NCBI GenBank assembly: GCA_031835245.2
Contig: JAVKOQ020000073.1
Coordinates: 62,001 to 126,000 of the forward strand
From: Balamuthia mandrillaris
Lineage: Eukaryota
Direction of reading: 5' to 3'
DNA: 64,000 bases
A program made the position numbers and the translations under genes. The notes under the pieces were generated by a model. It did not search any database and was not told the origin of the DNA. It was given only the letters and a program-made list of their open reading frames with translations. Below are positions 1 to 64,000 of the stretch, piece by piece; position 1 is the first letter of the stretch; each line of letters starts with the position of its first letter.

Positions 1-2014
1 AAGTCTAGCTCATAGTGCTCCCACACGTCGTATGTGTCCTCATCGAGGGCAAACAGCTGCCATAGTTTCTTGAGGATGACCTGGTTGTTGTTGCTGCGGC
101 CTCGCAGCTTGTCATCAATGAGCCGTTTTACCAATGCTTTCCTGCGCTCACGAGCTTCCCTCAGCGCCACTAATCGTTCCACTTCCTGTCTCACTAACAG
201 CCGCTGCTCATCCGCTCTGCTAGGTCCCAACAGATTCCACCCGGCCATGGCTTCCCTCTTGTACAGCTTCCAGGGCTTCTGCCCTTCCTCTCCCTCCTTT
301 TGGTCCCTGGCATTATTACGGACCCACCGCCAAGGAATGCCTTGCTTTTCCAGAACCTGGCGAATAGTCTGCAGCACCATCTTCACCATGCTCCACTTCA
401 GTCCATCCGCCATTGCCCTTCGCACGCCCTCTTCTCCGGTCACAACGCTTGATTTTCCTTTCTGTTTGCTTTCACCACTATTTTCACCTTCTCCTCCATT
501 TGGGGTCGCAGCAGGTCCTCTTATCTCTCCAGTGAGAACCCACTCGTAGAAGGCCAGACTCTCATCTTTGATTAAGTCCTCGAAAATGTCTTCCCCAAGA
601 CCCACCTCCGCAAAGGCTGCTTTGATCCTCTCTGCCCGTTTCTCTATGTCTACGGTGAGGGCGTTCCGCTGCTCTAGTTTCTTTTGCAGTTCGGTTCGCT
701 TGCGGCCCACTTCGCGGGCAAGGCCCAGCAAATCTGCTCTTGTGACTTCTTTCGTGTATTGCGTTATGTACTTCTTGACTAAGCGATGCCGGTGAACCAA
801 TGACCAGTCGATCCCTCTGTTCAAGAAGAAAGCCATCACCCGCTGTCTTCTTTCTTTCATCACGCGATAATTTTGTAGTCTCCAAAGACTCTCCTTCAGT
901 GCCTTTGATGTATTTGGTTTCCTCATCAACAAAGCTGCCGATGGAAGGAAGCCCTTCTTTTCCAGTTTTTTGCCAAGGTCCTACATGATGGAGTAGATAG
1001 GGTCATTACAACACCAAGAGGGGTTGGACGAGAATGCGCGCAAGGAGGCAGGATGGAAGTAGGAGAGGGAGGGAGGGAGGGAGAGAGAGGGAGAGAGGGA
1101 GAGAGAGAGAGAGAGAGAGCAGACAATACCAATTTAACATTTCCTTTCTTCTTGGCCCGTTCCATGGACTTCAGACGCTTTCTCTCCCGCAACTGCCTCA
1201 AGCCAACGGGACCGTGCTTGGAGAGCGAGTAACGCATGACCTCGCGAAGGCGCCACCACTTCTTCCCGCTTGCACGGTCCCTCTTGTAGAGGGCCTCTCG
1301 CTCCTGCGGATTGAGGCCCCAGTCCCTCGTCACCTCCCCCTCTTGGAGAGGGTAGGCCTCGGCGCCCTCCACCGGAGGAGCATTGTATCGGTAGGGAAAG
1401 CACGAGTGACAGAGGGCCAGAGTGGCATCGGCATAGCTCAACCCTGTAGAGGGAGGAGAGGGCTCCTCCACCTGGCTCTTCTTTTTCTTGCCTTTCTTCT
1501 TTCTTCCGTCGGCCAGCATGGCTGCCGTGTCGATCGTGTTGTTGCTTGTGGTGGTGGTGGCGGCGGTGGTAGAAGTGGAGGCAGTAATCGGCAGAAGAGG
1601 TGAGAAGCAAAGAGAACATTTGTGACGCTTCTTCATGGCACGAAGCACGTACTCATGCTTCCACATTAGCGGGCTGCTGCCAGCCTCTGGTCGTAACAGC
1701 AGATGATCCTCTTCACCTGTAGCCGTGCTGTTGCCACCAACACCCATTTCCTCTGAAGAGGCACCTCCTCCGCCTTCTGCTGCCATGGTGTTGCTGGAGG
1801 AAACGGAGGATCCTCCGGGTGGCTGCGCGTTAGCATCCGTGGAGGACAGCAGGAGACCCTCTTTCTTCATTTGGCCCTTCCACAGCCCAGCAGAGTCATC
1901 GATGAGGGCCTTGTAGCGCTTTGACAGGCAGCACAGCCGCCCAAGATCTGCTCCCTCCACAAAACTCAGAACGTGGGCCACCGTTTCCAAGGAGAGCTGG
2001 TCTAAAATATCCAT
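1..2014 (-). CDS. F-box protein with XPA-like zinc finger/DNA-binding region; 3' end runs off the window
   Basis: ATG at 2014 gives MDILDQLSLETVAHVLSFVEGADLGRLCCLSKRYKALIDDSAGLWK (F-box). CSLC...CHSC and WWRLREVMRYSLSKHGPVGLRQLRERK follow. After a CT-rich intron (~1130-981) an open frame (DLGKKLEKK...) continues to position 1. Confidence 0.75.
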
Positions 2015-3347
2015 CAGGAATAATGTCCCCAAAAGCACCACCCGCCTTCGCCCCCTCCTCCTCCTCTTCTTCTGCGTGGCTCGTGTGCCTCCTCCTTTGT
2101 TCCCTCTCTCCTTGGTCACCCACCCACCAGCAAAACGCGGTGGTCTATTTTTTTTTTGTTTTTGTTTTTAAAATGTTTTTGCAGTTTGGTGGTTGTGGTT
2201 CTTCTACCTTTTTTTTTTATTTTTTTTTAAATATTTGGTTAAGAAAATATTTAATTGGGCTCATTGGCGGCCAAGGCTCTTCCGTTTCCTCTTTTTTTTT
2301 TTTGTTTGCTTGCTCGTTGGCGTGGACCCGCCCTTCCCTTCCGTTCGCTCGTTGCCCGTCTGTTTGGGTTCTGCTTGCGATGGGTCCCGCCTCCTTTTTT
2401 CCTTCTCTTATTTTTATTCTTCTCTCTCTCAGAGCTTCCAACCAAACAAGCAAGCAAGCAAGCTGCCAACACCACACGGACGGGGTCCCCTGCTCTGTCT
2501 CTGCTGCTTTGCAGCACAAAACCGCAAAGGGCGCGATAAGGAGTGACGTCGACAGGCTCTGACCAGAAGGTTGCCAACTGTGAGCATGATGTCAGCATCT
2601 CGGTAAATCAGGAAGGCATGATGTCATCATCTCGGAGAAATGCGAAAAAACGGCGAAAAAAACCATCGTACACGACCACCCCCCCCAAAAGAAAGTAGCA
2701 GAAGCAAAAATTGTTTGACTGCACGGCTCACGGCTACCGCCCTTTCCCACCACCAGCACCACCCTCAACGCTTTTTTATTGCTTTATTGCTTTGAGCATT
2801 GCTTGTGTTGTTTGCCTTTGGTCAAACGTTTAGGCGAAAACCTGTGTATTATTTATTTTTTTCAAAAAGATTCCCTCCCCCAAAAAGAGAAGCTGGACGG
2901 TGGTGATGGCCTCTACCAACAATAACAACCACGAGAAGGAAGGTTACGGTAGTCCTTCCGCAGCTACCGCTACCGACCAAGGGGGTTCAACTACACACCG
3001 CAAACGACAGCCCCCAAAAAAGTCTTGCATCAACTGCAGAAAGTCGCACACCGCTTGCGACCCTGGTACCTAACCCTTGTTTTTTTTTTTTTCGAAAAAT
3101 TCTGTCTTCTTCTTGCTCTGCTTTTCTTGTGCTTCTTCTCCTCTTCTTTATTCTTCTTTGTTCTTCTTCTTCTTCTTCTTTGAACTCATTTAAAAATGTA
3201 ACCCAAAAACAAAAAAAAGGACGGCCTTGCAAACGCTGCATCAAAACGGGGAATGAGGCCACTTGCTGCGACGCCCCGCAGAGAAAGAAAGGAAGGAAGC
3301 CGTTGAACAAAGCTATAAACGGACACAGCACCTCTGCCCACTCTTTT

Positions 3348-5789
3348 ATGCAGGCAGCAACCGTGTTGCCTTCTCCCTCCTTCTTTCCAAGTGAAGGTAG
3401 AAGTATAGAGCAGCAGCAGCAAACTATTCTTCAACCGCAACACTATCATCACGCACGACACCAGCAACAACAGTCACGGTCACCACAGCAGCAACACTTA
3501 TTCTCGATGCTGCTGCAGCAACAACGACGGCCAACCACATTACCTCTTCCAAGAGAAGACCCAACGAACCGTTTCTCTGACCAACACACAACCCCACTAT
3601 CCTCTTCTTCGTCATCGTCATCTGTACCCACTCCTGCTACTTCAGCAACTCGCTCTACTGCTGCCTCCGCTTCGACGTTCGGTGGTAGCTCCTACCCCAA
3701 CTCTTCAGACTATTGCAGTTCTTCTTCACTTTCCTCGCCAGAGTGTATCGATGATACCCACACCAACCACCAAACTGATAGTGGCTCGTCGCGTCAACAC
3801 CCTACAGTAGCCACAAGCCCTCGCTTTTCCTACGGAGGTGTACCATTCTCCCCTCTCAATAGCCAGCGCAATTTTCTTCATGGCCGTTCGGAGGAGGCCC
3901 ATGCAGCAGATGCTTCTTCTCCAAATAGCCACAATATCACCCACAAACGGCCGTTCCACCACCTCAACAAAGAAAGAAATGATGACGAAGAGTCAGAAGA
4001 CGTTCGTAGCGGATATCAACAACGTAGCAACCACCACCAACACCAACATCATCATCATGGCTTGCCTTTTTCTCAGAGTCAAAGTCCTGGTCACCCTCAC
4101 ACTCTACCTCCTCCACTCCATCACCACTTCCATCCATTACAGCACCAACACCAACACCAACAGCAGTATAGCGCTCCATCGGATAGCAAGAGACGAAAAA
4201 CTGTTGCGAGTGATAATGGTGTTGTTGAGGGCAGCTTTAGCGGTTTTGGTATCGGAGGTACAGGAAGCAAAGTTGAGAGACTAGTGGAGAAAGCTGTCAA
4301 AAGAAACACCAAAAAACTTAGACGCGAGCTCAAGAAACTAAGACGAGACAACGAACAGATCATGCACCAATTATTTACTATGCAGTCTACTCTGGTTCAA
4401 CTTACGCAAAGATTACCTTCACCTTCCTCTGCACAACAACAGCCACCACCTACGCCACAACAGTCGCCACTACAACGTCAACAACAAATTTCGGAGCAAC
4501 AACGTCCAACAAATGGATCCTCCTCTAGCAAGCGAGATCGCTCACATGTCGAAGCTTACTCTTCCTCCTCCTCCTCCTCCTCCTCCGCCTACCTTTATCT
4601 CAACGAGGGACAACTCCCTGAAGACCTTGCCTACAACAGTTCATTTATTTCGTCTCTCTTCGCCTCTCAGTTTGGAACCATGTCACCAAGACCTTCCCTA
4701 TCTCTACCCCCGTCCTTACCAGCACCGTCTGATACCAATACTGTTGACCATTTCCGGCCGATTCCATCGCTGCAAACCACTGATAGTAAGGTCTATGCTT
4801 TCATTCGCTTCATTAAACCGCACATGCAGCCGGGCATTGTTGCCATCAGCAAGGGTTGGAGCCTTTTGTTTGAATATACTTTGGTAGGTTTGCTCTTTCG
4901 ATTTCGTTTTTTTTTTCATTTGTTTCCCTTTGCTTGATGCCACCATACTTATTTTTTATCTCTTGTGCTGCAGAACGAAATACACGGCAAAACGCCAAGA
5001 GAGGTAGGTTTTATTCCGGCAGAGTTTGGACATTGGGCATTTCATGAGTTTTCTGCGTTAATGGAACCTCCTCCTCCTGGCTCATTTACCAAGTGTTACA
5101 GGTCCGTTAGGCTTATTCACTTCCTGTTCTTTTTTTTACATTCTCGTCATTCTTTTTCAAGTTGCTTAAAAAAATTGCACATGAACTACAGAATGCGTTG
5201 CATATTTCAATCGAAAAGTGGTAAACGCTTCGAGGCAACCACCACTCATATCATCCTCTTCGCCGCAAAACTCGGAAAGATGGTGATGGAGCGAGCTTTT
5301 TGCATATGGGACGACATCTCCACCTCCATAACGCCCAGCATACATCACTATCTGGTGGCCGCCACGGAGCGTCTCGACCGTACTTGTCACTGCCAACAAC
5401 AAGTGGGCGGGTTTTGTTCGGGACGCATCATGACGGACGACAGCAGTACCTCTATCTCCCCTCCTTTCTCCTTCTCGCCCGCGGAAGCCTCTTCCACCAC
5501 TTCTGCTGACGATGACGAGGAAGCCGGTTGTAGTAGCAGCGGAGAAAGTTTAGGCAAACCGGATGTTGGCGGGGGAGCAAGTTGTTGTGGCGGGGGCGGT
5601 CCGCCTCTGTCTTCTTGTTCTTCGGGACAAACGCCAGCACCATCATCTTCCCTATGCATGACAACAACGGATGCTCCCCCTTCTTCAGGATGTTTGTTGC
5701 CAGCGGGGCCTTGCCCAACCAGCCCTCAACCATTCGATGCATTGCTCTCTCTTTCCCCCTCTTTCTATCCCGTTGTGCACGAATCCTAA
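3348..5789 (+). CDS. Low-complexity Q/H/S-rich protein with coiled coil and PAS-like domain, putative transcription regulator (3 exons)
   Basis: Long ORF with a basic/coiled-coil segment (KRNTKKLRRELKKLRRDNEQIMHQLFTMQSTLVQL). Splicing at ~4883-4973 joins IVAISKGWSLLFEYTL|NEIHGKTPREVGFIP, which is PAS-like. A second intron lies at ~5102-5191. Confidence 0.6.
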
Positions 5790-6137
5790 TACAGCAGCTG
5801 CATCTGTGAATACCTCAGATTCTACCCTCAAAAAAAGGAGAAGAAATGTTTTCGATGTGGCACGTGCCCCCCGCCGTTTGGTCTGTGTGTGCTTGTGAAC
5901 AGTCTTTGTCTTTTGCCACCAAAACCTGCATGCATGGTCGTCTTCAAAGGGTTGGGTTTTCATCGAGTTTAGCTCCACAAACCAACCCCAAGGCCTGCCC
6001 GCCATCCCTCATGAGAGCTAATAAAGGTGGGCACGTTTATTTAGAATAAATAAAAACAAAACCAAAAAAGAAAAACAAAACCGAACAAACGAACAAAGCA
6101 CACAACAAAAGAGAAGAGGACACCAAGCAACAACATC

Positions 6138-6938
6138 ATGCTGAGGTTGTTGGGGCGTGCACTTTTGTGGGGCTGGACCGCGTTGCTGTTTTTGTATTGC
6201 TTCGATGCCACCTACTTCTTTTCCTACCACGTGACCCTGGCCGCCCTCTCCTACGTTGTTTTGATGGGAGAGGCCGTGCTGATGCTCACCTACACTCCTT
6301 CCTCCGCGGATAGCCTTTTGAACTCATCGTGCAGTGGTTCCACTTCCACCTCCCCCTCCTCTTCCCTATCTTCTTCTGCCGTGTGTGACGGCATCGAACA
6401 GAGCCTCTCCCGCAGACAACGCAAGAGCGTGCATGCCTACCTGCAGCTGGTTGCTTTCCTCCTGGCCGTCGCCTCCTTCTACGTCGTCGTGCAGAACAAG
6501 TTCAACCTCGGCAAGCACCACTTCAAGTCGTGGCACTCGTGGTTCGGCCTCTTGGCCTTTGTGTGCCTCCTCCTGAACGTGGCAACCGGCGCGGCCAGCT
6601 TTTGGCTGCACTCCTTCCTTCGTAACAAGCTTGGCTTGTCCGCAGGCTCCATCGCCGCTTTTCTCCGGTGGCACAGAAACTTTGCCAAGGTCATGTGGGG
6701 CCTCGCCATTCTGGCCATTCTGGTCGGCTTGCAGACCAGCTACATGGGGAAGCAAGGGGCCACCTCCTCGATGGTGCTGCTCCTGTCGTTGCTGCTTGCT
6801 GCCGCTTGGCTGCTCGTCTCTTACTTCAGTGGCCACCCTTCTTCTTCTCCTCTTCGTTGGGGATACCAGGCTCCCACTTCCTCCTGCTCGCCTGCTTCTT
6901 CTCCTTCTTTGGATGCTGTTTCTTCTCCCTTGAAGTGA
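6138..6938 (+). CDS. Cytochrome b561 domain-containing membrane protein
   Basis: Single exon with about 6 hydrophobic helices and heme-ligand His motifs (SYH, VHAYLQ, KHHFKSWHSWFGL, LRWHRNF). Confidence 0.88.
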   Translation: MLRLLGRALLWGWTALLFLYCFDATYFFSYHVTLAALSYVVLMGEAVLMLTYTPSSADSLLNSSCSGSTSTSPSSSLSSSAVCDGIEQSLSRRQRKSVHAYLQLVAFLLAVASFYVVVQNKFNLGKHHFKSWHSWFGLLAFVCLLLNVATGAASFWLHSFLRNKLGLSAGSIAAFLRWHRNFAKVMWGLAILAILVGLQTSYMGKQGATSSMVLLLSLLLAAAWLLVSYFSGHPSSSPLRWGYQAPTSSCSPASSPSLDAVSSPLK

Positions 6939-7014
6939 TACCACTTTCATACAGATACAGAGAGAAGGAAATAAAGAACTCACTTATTGTTTGTAACGCT
7001 TGTTTTAAATAGTC

Positions 7015-7047
<33 letters not shown>

Positions 7048-7067
7048 ACAAGGCAACATTATGATGT

Positions 7068-8216
7068 CTAGGATTGTTGTTTGCTGAGAGGGTCGATGCC
7101 CATCTGCTTCATCTTGACAGCAGCCTCAAAAAGATAGTCATAGCACTCGCACTGAGTCTTTGCTTCTTGCCACGTCTCCCTTTTCAAGTTGTTAGTAATG
7201 CAGTTGGAGAGATAAAGAGAGAGCAAAAGAGAAAGCTACCCCCAAACGTAAACGCCATGCCTGCGAACAAGTACGGCGGTGGCCTTGGGATACTTCTCCA
7301 TGGCAGCAGCCATGCTGTCCTTCAGCTCAGCCTCGTGGGGAGTGTTATCGATAATGGGAACGACGAGGGTGTCGAGGAATCCATGGCCCTTAATTCCCTT
7401 TATCATTTCTTGGTGAGTGATCCGGAACTCATCTTCGTAGAGCATTGTCACCAGCATGGCGTTCATCGAGTGGCTATTCGTTAATAGCGAACGAAAATGA
7501 ATATGGGTTAGAGAGAGTGCAGAGAGTGCAGAGAGGTGCAGAGTGCAGAGAGGGGGTGAGAGTGCAGAGAAGGGGAAAGAGCAGAGAGAAAAGGAGAGTT
7601 ACGTGTGAATGCAAGCTCCCGCGTTACGCATGTTGTAAGCGTTAAAGAACAGCGGAGTGCAAGCACTGTTTTTGCCATACAGAAAACAGAAAGAATTCAG
7701 TCAGCCGGCTAAAAACAAGTTCATGCATGAACAAAAGAGTAACCAGCAGGCGGTACCTGGGACGTAAGCACTCTCCAGCAGGAGTGTGTTGCAGTTCGCC
7801 TGCCTAGTTTCGTATTTAGTGTCAGTTTCGTAACGAGAGAAGCAGAAAGAGGAAGGGAGAAGGAAGGAGAAGGAGAAGAAAAATAAGAAGAACAGAAGGG
7901 GAGGAAGAAAAGGATACCCGGTTGTAGATAAACATGTCATCGGTGTGAACGCGCTCTTTCTGAACGCCAGAGGGCGCTATGTAGACCTCCTCTCTTTTGG
8001 TAGCACATCAGGACGTATCAGTAACGCAACGCTGCAAGAAATAAATAGAGAGAGAAGGAGGAGAAAAAAAAAATAAAGTTACCCATTACGAATGCTGATG
8101 CCACCGCCAGTTCCAGTGACCCAACCAAGGTGGTAGAATTGTCTCAAGAGCTCAGGTATGAGGGAGCGGGGGTGCTCGGGATGTTCCTCCGGCACGGCGG
8201 CAGCCTTGTCTTGCAT
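7068..8216 (-). CDS. APIP: Methylthioribulose-1-phosphate dehydratase (methionine salvage), multi-exon
   Basis: Motifs [67 protein letters not shown] and [15 protein letters not shown] are joined across GT-AG introns. Confidence 0.95.
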
Positions 8217-8530
8217 CGCGAGCAGTCTCTCTCCTTTCTTTCCGACAACCCAAATAAAAATCGATACGTCGACATTATTTGACGACATGTTGCTGGAGGG
8301 GTCACTTGGTATACAATTTCCCTAAAAAAGAAATTAATCTAATAATTCATTCTTTAAAAAGGAAATAAAACGCCGTTTCGCCCAACAAGCAAACGCTTTT
8401 CGAAAAAAATAAAAGGGGGGAGAGAGGTCAGCTCAAGGCCGCTTCACTTCGGTTGTAAACGAGAGCTGGGGTTAGAGTAGTCACGTCCATTCTACCTCGC
8501 GCATCATCACCATTTGACCAACCAAAGAGA

Positions 8531-9583
8531 ATGAGCTCCAACTTTTTTTCCAAGTTTGGGGGAGAAGATGTGAATAGAGCGGCAGAGAAAAAGGAGGAGG
8601 ATCTTCTAAACAAGTACAAGATCGGACCTGGAGAAGCATCTACCGCAACGGCCTCTGTCATCATCAGGACCGAAAGGGAAGTGCACAACAGCAGTAGAAG
8701 CATGCCCAAGCAAGAAGAGGACCTCTTGAACAAGTACAAAATACAACGCAAGGGCGGAGAGAAAGCCCCCGACTCTCCCTCGGAACCTTTGCGTCAAGTC
8801 AAGAACATGCACATCACAGAAAAGAAAGACAGCGAGGAGGACTCCGCCTTAGATCAGTACCGAGTTCACACCAATGTCGGTAGTGCCCCATCTTCAAACA
8901 CCAACTTCCCATCCGGCAGCTTTGTGGCGAGGGAGATCAAAGGCATGAACCACATCCCCAAAGAGCCAAAGCCTCAGGAGTCCAGTCTCGATAAATACAA
9001 GATCAACAACAAGTCTCCGTCACCAGCCGCTGCGCCTGTACCTGCGCCTGCACCCGCGCCAGCCGCCAAATCCGCACCAACCTCAGCGGCTCAGCTGCGC
9101 CTTCAAAGACAAGGCATTCACATCCCTCAGAGCCAACCACAACCGCAACCGCAACCGCAACCGCAACCACAAGCCTCTGTTAAGAGAGACGAAGACCCAC
9201 TTGCCAAGTATAAGGTACAATCAGCGCCTTCCACCTCCCAACAACATCGACCGCAACAACAACCAAAGCAGACCACATCATCAGCTGCTCCTTCCATCAA
9301 GAAGAGTAACGACGAAGGTGACTTTTCTCTCGACAAGTACCGCATTCCAGCAGGTGGCGGCGGGGGTGCTAGTGCTACTGTTGGTGGCGGCAACAGAGAA
9401 AAGGAGACAGCTATTCCAGAGGGACTTGAGGCGTATAAGATAGGTAGCGCTCCTCCAACCGAAGAGGACCTTGGCTTTAATAGCGAGGGCACGTTCCTCA
9501 AGATCGTCAAAGCCTCCAGGAAGAGCAGTCGGAGCCAGAGACCCGCCTCCGACTTTTTGGACAAGTATAAAGTTAGCAAATAA
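8531..9583 (+). CDS. Intrinsically disordered protein with 8 copies of an L-x-x-Y-[KR]-[IV] motif
   Basis: 350-aa single-exon ORF, divergent from APIP. Repeated motifs (DLLNKYKI etc.) are separated by P/Q/A-rich linkers. Confidence 0.75.
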   Translation: MSSNFFSKFGGEDVNRAAEKKEEDLLNKYKIGPGEASTATASVIIRTEREVHNSSRSMPKQEEDLLNKYKIQRKGGEKAPDSPSEPLRQVKNMHITEKKDSEEDSALDQYRVHTNVGSAPSSNTNFPSGSFVAREIKGMNHIPKEPKPQESSLDKYKINNKSPSPAAAPVPAPAPAPAAKSAPTSAAQLRLQRQGIHIPQSQPQPQPQPQPQPQASVKRDEDPLAKYKVQSAPSTSQQHRPQQQPKQTTSSAAPSIKKSNDEGDFSLDKYRIPAGGGGGASATVGGGNREKETAIPEGLEAYKIGSAPPTEEDLGFNSEGTFLKIVKASRKSSRSQRPASDFLDKYKVSK

Positions 9584-9676
9584 GATAAATAAGACGTTGG
9601 CGATACATAAATGAGAGAAAGGAGAAGAAGAAGCCAATAAGAGAGCCAATGAAATGTACAGCTTCGAAAAAAAATG

Positions 9677-10073
9677 CTATAGTTGTTCTTGAATAAGTTG
9701 ACTTCCTAGTTCGTAGGCGAGCAGCATCACTGCATTCACTGGAAATGCTCTGAGGAGAGTTGGTGTTAGTCCTCTATAGAACTCCTTAAGGCCGCCCCTG
9801 TTCAACGTTTGAAGCGCACAGTCATAAATGCCACTGTATCTCTGCGATTGTTGTGTTTGAAGCCGCGTCTTAACTACATCTAAAGGATATGCTGTAGCGA
9901 GTTATGGTTAACACGAAGTGGCGATGCCTGAAACAAAGTGGAATCAGAAAGTGTACCTGTTGCCCAACCAAGACAACCAGCTACTCCTCCTATGCATAGC
10001 TGCACGATCATGTTGCTGAAAACGGAATTGTTTCTTTGGCCGAACGTTCTATAAGGTGACACAAAAAAACTTC

Positions 10074-10108
<35 letters not shown>

Positions 10109-11098
10109 AATGACAAGAAAGAAACGACAAGAAAGAAAGAAAGAAAAAAAAGAAAGAAACGACAAGAAAGAAAGAAACGACAAGAAAGAAACGACAAGAA
10201 AGAAAGAACGAAAGAAAGAACCGTTTCATCCAGTGATAACTACCAAGGTACATAGACAGACTAAAGCAATCTCGCAAAACGGTTGCTGTCCATCCTCGCC
10301 ATAGCCCAGCGACACCTTCCGTTTTGAGAGTATGTTTAACGCAATGCCAAGGTCCGTTGTACCAAACACCACCACGGGTGGAGCTTGAAGCGGCGAACCT
10401 TCTCTGTATCTGCAGCCGGGACTTGACGAGGTCGATAGGCGTGTTGAAGTTAGACACGAAAAAACTGCATAACCCGCCGGCGAGAAATATTTGCGGCAAC
10501 GACAGGAGGTTAACGTCGTCAAAGCCAGACACCGCTCGCGTGGTAATGCTGAAAGATCCAAAAAGCACCGAAGCAACAACAGAGGAACCCAGCATCGGCG
10601 TTAGCATGCCTGAGAGAGGATGACCTAAGTTAGCGCGACCATCGTTGCTTCTTCTTGCCACTTCATAGTCTTCTCTTCCTACTTTTCTCTGCTTCTCAGC
10701 TTTTCTCTTTTTCTCTCTTCTTTCGTTCTCTTCCTTTTGGCTACCTTTATAAAAGCCAACGAGGCCTTCAGCGCGCCATGTGCTACGAACGCACTCCCCA
10801 AGGCCAGCATAAAGCAACCGTTGCGTCCCATATTGAGCTTGCAGTCTCACCTATTCTCCCCGTTAGAAGTGAAAGTTGCACGAAACACTCCGAGACAACT
10901 CTGGAAGCGAACCTTCACCGTGTCGAAAGGATGGCCAGCGCACACCCCCGCCATACCAGCGAAAGATCCGACAAACAAGTTCTGTGCATGCCGCCGGTAG
11001 TCGTGGAGGTTTCGCTCTAATGGCTGCTGCAGGTCGGCGGCGGTTGCCGTTGTTGTTGTGAGTGGCCCCTCGGACCAGCCACAACAAGGTGTCCCCAT
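9677..11098 (-). CDS. Mitochondrial carrier (SLC25 family, carnitine/ornithine/basic amino acid-like), multi-exon
   Basis: Three carrier signatures (HPFDTVKVRLQ, TPIDLVKSRLQ, YPLDVVKTRLQ), plus EGLVGFYKG, EGVAGLWRG and a C-terminal RAFPVNAVMLLAYE. Confidence 0.92.
10073..10220. repeat. Intronic degenerate tandem repeat (AAGAAAGAAACGAC-like units)
   Basis: Visible AAAG/AAACGAC periodicity inside a carrier intron. Confidence 0.7.
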
Positions 11099-11699
11099 AC
11101 AGCACCCTCCTTCCCTCTTCTTCGTTTCCTCCCCACCACCTGGCGCCTCTAATTCTGCATCCTGTCGGTCTTTTCAACCTCGTTATCTGGCCGATAGTGG
11201 TGCTCCCGCTAACCAGGAGAATTCTTTTTCGCATCTGTTTTCACAAATATCGGAATTTTTAATTATCCGATCACGGAGTTACATCTACCAATCGGAAGCA
11301 TCCGGAACTAGTCAAATTACGCACCCGTTCTAATAAACAAAATAAAGCTCCGGCGAATGGGAAAACGGATGATTTGTGCACACACGTCACCATGTCTTTC
11401 CTTTTGGTGGTAACTCAACCAATCCCGAAACACCAAGGCTGAAAAAGGAAATAATACCTGAACTCCGAAAATTCAAGAGGTTCCTAATTTTTCACCGTAT
11501 TTAACGGCTCTTTGCCGTGCCACGCTGCTTCTCTTTTTTTCATCCATCTGTCAAACGGAGCGGAGCTCTGCCTTTGGCCAACACAGCAAAAAGAACACCC
11601 ACACAGAAAAAAACGCGCGTAGGGCAGTAATTCCGCTGATGCACCTTACACACGTCACCACCCCCACCCCACGCCAAGCTAAATTTTTGTCGACAACTT

Positions 11700-12887
11700 A
11701 TGAAAAGACACCTTTCCCTTTTGATGACTGCAACGGAAGGAGGAGGGGACCTTGCCGAAGGGGCGCTCTACGGTGCCGCTGGTAACGTCCCTTTCAGCAG
11801 ACCTGGAGAAGAGGATAAGCAAAGCAAGCATTACTACTTTAAGCATGAAAAGGAGGAGCTAGAAGGAGAGGAGGAATACGCTGAGGAGGAAGAAGAAGAG
11901 GAGGAGGAGGAGGAGGAGGAGGGGCCTTTTCCTGACCTTTATCCAGAGGAGAAGCCGATGAAGGCCATCTTCCGAAACACCAAGCACAAACGAAGGAAGC
12001 TCGATACGGCCAATGGAGAGGGCAAAGCCTTTGTCTACCACTGTGAGCCGTTCGTTCGTAGATCGCGTCATCAACCAGGAGACAACAACGCCGATGAAGA
12101 CAGCGACATCTGTACATACGTGGACCGCCTGCCAGAGGAGGTCCTCTTCAGGATCTTTCAGTTTACTTCTGCCAACAGTGTGAAGCCCTTATCGCTGGTT
12201 TGTCGCCGTTGGAAGAAGGTCTCCAAGGACGCCATGCTCTGGTTCTCGTTGTTTGGAGATTGCAGCCTGCCGATCAGAGATCACCACCACAAGCATCCTT
12301 CCTCATCCCCTTCTCCCTCTTGCTGTTCTTCGTCCTCTTGTTCTTCTTCGGCTTCTGGGTTTGACTCGGACTTGGAGGAGTGGCCTTTCGGAACGACGGA
12401 TAAACTTGTTGGTTGCGGGAAGGGCTCGGTCTCGCCAGAAGATGAAGAAGCCGAAGAGCTTTTTGCAGAGCAAGACGTGAAGAGAAATGCATTGATGATG
12501 ATGATGGAGCAAGCCGAGGAAGCATCAACCGCAACAATAACGGCGGCTGTTGATCTTTCGTCTTCTTCGGCTGTTTGTGCATACGATGAGCGCGGCGATA
12601 GTACTGTAGGAGAAACCGGCGCCAGCCAAGAGGCAGATGCCTTGGAGTTAGGCGAGGAAGAGACCAGCAAAATCTTTCAGCAACTGGAGCCGCTGCGCTG
12701 CGCCAAGTGCGGCATCCCACCATCGCAGCTCTTCACCTGTGCTCACTGCGGGGAGTGCTCCTGCGCCTTGTGCCGAAGGCTCTGCAACATGTGCAAGCGG
12801 GTCACTTGCGACAGCATGCTCTGTGGCAGTCGCTGTTCGTTGTGCGAGGCCCGAATCTGCGTCTCGTGCACGCACGTCTGCGGCTAA
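11700..12887 (+). CDS. F-box protein with C-terminal CxxC-repeat zinc-binding region
   Basis: F-box DRLPEEVLFRIFQFTSANSVKPLSLVCRRWKKVSKDAMLW, C-terminal serial CxxC pairs and an acidic N-terminal tract. Intronless. Confidence 0.85.
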   Translation: MKRHLSLLMTATEGGGDLAEGALYGAAGNVPFSRPGEEDKQSKHYYFKHEKEELEGEEEYAEEEEEEEEEEEEEGPFPDLYPEEKPMKAIFRNTKHKRRKLDTANGEGKAFVYHCEPFVRRSRHQPGDNNADEDSDICTYVDRLPEEVLFRIFQFTSANSVKPLSLVCRRWKKVSKDAMLWFSLFGDCSLPIRDHHHKHPSSSPSPSCCSSSSCSSSASGFDSDLEEWPFGTTDKLVGCGKGSVSPEDEEAEELFAEQDVKRNALMMMMEQAEEASTATITAAVDLSSSSAVCAYDERGDSTVGETGASQEADALELGEEETSKIFQQLEPLRCAKCGIPPSQLFTCAHCGECSCALCRRLCNMCKRVTCDSMLCGSRCSLCEARICVSCTHVCG

Positions 12888-13024
12888 AGGCACAGAACAA
12901 AAAAAAGTTGTGCAGCTGTACCACTATTCATTCTATTCTTATTTATTTGTGTAAAGAGGAGGATCAGTAAAGAAGAATTATTCTAATACTTGTAAAGCCA
13001 CCAACCTTTATCGTTGAAAGCATA

Positions 13025-14506
13025 TCAAAGCTGAAACGCAACGCATCGCTCCAAACCCGCCAGGTCTCGCTTCGTTGTCACGTGCTGTAAAAAGTTGAAC
13101 ACCTGGCAAACCTTCGCACAAACAAAAGAGCGGTGAGTGAGAGAACAACAACGAAACAAATCGTGGCTTCGACGATACAAACCTCACGAGCTTGACCTTG
13201 GCCTACCTCCACGAGCAAGAACCTCTGGTTGTTTTGTTGGCGGGGCCATCGGGCCTGCCAGCGGCTGATTTGCCGGGCAATAGAACGATAGGCGTCGAGA
13301 CCATCATCGCCACCGTCAAGAGCAGCCCGAGGCTCGTAGTTTCTCACTGACGCTGATAAGGAGTGGATATCATGGGAGGGAATGTAGGGAGGGTTGCTCA
13401 CAATTAGGTCAAAGGGTTCAGGTATGTCACTTTTCCCATGCTCTGACCAATCCCTTTAAAACGTGGCTAGCGATTAGCCCCAGGAGAGAAGAGAGAGAGA
13501 AGAGAGAGAGAGAGAAGAGAGAGAGAGAAAGAGCAAAATAACTCCAAGTGTTGCTTACATGTTCCGAAAGGAGCAGCGAGATAGTAGGCCATGATTATCT
13601 GCGTTTCTGAGGGCTGTCCTAAGGGCCACCTCATTAGTATCGATGCCAAGACCGCTGGCCGTGGGAAACTCGTGCAAAAGGGATAACAACAGACAACCGG
13701 TGCCAGTGCCTAGGTCGAGAATGCTTTTGGGTGGCGCACATGTTGAGGCAGAGTACAGTTCCACTGCACACTCTATTAGCTTTGAAGCCACTTTATTAGA
13801 ACGGAGGAGGGAAAAGAGAAGCAGAGGTAGAGATAAGCCAGAAGACTGAAGAGAGCGAGAGAAGCGAAGGTAGAGCAGAAAGAAAGAGGATAAGAGAGGA
13901 CATCGAGCAACGTACAGTCTCAGAATCAGGTCGTGGGATTAACGTCTGTTTTTCAACGACCTCAAAGTCGCGTCCCCAAAACTGTTTACGGCCGGTTATG
14001 TAAGCCAAAGGCTCCGCCTCCGTCCGACGACGAACATAGTCCCAGTAAAGCTCCAACGTTGCAGGCGGCACGCGATGTCGCCACAGAGCCAAAAGGTCCG
14101 TTCGTGACCTCAAGGGCCGCCCGCCAGCCACGGTTTCAGCAGCGGGAGGTGGGGCTTGGCTTATCGCGTGCATCAACAGCACAGACGCCTCCAACCGGGC
14201 TAGCTCCTCATCAACCTTTTCTCCCTCCGGAGGGGACCGCTCCAAAAGCACTCGTGTGGCCTTGGAAAGAGCCTCCTGCACAGTGGTGTAATCGGATCCC
14301 GTAGCAGAGGAGGAAGAGCAAGCCCTACAAAAAGCGTGGCAAGGTGAATGCAGCCTCGCAGTAGCAGTAGCAGCAGCAGTACTATTCCTAGTCCACCCAT
14401 GCGGGCAAGCCCCGACCGGCAGTGGCAAACCCTTGGCTACGCCGGCGCGGTGCTGGAGGCCTCCGCTACCCCTCCGCAGCAGCACCAGCAGCGGACCGCT
14501 ACGCAT
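13025..14506 (-). CDS. HEMK1: HemK/PrmC release-factor glutamine methyltransferase, probably mitochondrial
   Basis: [59 protein letters not shown] and C-terminal [11 protein letters not shown] after splicing. The Arg-rich N-terminus resembles a presequence. Confidence 0.93.
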
Positions 14507-14838
14507 TTCCCCTGTTTCTTTTCGTTGGAGAAGACAGAGCGGCTCTGTGCCATGTAGGTGGCGTGGGCCACGTAATTTTTGTAGACCTAACTGCAGCTTT
14601 GGTGTACTAATTGAGCTCTTCTTCGCTGCCTTTTTTGTTGTTTTGTCGACATTTTTGTATTTTTCCTGCCGCGCAATGGTTCGGTTTGACAGTGGTCCTT
14701 GTCGACACTAGTTTTCCCCGCTGAAAGTAGCGGGGGAAGCGGAGGGACTGTTTTTGCTGCCCTCTTTTCCCTTGCCATTTCTTTTTCAGTTATTTTTTTT
14801 TGTATTTTTTTTTGATTTATGTTTGCATTGCCTCATCT

Positions 14839-16808
14839 TCAATCGGTGATGGCTTGGCGTAAGGTCTCCACGAGGCCCAATTGCTTCACCTCTGTGCATG
14901 TCTTGGTGTCCACGATGTCAAACTTGCAGCCGTCCTTCACCAGCTCATCGTCCAGCATCTTCAGGAAACGCTTGCCCGCCTTGTCTTTGCCCACCTGAAT
15001 GAACGAGATGGCCAGGTTCCTGCTCTGCCGGCGGGATATCCGCTCCGGATATCCGGCGGATGTATCCGTACCGTATATCCGCGGATATTCGGTCGGATAT
15101 CCGCTGTTTTTATTTGAAAAACTTTATGATACAGGTTTGAAAAATAATATGATGAGTTCCTTTTTGGGAAGCCACTGACGTCATGCTGCTCCGATTGATT
15201 ATCGTTGATAATTATCAGAAAATTATTATTGGTCTGAAAAATTTTAATTTTATTGCAGTAAAAAAAAAATAACAAGAGAAGGGAGAGATGAGTTTGATAC
15301 GTTGCTGCTCATAGCTGCCTAGATCATGTTCGCTACAGAGCCACTTCCTGTGCGCTATGCTCCGTTGAGGTTCATCACCTGCTTTGGAACGGTACTGGCC
15401 GCAGCGTCGTTCTTGTTGGTTGAACTCGGTTCTGCCTGATTCAAGGCCTTCTTTGGAAGGGGCAGAAAGATGAACAGAGAGGGGAATGAAAAGAGAATAA
15501 GCAAATAGTTGTAAAGGTTTTCTTTGCTATGATCACAAACCTCTTCTTACTGACATGCAGAGAAAAAGCGAAAAGCACCAAGTAGAAATGGTCGTTAGGC
15601 AAGTGACGCGATGGTGAAATAATTGTGAATAAAGTGAGTGCGAATATCAGAAATACAAAGAAAAAGCGCACAGGGACCTCCGGTACCAATTGTCAAGTCT
15701 TACAAGCAACCATGGGAACCATCAACAGAATCTTTTGGGTCTCATCATTTTTTCCTCTCCCAACTGCTCTTTCTTCCTCTGCTTTTTCGACTAAGGCTCT
15801 GCCTTGTTTTCAAGATTTAGATTTTAAATTTTAGAAACTAAAACAGAAAACTAAAATCGGCAGGAGGGGAAAATATGAAACTGACCAATAGGAAGAAACT
15901 CCCACGTCACCGAGATCATGTCCTCTCCCCTCTCTTCTCTCCTCTCTGCTATTGGCTTTCCTAATCGGGACGCTGATTATCCGCCCTCTGGCGGATATCC
16001 GGGCGGATAAGCATAGCGATCGGATATCCGAGCGGATTTTGTGGATACCTACCTTTAATAGAAGTTATCCGCGGATATCCGCTTTATCCCGCCGGCAGAG
16101 TGCGAAATGAGGTCAGCCGAAACGGAGAGTATAAGGAAGAGGAGGAGTTCGGACTCGTCATTCTCCAATTGTTGTGCGGTGTCCTTGATCAGAGCGATGA
16201 GCTTCTCTTGGTCATTTACTTGGCCGTCCGTTATAACAATGATGGTGTGCTGCACAGTCGGACGTTTAGTTGCAACACAGCACAGGGTAACGCATCGCCA
16301 ACGAGAAGCAGAACATACAGCAGCGGAAGAAAGAAGCAAAGGAGCAAAGAAGAAGAGAAGAGTTTTACCATGTCTGTGAGTGGAAAGTTGTCGATAGCCC
16401 GTTGAAGGCATTTCGTGACGAAAGACTTCTTGGCAGTTGGTTTAACGTCAAACTGTTGCTTCAGCTCTTCCGCAGAGGTAACCTGAAAGGGCCGTGACGT
16501 CTCTTCTTCCTCTCCTATGAGGCCATCATTACAATCCATCAAACGAAAAAGAAGGAAGATGAAGGAAGTTGGAAGAAGCAGCAGCATAAGAAGAGGAGAA
16601 GAAGGAGAAGGAGAAGGAGAAGAAGAACAAGAAGAAGTTCACCATAAAAGAAAACGTCGACTAAGCCATCTGTATCAAAGTCACAACATATATCGGCAAA
16701 GGCCAAAGCGGCCTCCTTGGCCTCTTCCCACCGGGACCGACCGTTATGGCCGTCCATTTCCAACATGCTCTTTGCGGTGCTGATCAACAGAGAGTACTCC
16801 CGCGACAT
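14839..16808 (-). CDS. VWA-domain protein of the small cyanobacterial-like type; last intron carries a transposon insertion
   Basis: MSREYSLLISTAKSM...SRWEEAKEAALAFADICCDFDTDGL, then IIVITDGQVND. Splicing 16154->15020 joins ENDE|NLAISFIQVGKDKAGKRFLKMLDDELVKDGCKFDIVDT...AITD*. Confidence 0.8.
15023..16100. mobile_element. Non-autonomous TIR DNA transposon (1078 bp) with 16-bp perfect TIRs and a 2-bp TG/CA target duplication
   Basis: Left end CTCTGCCGGCGGGATA (15023-15038) is the reverse complement of right end TATCCCGCCGGCAGAG (16085-16100). TG flanks both ends (15021-22, 16101-02). Subterminal CGGATATCCG-type repeats occur at both ends. No transposase ORF. Confidence 0.88.
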
Positions 16809-16921
16809 CTTTCCGTTTATTCTTCCTTTTCGTTTCGCTTTAATTTCGCAAATGGCAAAACGACTTTTTATTACAAGAAAACAGAAAGTGCAACGTTGAA
16901 ACAGAACTGCGAGGGATACCC

Positions 16922-19355
16922 TCACCCGGCGCTGTTGGGGGCAAAGTCAACGATCTGCCACCCTTTCTCATCGGCGGACATGAGCTTCCATGCATTTGTG
17001 GACAGGCCCAACACTTTTTTCTTGTTCTTGCTTCTCCTCTGCGCCTCGTTGGATGTTACCAGCAGCTTGCTCCTCCTGTGAACTCTGAACTCTTTGCTTT
17101 GCGGTCGCTCCCTGAAGAACCCGAAAGAAGGAGAGGGAGATGATGATGCACCTCTCCGAAGCTCTTGTTCTTCTTGACCTTCCTCCTTGCTCTCCATCAT
17201 GCTTGTTGTCGCCAAAGGCTGTCGTGCTTTACGAAGGTCCCACAACACTACCTCACTACGGTGAGTACCAGATGCGAACCGCCAGCCATTGGGCACGTGG
17301 AAGGCGTTCATGTCAAGCCGTTCCACTCCAGAGTCATGCTTCATGCTCAGCGCCGAGCGACAATCTTTCTGTCTTATGTCCCACACGTATACCTTTAAAG
17401 CAAGGCCAAGAGGGTGAGTATCGGAAAAGGAAGACGAATGAGGAAGAAGAAAAAGAACAAGGTGCTGAAGAAGAAGATAGAGGACGATAAGAGCATGGAG
17501 AAGACCGAGGCACATGAAAAGGACAAGATAGAAAGACATGCTATCCATACGTTTTTGTCCAAGGAAGAAGCGGCAATGATGGATACACCGTCGTATCGGA
17601 CCTGAGTGGCTCGGTCAACATCTTTGTATGTTCTAGTTTGTTGTTCAGTGCTCAAGTCCCAAGCTATTACACCTAACGATTAAATAATCTAATGGCATTC
17701 ATGTTGAAAGGTCAAATAACATCAACCTGTTATCCAGTGACCACCAGCACACAACCAGTTCAGCGTTACAGCTGTCGAGCCTTTTATCTGAAGCGACGTA
17801 ACCCAAGCAGCATCTTGTGATAGCTCTCCAACGACCTGATATTTTTTTGGGTTTTGCAAACGAACAAAGACCAGTGAGCAACACTGAGAGACATAAACAG
17901 TGGTACTAACCTCGGCAGGTTCACGGGAAAAGTTGATCAACAGGGCTTTATACAACGAGCCCACAGCCACCAACTCACTCTCGTCATGAAGCTCCACCGT
18001 GTACACACCAACCCCAGCAGGAACGGTAAGTTTGTTGAGCATCTCAAACGTGTTAAGGTTCCACAGGGAGACAACTCCCGCAAAATCACAACATACACAA
18101 CGCGAGCCGCGTATCTTGAGGTCTCTGACCTCCTTGCTACCAGAGGAGGCATGAAACGTGGTAGGCGCTGTTCTGGTGGCAATGTCATTGCTAGTGGGCA
18201 AAGGGAGAGCCAAGTCCCAGTAGGCCACTCCGCCGGATGACAAGCCTGCCACCAGCTGTTCTGTCTCAAAACAACAATCCACACAAACGATTCCCTTCTG
18301 ACATAGTGATGACGGTTAGTAAAACAAGTCGGAGCGAAGAGCGGGGGTTGATGCAACTTACTTTTGCAGGCGAAAGTTGTTCACACAGCAGCGCTGCTTT
18401 CCCATTCTTCCAGTTCTTCATCAGGGTCGATGTTAGGGAGAATCGATCCATCCAACTTGGAGAAGAGGGCGATGACGAAGGGTTTTTCGTTTTGGACTTG
18501 GATTTTGAGGTCTTTAGCTTTGTGGTAGTCCGGCCTTCTTCCCGCTTTCTGTCTATCGCTTCAAGTCTATGCAAGATATATGTGTCGAGACAGCTCCTTT
18601 CTGATGCCCATTCAACCGCCTCATGCAACTCCTTCCTTCTCTTTCGTTGGTGTTTCCCTCTTTCTCGTTTCATTGACTCGAACACCTCGTCTTCCTCTTC
18701 TTCGCCTGCTCGAGCGTCATTGAACCACTTACGCTCGTAGAGAAGTAACCACAGCGTGTCGTCTCTTCCAACGGCTGCCCACTGCGGACATGTGAGTCGT
18801 ACTGTCGCCAAGTCCTTTCCTTTCAACATACAAAAGATGTTCAACATGACCTCGGGAGGAAGCTCCAGCCATTTCGGAAAAGCGCCACGTCTCTGCTTAT
18901 GACTGTTTCGCAGACGGTTGGTGGAAGGAGAGTCTGTCGCCAAGGTGGAAGAGGGAGGCACGGGAGAGTGCTCTTCTTCCAATGAAACAAAAGCTTGGTG
19001 CACATCACCTTGGAACTGTGCTCCTCTCCGGCTTAGCTCTCGCAGCTTTTCCCACCTTCTTTCAGACTTGATGTGAACGAGACCAAGTAATGCTTCTACT
19101 CCGTTCAATCTGGTTCGGAGCTCTTCTATAGCTACCTTTAGGATGTGTGCACGACAAGTTAACAAGAGGACCACAAAGAGAGAAATGATTGCATACTTTC
19201 AGCTCCCCGTTTTCCTTTCGGCACGCTTCAAGCTCCACTTTCAACGTTTGGATGCTTTCGATCCCACCCGATGCAGGAGCTTCATTTTCAAGTGTCCCTT
19301 CCATTCCTTGCTCAAGCGTCTCCGTTGCTCCTCTCCTCCTCCTTTGAAATGACAT
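16922..19355 (-). CDS. F-box/WD40-repeat protein with N-terminal coiled coil, multi-exon
   Basis: F-box LELPPEVMLNIFCMLKGKDLATVRLTCPQWAAVGRDDTLW and WD repeats (GVAYWDL, VSLWNL, VYVWDIR, VVLWDLR). Confidence 0.85.
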
Positions 19356-19675
19356 TCTATGTCAATGTCGACCTGAAGCTGACGCAGCAGCATTACTCCT
19401 TCACGAATCGGCACCCGTATCCTTATAAAGCTCGTGAAACATTGCTGCGTCTTTGCTTGGGGATGTCTCCGCCGCCTCACACTGCAGAAGGCAAAAAAAG
19501 GGAAAAAAGTGAGCTGGATACTGTCTGATGGGGTGCAGAGCCAAAGGGAAGGTTGACGGGCAAAAATAACACAAGAGAGAAGAAGCGCCTAGTAGTTACC
19601 CGCTGCAAGGTGTGCACGGGGAGGAGGGGAAGGGAGAGGAAGGAGGAGGAAGGGGGAAGAGGGGGCATAGGGCTG

Positions 19676-21967
19676 ATGGGCAGCATGGAAGGAAGCAGCG
19701 GTGAGGTAAGAGTTCCTGGAGAACGGCGAAAGTCACAGGTGGACAGGGCCAGGACGCGCAGCCTCTCGGACCCGCCTAGCCCTGAAGCGTGGGTGTTTGA
19801 CAAAGAAGATGTGGGAAGGGCTCTGGAGAGGGACCAAAGTTTCTGGCAGGAAGCGGAGGAGGAGGTTGGAATGGAAGGGGCCGAGTGGAAGAAGCTTCTC
19901 CGCCAGGAGCAGAGCTGCTATCCTGCCAGCAGCAGCGGTGGTGGCACCAGGAAGGAGAGCTACTCCACACTGGTCCCGGAGCTGCTGCCCTCCTGGGAGG
20001 AGTGGAAGGTCAGGGTCAGCCCCGAGAGCTGGGAGGTCGAGCAGGTGACTCCGTTGGAGCCGGAGGCCTTGGCTTTGCCCCACCAAGAACCGGTTGTGGA
20101 GGCCAGGCCCCTTGCCGTTCATACCCCATCAAGCAGCGCAGAGGCGGAGAAAGCAGAAGAAGAAGATGAAGCACGAGTCAGCAACAAAGAAACTACAAAA
20201 GCGGAGGACCCCACCAACACAACCACAACAACAGCACCTGTACCAATACCACAAGCATCGCCGCAAGCCCCACCACAACATACAACACCTCCGTGGAAGA
20301 AGGGCACCATCCTCATAGCCACTGGAAAAGGAGCGGAAAGCCTGTTGCTGGCGTCGGAGGCCTCCCCGGCTTTCACCCCCAAACAAACAGCGGAGCAGCT
20401 CTCCAGCGGCAGCGAACATGCCGGCGACAACGGAGGAGGCAGAGGCGGTGCAGTCGGCGCAAGTGGGAGCCACAGTAATGGCGCAAGTGGGGCGGTCACC
20501 CGGCGAAGAGCTCGCTCTCGCTCCTACGAGGGAGTAACGCCGCAGTCGCTCTGGGTGGACGAGGAAGAGGAAGAGAAGGGCACCGTCACAGCTGCTACTG
20601 GTATCGCCACTGGGGAGCGCAGAGGCAGTGTGGGCAGCGTGAAGATCAGCGAGAGGAGAACGCTTGGTGGGAGCTGTCCGCTGCCCCCGCTCCTCCCACG
20701 GACCACCTCCCAGAGGGACCGCTCCAACCGCAAGATTATCAGCCTCCTGGGAGAAAACTGTCCCACTCCATGTACTTCTCTCGTCTTCCTCTTCTTGTTC
20801 TTCCTCCTCTCTCTTTCTCTTGGTTGCTTGTTAATCAGAATAGCTTGCGTGCGCAACAAGTGAGCGATGCAGGAGTGGAGCAGCTGTTGGACTTCTCGGC
20901 GGCGGGGGATGGTGGTGCCAAGGAAAAGGAGCCAAAGGAGAAGAAGGGGAAGAGGCGAGGACGGAGCAGGTCGCTGAGAGGCGCTGCCAGTTCCATCAAG
21001 GAAGCTGCAAAGAAGGGAGAGTCGCCCGGGTGGTTGAAGGCTCTGGAAGCTCGCCGACAGTTGGAGCAACGCACGAAGCAGCAGCAAGACGACGTTCTAA
21101 CCGAGAGTGGCGGCGGCGGAGGAGGAGGAGGCGTAAGTCAAGGCATCAGCCCTCCAAAGAAGATATACATTTTGAGGAGGAGGCCTCCCTCCTCCAAACG
21201 CAGAGAGAAAGAGAAGAAGCAAAGCACCAGCACGGGCTCCTCCCCTACGAAGCACAACAACATGTCGGCCATGTTTGATCGTCTGCGTCTCCAGAGATCG
21301 AAAGCAAGCAGAGCCGGAAGTGCGGAGCTCACCAGGAGAAGAAGCGGAGGAGCTGTGGTGGAAGAAGAGGAAGAGCCACAAGAGGAAGGGGAGCGCTCCG
21401 GCAACTTCTCCCCCAACAGCACGAAGAGGAAAGAGAAAGAGAAGAACAGCGACAAAAAGGGAGGACCCAGCATCATCATCTCAGCCCCAAGCAATGTCCG
21501 TCACAAGATACATGTGGACTTTAACTTTGTCTGGACAGGAGAGGACCTCGTGGAGGAGTTCACCATCCTCCAGAAGCTTGGTCACGGGTGACTCTCTGCT
21601 TTCTTCTTCTTTGTGGCAAAGTTTGTTGACGTTATATAACTCACGTTGGCTCATCCTACAGAGCTTTTGGCAAAGTATATAAAGCGAAGCACAAGGATAC
21701 CTCTTTCATACTGGCCTTGAAATGCATCCAAATCCAAGGCGCCTCTCGCAAGGAAGCCAAGCGGATAAGAGAAGAGATTGAAGTGCTGAACAACTGTCGT
21801 AGTCCTTACATCGTCAGCTATTTTGGTTGTAGCTTACGAAGACACGCCATGTGGGTACGTTCGCTCTCGCTCTCTCGCTCTCTCTCTCGCTCGTTTCTCC
21901 TCCTTCCTCTCTCTCCTCCCTCTCATTCTCTCGTTATCTCGTCCTCTTCTCTCCTTTCTTCTCTCCT

Positions 21968-22018
<51 letters not shown>

Positions 22019-22539
22019 CAACACCTGTAGTAAAAGTAGAGGGCGAATGTATACAGATTATGATGGAGTTTTGCGGAGTAGGTTCCATTCAGGACGTCCA
22101 AAATATAATGGAAAAACAATCCCGAACTCGAAGCTTGAAAGAAGCAGAGATAGCGAGCATCCTTGTATGCGTAGTAAGAGGCCTCCAATACCTCCATTCC
22201 AGAAAAATCATTCACAGGTCTCGCTCTCTTGCTATCATTCTTTTCTTCTTGTTCTCCTCATGCGTTGCCTCCCCAAAAGAGATCTTAAAGCAGGAAACAT
22301 ATTGTTGTCAGAAGACGGAACCGCAAAGATAGCAGACTTTGGCACATCACAGAGGCTGCGCAGCCTTTCTTTGATGTCGACTGGGATAATGGGCACTCCG
22401 TTATTCATGAGCCCTGAGGTGTTGAATGGAGAAGACCCTGAAAGCAATCCTAGCAAGATTGACATTTGGTCGTTGGGCATCACTGCACTGCAGCTAGCAG
22501 AAGGCCACCCTCCCTATTATAATCTCCATCCTGCAAGGG

Positions 22540-22591
<52 letters not shown>

Positions 22592-22772
22592 TGGTGGCAT
22601 TTAAACGAACCTTATTTGCATGTTGCAGGCCATTGTGTTGATATGTCTGGAAGACAGCCCAAAACTTCGAGAGCCGGAAAAGTGGTCTTCGAGCTTTAGT
22701 GACTTTATAGCGGTCTGCCTTCTGAAAAATCCATCTAAACGGCCATCTGCGGTTGAGCTTTTACAAGTAGTC

Positions 22773-22815
<43 letters not shown>

Positions 22816-25800
22816 TTCTGATACACCAGGCCCACAAAACTAACGATGGATAATATAGCACCCATTCCTCCTACAAGCTACCGTACAACGGCCACAGAGC
22901 ATTCTTTCAGGCCTCATCAAAACAGTATTAGAATGCCGTGCCAAGCGTAGCTCCAAAGAGCTAGCTTCTGACAATCCAATACAACTCCTTTCAGACCCAT
23001 TGGGGCTGCAAGTACCTTGCACGCTGTCCTGGGAGCAGGAGGAGCAGCAGACTGAAAACCTACAGCTGCAACACATCATGGTACCTGCTGATAATCAGGT
23101 TGTCAAGACGCGACGCAGCCGAGCACCGACGTTACATCATCATATTGTACCACCCACAGAACAAGCTATCTCTGAGGAGGGTTCTGCAGCTCTTGTTGAT
23201 AGTGGAAAGAAGACACAACAAGGACGGAACGGAGTTCCGCTTACTCTACCAATGATAGATCGCTGTGCATCTGAGGCGATGACAAAGACACGGCAACATC
23301 CAGAACAACTGAAACAAAAACAACAGATAGAAGAACAAAAGGATCAGGATGACGAGGAAGGAGTACGCTCTTCCGAAGATGAAGCTTTCTACCCTGGAGC
23401 AGTATTCCCATTGGAATCAGATGACCTAAGGATAAAGGGAGCAGTGCAAGGCCCCTTCAAAGATGAAGTTAAACGACAAGACCACTATGGCAGAGAGCAA
23501 GCAACAGAGAAAGCAAAGGAAAGAGAGGCAGAAAAAGAGCGAGGAAGGGAGAAAGCGAGAAGTGTGATACTTACTGAAATCGTCGATGAGGGGGCAGATG
23601 CAGAGGACGAACACGAAAGTGAAGATGAACCAAGAGGTACTCCTTTGAAAAACACAATATTAACGCCACGTTCAAACTCGTCCCATAACAGCCACATCAA
23701 CGGTAGTGACGCTATACTCTCCAACGGTCATCCTCCTCCAGCTGCAATTAACCATGAAGAAGAAAGCTATCCACAGAAGTTGAATAGCAACAAGGAACCA
23801 AAGACAACCACTGCTCCTCCTTTGCACGCCGATTTTAGAGGATTCCCGAGTCCATCTCCAAACCACAGCGCCAAGTTTAAGGCGCATTGCTTGGCGTTAA
23901 TATCAGTAAAAGACAACTCTGGAGTCATGCAAAAGAAGGTCTGGAGCGGAGGCTATGATGGTGCTATTCGAGTATTTGACATGAATGTGAGCCCTTCTCT
24001 TTCTTCTTTCTTCTTTCCTCTAACTAGTCATGCTCACAGTGCTAAACGTGTTCTCTGATAGGACCTTTTGTTTGAGAAAGAAATCAAGATGTCGTTTTCT
24101 TCTATAGAGAAAGGGAACGAAGTGGAAGAGGTAAAGGCAGAGATTGTGCGTAGTAGTACGTTTCCAATAGCGTCAACAAGAGTGAACAGCATTCTTCAAG
24201 TTGGTAATACTGTTTGGACTGCGTGCAACCACCTGTCTGCGATCCTCGTTTGGAGTGCTTCGGTTTGTATTGTTGTCTCCACTCAACGAGAAAGAGGGGA
24301 CACTTACGGTGGCTTAAAAATAATAGGATTACTCTGCGGTGGCACGGTTGGGAAACCATCGCAATGGTATCTCTCATCTAACGAAGATGGCAAGAGCGCA
24401 TAACCATACCGTTGTCCTCTGTGGTGGCCGTGATGGCAACATCTCCATTTGGAATGGAGATAAGGTTTGTACGTCTCAGATCAGTTAAAAGTTGTTAACC
24501 TCGATATCAACATTGCAGATGGCGTTATTGAAAGTGATCAATGTGAGTGCTCCTGTAATTTGTATTTTCTGTCAGGATAACCAAAGAGTGTGGGTTGGGG
24601 CCGAGCATCGGCGTAGCAATCTTCTGATTCTGGATATGGACTCGGTGGAAGAGATAGATGAAGACTTTAATGTGGATGACCCTACCATCGCAAAGGAAGA
24701 AGAGGAAAGAGACAGGAAAGACGGGAATGGAAAGCACAAGATGAAAGTATCAGCAAAGAGCCCAAGCACAGAACGGAAAGGGAAGAAGAAAGCAAACGAT
24801 AGCAAACACAAAAAAGAGAAGAGTCCACCACGCAAAACTTTAAAAGATATCCAAACATTGCCATCGTCGGATTCTATGCAATTGTTAGCAACAGATAATG
24901 GGAACAGGAGAGCGCGAAGGCCTTCCATAACGAGGATGGAACTAAGACAACACACCAGACCGGTGAAAGACATCATAAAGACGCCTTTTGGGCAGGTTTG
25001 GACGGCCTCCGACGACGGCTACATTTGCATTTGGGAGGTTGACGTGCCAAAGGCCAACCAGCCTCCGGTTTTGCATCTGCGCCTCAACCTTCACGCAGCC
25101 GTCAAGTCCCTTCTGTTGGTGGACGATCACATTTGGGCGTGTACCGCTCCTGCTGTAGTTATATGGAACGCAAAGGTCCATTCCTTCTGCTGATCTCACT
25201 TTATTGTTTTGGTTAAGTTTACCCTGTAAAACACAGACATTGGAAGTAGTGGGCGAGGTAGACACGAGAACGACGCACAAAGACCTTGTGAGACATCTCT
25301 TACGAGCCGATACTGCAACCATTTGGGGTGCGTCGCTCGATGAAGAGCTGCCATTGTGCATTTGGGAATTGCGACATCGTTCCTCTTTCTCGGATGTTAA
25401 CCACGCCGATGTAGCGAGCAACAACAACAACACTAACGCCAACCACAACAATCGCCATAACGGCAACTACAAAATTACTGAAACAAAGGAAGCGGAGCAA
25501 GGCAGGATCAGGCGGCCTCGCTTTGGAAGTCATCCAGAGTTATCACAAGCACGAGGCTCGTGCTCGTCCGGTTTTCCACCACGAAGATCCCATTCGCAAG
25601 CAACGGTGGCCTCTAGCAATGATCTAGTGATATGTTCCTCTTGTTCTTCCCCCATCGGTGCTCCTTCGTCCTCTTTCGCGCGAGTTCAGCCCATTGACAT
25701 GGGGCAGGCTGCAATACCTACTCCTGGGGAAGAGAAAGCAAGTAACAAACGGACAAAGAAGACTCCGAGAAGTGGGGGCGGGGAACGAGGGAAGAAAAAA

Positions 25801-26229
25801 GCATCTCAAGAGAGCCCCCGCGTCAAATCCGCTCGCAAGGCTACAAATACAGCACCAACCACGATGGCAACTGCGAAGACGGTTTTTGAGGAACAACAGG
25901 CGGAGCCCGAAGAAGCATTGCGACTGCTGGTGCGTTGCCCACAAATCGAAGCATTTGGAGATGACTTTATGGAAGTGATGCTGGAACGGAGGACCATCGC
26001 TGAGCTGAGGAGAGTTGTGGCTGAGGACTTTGGGGTTGCTGCAGAGAGCATCAAGCGGTTGCGAAAGCTACCAGATATTCTGGTGTGCAGGGACAAGCAC
26101 GTCGCCGCTCTTCGTGCCGATGCACGTCTGGAGCTTCTGCTTCACGCTGGCTCTCCGCAGAGCCCATTGATGAGCCCAACCTTTCCCTCTCTTCCTTCAG
26201 CCTTTGGATCCAAAGACTTGTTGTTATGA
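19676..26229 (+). CDS. CRIB-containing STE20/PAK-type Ser/Thr kinase fused to a WD40-like beta-propeller and an ANKRD40-C-like domain, multi-exon
   Basis: CRIB IISAPSNVRHKIHV. Kinase motifs LGHG|AFGKVYK, ALK, IMMEFC, IIHR|DLKAGN, DFG, GTPLFMSPE and DIWSLG are present. Propeller blades include VWSGGYDGAIRVFD, CGGRDGNISIWN and VWTASDDGYICIWE. The frame is maintained across the predicted introns to the stop at 26229. Confidence 0.85.
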
Positions 26230-26351
26230 TAAAAACGAATGCCACAAATAAAATAACAAAGTCTTTCACTTGATTTTTTGTTTGTGAATGTATACATGGA
26301 GGTCCCATATAAGGTGTTTCCAAGTGCACTTGCCAAAGCCAGAAGAGAGTC

Positions 26352-29300
26352 TTAAGAAGGATTGGAGGCGTAGAAGGTGAGCAAAGCAGCCAGGCTGGCG
26401 GAAACGGCAGCCACCCCGAAAGAACTCAACAAGGATTTCGCTCTCGTGACAGGGTTTGTGACAGGGTGGTTCATTGTAAGCGCCGCCAGAGATAACTGTG
26501 GTGCTGCTTCTCGCCGTTCCTTTTCATCTTTTTCTTCCTTCTCTTCCTCCTCTTCCTCCTCTTCCTCTTCTTCGTCGGCTACAGCAGGGTGAGACGCGGT
26601 AATCTCCTTATCATCTTTTTCTTTCCTTTTCATGGTTTGTTCCTCTCCTGCTCTATCCTTTTCTTTTGCTTCCTTAGTCTTTTCTGTTTCACCTTCCACT
26701 TCGGTCACCGTTTCTTCTTTGTATATTGGTTTCTCACATCTTCCTTCTGTTGAATGACTTTCAACTATTGCTTCTCCAGATTGCTTACTTTCTTCTACCT
26801 GTGTCTTTTCTACAACGCGTTGATCTTCACTATTCTCTTTCTCCTCTTCACGACTTGTCGTTCTCTTGTCTTCGTGTTGTGCGTTCTTCACTGTAGGACC
26901 TTCCTCTTTATGTCCTCTATTCTCTTCATGAAGAGTTAATGGCGTCGTTGAGGCAACATTCTCCAATTCTTCTTCCTGCTGTTGTTCCGCAACTTCAACA
27001 TAATCGAGCGATGAGGCAAACGGCCAATATAGAAGCACACTTTCCGCTTCTTGCTTCAAATACTTGTTGAGCTCTCTCATCTCTTTTCTTGCCTTCTTTT
27101 CCGCTTTCTCCTCTTCCGTTCTCTTCTTTTTAGGAGCACCGTGTTTCGATTTGCCTTTGGGTTGATGATGTTCATGTTTGGTTGCTTTTGTTGCTGTGGT
27201 CGACTTAGTTTTGGTTTTGTGTTCTTCTTCCACTTCTGTTTCTTCTTGTTTTTGTTCTTGATTCCGTTGTCCACGAGGAGAAAAGTATTTGTTGAGAAGA
27301 TCTTGTGCGCTTTGCGTCTCTTCTGCTTTTGTATCATGAAGTTTGGCTTTACTCTTGTTCGTTTGTTTTTTCTTTGCTTTTCCTTCCTTTTCTTCTTCGT
27401 TATCTTCCTCCTCCTCCTCATCATCATCAATGTTCCATTCACTAGTACTGCTGGTAATGGCTGCCAATTGTTCTATCCTCAACTTGTTGCTGTGGATAAG
27501 CTGTTCTGATGCTCTTTCCGTCTTTATGGTGTTGTTTGAAAACCGAACACTGTCGTAGTTGTACATATGAGAGTTGGCAACGACCACCGCTTCATTTTCT
27601 TCGGAAAATATGACCATCGTTTCTTCCTCTTCTGCTTCTGGTTCTTCATGTTTCTTCTTTTCCTTTTTCTCTTCCTTCTTTCTCGTCGCCGGTATTTCAG
27701 AAGAAGCCAAAGATGACTTGGCGGGCGTTGACGAACGAGGAGAAACTTTTTCGAAAGTGCCGCTTTTGTCTTTCTCTTTCTTTCCAACGAAATGAATAAT
27801 GGAAAATCCTCTTTTTCTATCTCCTGAAGAAGAAGGAGAAGATGAAGAAGGAGGGGACGAAAATTCTGAAGTATTTGACTTGTCTTGTTGGGCTCCATGC
27901 GCTGTTTTCCTCCTTCGCTTCAGCAGCATCAACAAATGAAGATCATCTTCTGTTTTACTGCGAAGATGACGTCCTTTGTGGTTATTATTGTTGGGATTGG
28001 GGTTGTGAATGCGATAAACATGTGGTCCTGGAGAACCTTTTCTTTTTCTGTCGTCCGTTGAGGAAGAAGAAGCAGAAGCGGAGGAGGCAGAAGCCGAAGC
28101 AATGGGAGAAGTAGGCTGCACAGAAGAACGAGGAGACGAACGAGAGGTAGAAGATGTTAATGATGATGAAGAAGAAGGTGATAATTCTGATGATGACAAC
28201 GTTACATCAGAATGGGAGGAATTGGAGGAAGTAAGTTGAGGGTCGACGAGAAGACGGTGCTTTCTTCTGCTGACAAGCAACGAAGAGGCGTCCAAATCAT
28301 CTTTGGATGCTGTTCGCATCAACAACTTCTTTTTCTTCTTTCTGCTTATGGAAGATCCCCCTCGAGGTGAGGATGAAGCAGAGGAAGGATTCGAATAAGA
28401 AGGAATGGTAGAAGAAGAGGAAGAAGACGTGAGAAGTGACTCTGAGGAGGCATCCGTGGAAGAAGACAGAGATAAAGAGGTAGAAGAAACAGAAGAGGAG
28501 GAGGTGATTAAAGACGGAAAAGAAGCAGAAGAAACAACAGAAGACGAGGAAGAAGTAGATAACGAGAAGGATGCAGATGAAGTAGAAGTCAAAGTACTGC
28601 CTCTTCGTCGTTGTTTCTTGCTCGGTATGCGAGTAGGTTGATCATCTCCGCTGGTAGATAGCTTCTTTTTGGGTTTCGCTTCATCATCTCCTTGCTCTTC
28701 GGTTTGGGTGTAAGGACCAAAGTCTGGAAGAGTAGTTGAATAGGTCTTTGCTCTGGACTTGCTGAATAGGGCTCTTGTCTTTGCCTTAGACTTGCCGTTT
28801 GCTTTGCTCTCTTCTTCCTCTTCTGTTTTCATGATGTGAGAAATCAGCATATAAAGATTAACGAATATGGGCATAACAACAACTAAGAATGAAGAACAAA
28901 TGGTGACGGACCATCATCAACATAAGGGCGAGCAGTAAAAGCATGACTGCTTGCATAAACGCCACTAGAGGCTCCACTGGACTTTGCAAGTCCAAACTTG
29001 GCTCTTGGCGACAGCAACGCATTCATTTTCGATTTCAACGATGACTTTTCCTCGTCTTCCTCTTCCTCTTCTTCCTGATCCAACAGCAACAGTCCGCTTA
29101 GGTTCAAGCTGAACGGATTCTTTTCTTTCGTCTTTTCTTTGGCTTTCTCCTTTTTGCTTTTCTTAAGCTTTGACTTTGCAGCTATCGCTGCCATCGCCTT
29201 TCTCTTCTTCTCCCTCTTTTCCTCCTTCCTCTTTTCCTCTTTCTCCTTCTTTCTCTTTTTCTTGCTGCTGTCTTCTTCGTTTTGTAATTGTTGTGGCTGT

Positions 29301-31241
29301 TGCAGATGTGGTGGAATGAGTTGTTTTTGTTGCATATGACGACAGACCTCCATTAGTTTCTCCATTTGTCTTTGTCTCTGTTCTTCGATGCGTTGAAGCT
29401 TTTCTTGTTCTTCCAGTTGCTTCCTCCAACGTTGACGAACTTCTTCTAGCCGTTGAAGCTCTTCCGGTGTCAAAGGAGGTCTGTGACTTAGTTTTCTGAC
29501 TTTCGTTGTTTGTTCACTAGCTTCTTCTTTGTCTCTTTCTTCGTTCTTACTAGTTGTCTCCTCTGCGACTACCGCAGCTTCTTCTTTCTCTTCGTTCATG
29601 CTTTCTATTTGCTGTTGTTGTTCATCATCGTGGTCGTCGTCGCGTTCATGCCCCTTTTCTTCTTCATTTAATCGTTCAACAAGTTCATTTTCGTGTTCTT
29701 CCTCTCCTTCTGCGTCTTCTTCTTGTTCTTCCTCTCTTGTAGCTTCTTTTTCCCCTTCTTCGTGCTTGTGAGGTACTGCTTCTACTTCTGGAGCTTCTGT
29801 TTGTTCCTTAATAATGATGCCATGTCGTTCGTCTTCAATAGTAGCTATCAGTTCGTTTTCTTCAAAGTCTTCTCCTTGTTGCACTTCTTGCGTTGTTGTT
29901 TTGCTTTCTTCTTGTTCCACCGCTCTTCTTTCTTCTTGTTCGTGTTCGTCTCTTTCTTCTTCTTCTTCTTCTTCTTCTTCTTCTTCTTCTACTTCTCCTC
30001 CTTTTTCTTGCTCTTGCTCTTGCTCTTGCTCTTGCTCTTGCTCTTGCTCTTGCTCTTGCTCTTGCTCTTGCTCTTGCTCTTGCTCTTGCTCTTGCTCTTG
30101 CTCTTGTCTCTGTTTGCTCTTGCTCTTGCTCTTGCTCTTGCTCTTGCTCTTGCTCTTGCTCTTGCTCTTGCTCTTGCTCTTGCTCTTGCTCTTGCTCTTC
30201 CTTTTGCTCTTCCTCTTGCTCTACCTCTTGCTCTTCCCCTTGGTCCTCTTGCGGTTGTTCTTGCTCTTGGTCCTCTTGCTCTTGCTTCTGTTGTTTCTCT
30301 TCCTTTTCCTCTTCCTCTTCCTCTTGTAGCTTCTCTTCCTCTTCCTCTTGCTCTTGTTGTTTCTCTTCTGCTTGTTGTTGTTCTTGTTGTTGTTCTTGTT
30401 CTTGTTGTTGTTGTTCTTGTCCTTGTCCTTCTTGTTCTTGTTGTTCTTGTTCTTGTTCTTGTTGTTCTTGTTCTTGTTCTTGTTCTTGTTCTTGTTCTTG
30501 TTCTTGTTCTTGTTCTTGTTCTTGTTCTTCTTTGTGTTGTTGCTCTTCTTGTTTTTCTTCCTCTTCTTTTTGTACTTCTTCTCCTCTTCCTTCTTCTTGC
30601 TCTCGTTCCATTTGTCCTCTTCCTTGGCCGTTTTCTTCTCCTTCTTCATCTGTACATATTTGTTGCGGCTCTGGTTCTGACACTGTTTCTTCTTTCTCAT
30701 GTTCTACTGCTTCTACCTTGTGGTCCAGTTCTTGTGTTTCGTTTTCCTTCTCTTCCTTCTCCTCCTTCTGTTCCTCCTCTTGTGTCTCTGACAGTTTCTT
30801 CTGTTCCTCCTCTCCTATCCGCGGTCCCTCTTGCCGTTCCTCCGTGCCTTCGTCGCCACTTCTATTATTCTCACTTTCTAGCACCATGAAGCCCTTTCCC
30901 TCTTCTGTGGCTTCTTCTTGCTGTTGTGGTCGGTCCTCTTCTGGAAGTTCCATCTCTTCTTTTTGTCTTCGTTCCTGGGCTCCAAGTTCTTCTTCCTCCA
31001 TCTGCCCTTCTCGTTCTGGCTCTTGTTTTTGTTCTTGTTCTTCCTCTTGTTTTTCTTCGTCCTCTTCTTCTTCTCCTCCTCCTCCTCCTGTTGTTTTTTC
31101 TTCAACAATTCTAATGCGGTCAAACATTTCCTCCGCGTCGTCGGTCTCGTTGACTACTGCTCCTCCCTCTTCTTCTTCCGTCGCGGCCTCCTCCCCCACA
31201 AGGGCGCCATTTTCCATTTCTTCTTCTTCTCCTCGTTCCAT
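26352..31241 (-). CDS. Very large acidic/Ser-rich low-complexity protein with C-terminal hydrophobic anchor; apparent 1-nt frameshift near 30107
   Basis: Three consecutive ORFs are joined by one frameshift inside the (GAGCAA)n repeat and one intron (~28909-28825). The protein ends SLLSSFGVAAVSASLAALLTFYASNPS*. Confidence 0.6.
30006..30545. repeat. Coding microsatellite (TTGCTC)n/(TTGTTC)n encoding (EQ)n
   Basis: Directly visible hexanucleotide runs. Confidence 0.9.
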
Positions 31242-31620
31242 GGGGCTGGGTGCTGCAGGTTTCTATGAATTGGTACAGAAAAATTGCGTTACGGGTTACA
31301 CCGGCTTCTCCTCTTCTCTTTCTTTCTCCTTTATATTTTCCTTTTCGTATTTTTATTTCGGGTGGGGCGTTGTCATGTCGTCGTGAGTAATTTATTGACA
31401 TGACGTAAGCAGATCGGAGATTGATGATTCAAAACACAAATCAAAAATCAAAAATGGATGGTCTTATAATCTTTGCCCGGCCTTGGCATCCAAGCTCTCG
31501 TCCTCTCCTCTGTTCGGTATGCTCACTTCTCTCTCTCTTTTTAAAACTCTGCTTTACTCAAAGACACACCCGCATACAGACGCAGACTAAACATGAATTA
31601 ATACCAGCTAGGCGGTGGTG

Positions 31621-32710
31621 TTAACAGGTTGATAACACTTCAATGATGAAGGCATTCGCCAAGTTGATGAGATCCTCGTCTTGTCCAGCGGCCAAGGAGA
31701 ATGGCTGGCGTTCTTCCATACGCTGCTTCTTGTGGGGCAATATGCAAGCGCGTTTCCTCAGAGCCCTTCTCCATCCAAAACGATTTCTGTGGAATTGTCG
31801 CTTCCTCTGGCACTGCTGCGAATCGATGGAGGTCGCTCTGGAAGTGAGGTTAGGAGGGAGGTCTTGCGGGTCATCTCCTGCTTCTGAAGGTACTGAGTCG
31901 TCCTCGATTTCTAGATGCTTTAGATTGGCAGGGATATCATAGGTGATACGTGATGATATCCAGAACCTGCGTTCTCTGCCACCGGAATGAAGAGAAAGCA
32001 TAAAAATGTCATCCTCACTGGGGCAGCATTGCACGGCCATCATTCGGCATCTGGGTACAGCTTCTGTTGGCAGTGGTTCCTCACCTCCTGCCAAATGCAG
32101 CCGCTGGGAATCCGGTTTAGGAGGTAGAGCAATGATTGAGAGTTTGGAAGTCATGTGGCGCAATTCCTGCGAATTGGTCGGCGTTAACCACAGAGGAAAA
32201 GCCATAACGTGTTGACTAAAACAAAAAATGAACTAGCATACTGAGATAAGTCCGTACCATAAGATATCTCGCTCTGGTGGGGCAGTAATAATGTTATCCG
32301 TGTTTTTCTTTGTTAAAAAAAATAGAATAATAAAAAGAAAACCAAAGCGCGTGAAGAGATGCATGAAGTAACGGCCAGTTTGCGCGCCAAAAGGGCGTTG
32401 TACCAAGGAAACCCTCATACACGGAAATCTCCGCACGGCAATCATTGGAGAATTTTCTCCACGGAGTTTCAACCTTTCGTCTCGTCGATATACAACTCCA
32501 ACCATCGTATCTCTCCCGGCCAAGAGAGCAATCTGGGGAAACAGATGGTAAAATGGACAAAACGGAGGTATCGAAGATTGCCAGGGTTACCATTCCGGAG
32601 GATTGGTGGGAACGCTCAGGTGGGGAGATTTGTAGATTGCCGATGAGGTTGCGTCCGTCCCCGGCTTGACCTTTGTTGAACATACTTTTGCTATCTGAAG
32701 CGATGTTCAT
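31621..32710 (-). CDS. Hypothetical protein, multi-exon (exon structure uncertain)
   Basis: Complex-sequence ORFs (31621-32205, 32233-32523 and upstream MNIASDSK...) separated by T-rich intron-like gaps. No family recognised. Confidence 0.45.
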
Positions 32711-32979
32711 ACCCTGATACAGCACAGCGGAGGGAAAAACACCAACCCAAGAGGCTACCAACTCGGAGAACGGTGAACGCTTCTTGAGTCTCACGTCGCT
32801 GGAATAACAATTTCGAAAAAATCCGAATAAACGCAAAATGACGGAAAAAAATCGAAGAAAACGAAAACTATCCACAATACTAACACAAATTAGGAGAAAA
32901 AATGAACATTATCGTTAATAATTGTTAACATCTGAGAGATGAAAGAATAGACAAAAAGAAAAGAAAAGAAAGCGAAAGT

Positions 32980-33642
32980 ATGGAAGCTTCCTCTTCCTCT
33001 TCTTCTTCTTCTTGCCTAGCCGCCGCCGTCCTTTCTGCCAGGACAAGCAAAAAAGTAGAACAGCCAGAGTTTCAGGGCAAGTACTTCCCTCCCGTCTACG
33101 TCGCTCCGGAGGGGCAGGCGTTTCCGCCGCTCGAGCACGCCGGCCGGCCGCTGCGCAAATCGCAGGTCGATGGGCTGCAGGAGGACAACGTCTTCCTCAT
33201 CGACGACGTGCTCTCTCCCGCCGAGTGCCGAGCCCTCATAGAGCGTGGGGAGGGCAACGGCTTCGAGCCGGCCACCGTGTGGTCCGTCGAGCACGAGGAC
33301 AACGTTGTGCGAAAGGACGTCCGAGACAACCAGCGGGTCTTGGAGAAGTTCCCTGCCTTGTCGGAAGCGCTTTGGAAGTTGGTGGCACCGCTGTTGCCTC
33401 CTGTTGTTGGTTCGTCCTGTGGAAGCACCTCCCTTTTTTGCGTCCTCTCTCTCAGACTGCTCACCTCACCTCGCTTTCTGCCGTGCTAAGCAGAAGGAAG
33501 AACGGCCGTCGGACTCTTTCCTCTATTCCGGGTACCGACCCTTTCTCTCTTTGGCTTCATTTACACACGTCTTCTCTCGTTCTTCCTTTCTCTTGTTCTC
33601 TTCTCTGCTTCTCTCGTTCTTTTGTTCGCTATTCTCACTTCT

Positions 33643-33675
<33 letters not shown>

Positions 33676-34083
33676 TCGAAACAGTTCTACAAGTATGAAA
33701 AGGGCCAAAACTTTGCACCGCACGTGGATTCTGTGGTCTACCCGGAGCCAGAAGAAGGGAAAGAGGACCTCCCGCCGCAACAACAGAGCCACTTCACATT
33801 CATACTTTACCTCAACGACGACTTTGAAGGCGGCGCCACTCGTTTTCCTCAACTTTCTTGTTCTTCTTCTTCTTCTTCTTCTTCTTCTTCTTCTTCTTCT
33901 TCAACAACAACACAGACAGAAAAAACAAGCGAAGGAGTAGATATCAAACCCAAAACAGGAAGAGCGTTGGTCTTTCGTCACGAGAACTTGCATCAAGGCA
34001 TGGCCGTTCTACAGGGCATCAAGTACCTCGTTCGCACCGACGTCATGTATTCTGTGTCTTCTCTCTCTTCTTCGACACAATGA
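32980..34083 (+). CDS. 2OG-Fe(II) oxygenase, prolyl 4-hydroxylase-like
   Basis: FLIDDVLSPAECRALI, FYKYEKGQNFAPHVD (HxD), FTFILYLNDDFEGGATRF, LHQG and KYLVRTDV. Confidence 0.9.
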
Positions 34084-34166
34084 CAAAGAAAGAACAAGAT
34101 AAAGATGCAACTGCGTTTTGTTTCTTTTCTATGGAACAGAAATGAAGTTTAGCAAACTCGGGCTGA

Positions 34167-34677
34167 CTACAGATAGATAGAAGAGTAATCAGAGGAATTG
34201 TAGTAAGGCCTGGAGCCTCTGCCACCAGCCGCCCTTCCTCCCCCTCTTCCTCCAGTACTTCTTCCTCCTCCTCGTCCTCCAGCTCTTCTCCCATTCGTTC
34301 CTCCTGTTGATCCCGAAAGATTGTTACTCGAGTTGGACCTTCGAAGAGTGGAAGAGGAAGAAGTCAAGCTGTCTCTTCGTTTGGCTCTGTTGGTGAGGTT
34401 CTTCAAGTTCTTGTCGATGAGGTCGTGAAGGAGCGAGTACATGTTGCTAAAGTCACGAATCCATCGCTCCATCGACATGCGTTGCTCCTCGTCCATGCGG
34501 GGCAGCGCTCGCTCAAAGTCCTCCACGGCGGGATGCCTTTGCTCGTGCTCGATGAGCAAGGCGCGGTGCACCAGGAAGCCTTGAAGCGTGCTGAGGATGA
34601 TTTGGCCGGACATGGTTACCACTTCCATCTCTGATACTATTTCCAGCTGTTTTTTTTTTAAATATTTGTGTGTGAAT

Positions 34678-34758
<81 letters not shown>

Positions 34759-34783
34759 AGAGAAAGAGAATGAAAAAGAGAAT

Positions 34784-34828
<45 letters not shown>

Positions 34829-35948
34829 AAGAAAAGAATACTAACCTGTACAGCGGATTCAAAGTTTTGAGCATGGCTGACGGGCGCGATGTTGAAGCAG
34901 ACCCACGTCCGAACGGTGCTCACCATCTCCATCAGCTCCACCACTTCACGCTTCAGCAGCGCCACCAGCTCCAACGTTCGGTCGTTGGAAGGATGAAGCG
35001 CCACTGCTTCCTCTCCCCTCTTGTTTTCTTTTTCTTTCTCCTTTTCTTCTTCTTCTTCTTCTTCTTCTTCTTCTTCTTCTTCTTCTTCTTCTTCTTCTTC
35101 TTCTTCTTCTTCTTCTTCTTCTTCTGCTTTTCTTGATTGTGAGGGAAGAACGTGTTTCTCTTCCGCAGCTCTCTCTTTGATGAATTGCTGAAACGTTGAT
35201 ATACAAAGCGTGAGCTTGGGAGCAGTAAAGAAGAAAGAAGAAAGAAGAGAGCAAAGCAGCAAAGAAGAAAGAAGAATGAAGAAGCAAAATAGAGAAGAGA
35301 AGAGAAGCAGGCAAGAAGGAAAGAGAAAGAAAGGAGCAAAGAAGCGAAAGACAGTTAAACCTTCCACAACAAGTCCAAACGCAGCATCTTTTGTGGCATT
35401 CGCGTGTGAATAATGTCCAGCGTGTCTTTGGTCATCTGGTGGCGCAGGTCGCTGAGGTGACGGGCCTCCGGAGTGTTGGCCGACTCTTCCACGATGCGCA
35501 CCAGACGCAACCTCTCCTCCTCATAGCTTGCCTCCTCCTCTTTCGCTTTCTCCTCCGCTGCTTGGCTCTGCTGCTTCTTTGGCTTTCTCTGCTTCTTCTT
35601 TTTCTTCTTATTCTTCGGGGTTTGCTGTTGATCCGCTTTGTCCTCCGAGGTTTGTGGTGGTTGGTGTCCTCCTTTCGGCTTTTGCTCCGTTTTGTGGTGA
35701 CCCTTGTGGTTGGCTCCTTCTTGCTCTTGTTTATTCTTGCTGTTCTCTTGGGCTGCGGCGGCCTCCTCCCCAGCAATCCTTGCCCTCTTGTTTTGTTTGG
35801 CCTCCGAATTATTATTATTATTTTTACTTTTCACTGCGGCGGAAGCTCCTTTTTTCTTTCCTTTTGTCTGAGCTTTATGCTGGTCAGCAGTCGAAGCCTT
35901 GTTGCCTTCCGTCTCGCTCGGTTCCCTCTTTCTTTTGTTGCTACTCAT
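34167..35948 (-). CDS. Divergent proteasome activator PA28/REG (PSME3-like); exons 35948-35361, 35187-34846, 34646-34167 (469 aa)
   Basis: PA28-like segments RMPQKMLRLD, VELMEMVSTVRTWVCFNI, HPAVEDFERAL and YSLLHDLIDKNLKNL. A poly-E homolog-specific insert is present. Confidence 0.8.
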
Positions 35949-36014
35949 CTCTCTTCTTTTCTTCTCTTCTTCGTTGCTCTATTTATTGTAGACAGTTTCG
36001 GAGATCCTAATATT

Positions 36015-36112
36015 GCGGACACTGATGACATCATTATTTATGTGGACACTCGTGACATCAGCAGATGAGAATCTGTAGACATATTTTTGCGGACTATGAT
36101 GACATCATTATC
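36015..36112. promoter_or_regulatory. Bidirectional promoter with three repeated GGAC(N)TGACATCA units
   Basis: GCGGACACTGATGACATCATTA, GTGGACACTCGTGACATCAGC and GCGGACTATGATGACATCATTA lie between the divergent PA28 and NDH-2 genes. Confidence 0.55.
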
Positions 36113-36187
36113 TTTGTAGCCCTCGTAATCACGTCGTCTTGGGACATTCATTTCATTTAACGGCAAATAAAGAATAAATAAGACCAG

Positions 36188-39049
<2,862 letters not shown>

Positions 39050-39098
39050 ACAAAAAACAAACATCCTTCCTTCAATGTAATGTTATTCTTTCTTGTCT

Positions 39099-42000
39099 TT
39101 ACTCAAGTTTCATTGCTGTATCGTTGTCATCACCGAGTTGCTTCAATATATTCGTCAACCGTTGCAACAACACATCTCTTCTTGCTTCTTCCATCGTCGA
39201 AAATCGTTTGGCCAAACGACGCACCAACTCGCGATACAGCAATAACGAAGGGAGCAACTCTGTCGGACCAACATTGTAATGTATCCACTCCGAAGGGAAC
39301 GACTCCATGACCCGTTCGCACATTCTTACCAACAGCAGTTCTGTTTGTGGGTTGTGAGTGTTGTCGAGAGTTGTTTCCAGTTTGCGAAGAAATGGGATCA
39401 ATTCTGGATTGAGTATCTTGTCGAGGCATAATGCTTGTAACGCCCGATTGGAGAGAGATTTATGGAATGATGCTATGTTCTTCAGCAACTAAAAGTTTAA
39501 AGTGAGACATGAAGAAAGGAAAAGAGGAATAGGAAGAAAGAAGCAAGCAAAGAAGTGGAAAACAAACCTTGAGAGTACGCCAAAAGGAAGAAAGTGCAAG
39601 GCTGTAGGCAGGACTGGAGGGATCTTCTTCGAGCAGAAGGGGAAGCACGCGCACTTGTTGAATGGCAGCTTGCATCGTCACTACGATAGGAGCACAAATG
39701 TTCTGTACGTTTAAATAGAAAACGATAAGAGGGTAAGAAAACAAACATGAGAAAGAGAGAAAACGAGACAGCAGGAAAAAATAAAGGCAAACCTTGATTT
39801 CTTTGTCACTACGGAGATGTGGCATAATCTGTTCAAGGAGAGTTCTAGCAAAGTCGGTTTGAGAGGGGGAGAACGGATCCCATGCGTGCGTAAATAGCTC
39901 TTTGGTTTTTGGGACGATCACTCGACGCACCAACACGGACACCAAAGCATAGTCTTTGCTGGAATGAATGCCTTGTACTTTTTGTTGCTCTTGTTCCTCT
40001 TTCTTCATTGTATCCTTTTCCTTCTCTTCTTTTTGTTGTATTTCAGCATCCTCTTCTTTGCCATAATCCTCCAACAAACGATACCAATTCATGCGCTGAA
40101 AAGAACTGTTCCAAACAGCCTCTTCTTTCGTTGTAGGTTTCTCCTCTTTCTCCATTTCTTGTTTGCGTTCTTTCCCACGACGTGCCAAGAAGAAAGGATC
40201 CCAAGCCAACGTTTCCAACGTTGCTAACGGAGCGCAAATGTCGGCGATACTGATGTAAGCAAACGACTTGAGGTAATCATCGCTGTAGTTACGAAGCCAA
40301 TAGCTGAACCTTCGTTTGATGTGCAGCAAAGAACAAAACTCGGGCAAAGCGTCATCAAACAAACCGTTTGCAAGAGAAAGTATTTCGTCTCGTTCCACCG
40401 CATACTCTCTCATTGCTTGTCTATAGTCTTCTTCGTCTTCGTCTTCTTCTTCACTGGTCCATCCTTCGTCTTCTTGTTGACGCGCTGGTCTTCTTTCAGC
40501 CCTTTCTCTTCTTCGTTTCTCTCTCATTTCTCTTCGTCGCTCTTTCCTGGTTTGTTCCATTGCGTTTTTGTCTCTTCCAAATTCATCCAACTCGACATTT
40601 TTCTTGGAGCCACGTTCTTCTGAGTGTTTGCTCTTGGTAACGTCCTCGATTGTTTCTTCTATATCACGTTGTCTTGCTTTCTTCCGTTCTACATAATGTT
40701 CCAATCGTATCTTATCCATTTCTACATCGTATTCAGATATTTGTGGCATCTGTTTAAAAAAAAGAGCAAAAGATTCAGATATTTTGTTTAAGAAAAAGAG
40801 AAGGTGAAGTTAGAAAAGAGAGAAAAAAGTAAAAGAAGAGAATGGCAATAATAGAGAAGAGAAAGAAACCTTTTCTTTTAAGCAATCTAACAGGTCAAGT
40901 ACGTATTCTTTTAGCTCTTGATAGTAAACGTACTGCTGCGACAAAAAGTCCATTCGCTGCTGCGTAGTGTCAATAGTTGTGGCAGATGTTTTTAGTGTAT
41001 CTTCGATTTGCTGCAGTTTTTTCTCGTGTTTGCTGGTGTTCAACTGCATTGTGTTCAATCCTTGTTTAAGCTTCTCAACAATCTGTTGTACTGTTGGTGT
41101 TGCTCTCGCTTGTGCCTGTGCTTGTGCCGTAGCTAAGATTTTTTCAGATGGATCAGCAATTTTAAGAGGGAGAGGGAGAGGAAAAGAAGAAGAACAAGAA
41201 GGAAAGACAGAAAGAAACGAAAAGAACATACCTGCACCTACGCCTTCCCGAAGACCATGACGAATGGCGGCAGCAGCAGCAGCATTCGAGGAAGAGGGTA
41301 GTTGCAAGAATAGTCCATCCTCATCCATTAACATTTTCACTCCATCCTCACCATCCTCCTCATCCATCATTGAAATGGCGCCCATGGCAAGTTCCACAGC
41401 CTCAGAGCCCACTTCCTTTCCTCTCACTCCTTTTTTCAGTTGTTCCAACTCCCATCTCTCCAATTCCTCATCTTCGCTAGAGTCTTCTTTTTCTTCTTCA
41501 TCCTCTTCTTCGTCACTCGCCCTCTTCTGTTGTCGTTCCTCTCTTCGCCGGTCTCTTTCGATCTCATCATAGAGAGACCTCCGTTGAAGGCGTTTTTGTC
41601 GTCGTTCCATCTCTTTGGGGTCACCAAAGGCTATTCTAGTACCAGCTTGATCCTCAAACACAACAGCATCATCGCCGTCTGCCTCTTCCGAGTCTGAGTC
41701 AGAGTCTCGTATCAAACGTTGATTGACTCGTTTGGAGTCTTGTTTTGTGCTGTTCAAAGGGATAAACTCTTCCTCTGCTCTCTTATTTCCTCCTACTTCT
41801 CGCGGTTCCTTTGCTTCTTCGTCTGCAGTGAGGATGTTGCCATATGTTCTCATTCTCTCTCGTTTTGCTCGTGCTCTCTCTATCTCTTCTTTCTTAGGAA
41901 TGATGGGCACAGCGTCGTACAAAAACTCTCCTCCGCTCTTCTCCTCATCTTCTTTTTCTGCATCTGTCATCACCATTGTTGTCGTCGTTGCCGTTGTTGT

Positions 42001-42803
42001 ACTTCGTTCAGCTGCGATAGAAGAATGAGAAGAAGGACGAGAGGGCTGCACTGAACTGCTAAAGTAAAACGTGTTGGAGTTGTGTCGAAGAGCGGCCAGT
42101 TTTTCGGGAGTGTACTCTCCCACTTGGGAGCGTTGAAGAAGGGAGGCTGGAATGACGCTTGGCCGCTCGTTGGAAGAGGCAGTTGCAGTCTCTGTGTTTG
42201 GCTGTTTAGCAGCTCTGTTTGTTTTGCAAGAGAAAGAGCGAGTTATTAAACAGAAGAAAAGCAGAGCAGGAAGGGACAAGAGAATGAGAGAGCATGAGAG
42301 CAAGGAGAGAGGAGCAGGGAACGAGAGAAGAGAGGAGGAGAGAGAGCAGCGAAAGAGAAGAGAGAGAGAGAGAAGAGGGAAGCAGATAACGAGAAAAGAA
42401 AAAAGAAAAAGGAGAAGAAGAAGTATGAAGAAAAGAAGGACGGGCGAAACGGTTACCTCATAAACTTGCGGGCTCTGGTTGAGGCAGAGGAATCCTTCTT
42501 TTTCACATCTTGTGGCGTTTGGAAAGGCGTTTTTTTCCTGCTGACACTCTCGACGACCTCCTCCTCATCGCCAAAGCTCAAAGCGCTGCTGCTGCTCTTT
42601 TTCTCTCTGCGTTGCTGTCGCGATTTGTTTCTGTTGTTGAACCTCTTCTCCACTCGCTGAACTGCAGCGGAGTCCTCGTCCTCTTTCTCTTCCTGTCGTT
42701 GTGGCGTTTGCTCCTCCTTTCCCTCTTCTTCCTCCTCCTCCTCCTCCTCCTGTCCAACCACTCTTTTGCGCAACTGTTTCCTGCGTGGGCGTATCGGCAA
42801 CAT
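39099..42803 (-). CDS. GCFC-domain protein (PAXBP1/GCFC2 family, spliceosome disassembly factor), multi-exon
   Basis: ALSFGDEEE, GEYTPEKLAALR, RWELEQLKKG, YVLDLLDCLKEK, ELDEFGRD and GCFC core FDDALPEFCSL...SDDYLKSFAYISIADICAPL...AWDPF. Confidence 0.88.
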
Positions 42804-42842
42804 GGCTCTCTCTCCCTTTCTTTTTTTTTGTTTGTCTTTTAT

Positions 42843-42992
42843 GTCGACGAAAATTTTATGTCGACCAACGAGTTTTCTTCAACTTTTCTGTTGACTCCTC
42901 AACTAGTTAACAATTATTGTCGATAATTTGTTGTGGATTGTCAATCATCAGGAGTCGACATTTATCGATGAAGATGAAGGATTGATGTCGAC
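42843..42992. promoter_or_regulatory. Cluster of four GTCGAC elements upstream of the GCFC gene
   Basis: GTCGAC at 42843, 42860, 42954 and 42987. The same motif lies upstream of many other genes in the window. Confidence 0.55.
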
Positions 42993-43209
42993 ACCAAAGT
43001 AATTGCGTTCCCACAATTGGAGCGCAGGGGGAGGATGCATCCCTTTAGAGCAGGGTCCCCGGTCATATATGTCAATACACAAGATTAACATACCAGCTCC
43101 CTTCTTACCGTTGGTGCAGATTCCCTTCTGTCTCTAAAAAGCCCAGGTAGAATCGCACGACAGTTTCGGAGTTTTTTTGTTTTTGTTTCTCTCTCTCTCT
43201 CTCTCTCGT

Positions 43210-44517
43210 TTAGTCAGAGGGAACAGGCGCCGAGTCCCACGGGCAACCGTGATCCCTTGCCCACTGCAAAACCTCCAGGTGACCATGCCTCGATGCTCGT
43301 ATGAAGCACTGCTCGTTCCAAGGACATCCATGCTCCCTGGCCCATCGCAACACCTCCAAATGCCCGTTCTCTGCCGCGCATGCGCAAGTGGCTTCATTCC
43401 AAGGGCACCCATGCTCTCTAGCCCATCGCAACACCGCCAAATGTCCGTTGGTGGCTGCAGCGCTGCAAATGCTTTCGTCCCATTCGCAGCCTTGCTCTCT
43501 GGCCCATTGCAGCACCTGCAAGTCGCCATGCTTGGCTGCATAATAGCAGGTCAACTCGTTCCAAGGACAACCATTCACTCTGGCCCATTGTAACACCTCC
43601 AAAGAAGAAGCGCTGCCTTTCTTCTCGAAAGCAGCGGCCGCAGCCAGAGCGCAAGTGGCTTCATTCCAAGGGCACCCATTCCCTCTGGCCCACCGCAGCA
43701 CCTCTAAATGTCCGTTATGAGCGGCGCTGCTGCAGGTTCGTTCGTCCCAAGGACAACCGTTCGCTCTGGCCCACCGCAAAACTTCCAGATGACCTCCTTC
43801 CGAGGCCTCGCTGCAGGTCTCCTCGTTCCAAGGGCAGCCCTTCTCTCGGACCCATTGCAGCACTGTCAGGTGACCCCAACGAGCTGCATTGCTGCAGGTG
43901 CGCTCATCCCAAGGGCAGCCTTGCTCCCTTGCCCATTGCAACACTTCTAGGTGTCCGTTCTTGGCTGCTTGAGCACAGGTCAACTCGTTCCAATCACAAC
44001 CTTGCTCTCTGGCCCATTGGAGTACTGCCAAATGGCCGTACATGGCAGCAAAACAGCAGGTTGCCTCGTTCCAAGGACAACCTTGCTCATGAGCCCATTG
44101 CAGGACCTTCAGATGGCCGCCAGCCGCTGCTTTGGCACAGGTCAACCAGTTCCAGGGGCAGCCTTGTTCTCTGGCCCACTGCAGCATTTCCAGGTGTCCG
44201 TTCTGGGCTGCCCAAATGGAAGTCCAAATGTCCCAAGCGCAGCCTTGCTCTCGAGCCCACTTGAGTGCCTCCAGGCTGCCGCTCTTGGCCGCGAGGCGGC
44301 AGGTCCTACTGTCAAGAGGGAAACCTTCATCACGATGAGCCCATTTGAGAAGGGCCAAGGAGCCGCACGCCGTAGCGAGGCTCAACCTCCGACGAAAACG
44401 CTTCGGACAACAGGAGTACCACCGGCGGCAGGTTCTGGCTGCCACCGGCTTCATCCCGTCGGGCAACATGCTGAAGACATGATACAGCAGTTCCATGGGC
44501 AGATCCTTTTCTTCCAT
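43210..44517 (-). CDS. F-box-like plus 25-aa ankyrin-like repeat protein of the GCPW type
   Basis: Intronless. N-terminal DLPMELLYHVFSML...TCRRW, then about 15 repeats of TCxxAAxxGHLEVLxWARxxGCPWxE. Confidence 0.9.
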   Translation of the reverse strand: MEEKDLPMELLYHVFSMLPDGMKPVAARTCRRWYSCCPKRFRRRLSLATACGSLALLKWAHRDEGFPLDSRTCRLAAKSGSLEALKWAREQGCAWDIWTSIWAAQNGHLEMLQWAREQGCPWNWLTCAKAAAGGHLKVLQWAHEQGCPWNEATCCFAAMYGHLAVLQWAREQGCDWNELTCAQAAKNGHLEVLQWAREQGCPWDERTCSNAARWGHLTVLQWVREKGCPWNEETCSEASEGGHLEVLRWARANGCPWDERTCSSAAHNGHLEVLRWARGNGCPWNEATCALAAAAAFEKKGSASSLEVLQWARVNGCPWNELTCYYAAKHGDLQVLQWAREQGCEWDESICSAAATNGHLAVLRWAREHGCPWNEATCACAAENGHLEVLRWAREHGCPWNEQCFIRASRHGHLEVLQWARDHGCPWDSAPVPSD

Positions 44518-44716
44518 TTGGTTTGGGTGTTCTTTCTTTTGCTTCGCTTTTAGGTGGCTTAATTAAATGTCGACTGTTCACAGCGCATGGGAAACGTCTG
44601 AATTATGTCCAAATAAATTAGCAAAGTAGCTCATAAAGAAGCAGAGAGAAGAGGAATACAAACAAGAAAGAGCGTGCTGCCATCTCTCTGCTCCTTGGCG
44701 GAAGCATGGTTCAACA

Positions 44717-47361
44717 ATGTCTTTTGCCAAGTTTAACCTTCCCTCCACCAGAACTTCGGTTGAGCGAAAGAAGCAGGCCAGCAACCAACCAGCAGCTTCC
44801 TCGTCTTCTGCTCGAGTAACGCCCTTGCCGCCGTCAAACCCACCAATACTTCAACAAGAACGACCAAAGCTTCCTTCTTTTAAGCCATTCAAGCTGCGTC
44901 TTTCTACTTCTTGCTCTTCTTTAACCAGAACAACAACAACAATAATAGAAGAAGAAGACGACGACGACGAAGAAGACGAAGTAGAACAAGTGGATACATT
45001 TTCAAACCAACCTCAAGCCGATGACGAACAGCATAGCAACGCTGCTTGTGAGCCAGAAGAAATAGACTTGTGTCATACAGCAACGCCAAGCAACAACGAA
45101 CGAGAAGTCATTACTATTCACGACAGCGAAACTGCTCCTTCATATGTGGAGGACGAAGGAGGCGAGGAAACATATGCCGAGTTGTCTTCAGAAGAAGACA
45201 AAGACAGCTTGATGGATTGGTTAGGAGAAGAGGACCATCATCATCAACCGAAAGCATCCTCCAGCACTTGGCTCAAAGTAAAGAGAAGAACGGAATACTC
45301 TTCTGAGGAGGAAGAAGAGGAAGAAGAGGAAGATAGCCAGGATAAACAAAGAAAGCGAAAGAGAGGGATTGGAAAAGGAGGAGGGGGAGGAGGAAACAGA
45401 GCGTTGATGACAAAGAAGAAACGAGAGGAGATCTTGCGCGGTGGATTGTCGACACAACAAATGAGAGAGCTCTTTAGAGGAAAACCGTTGGAGCATGAAA
45501 GAGAACCACAACGACGACCATGGGCAGAAGAACACGAACAAGGAGAAGGAGAAGAAGAAGATGAAGAGGTTGAACGAGAGAAAGAAGAAGAGGAGAAAGA
45601 AGAGGAAGAAGAACGACTACAGCAGCAGCAACAACGGCAAAAAGAACAAAGACAAGAAGAGGAGGCCAGCGTTATCGAACTAACGCAGCCTCCACCTGCG
45701 CTTCTGCGAGCAAAGCATCAGAAGAATCGCACAATAGTTACGACTCCCACATCTGTAGCAACGACAACCGCCCACAAACAAATACTAAACACGCCTCCAA
45801 AGAAGTCACCTTCAAAAAAGCGAGCCTCTCTTTCCCTATCCTCTTCTTCTCCTTCTTCTTCGACTTTTCATGCCCCTCCCATCATTTCGTCTGTAGTTCA
45901 TCACCATTACATCTCGCATTGTCCTGCTCCAGCAGTGAGCCCAGCATCCTCATCTACCTCTGCTGCTGCTTCTTCCTCTCTACCTTTCGTTCTACATCCT
46001 TATCACCATGCAACTTCTTTTCTCGTTCCAACTTCTTCCAATCCAACTACTGACATGCCCTATCTTTACTCTATGAACGAGACCAAACCTCGAAACAAAC
46101 CAGTTGCAAATAAGCTTTCTCTAGCGAATGCTGCTCTCTCTTCTTCTACGTTTGTTCCTCTCTTTCGTGACTTTTATTTTGTTTCAACGGGACTTCCACC
46201 AACAGTCAGCAACAAAGCAAGCGATGATGCCTCGTCAAACTCTGCAGGGGCCATTCTTGCTCGTCGTCATCTTTCTGGTCTCTATCTTCTTCATCTTCTC
46301 CTTTTCTGTTGCTAACATATGTTTGTCTTAAATAATGCAGAATCGCAAGTCACAGCGCTCATTCTTGCACATGGTGGACAGTTTTGTAAAAACTTTTTTG
46401 AAAAACTAGCGTTGGCTCCTCCCTCGCGCTTTCTTTCTAGTGCGTTTTCTTCTCTTCATTCAGTAACATTGTTGTGTATCCATTCCTGCTTGCTTATTGC
46501 TTATAGCATCAGAAATAGATAAACGCAAGAAGCAAACAAAAGAAGAGGAGGAAGACGAGACTGATGACACTCTGCCTCATCGGACAAGAATGTTGCTCAT
46601 AAGCAATGGTCATCATCGCACTTTCAAATATCTGGCTTGCGTGGCGTGGGGTGTACCCTGTCTCCACTATCGGTGGGTGCTTCACAGCTGCGAGCAAGGC
46701 AAGTTGTTGCCACAACAGCCCTACCTCTTGCCCGTTGGCTTTTCTTTGGAGACTAACTCCTTGTTATATCAGTACTCATCTCTCGTTCTTTCTCTTATTC
46801 TTTCCTCTTTCCTTTTTGTTCCTCCCGGTTCTCTTTTCTTGTCTTTGTTGTTGTCCCGTTACTCACTGGAGTGCTATAAATAAAAGAAATAGGGAGGAAG
46901 CAGAGGCGGGAAAGACGTTTGCAGAATATAGAATCGGTCTCCTTGGTTCCGCAACATTCATCGTACGCCTTATTCTGTCATCTTAAACCAAACCCTGCTT
47001 CTGCAATACTAACAATTCCTTCCTTCTTTTGTGTTTCGTCTTTTCTTGCATTTTGTACAAGAAATGTTGGGGAGTGATCCTGAAAATAGGAGGAGCACAA
47101 GAGGTACTTCCACTGAGCAACATTGCTCAGCTCTCTCATGAGGCGTCACGCGAACTTGATTGCATTGTTTGGGATGACAAGGCCCAACTCGAAGGCGGAA
47201 GCCCTGCGCTTGTGCAAAAACAACATTCAAGCATGTCTTTCGTCAGCATTCAATGGCTCATCCAAAGTCTATTCTCGCGCAAAGCTCTGCCGTTGAACGG
47301 CCATGCTTCCTTCTCGCCCTCTCCTGTCGCCACAACAAAGAAAATGAAAGAAAGCCAATGA
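44717..47361 (+). CDS. Tandem BRCT protein, 53BP1/Rad9/Crb2-like C-terminus
   Basis: LLISNGHHRTFKYLACVAWGVPCLHYRWVLHSC...YLLPVGFSLE resembles the first BRCT of 53BP1. The second BRCT has WGVILKIGGA...FVSIQWLIQSL. The N-terminus is long, acidic and disordered. Confidence 0.8.
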
Positions 47362-47441
47362 ACACATAGTAGTGCTTTTTTCGTGTCGTCGCGATAGATA
47401 ACCGACGACATGAACACTATTCTAAAGATTTTGCTTGATTC

Positions 47442-47505
47442 GGGAGTCGAACCTGCGTATAATGTCTATTCGAATACAATAAGTGTAAGAGGTGGGAGTC
47501 GAACC
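47442..47505 (-). promoter_or_regulatory. Two isolated RNA Pol III B-box-like elements (GGTTCGACTCCC)
   Basis: Identical 12-mer GGGAGTCGAACC at 47442-47453 and 47494-47505. No cloverleaf around either copy. Confidence 0.45.
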
Positions 47506-47590
47506 GAACTCGGTTTCAAACGAAGAAAGAAGCGAAGAGGAGAGGATTCACTCTTTGGTTGGATTGGATTGGGGAGGGGATTCACGGAGG

Positions 47591-48009
47591 ATGTTCTCCA
47601 ACGCTCGGTTGCCTTCCTACGCCTCACGAGGGGCAAAAACCCCCACTGCAGCCACTCCCTCTTCCAAATTAGGCCGTGACCGGCCTCCCGCCTCGTTCTC
47701 TGCTACATCGTCTCCGGTCACTCCGTCCTCCTCTTCTGCTACTGCCTCCGCCTCGCGGTATGCTTTCACCCCTACTACCTCAACTGCTCCTTCTTCCTCG
47801 TCTTTGGCCACAACACGAGCGGCACCTTCCTCTGCTTTTGCTGGAAGCGCCAAGCGGGCCAAACTGGGACCGACCACGCCTTCCACCGCCGCCGTGCCTC
47901 TCCGGTATCAGCGCACAGTCCTACAGGAGAACGATAGACACCGCGTGGAAGGGATCTGCCCTTTGCCCACTGCTGTCGTCAAATATTTGAACACAATAAC
48001 AGGTGCTCT

Positions 48010-48045
<36 letters not shown>

Positions 48046-49573
48046 CGCTCTCTCACTCTTTCTCTCTCCTCTTCCTCTCCCACACATACACACCACACTC
48101 TCTCTTTTTCTTGATTCCTTTGTTATTTCATTTGCTTACGACAATACAAAAAACCGAACAGAGGAGGAAGAGTACACAGCGATAAGCGGAAGTGTGGATG
48201 GAGCAAGCGGCTTTGCTTGGATTATCATCAGAAACACGTTGTTCCTTTGGCAATATTTGCGTGTTGAGGTATTGAAAGCTTCTTCTTCTTTTTTTTTTTT
48301 GGCTCAAGAAGAGAGATAACGAGACAGAGAGAAAGAGGGAGCGAGAAACTTGGCTATCAAGTAGGCCAAGCACTAAGTTGCAAAAAGCACAAGAGAGAGA
48401 GAGAGAGAGAGAGCGAAGTTGCGACGTAGAGTGGGGAGGAGGAGAGGACAGAAAGCAGAGAATAGACGTCCTCACTAATGAAACAAAAACAAAACAGGAG
48501 CAAGGCCATAGTCAACAATTCCAGCTGCCAAGCTCCAAATACGCTTATGACGGTAACTTAGTGGCTATTGTGCCAGGTCAAGGTGCCACTGGCAGTCATC
48601 GTGCCAAGGGAGTTAAAGGTTTCTTGTCTAGTTCTCTCCTCTAGATCTTTTCTCCATTTATCTCTTGTCCTTTTCCCTTATCTTGTTATAAACAACACAA
48701 AAAGGATTATTGGTTTGTTCTAGAGAAGGCATCATTCGATATTGGCCTAACGTGGAACATAATACCACCCTTGAAAGCTCTCTAGACCTCTCTGCCCATT
48801 CCGCCTCTGGCAGCCCTGTCTCCTCTTCGTCCTCTGGTGAAAAGAAACCGCTGGCCACGCGTCTCATTTCCTTAGGCCAGGCAGGACACGTACTGGGCAC
48901 TAACCAAGGAACCCTCTTCCACATCGTCTTGTGGCAACCCAGTACCGGATGTTGTCTCAACACACGACCTATAGTCAAACCGGTCGGCATGCTCGCCGGC
49001 TTGGGAAGAAGACTGTTCTCCTTTGGGAAAGCTCTGCCTCCTTCTGCTGTGGTGGCCATGGCACAAGGAGCAGGAGCTGCCATATCGGATAGTTCTTCGT
49101 TATCAGCATCCTCGGAATTGTTTGTATTGACAGAAACCTCGCTTCAACGGTGGAGGATCTTTTTGGGCACTCAAGAACGAATGCTCAACGAAACGGGGCT
49201 TCATGACCTCATCAAAAAGAAACTAGTAGAGGAAGATGAGCTCGAAAGGGCTCGACGAGAGGTGGAAGAAGAAGAGATAGGAGGGGGGGTGGGTGACCTT
49301 TGGCTGTTGGACATGCAACGTGGCGAAACAGGGGTCTACGTGCTGGTTGCCTATAGCGACCTCAACTCCACCCAACAAGAACGTACTTTCACTTATTGCA
49401 TTGTGGAGGTGAAACTTTACCACCCTGATAGCGGAGAAGGCATATCACCTGAACTTGGTAATCTGCTCTATTTACAACCGCCTACCGAGGTATCTTCTTC
49501 TCCTGCATCCCTATCCTCTTATTGTACTCTTTTGTTCATGGCTTCGCAGGAGAGAAAGAAAAGAGAAGAGAAG

Positions 49574-49614
<41 letters not shown>

Positions 49615-52600
49615 AGTCACCTAACACAACAGCCCCATAATCACAGCCAGTGGACGAGGAGGACTTATTGACAGCACGCGCGGTAAGGTTGATAGTACCA
49701 GCGGGAGGACCTTGCGCCTACGTCAACTGGCCCTCCATCATCGTGTTGATGAAAGTGCCGGAAGATGAGCGCCCTTTGGACTGGGTTACGCTCAAAGGCA
49801 GCAAATCAGAGGTCATCATTGGGGCTGGCTCAGGTCCTATGCCTCGGGGCAGCATTCCTTCTTCTTGGGCCTTTTCTCCTTCCTCCACAAGACAACAAAC
49901 GGTGGCTTCCAATGAAGTCTTTGCGCTCTTCCTTTCTCTTCAATATGGCATACTTGCAGTGTCTCAATACGGATTGGTGCCACGCCGACGTGACATAACG
50001 GAGGAAAAACCTGCGCCCATCGATAAAAACGAAGCAACACTCTCTCTCCCATCGTCGTCGTTGCAGACAGCAGTGCATGAAGACCTTCGTGTGGCCGACG
50101 TTCAGATCAAACATTTGGTGGCCGCCTTTTATCAATACCTTGCTGGCGAGACTTTGCCTCAGGAAGCTCCTCTCATGGCAGCCATGCGTTCCAGCCAACA
50201 AGAGCTCAGTAGCGCTGTGCAAGGTGTTAGCAACATCATCGTTGATGCAAAGCCTCAAAGCAATCCACGATGGGCAGAGGATACCAAGAAGAGCGGAATT
50301 GGAGAGGAGGAAGAGGAAGAAAAGGATAGCGCTTACTCGGAAGCTCAGTCTTTGTTGTTGAGAGAGCAGTTAGCAGAGAAGATTCAGAAGCATGCCACTT
50401 TCATTGGATTTTTGTTCGAGATGAAGCTTTGGGACAAGTTATCTACAACGGCAAAGTTGGTATTGTTTGCTCACTCAGAAAAGCTACAAGCTGCTGCTGG
50501 TACTTACCCTCTTTTTTATTTTTATTTTTTTTGTTCTGTGTGAACTGGAAGCTTACTTCTTCTGTGCTCAAGCACTGAGAGATCATCATAACGCTTTAGC
50601 AGCAGAACTTTCCAGTAACCGACATGCTCTTAAAGCCCTTCAAAAGACAGGTTCCTCTTCATTTTTATTCTTTAGTCTTTTAATGTAACTAATCAAATAA
50701 CAGAGGACTCAGCAGAGGAACAAACACGACCCGACTTTGATGCTCTAACTCAATCCAAAGCAAGAGTAAAAGCTGGTCGAGTAAAGATGGAACTCCTACA
50801 AAAGGCCATTCGACTATGGCTAGCTTCTAGCAGCATTCCCTCTGAGTTTTGGAGCGAAACTACCGGTCTAGCTCCTGAAGACATGTTCTACAGTCATGTC
50901 TCCGCTGTGGATGAGCTTCTGGGCCATCTTCAAGGCCTTGAGTTGAACGTGTTGGGACCAATTCTTACGCGGAGCATTCTATCTACGACTGCTGAGGCGC
51001 AGCTCTCAAGTGAGGGGTCAGCGCGTGCTACTGTTCCTCCTTCTGCAGTTCACCTTAGCAGTATCGATGAAATAGAACGGGCTTGTGCTATTATTGAAGA
51101 AGTTGATTTTGTTTTTGAGGTATTATGCTTGTTTTTTTTTTCTTTTTTCATTCATGTTTTTTTTTATTCCCTACTCTTTCTTCTCTCTTCACTTTTCTTA
51201 TAAAAAAAATCGAAAAACATCAAACAGGCGATTTTGTTAACCGCAGTGGAGCATCGACGTTCGAATACTATAGCACGAGACTATCCTTCCCAATATCTGC
51301 AAGCGCCATGGACTTCATCTGAGCGACTCCGCACACAACTTTCCAAGCAAGCCAAGTTGACAGTTCATATTCTTCAAAGCCTTCAAGAACTTCACCCGGA
51401 AGAGTCTTCGTCATCAATGATCGGAGCTCCCGGTACCAACACTGCTCTTTCCTTTGAGCGAACAGAGCAAGTGATGGCGATGATGTTGTCTCAATTATTC
51501 CATTTAGAGGAGATGTTGTTGGATGGTTACGTGGAAGAGCTTTCTATTCTCTCTCGACGAATCACACAACAGCAAAGAAAGAAGGATGACGATGAAGAGG
51601 AAGAAACAGAGCGATTGCGTATTTCGCATGCTACTTTAGAAGAACGGTTTCACGAAGCACGCACACAAGCTATCTCTGCTTTCCGTTCGTTAGCCAAAGT
51701 TACTTCTACCACTACAAACAAGAAAAGCAACCGAAAGACAACATCCGCCATCAGCTTCTACGATGAAGAGGCGGAAGAGGATGAGGAAGAATTATCGGTT
51801 AAAGCTATGGCTAGAAACTACGCTGTGCAGTTAGCGGAGAAGTTCAAGGATTTTGACAGTTTGATTTCCCTTTGCTGCTCTGCCTGCTCCGTGTATGCAG
51901 GAGAGTCGGCTACGGAAACTGCTGCTTATAAGAATAGACGGTTGCAGGAATATATGCACCGTTTCAAGGAAGATAATTTTGCAGAACATCTCTTCCAGTG
52001 GCTTATCATGAATGGTAACCTTCTTTCTCCTCCGTGCTTCTTTCTTCAATCTCCAAGTTAACTTTTTTTTCTTCATACAAACATACAAAAGGCAAACGTA
52101 CAGCTTTATTAACTCAACCAGAAGAGTATAATGACCAATTGAGCAAGTTTTTGGAAGCAGCTGCCTACCAACAATACGCTTGGATACATGCTTTGAAAGT
52201 TGGAAACTATAGTTGCAGTGCTAAAGTGCTGCGGCATCTTGCCGACGAAGAAGACCGACGAGTTGGTCGGAAAAAGGTTTGTTTTGTTTTGTTTTTTTGT
52301 GTGCTTAGTTAGTTAACGGGATTGCGTCTTCATGTTATAGACTTTGTTGAGCATTGGCAAGTTAGCATGTATCGTTGATTCGATGGAAGAGCGTCGGCCA
52401 GGTGGCAAAAGGTGGCTGGACGCAGAAAACTACATTGGACAGGCTGACCAGTTGCTTTATCTCATCAAAGTTCAAGGTACACACCCTTTCTTTTCAATGT
52501 CTCTTTTTCTCGTTTTTGTTTCTCTTTTCTTCCTCTCCTCGTGTTTTAACTTTACCTTTTCTTTCATGCTTTGTGCAACTTCTAATAATTCAATACAGAG

Positions 52601-55507
52601 AAATACCGGTTAGCTCAAAGGGACAGCACACTTGCCTCTCAAAATGTCGCTTTGTCTCCACCTATGTCATTCCAGGATATCATAGATGCCTTCATAGGAG
52701 AAGCCACTCCTTCTGCTCAACAATTCGTTCTTGCTTTGGATGTGTTCCGCAACTCTGATTTGGTTTATTGCTTTTTCTTCTCTGCTTTCTTAGCTTGCTC
52801 AAACGTTTCTAATATTCGCTCTTCTTCTTAAAAAAGCTGAGAAACGAAGAAGAGAATAAAGCTCTGCTCCGATTGATATGGCAACGAGCCTTTCTTTGTA
52901 CAGAGTAAGCATCAGACATTAGGAACACTTTTCAGTTGTTTTTTTTTCTCACGTTTCTCCTATGTTTTATTCAATAGTTGGCGAAGATTAGCTGCTGATT
53001 GGGAGAGAGGCAAAGTGTCAGATGCAGACGTGGAGATGGCGATCAAGAAGGGTGTATTCTTCCGGACGGCTTGCAACCAAGAAGTTAGAAGTCTCTTCAA
53101 CATTCACCTCTTTCAGGAGATCATGACAGAGTACCTGATGAAAGGAAAACGAGCAGCAACAACAAAGCCAACGAAAACCCAATCCAAAGGAAAAGAACTC
53201 ATTATAATTGACGATGAAGAAGATGAAGAAGGAAAAGAGGAAGAAGAAGAGATACAAGAAAGAAATTCTATTTTGGCGAGATTGTTGAAGACAGTATTGG
53301 ACATGATAGCAGAACAATTAGAAAAAGGAGAGGAAGTAGAATTAGACTTGAATGAGACAGAAGAATACGGTGACGAAGGAGAGGAAGAGAAAGAAGAAAG
53401 TTTGTTTGACAACGACCAAGAAGACGATGGCGATGAAGGGCTGCTGCCTCCTCCACAATTGGGAGATTTCCTGAGAACGTCATCGTCACCGATTTCCTCC
53501 CCGGCTTCTCTCTCTCCTGATTCTCTGCACGAAGACCAAGCTTCTCTCTTCCATGACGACAGTTTCGACGACTCAATGATTTTAAATCAAACTGAGGACA
53601 CAACTCTTACTTCCTCCATTTGGCCTTCTTCATCATCTTCGAAGCCTTCAGCTACGATGCGCTCTTCTGTTCTGGCCACTCCGGCTTCCACCACCAAGCT
53701 TTACCCTTCGTTGAAAGCGTTGTCGGAGGAGAGAAGAAACTGGCTGAATGTATCACAAGCTGATAAAATTGCGGAGGAAGAAATGAAACGGCGACAAATT
53801 GAGTTTCAGCAGGAGTTGGATCGTTTGGAAGAGGAGGATGGGGAGGAGGAGGAAGAACTTGAGGAAGAAGAACTGGAAGAACAAGGAGAAGAGGAATATG
53901 AAGAACAAGTAGAAGAAGAACAAGCAGAAGAAGAAGTAGCGGAAGAAGAACCAAGTGAAGAGCAAGAAAAGCAAGAACAATTGCAGGCAGATGAAGAGTA
54001 TGGAGAGGAGGTAGAAGTGCAAGCGGAAGAAGACTTCAAAGAAGATGAACATGAGCAGAGTGTAGAACAAGTTGAAGAAGAACAAGAAAATGAAGAGGAA
54101 GAAGAGCAGGCACAACAAGAAGGCACAATGCTTGTAGAAAGTGAACAAAGCGAAGGCGAGGCAGAAGAAAAAGAAGAACAGCAGGGTGAACAACTTGCTG
54201 AAGAAGAAATGGAAAGTCTTTCATCCGAGGAAGAACACGAACAGGAAGCAGACGAAGGACAAGCAGAAGCGGAAGAAGAAAGCAATGAACAAGAAGAAGC
54301 AGACCGAGAGAGGGTAGACGAAGAGGTAGAGCAAGAAGACCAAGAGCAAACATACGAATCTGAACATGAAGAAGTAGAACAAGAGGGACACGCACAAGAA
54401 GGAGAACAAGAAGAACAAGAAGAGCAAGAAGAAGCAGCGCAAGAGAAAGTAGAAGAAGAGGAGATAGAGCAAGAAGACCAAGAGCAAACATACGAATCTG
54501 AACATGAAGAAGTAGAACAAGAGGGACACGCACAAGAAGAAGAAGGAGAAGAACAAGAAGAACAAGAAGAGCAAGAAGAACAAGAAGAGCAAGAAGAACA
54601 AGAACAAGAAGACCAAGAAGAAGCAGCGCGAGAGAAAGTAGAAGAAGAGGAGATAGAGCAAGAAGAACAAGAGCAAACATATGAATCTGAACATGAAGAA
54701 GTGGAACAAGAGGGACAAGCACAAGTAGAAGCAGAAGAGGAAGGAGTGCCACAAGAACAAGAGGATGATCAAGAAGAACAAGAAGTAGCACTAGAATATG
54801 ATCACGATAAACAAGCGGAAGAGGAACAGGAACAACAAAACGAGGAGGAACAACAGGAACATAAAGAAGAACCAGAACAGGAACAAGAGGAAGCAGCAGA
54901 ACCTCAACAAGAGGAAGAACAAGGAACAGAAGAACAAGAAATAGAACTAGAGGATGCTGAAGAACAGAGCCAAGAAGAGGTAGGAAAGCAAGAAGTGCAA
55001 GAAGAAGAGCAAGAAGCACATGACGGCGAAGAAGGACAAGAAGAAGACGAAGCAGAAGCAGAACAATCGCTGGAACAAGAAGAAGAAGAAGCAGAACAAG
55101 AAGAAGTTCCACAAGAACAAGGAGACGACCAAGAACAGGGACAGGAAATTGAAGAGCAAGGCGATCAAGCAGAAGGAGAAGTTCCACAAGAACAAAAAGA
55201 TGACCAAGAACAGGAACTGGAAGAAGAACACGAGGCAGAGGAAGAAGACCAGGAACAGGAACAAGAAGCAGAACAAGAACAAGAGGGACAAGAAGAAGAA
55301 CCAGAACCAGAGGAGGAAGCAGAACAAGAGGGACAAGAACAAGAACAAGAAGAAGAACCAGAACCAGAGGAGGAAGCAGAAGGAGACCGCTCCACAGAAC
55401 AACCAGAAGAAGACGCATCAGAGCAAGATTCATACACAAATGAAGGAGATGACGATTCCATGCTCGCAGATGAAGAAGAAGCGGACGACGTATCCTTCGA
55501 AGAATGA
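47591..55507 (+). CDS. NUP133: Nucleoporin Nup133 with a long acidic C-terminal extension, multi-exon
   Basis: GFAWIIIRNTLFLWQY, LVCSREGIIRYWPNV, EQLAEKIQKHATFIGFL, QLAEKFKDFDSLISLC, YAWIHAL, LLSIGKLA and IWQRAFLCTDW, then an in-frame E/Q-rich tail. Confidence 0.87.
54313..54725 (+). repeat. Three internal coding repeats (EEEIEQEDQEQTYESEHEEVEQEGHAQE-like) in the Nup133 tail
   Basis: Near-identical ~85-90 bp units containing CAAACATACGAATCTGAACATGAAGAAGT. Confidence 0.85.
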
Positions 55508-55572
55508 AACCTTTTTCACTTTCATTGTTGGTCATTTATTTCCTTCTTCTCTCCTTCGTTCTGTTTTCACTT

Positions 55573-56285
55573 CTAATGCTTGGAGAGATAGTCGTCTGCG
55601 TTTTGGATCTCCGCGTAGGCAAAGCCAAGGGCGGCCAAGTAGGCTGCCTGCACGTCCTCCGCAGGCACCACTTTGTCCTTGTACTGCACGTCGCGCGTGG
55701 CGCAAGCGTCCTCTATCAAAGTACACCTTTTTTTTTTGGAAAAAAAAAAGAGAGATGATGAGAAGAAATGCAGTCCTCTCTTTGCTTGATGGGGGCTTTT
55801 ACGTACTTGTAGCCAAGATCAGCTGCTGCTCGCACAGTTCCATCAATGCACATGTGGCTCATCGCTCCACAAACCACCAAATTTTCCACCTATTGATTGA
55901 TTTTTGTTTTTTGAGTGAGTGTTAATTATTTTTTTGTTGAGATCCGACTCGTTGGGAAGCGTACGCCAGCTTCTTTGAGCTTTGCGTCGAGCTCAGTGCC
56001 GTTGAAGGAGCTGATCTGCTTCTTGGTGATGATCACGTCCCCCTCCTGCGGCTTCACCTTCTCGTGCAGCTCGGCGCCCTCGCTGCCGGGCAGCATGAAG
56101 CCCAGCTCAGGGGAGGCGGCCTCGTGGCGCACCAGGAAGCGGGGCAGGCCCTTCTGGCGGAAGGAGTGGAGGAGCTTGGCGGCGTTCTCGGTGGCCTGCT
56201 CCATGTTGTGCAGCGTCATCTTGCCGCCGGGGAAGTAGTCGTTCTGGATGTCCACCACCACCAGCGCTGTCTTCTTGCTCTCCAT
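55573..56285 (-). CDS. Isochorismatase-family cysteine hydrolase (3 exons)
   Basis: TALVVVDIQNDYFPGG, VIITKKQISSFNGTELD, LVVCGAMSHMCIDGTVRAAADLGY and LIEDACATRD. The D/K/C catalytic triad is present. Confidence 0.92.
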
Positions 56286-56694
56286 TTTTTGCTTTTTCTT
56301 CTTTCTTTTCGTTATGTTGGTTTTTTCAGCCAATAGAAAATCAAAAATAAGTTGTCGACATAAATTTTACACCAAAAGAGAAGACGTTGTCGACGTTTAA
56401 TTATCCAACGGAAAATCAATTGTTCAGGATGATGTCAGCTTCTGGAACCCAATAAGAAATCAAAAATATGTCGACAATATATTATGGCAACTTCCGAAAT
56501 TGACCATTGAGGAAAGAAGAAAGAACGCAGACAGGTTGTTGTTGGCGATTTTGTTTTGTTTTTTTGTTCGGCAAAAGGGAGAAAAAAAATAAATTTGACA
56601 ACAAAGAAAGCGCGTTAGGTTTTTGGTGTTCTTTGTCTTTTTTTTGTTTTTCTTTTTTTTTTTGCTCTTCCCAAAAAAAAAAAAAAACACTCCA

Positions 56695-58129
56695 ATGGCA
56701 GGAGAAACTTTCGACTTTGGCATTCCAGCCGGAGAAAGCTTAGACGATGCGCCCAGAAACCACAAAAAACGGAAGAGGAGGTGCAGCTGGAACAAGCGGT
56801 CGCCATCCTCCGCCGGGCAGAGCGAAACGCTCGCGAAAAGATCGAGGTGCTGACCCAGAAGCAGCAGCAATGGAATGCCACTCAAACCCAGATCAACGCC
56901 AACCTTGAGGCCGCTCACCAAAAAGTACTTTTCATTTCTGTTCTTTTTCTTTGTGCTTTTTTTTCAATTTTTCATTTTTCATTTTTTTTTGTTTTATTTT
57001 TTTTATTTTTGGTTTTTTTTTATTTTTCTCTTTTTAACATTTCATTTGAACAAAAACAACAAAAGATAAGGCTGGATGTAGGCGGCAAACTCTTTGCCAC
57101 GAGCAAGTCCACTCTTCTCACCTTCGAGAACACGTTCTTCCACGCGATGCTCTCCTCCGGCAGATGGCTTCCCGATAACCACGCCCAGGAGGACCCCTCT
57201 TCGCCGCCATCACCGCCGCTTTACTTCATCGACCGCAACCCAAAGCTCTTCTCCTTCGTCCTCGACTTTCTGCGCAGCTATAACGATGACATTCAGCACC
57301 GTTACGATGAGGAGGCAGAGGCGCTGCTGCCATCCAAACAACCGCAGCTGCTCGCTCTGAGGAGAGAGGCTGATTTTTATGGGCTTCAACCGTTAGTGTC
57401 CAACTCATCAACCACAAGCTCCACAAACAACGCCAGCGAGGAAAGCAAAGACGGAAGCAAGGAGGAGAAGACCTTGCCACGAATCCTAGGTTGTTGCAGT
57501 TGGACGCGATGGAGCTCGGCCCGAACGTCGTGCTGAGCGGTGACCTGCGAACTGCAGTCAAGAGAGGAAACGCTCCTGGTCACGCGTCCATTCTGGCCAA
57601 ACAGGGCTTCGTTTCGGGCCTTCATTCTTGGTTAGTTGCCATTCATCGTCTCGGCGCTTCTTCTTTGCAGTCTTCTTCCTCTTCGTTTCCGTCTCCGTTC
57701 TCTTCTCCTTTTGCTTCTTCTACCTCTTTCCCTGCATCGCATTGGATTGCAGTTGGAGTTTGTCGCAAGGAACGATTGAGGAACCGAAGCAACAACTATG
57801 CTTCTGCTTTTGCTATCTCCAGCAAGAATCAACTCTGGAGAGCAGACAATGAACGAGAGGGACGACATAATGCAGGGAACGATTGGATCGATGGCGATGT
57901 GCTTCGGGTGACCCTCTCGTTGGAGCAGAGGCTGAACTTTGTGCGCATTGAGAACCTTCGGACAGGGCGTTCCGAACGAATCGAATGGAGAGATGACAAT
58001 GATGAAGAGGAAAGGCTTTATTATCCCTATTTCAACCTGTATAACGTGGCCAGTTCCTTCTCCGTGCTGGACTATCGCTTCTACGGGGAGGATAACAGCA
58101 ACAAAGAGATCGATCATGAACTCCACTGA
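56695..58129 (+). CDS. KCTD-type BTB/POZ plus SPRY-like domain protein with two apparent frameshifts (possible pseudogene or assembly errors)
   Basis: IRLDVGGKLFATSKSTL, YFIDRNPKLFSFVLDFLR and EADFYGL (BTB), plus SPRY-like GFVSGLHSW, WIAVGV and WIDGDVLRVTL. The frame breaks near 56765 and 57397. Confidence 0.75.
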
Positions 58130-58336
58130 AGAAAGAAGAACTATCCTTCTTTAGTTTTGTTTTTTGATGTTTGTATGCTTTCTTTTTGAAGTTTTGTTTT
58201 GAACAGTAACACAAATAGTAAAGGAATGAATGAGCCACAAAAGAAAGATTTTGGTTTCGGTAAACCTTTTCCTCTTTCCGTCCAAAGGCCAATTCAAGGC
58301 TGGTCTAGTTCAGAGGAAGCAGCTTGTAGCTTGCTT

Positions 58337-59812
58337 TCAAGTATTGGTTCGGCTGGCGCTAGTTTCGTTTGTTGCCAGCAAAGATTTCTTATTGTTTGAA
58401 CTTTGAAGAGCAGACAGAACAGCAGAGGCTATGCTTTGGGCCAGCTTGGGAGGTACCGCGTTGCCTATCTGATGGATGAAAACAACCTAACATAAGAAAA
58501 TGAATGAATGCTCCCAGAGGTTTCAGACTGTTGCCAATCATCCGTCTTCGCATTTACCTGTCTAAACTGGGAGGATTGAGCGCCCATGAAGCAGAAGGTC
58601 AAGGGAAAGGACTGCAACAGGGATGCTTCCGTGACAGAAAGCCTACGAATGAAGGAAGGGACGGTTTCATTCTCGGCAGGACATTCGTTTTTTAAAAGCC
58701 GTCGGTGAAGGTGTTCGAACCAAGATGGTCTCCCAGTCCGTAACGCTCTTTCGTCGAGGATAGGGGTTTTGTTGCCGCCCATGGAAGCTAGCAGCGTGTT
58801 GATGGGAGCGTGTATGTTGACCGGCCTACCTCCACCATTGAAAATGTGGCCAGAATAGGGAGACTTTCGCAAGTCTGGCTGCTTGGCCAAGGTTATTTTT
58901 GCTTTGCATGGGCCGAGGTTGGGTGAGGAGCCTGGAGGAGGAAGGTCCTTCAGCACGTCATAAACAGTTGGGGTGGAGGGGTCGAGAGGAGGGACCTCGG
59001 TGATGGGGTTCAGGTGGGAGGCCGTCCCGATGAAAAAGGCCCTCTCTCGAGATTGGGCAACACCATAATGGCGTGCGTTGAGGAGAAGAACGGTTACGGT
59101 GTAGCCTAGCCCTTCGAACTTGTGCAACAAAGCACTGCGAAGCTCATGCCAGCGTTTGTGAGTTGCCAGGGCCGTCACGTTCTCTTTTTTTTTAAAGTTC
59201 AGCACGTAGTATAAAAACGCATAAAGTAACACATCAAAGTAACGAAAGCAGTACCCATGACGAAAACGGGTGGTCTAAGCTGCTCTACCAAACGAGCAAA
59301 CTGCCACACCAAAAGGTTTCGCTCGTCGCGAGCATCCATGTTGCCGCCTATGGAAAACCCTTGGCTGCGTGGAGGTATGAGAGCTTCAATACCCAAGGAG
59401 CAAGGTCGAGTACGTACCAAGGCGGACCTCCTATCAGAACACTGCACCGTGCGGGCAGCTCTCCGCTACGAAGAGACGCGACATCGCGCCGAACGGCGTA
59501 CCCGCCTATGTTTTTACGATAGGTTTCAACAGCGTCTTTGTCGTTGTCGACGGCATAGACAATGTTGAAGCCAGCATTCACAAAGCCAAGGTCCATGCCT
59601 CCCGCTCCGCAAAACAAACTTACCACTGTGAGCTGTGTGACAAACCAGTTAGCAACGACATCGGAAAAAAGCAAGGAGAGGAGAGGGAAAGAGGCTACCT
59701 GCTCATCCTGCATGATGGTGTCCCTCTTTGTGAGTTTAGACGGAAGAAAAGGTTCATCGGTTTGTTTTCTCTTGGATGCAGGGCGAAAGAACGAAGTCAC
59801 GGTGGTTTGCAT
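58337..59812 (-). CDS. DNA (cytosine-5) methyltransferase of prokaryotic R-M type with N-terminal PIP box; exons 59812-59699, 59632-59418, 59364-59255, 59183-58558, 58468-58337 (398 aa)
   Basis: Motif I SLFCGAGGMDLG, IV GGPPCQGFS, VI VFVMENV, VIII YGVAQSRERAFFIG, IX RRLSVTEASLLQSFP and X RQIGNAVPP are all in frame after splicing. Confidence 0.93.
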
Positions 59813-60029
59813 TATCTTAACCTCTTTACCTCAAAACTCCTGGGGTGCCGCTTCTTTTGGATGTCGGCGGATAACGATGGATGTCGGCGGCAAAACGAAA
59901 CTGGTAACAGCAACGAAGCGCCCTATTATGATAACGCGACTGAGGAAAGAAGAACTTTACTTCTTTTCATCGTTTTGGTTTTCTCTCTTTTGCCGTTGTT
60001 GAATATACAAAGATCTTTCTTTATTACTT

Positions 60030-61577
60030 TCAAGCATCGACATGCTTCGAAATGACGGTAGAGAGCCGGCTCACTCGGCGAGCTTTTCGTGAATGTCGCA
60101 GCCACGCCACCACTGCCACGAATGCAACGCTCGCAACGACCACCACAGGAACTACAATGCTCACTGCGATGACGACTGCATCCTCGTCGGATTCCGCTTT
60201 ACCGTTCTCCGATTCGTGCTCGTTGTTCAACAAGATAGAGATATCTTCGTAAAGTGAGAAACCAAACAAGAAGCTGTTAGAGAGAGAGAACATAACGAAC
60301 CAGGATCATAACTCAACCGCTCTCCTCCAGAGAAGTGCAGCTCAAAGACGAACGCGTGGTCCGTTGCCTCGGTGTTAGAGGCATTCCAGACCATATCTCC
60401 GTTTACCGGTTCGAAGCCCCATTCCGCCTCCTCCGCCACAACTGTGGAACCCACCGGCGGTTCCGTTACTGAGAACAAAGCCTTTTATCAAACGTGTCAG
60501 TAATAGAATGATATGAAGGAAATACTGAAATAGAAGTACCTGAGATACTCGCACGCGGAAGAGGTCGTTCAACACGTCGATGAAGTAGGTGAGTTGGTGT
60601 TCGCTTGTGTCAGATGGAGAGATGGAAACAGGGAATGTTAGCACTGGATTCTGCGAAAGGACCACCGGAACTATAGCATGAGATAACTCCAACTGGAAAG
60701 CTTGTTTAGTCTTGTTAACATTTCAATAGAAGAAGGATAGCGACGAAGAAGAAGAAAAAGAAGAACAAGAAGAACAAGAACAAGAAGAAGAACAAGCAGG
60801 AGAGGAACATCAAAAAAACGTACTTTCAACTTGAAACGCATCTGAAAGAACGAATCGGCAAGCTGGCTGGCTTCGTTCAGGTCTGTGACGGTTTGAGAAG
60901 TATAATTGTACACATCAAAACTTATCTTTAACGAGTCTCCTTCCACTCGCATCCGTCTTTCTGTCCCTGCTTTGTTTCTTTTGCATTTGTTAGAACCAAA
61001 CGTGCTGCTTTCTTTTCTCCTGAAGCAAGTACGGACCTAGAAGTAACGTTCTTTGCTTCAGGAACATATTCAAAAGTGCCAACGAACAAAGAGGCCGCGT
61101 CTCCCAGCCCTGGCAACGAAAACCGCAACAGGTTCTCCTCGCTCGCGTCAAACTGCCACTTTGCAGGGACCAACAGGTCGGTTACGTGCTGTCCTTCCTC
61201 GGAGCAGTTTCCAAGCACCCCCTCCAACCGGAATATGTGGAAAAAGCTGAAGGTCGGGAGGAGGGCGGAGCATCGGAGTTCTCGAAACTGCAGCAGAGAA
61301 AGAGCGGCCCAGTAGGCTTCCACCACTCGACCATGTTTGTCTTTTGGAAAGGCAAACACGGTCGGAGAGAAGGTGTTGACGAAACGGAGCTGCGACTTTA
61401 CTCCTGTTATGCTGTGTTAAGCGGTGTTTAAATGGTGATGTTATCAAGAGCAGAAGGACGACCTTCAAAAACTGTGATGGAGTCTTCCACGGAGGGAACG
61501 TCCAATGGTTGGACCTGTAGGCAGACAGAAAGTACACATAGGATAAACGCGAGAGAGCTCCAACGTGGAAACAACAT
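60030..61577 (-). CDS. Type I single-pass membrane protein (signal peptide, ectodomain, C-terminal TM helix), multi-exon
   Basis: Signal-like N-terminus MLFPRWSSLAFILCVLSVCL. LSYDP|DISILL precedes the TM AVVIAVSIVVPVVVVASVAFVAVVAWL and a basic stop-transfer sequence. Confidence 0.7.
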
Positions 61578-61696
61578 CGTTCTTTTAACAACAACCTTTA
61601 CAAAAAAGTGCGGAGAGGTGTCCGTAATGTAGACAGTTGCTCCACAATTAAGGCATTACAGACGTTTATTGTCCGGTGGCTGTTCTCGAGAGAGGT

Positions 61697-62551
61697 CTAG
61701 AGCCGTTTTCTCTTTTTGGGTGGTTCCGTTGGCGTATCTTCTGTCTCTGCTCTTCTTGCTCCCTCTTCATCTTCTCCCTGTCCTTGTTCTTCTTCTTCTT
61801 CTTCTTCGTCCGAAGAGCCGCAAGTGGAATTACCTCGATTGATGCTGCAGCTCAAGCAGATGTTCCCTTCACATCGTGAGCACTCATTCCACTCGTCCGC
61901 ATGGCAGTGCATCGCTGCGTCGCAGACCACACAATAAGGCACACAGCGCTTGCAAAAAGGCTCATCACAATATTCGCAATACAGCGTACAGTCGTTCGAC
62001 GTGCACACATCCTTTCTGCAAAAGGCGCAACGCGTGCGGTCCCATTTCTTCTCCCCCACTTCCAACACTTCGCCTTTGCCGCAATGCACACAACAAAACA
62101 CTTTGGCTTTTACAAAGCGTTCCATCAAGTCCTTCTTCTTACCAGTCTTGTCCTCCTTGCCATGTGAGTCAGCTAAAAGTTGTTCCCACTCCTTCGGTGC
62201 TTCTCGTTGCCATAAAGCCTTCCACATGCGGTCAGAGCTGCACAGGTGGTACAGGTCGCGGCAGACGAGCAACAGTCGGCCGACGGTGAGGACATCGGCG
62301 TGGTGTGACAACATTCCAAACCACACTTCGGGAGGAAGTTCAAGGGACCACCCGCCGAGGGATTGTTGGATGGGAATGCGTTGCGCCCGCTCAAGGGCTT
62401 TTGCTTCTTTTCTTAGTCTCGGCAGCTCCGTTTCTGAGCAGGAAATGCAGTAGCCTTTGCAAACTGGATTGGAATAGGCCCCGCAACCTTCGGACTTGCA
62501 GAAGATGTCAGGATCTTCATAGTCGGGGTCGTTGGTGTGGTGGTCAGACAT
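61697..62551 (-). CDS. A20-like zinc finger, F-box and CxxC-repeat protein (tandem paralog 1)
   Basis: CKSEGCGAYSNPVCKGYCISC, F-box LELPPEVWFGML...LLLVCRDLYHLCSSDRMWK, a Cys-rich region and C-terminal PPKKRKRL. Confidence 0.85.
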   Translation of the reverse strand: MSDHHTNDPDYEDPDIFCKSEGCGAYSNPVCKGYCISCSETELPRLRKEAKALERAQRIPIQQSLGGWSLELPPEVWFGMLSHHADVLTVGRLLLVCRDLYHLCSSDRMWKALWQREAPKEWEQLLADSHGKEDKTGKKKDLMERFVKAKVFCCVHCGKGEVLEVGEKKWDRTRCAFCRKDVCTSNDCTLYCEYCDEPFCKRCVPYCVVCDAAMHCHADEWNECSRCEGNICLSCSINRGNSTCGSSDEEEEEEEQGQGEDEEGARRAETEDTPTEPPKKRKRL

Positions 62552-62794
62552 GCCGGAACTTTGGTTTTGTTTCTCCACGCACAAGTTTATCTTTATTAAT
62601 TGCCCGTTTCCTTTCCTGTTCCACTTGGACACTTGCTTCAGTGCGGAGTGGCTTGGGCTTACACTTGGACAGCAGCTTCTTAAACAAACTGCAAGCAGAA
62701 TTCGTTGGTGATGCTGAACAAGGAGGAAACGTTGGCGGAATGCTCACACGAGGTTATTTTGCTTTTTTTACTTTTACTTTACATTACAGCCACT

Positions 62795-63628
62795 TTAAAA
62801 TCGTTTTCTCTTGGTGGGACGTTCCTGCGCTTTGTCTTCTTCTGCTTCCTCCTCTTCCTCCCCCTCCTCCTCCCCCTCCTCTCTTTCTGCTTGTTCTTCT
62901 TCTCCTTCTTCTTCGTCTTCTTCATTGTCCTTTTCCTCTTCAGCAGAACATTCACCACAAGTAGAATTGCCGCTGGAATAGCATGTCATACAAATATCAG
63001 CCCCACATCCGGGACAGGAAGTCCAGTCGTCCGCATGGCAGTGCATGGCTTCCCCGCAGAGCTCGCAAGTGGTTCCACACTTCTCGCAAACGGCCTCACC
63101 GCAATAGTGGCAATTAGCCACGCAGCTGCCACACACTTCCTTTCGGCAGATGTCGCAGTGCAGCACGTCGCATTCCTTCTCCAGCTGTGGCAGCACCTTG
63201 CATTTGTCACAGCTGACGCAACGGAAGACTTTGGTTTTGACAAAGTGCTTCATCAAGTCCTTCTTCGTCCGGCGAAGTTCGTCCTCTCCACGCTTGATCA
63301 GTTTCTTCCACTCGTCAGGGGCCTCCCGTTGCCACATTGCCTTCCACATGTCGAAAGAGCTGCACAGGTGGTACAAGTCGCGGCAGACGAGCAACAGCCG
63401 CCCCACGGCAATGGGATGAGCATGGCCCGAAAGCATGTTGAACCACACCTCGGGTGGAAGCTCCAGGGACCAACCATTGGGAGATTGTTGGATGGTAACG
63501 CGTTGCGCCCGTTGGCGAGCTTTTCGTTCTTGCAGCTTGGGAAGTTGCTTCTTGGCGCAGGAAGAGCAGTAGCCTTTGCAGCCTGGGTTCGGATAGAAAT
63601 AACAGCCTTGGGTCTTACAGTGCGCCAT
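62795..63628 (-). CDS. A20-like zinc finger, F-box and CxxC-repeat protein (tandem paralog 2)
   Basis: CKTQGCYFYPNPGCKGYCSSC, a near-identical F-box, a Cys-rich region and C-terminal PTKRKRF. Confidence 0.85.
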   Translation of the reverse strand: MAHCKTQGCYFYPNPGCKGYCSSCAKKQLPKLQERKARQRAQRVTIQQSPNGWSLELPPEVWFNMLSGHAHPIAVGRLLLVCRDLYHLCSSFDMWKAMWQREAPDEWKKLIKRGEDELRRTKKDLMKHFVKTKVFRCVSCDKCKVLPQLEKECDVLHCDICRKEVCGSCVANCHYCGEAVCEKCGTTCELCGEAMHCHADDWTSCPGCGADICMTCYSSGNSTCGECSAEEEKDNEEDEEEGEEEQAEREEGEEEGEEEEEAEEDKAQERPTKRKRF

Positions 63629-64000
63629 GAACAACAGGGTGCCGGTTCCTCCTTGTCTTGCAATAATAGGCTCCTAAAAAATTTTGCAACTTTCTTTAAT
63701 TTTTTGATTGGAAATTTGCAAAATTTTTCCTCGAAATAAATAAAATGCTAAGAAAAAATTTAGAATCAATTCTTTTTTTGTTCTCTATTGGTTTTATTGT
63801 TGTTGTGTTTAGACATTGAAATCCCAAATGCAAAGCTCTTGAAAACCGGCAATCTGCAACAACGGGAAGAAGTTGATGAGGAGAACCACACAGAGACAGA
63901 GAGATACCGAGAGTGAGAAAACGAGAGAAGAGAGAGAGAGTACAGAGAGTACAGAGAGATAGCGCACGAGAGAGTGTCGATAAATTGTGAGAGAGAGAGA

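What the first reader, a model, noticed from the sequence alone, without database searches (positions are those of the whole stretch)
58337..59812. Domesticated prokaryote-type C5 DNA methyltransferase with a PCNA PIP box: candidate convergent replication-coupled methylase
Seen: a compact 398-aa C5-MTase with intact motifs I, IV (PCQ), VI (ENV), VIII, IX and X. It has a short R-M-style target recognition region (AKQPDLRKSPYSGHIFNGGGRPVNIHAPINTLLASMGGNKTPILDE) and none of the BAH/RFTS/PWWP/SNF2 domains of DNMT1/3/5. It has four spliceosomal introns, two of which split codons of catalytic residues (Cys TG|C, Glu G|AG), so it is a true eukaryotic gene rather than bacterial contamination. A separate first exon adds MQTTVTSFFRPASKRKQ. 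Established: Q-x-x-[ILMV]-x-x-[FY]-[FY] is the canonical PIP box, and mammalian DNMT1 binds PCNA through a similar QTTITSHF peptide. Inference: a horizontally acquired bacterial or viral MTase gained a PIP box and NLS and may methylate a specific motif at replication forks, as an independent maintenance-like methylation system or a self-mark against giant viruses and endosymbionts.
Basis: partly seen in the sequence, partly recalled or inferred. Interest (0 to 1): 0.88.

Follow-up and report, generated by a model that had tools for sequence, protein, structure and literature searches.

The report
Amoeba-domesticated bacterial methylase with clamp tag
An amoeba gene with four predicted introns encodes a bacterial restriction-system-type DNA methyltransferase, also found in Acanthamoeba and two pandoraviruses, that starts with a short peptide predicted to dock on the replication clamp PCNA, so it would likely mark a six-base DNA site behind the replication fork, although published data argue against genome-wide marking in Acanthamoeba.

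Summary
The gene model is right: five exons give a 398-aa protein identical to NCBI's Balamuthia mandrillaris record. It scores far below its bacterial kin against solved DNMT1 and DNMT2 and is a solitary member of the bacterial SacI/EcoT38I-type methyltransferase family; family loci avoid GRGCYC hexamers. Its closest relatives are an Acanthamoeba castellanii ortholog (69%) and two Pandoravirus proteins, which form one clade (100/97) nested among bacterial-type enzymes; the direction of transfer is unresolved. The N-terminal PIP box is canonical in Balamuthia, degenerate in Acanthamoeba (FF replaced by LL) and absent from the viruses. New here: bacterial relatives often end in a beta-clamp-like motif (28 of 232, shuffles 1.7), and a separate lineage gained its own N-terminal PIP box, which suggests a clamp-motif swap. 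Against a 'maintenance system': Acanthamoeba has DNMT1/DNMT3, and its published non-CpG methylation is below 0.2-0.3%, whereas full GRGCYC marking predicts about 1.2%. PCNA binding, activity and splicing are untested. The scan noted clamp tags on methyltransferases before, in viruses and archaea.

The parts
59699..59812 (-). Exon 1 (residues 1-38): start codon, PIP-like box, basic cluster, disordered linker; possible second start at Met34
   Evidence: (pLDDT < 50 over most of residues 1-35)
59786..59809 (-). PIP-box pattern, residues 2-9 (QTTVTSFF); the Acanthamoeba ortholog has QTTLTALL at the aligned place
59765..59785 (-). Basic cluster, residues 10-16 (RPASKRK), NLS-like (inferred); basic clusters also occur in the Acanthamoeba and Pandoravirus extensions
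59633..59698 (-). Intron 1, 66 nt, phase 0, in frame and stop-free, with a CTAAC branch-like motif
59418..59632 (-). Exon 2: motif I (SAM binding) to the first two bases of the catalytic Cys110 codon
59365..59417 (-). Intron 2, 53 nt, phase 2, splits Cys110
59255..59364 (-). Exon 3: rest of motif IV to the first base of the Glu147 codon
59184..59254 (-). Intron 3, 71 nt, phase 1, AAG acceptor, splits Glu147 of ENV
58558..59183 (-). Exon 4: motifs VI-VIII, target recognition domain, motif IX
58723..58917 (-). Target recognition region (about residues 236-300), SacI/EcoT38I-family type with the variant signature NGGGRP...LLASMGGN; 50 of 65 residues identical to Acanthamoeba
58469..58557 (-). Intron 4, 89 nt, phase 0, just before motif X
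58337..58468 (-). Exon 5: motif X, C-terminal tail without a clamp-like motif, stop codon

Best explanation
This is an intron-bearing amoebal copy of a bacterial SacI/EcoT38I-type C5 DNA methyltransferase, with no partner nuclease in the window, that is predicted to enter the nucleus, likely docks on PCNA through its N-terminal PIP-like box, and would methylate a GRGCYC-related hexamer on newly replicated DNA, probably only conditionally or at a narrowed site rather than genome-wide. Shown: gene structure, intact catalytic motifs, family identity, the Acanthamoeba ortholog, the clade with Pandoravirus, clamp-like tails in bacterial kin. Inferred: the bacterial donor was already clamp-coupled through a C-terminal beta-clamp motif, which was lost and replaced by an N-terminal PIP box plus NLS after transfer into the amoeba/pandoravirus gene pool. 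Least certain: the purpose, most likely a protective orphan mark against site-specific nucleases of ingested bacteria, endosymbionts or viruses. Step odds: real gene 0.97; bacterial family origin 0.95; active DNA C5 methyltransferase 0.75; Balamuthia box binds PCNA 0.65; GRGCYC subset as target 0.6.
For: The model is identical to the NCBI protein. Catalytic and TRD residues are invariant across a 90-sequence alignment. The AlphaFold model has mean pLDDT 91.6 and its best Foldseek match is M.HaeIII. In 104 of 133 fetched family loci the neighbour falls in one ORF cluster, and 5 of 5 members scanned are Pfam RE_SacI. An E. coli P2-prophage copy sits with a SacI-family nuclease and an HTH gene. 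GAGCCC/GGGCTC is the most depleted of 2016 non-palindromic hexamer classes in 125 family loci (O/E 0.33; 0.58 in 195 control loci). Amoebae plus Pandoravirus: 99/96 and 100/97 in two models. Ortholog identity is 234 of 334 in the core and 50 of 65 in the TRD; the box keeps 4 of 8 against 7 of 29 in the rest of the extension. The Acanthamoeba protein has no Met between the box and motif I, so a product with motif I must carry the box. A clamp-like tail pattern occurs in 28 of 232 non-redundant relatives against 1.7 +/- 1.3 in shuffles, and in 1 of 62 partner-nuclease tails. Canonical PIP boxes occur in 2 of 124 N-terminal extensions (P0001, P0321), with shuffle P(>=2) = 0.0005; a single origin of the two is rejected (AU p = 0.009).
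Against: Sarre et al. 2025 (PMC12344493, section 6): non-CpG methylation in A. castellanii Neff is below the 0.2-0.3% non-conversion rate. Full GRGCYC marking predicts about 1.2% mCC and mCT at a recalled 58% GC, or 0.37% and 0.60% from this window's own counts. The Acanthamoeba box has LL instead of FF; both Pandoravirus copies and most bacterial members (204 of 232 by the strict pattern) have no clamp motif, so clamp docking is dispensable for the family. GRGCYC as a class is not depleted in the window (42 sites; GAGCCC O/E 0.87-1.13). The amoebal TRD signature differs from the bulk family and resembles distant enzymes, one of which sits beside a non-SacI nuclease, so the site may have shifted. 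Sarre et al. report one orphan DNMT in A. castellanii that is unexpressed and absent from strain C3; I could not exclude that it is this gene. The P0001 match counts as one of the two in the P(>=2) statistic, so it is not independent of how the finding was chosen, and the tail patterns were written after I had seen some tails. Only two amoeba genera were found.
Confidence: 0.45

Rival explanations
1. It is an active, domesticated site-specific methyltransferase, but the N-terminal extension works only as a nuclear localisation signal; the PIP match is incidental or a weak relic.
For: The Acanthamoeba box lacks both aromatics. Pandoravirus sisters keep basic clusters but no box. Basic clusters occur in 10 listed extensions and canonical PIP boxes in only 2.
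Against: The chance of the pattern in this extension is 0.25%. Q-T-T-aliphatic-T is kept in both amoebae while most of the linker diverged. Bacterial kin carry clamp-like tails and a second lineage gained a PIP box.
Confidence: 0.25
2. One reading: a second, genome-wide, replication-coupled maintenance methylation system or self-mark in these amoebae.
For: A palindromic target would be restored after replication; clamp tag and basic cluster are present; the gene is conserved at 69% in two genera. No Balamuthia methylome turned up in the paper searches.
Against: A. castellanii non-CpG methylation is below background, and its methylome is explained by DNMT1/DNMT3 at CpG. GRGCYC is not depleted in the window. 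No partner nuclease is in the window.
Confidence: 0.1
3. It is a virus-derived gene that is silent or nearly so in the host, possibly the Pithovirus-like orphan of Sarre et al., retained without current function.
For: The sister group is Pandoravirus. Virus-to-Acanthamoeba MTase transfers are published (PMC7253447 section 11). An unexpressed orphan DNMT is reported.
Against: The gene has four predicted introns, intact motifs and 77% TRD identity across genera, and it sits among ordinary host genes (Nup133-like, NTR2, BTB, isochorismatase). An uninterrupted 405-aa Acanthamoeba record (P0122) beside 217-aa records that begin downstream of the intron-3 position suggests a spliced transcript (inference). 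The closest viral kin found are Pandoravirus; the Pithovirus methylase in the fold search is 19% identical.
Confidence: 0.12
4. The enzyme acts mainly on foreign DNA in the nucleus (incoming or replicating viral DNA) or on a non-DNA substrate, which would explain the missing host signal.
For: Host non-CpG signal is absent, and the gene has been exchanged with pandoraviruses.
Against: There is no DNMT2 CFT motif and DNMT2 scores are low (26-39 bits against 159 for M.HaeIII). The AGCT anomaly of pandoraviruses does not fit a hexamer, and AGCT sites in P. neocaledonia were cut by AluI and PvuII (preprint 10.1101/712018).
Confidence: 0.08

Closest known systems
Type II R-M C5 methyltransferases of the SacI/EcoT38I family (RefSeq names the A. 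castellanii ortholog 'EcoT38I methyltransferase'; GAGCTC and GRGCYC specificities recalled)
   Same: Catalytic core and TRD are homologous (best matches 44-58% identity); bacterial members sit beside RE_SacI; family loci avoid GRGCYC hexamers.
   Different: Four predicted introns, no partner nuclease in the window, an N-terminal PIP/NLS extension, loss of the C-terminal clamp-like tail, and a variant TRD signature.
Pandoravirus kuranda WBR15047.1 and P. massiliensis UDO46898.1 C5 methyltransferases
   Same: Sister group (100/97); shared TRD signature and basic N-terminal clusters.
   Different: No PIP box, low-complexity insertions, long branch; their activity was not reported in the papers read.
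DNMT1 and its PCNA-binding PIP box (recalled)
   Same: A C5 methyltransferase with an N-terminal PIP box and basic cluster; works like it if binding is real.
   Different: No RFTS, CXXC or BAH domain; 77 bits to DNMT1 against 159 to M.HaeIII; hexamer-type TRD; no hemimethylation preference shown.
Lineage-specific 'orphan' DNMTs of eukaryotes (Sarre et al. 2025, PMC12344493) and the bacteria-derived 4mC methyltransferases of Adineta and Marchantia cited there
   Same: A bacterial or viral methyltransferase taken into a eukaryotic nuclear genome.
   Different: Conserved with orthology across two genera and targeted, if at all, by a short clamp motif rather than an added chromatin-reader domain (the Adineta chromodomain is recalled); PCNA is not mentioned in that paper's main text.

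Membership tests
C5 cytosine DNA methyltransferase (PF00145 / TIGR00675) | Motifs I, IV (PC), VI (ENV), VIII (QxRxR), IX, X in order; score above the curated cut-off | tested here: met
   TIGR00675 193 bits against a cut-off of 100.65; fold match to M.HaeIII
C5 cytosine DNA methyltransferase (PF00145 / TIGR00675) | Transfers methyl groups to DNA cytosine C5 | not testable with these tools
   needs an assay; the published Acanthamoeba methylome shows no non-CpG signal
SacI/EcoT38I-type Type II R-M methyltransferase | Homologous TRD and nesting within the family tree | tested here: met
SacI/EcoT38I-type Type II R-M system | Cognate SacI-family endonuclease gene beside it | tested here: not met
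   tblastn of 4 SacI-family proteins against the window gave no hit better than E 0.49; the rest of the genome was not available
SacI/EcoT38I-type Type II R-M methyltransferase | Recognises GRGCYC or GAGCTC | tested here: inconclusive
   avoidance in bacterial family loci; amoebal TRD is a variant; the window shows no class-wide depletion
DNMT1 | BAH and RFTS domains; large multidomain protein | tested here: not met
   398 aa, only PF00145; low score to solved DNMT1
DNMT2 | CFT motif in the TRD (recalled) and closest similarity to DNMT2 | tested here: not met
   no CFT; 26-39 bits to DNMT2 structures
DNMT3 / DNMT5 / DNMT6 | Grouping with these clades | tested here: inconclusive
   no such sequences were in my trees; the listed best hits are amoebal, pandoraviral or bacterial-type, and the protein nests among bacterial-type enzymes
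Canonical PIP-box protein | Q-x-x-aliphatic-x-x-aromatic-aromatic in a disordered region | tested here: met
   residues 2-9, pLDDT < 50
Canonical PIP-box protein | Motif conserved in orthologs | tested here: inconclusive
   Acanthamoeba keeps Q and the aliphatic position but has LL for FF; only one ortholog cluster was found
Canonical PIP-box protein | Binds PCNA | not tested
PIP degron (CRL4-Cdt2; consensus recalled) | TD at positions 5-6 and a basic residue four after the box | tested here: not met
   Balamuthia has TS and Ser at +4; Acanthamoeba has Lys at +4 but TA and no aromatics
Giant-virus endogenous element gene | Intronless gene among viral genes | tested here: not met
   four predicted introns; host-type genes in the window; CpG O/E 0.87 against 0.78 for the window

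The most novel reading that the evidence does not exclude
Restriction-type DNA methyltransferases ride the sliding clamp in all domains and swap the docking peptide to match the host. This amoebal gene is the domesticated eukaryotic end-point: a PCNA-tethered hexamer methylase that gives Acanthamoeba and Balamuthia a hidden non-CpG mark, switched on in cysts or during infection, which pandoraviruses have exchanged with the host in an arms race.
Probability: 0.2. Interest if true: 0.85.

Novelty: new variant of a known kind. Interest (0 to 1): 0.58.

Why it matters
If true, a eukaryote has re-invented DNMT1-style PCNA coupling on an unrelated bacterial methylase by replacing a bacterial clamp motif with a PIP box. 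That would show how horizontally acquired methyltransferases become wired into eukaryotic replication with a few residues. It gives a sharp, cheap prediction (5mC at GRGCYC-type sites) that existing A. castellanii EM-seq and WGBS data can test, and it adds a C5 enzyme to the known amoeba-giant virus methyltransferase traffic. It also shows that the RefSeq A. castellanii model lacks the N-terminal 141 residues of the longer record, including the SAM-binding and catalytic motifs.

Tried and rejected
RNA-seq confirmation could not be obtained, and no whole genome is held, so splicing, expression, copy number and a nuclease elsewhere in the genome stay open. IMG/VR scans with P0001, P0150, P0321 and P0146, and a motif pattern, found no close viral relatives or genomic context; the origin of P0321 stays unknown. 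P0150 grouped with the amoeba/Pandoravirus clade in one tree but left it when more rows were added: treated as a long-branch artefact. The direction of transfer is not resolved: Pandoravirus sister to Acanthamoeba was not rejected (AU p = 0.067) and sister to Balamuthia was borderline (p = 0.045). The link to the pandoravirus AGCT anomaly was considered and rejected as an explanation (hexamer against tetramer; unprotected AGCT in P. neocaledonia). GGGCCC is absent from the window (0 against 4.8-5.5 expected), but it is not counted as evidence: it is one of many low hexamers, and GGGCCC is also the lowest in control bacterial loci. Assigning a site to each TRD variant by avoidance failed: GGGCCC and GAGCCC were low in all five groups with enough loci, and no fetched locus in that test had the amoebal variant. 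A search of 401 Actinomycetota genomes gave 2 matches and no site assignment. The primary EcoT38I paper is not held. Moon et al. 2017 (first third read) does not identify this gene in the part read.

Full report
Observation. The minus strand at 58337-59812 holds a five-exon gene. Joining exons 59812-59699, 59632-59418, 59364-59255, 59183-58558 and 58468-58337 gives 398 aa, identical to P0001, which the collection names a cytosine-specific methyltransferase of Balamuthia mandrillaris, KAL6066976.1. All C5 motifs are present; TIGR00675 scores 193 bits against a cut-off of 100.65. The AlphaFold model from a 90-row alignment has mean pLDDT 91.6, with most of residues 1-35 below 50, and its best solved match is M.HaeIII. 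Intron 1 is in frame and stop-free, so the link between exon 1 and the enzyme does not depend on splicing; Met34 is a possible second start. Splicing rests on sequence and on agreement with another prediction, not on reads. The window is ordinary host territory (Nup133-like, NTR2, BTB_2, isochorismatase and F-box genes).

Family. By sequence the protein scores 159 bits to M.HaeIII, 77 to DNMT1 and 26-39 to DNMT2 structures, and it lacks the DNMT2 CFT motif (recalled). The listed best hits of the searches are one Acanthamoeba cluster, two Pandoravirus proteins and bacterial-type enzymes of 340-400 aa with a shared TRD. Of 133 fetched loci that encode this family, 104 have a neighbour in one ORF cluster (near-duplicate loci included), and 5 of 5 scanned are Pfam RE_SacI. 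An E. coli copy lies in a prophage with a SacI-family nuclease and an HTH gene, which fits the title of the EcoT38I paper seen in a reference list. In 125 family loci GAGCCC/GGGCTC is the most depleted of 2016 non-palindromic hexamer classes (O/E 0.33, against 0.58 in 195 control loci); GAGCTC is 0.54 against 0.67; GGGCCC is 0.30 against 0.28 and so uninformative. This fits GRGCYC, a 5mC motif confirmed by digestion in Propionibacterium (PMC11649196, passages; I did not check that its enzyme is in this family). The amoebal and Pandoravirus TRDs carry a variant signature found in 7 of 377 family rows. A related variant in Sphingomonas sits beside a different Type II nuclease, so the site may have shifted. 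No SacI-type gene is in the window.

Ortholog and origin. The A. castellanii RefSeq model (P0002, 264 aa, named 'EcoT38I methyltransferase') is the C-terminal part of a 405-aa unnamed record, P0122. Two further cluster members are 217-aa ORFs that begin at the first Met downstream of the intron-3 position. I infer a spliced transcript for P0122 and a shared intron, without having seen that DNA. Balamuthia and Acanthamoeba share 234 of 334 core and 50 of 65 TRD residues. With P. kuranda and P. massiliensis they form a clade nested among bacterial-type proteins: 99/96 under LG+G4 with 50 rows, and 100/97 under a mixture model with 36 rows. Rows were chosen from a 377-row FastTree, near-duplicates were dropped, and long-branch rows were dropped; no DNMT sequences were in these trees. 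The direction between amoeba and virus is unresolved. Jeudy et al. (PMC7253447; passages and section 11) describe virus-to-Acanthamoeba transfers of other methyltransferases, and the main text does not mention P. massiliensis, GAGCTC or GRGCYC.

The clamp tag. Residues 2-9 match the PIP consensus, followed by a basic cluster; 0.25% of shuffles of the extension match. Acanthamoeba has QTTLTALL then basic residues, and no Met between it and motif I: the position is conserved but the box is non-canonical. The Pandoravirus proteins have basic clusters and no box. Two comparative results raise the odds of function. First, bacterial-type relatives often end in a peptide like the beta-clamp motif (consensus recalled): 28 of 232 non-redundant tails by a strict pattern, against 1.7 +/- 1.3 in shuffles (maximum 6) and 1 of 62 partner-nuclease tails; 96 of 232 by a broader pattern written after seeing the tails, against 14.8 in shuffles. 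The amoebal and viral proteins lack it. Second, an unnamed relative, P0321, has its own N-terminal basic cluster and canonical box. It groups with P0325, and a common clade with the amoebal genes is rejected (AU p = 0.009). Canonical boxes occur in 2 of 124 extensions. Binding was not tested.

Against. Sarre et al. 2025 (PMC12344493; abstract, sections 5, 6 and 12, passages, supplement part 1 and one table row; figures not readable) list for A. castellanii two DNMT1, one DNMT3, two DNMT2 and one orphan. They report 1.3% mCG and non-CpG methylation below the 0.2-0.3% non-conversion rate. Full methylation of the fourth base of GRGCYC (position recalled) would give about 1.2% mCC and mCT at a recalled 58% GC, 0.5% mCT for GAGCTC alone, and 0.7% mCC for GGGCCC alone; from this window's counts the figures are 0.37% and 0.60%. 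Genome-wide marking in growing Neff cells is therefore unlikely unless the site is narrowed and rare. Their orphan is Pithovirus-like, unexpressed and absent from strain C3; my trees point to Pandoravirus, but I cannot exclude that it is the same gene. A. castellanii is also reported to encode DNMT1, UHRF1, CDCA7 and HELLS (PMC10538959, passages), so it needs no substitute maintenance system. The pandoravirus AGCT anomaly (10.1101/712018, parts 1-3 of 4) is not explained by a hexamer enzyme.

Mechanism. Most likely: nuclear import through the basic cluster (inferred), docking on PCNA through the box (inferred, about 0.65 for Balamuthia), base flipping and C5 methylation by the intact core (inferred from family) at a GRGCYC-related site (about 0.6), on fresh DNA behind the fork, at low level or under particular conditions. 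The likeliest purpose is protection from site-specific nucleases, as for bacterial orphan methylases (recalled); this step has the least support. It works like DNMT1-PCNA coupling if binding is real, but it is not a DNMT1, and it is not a complete R-M system.

Novelty. Horizontally acquired orphan methyltransferases in eukaryotes are known. I found no paper that describes this gene, its PIP box, or clamp motifs on R-M methyltransferases in searches of an open-access library; subscription papers and bioRxiv supplements were not visible, and Blais et al. 2025 was not read. Earlier AI notes of this scan describe clamp tags on methyltransferases of giant viruses, archaeal viruses and Asgard archaea; I saw them after forming the clamp-swap reading, and they are not counted as support. 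What this case adds is a cellular, intron-bearing gene conserved across two eukaryotic genera. Verdict: new variant of a known kind, interest 0.58.

Noticed in passing
P0321 (unnamed, 414 aa, 50-kb contig): A family member outside the amoebal clade with its own N-terminal basic cluster and canonical PIP box; its nearest relative P0325 (65%) lacks the extension. Likely a giant virus or another eukaryote; origin not determined.
   Followed up: partly
C-termini of bacterial SacI-family methyltransferases (e.g. P0125, P0299, P0012, L053): Beta-clamp-like tails in 28 of 232 non-redundant members (shuffles 1.7), nearly absent from partner nucleases; not found in the papers searched.
   Followed up: partly
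P0147, P0151, P0303 (unnamed): Further family members with basic, NLS-like N-terminal extensions that branch apart from the amoebal clade; possible independent entries into eukaryotes or their viruses.
   Followed up: no
window 59858-59890 (- strand): A 13-bp direct repeat (CCGCCGACATCCA, period 20 bp) 45-78 bp upstream of the start codon; possible promoter element.
   Followed up: no
window 43210-44562 (-): An uninterrupted 450-aa frame with F-box and ankyrin repeats of the GCPW type, resembling the repeat proteins of pandoraviruses and amoebae (recalled).
   Followed up: no
window 61697-62743 and 62795-63673 (-): Tandem paralogs with an F-box-like domain, a Cys-rich region, an acidic tract and a C-terminal KRKR motif.
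   Followed up: no
window 56619-58129 (+): A BTB_2 (KCTD-like) gene lying tail to tail with the methyltransferase, about 200 bp between the stop codons.
   Followed up: no
whole window: GGGCCC is absent (0 against about 5 expected) and GATC is low (O/E 0.59); not significant after multiple testing for the hexamer, but worth checking genome-wide.
   Followed up: partly
P0002 (A. castellanii XP_004337360.1): The RefSeq model lacks the N-terminal 141 residues of P0122, including motifs I-IV and the PIP-like peptide.
   Followed up: yes
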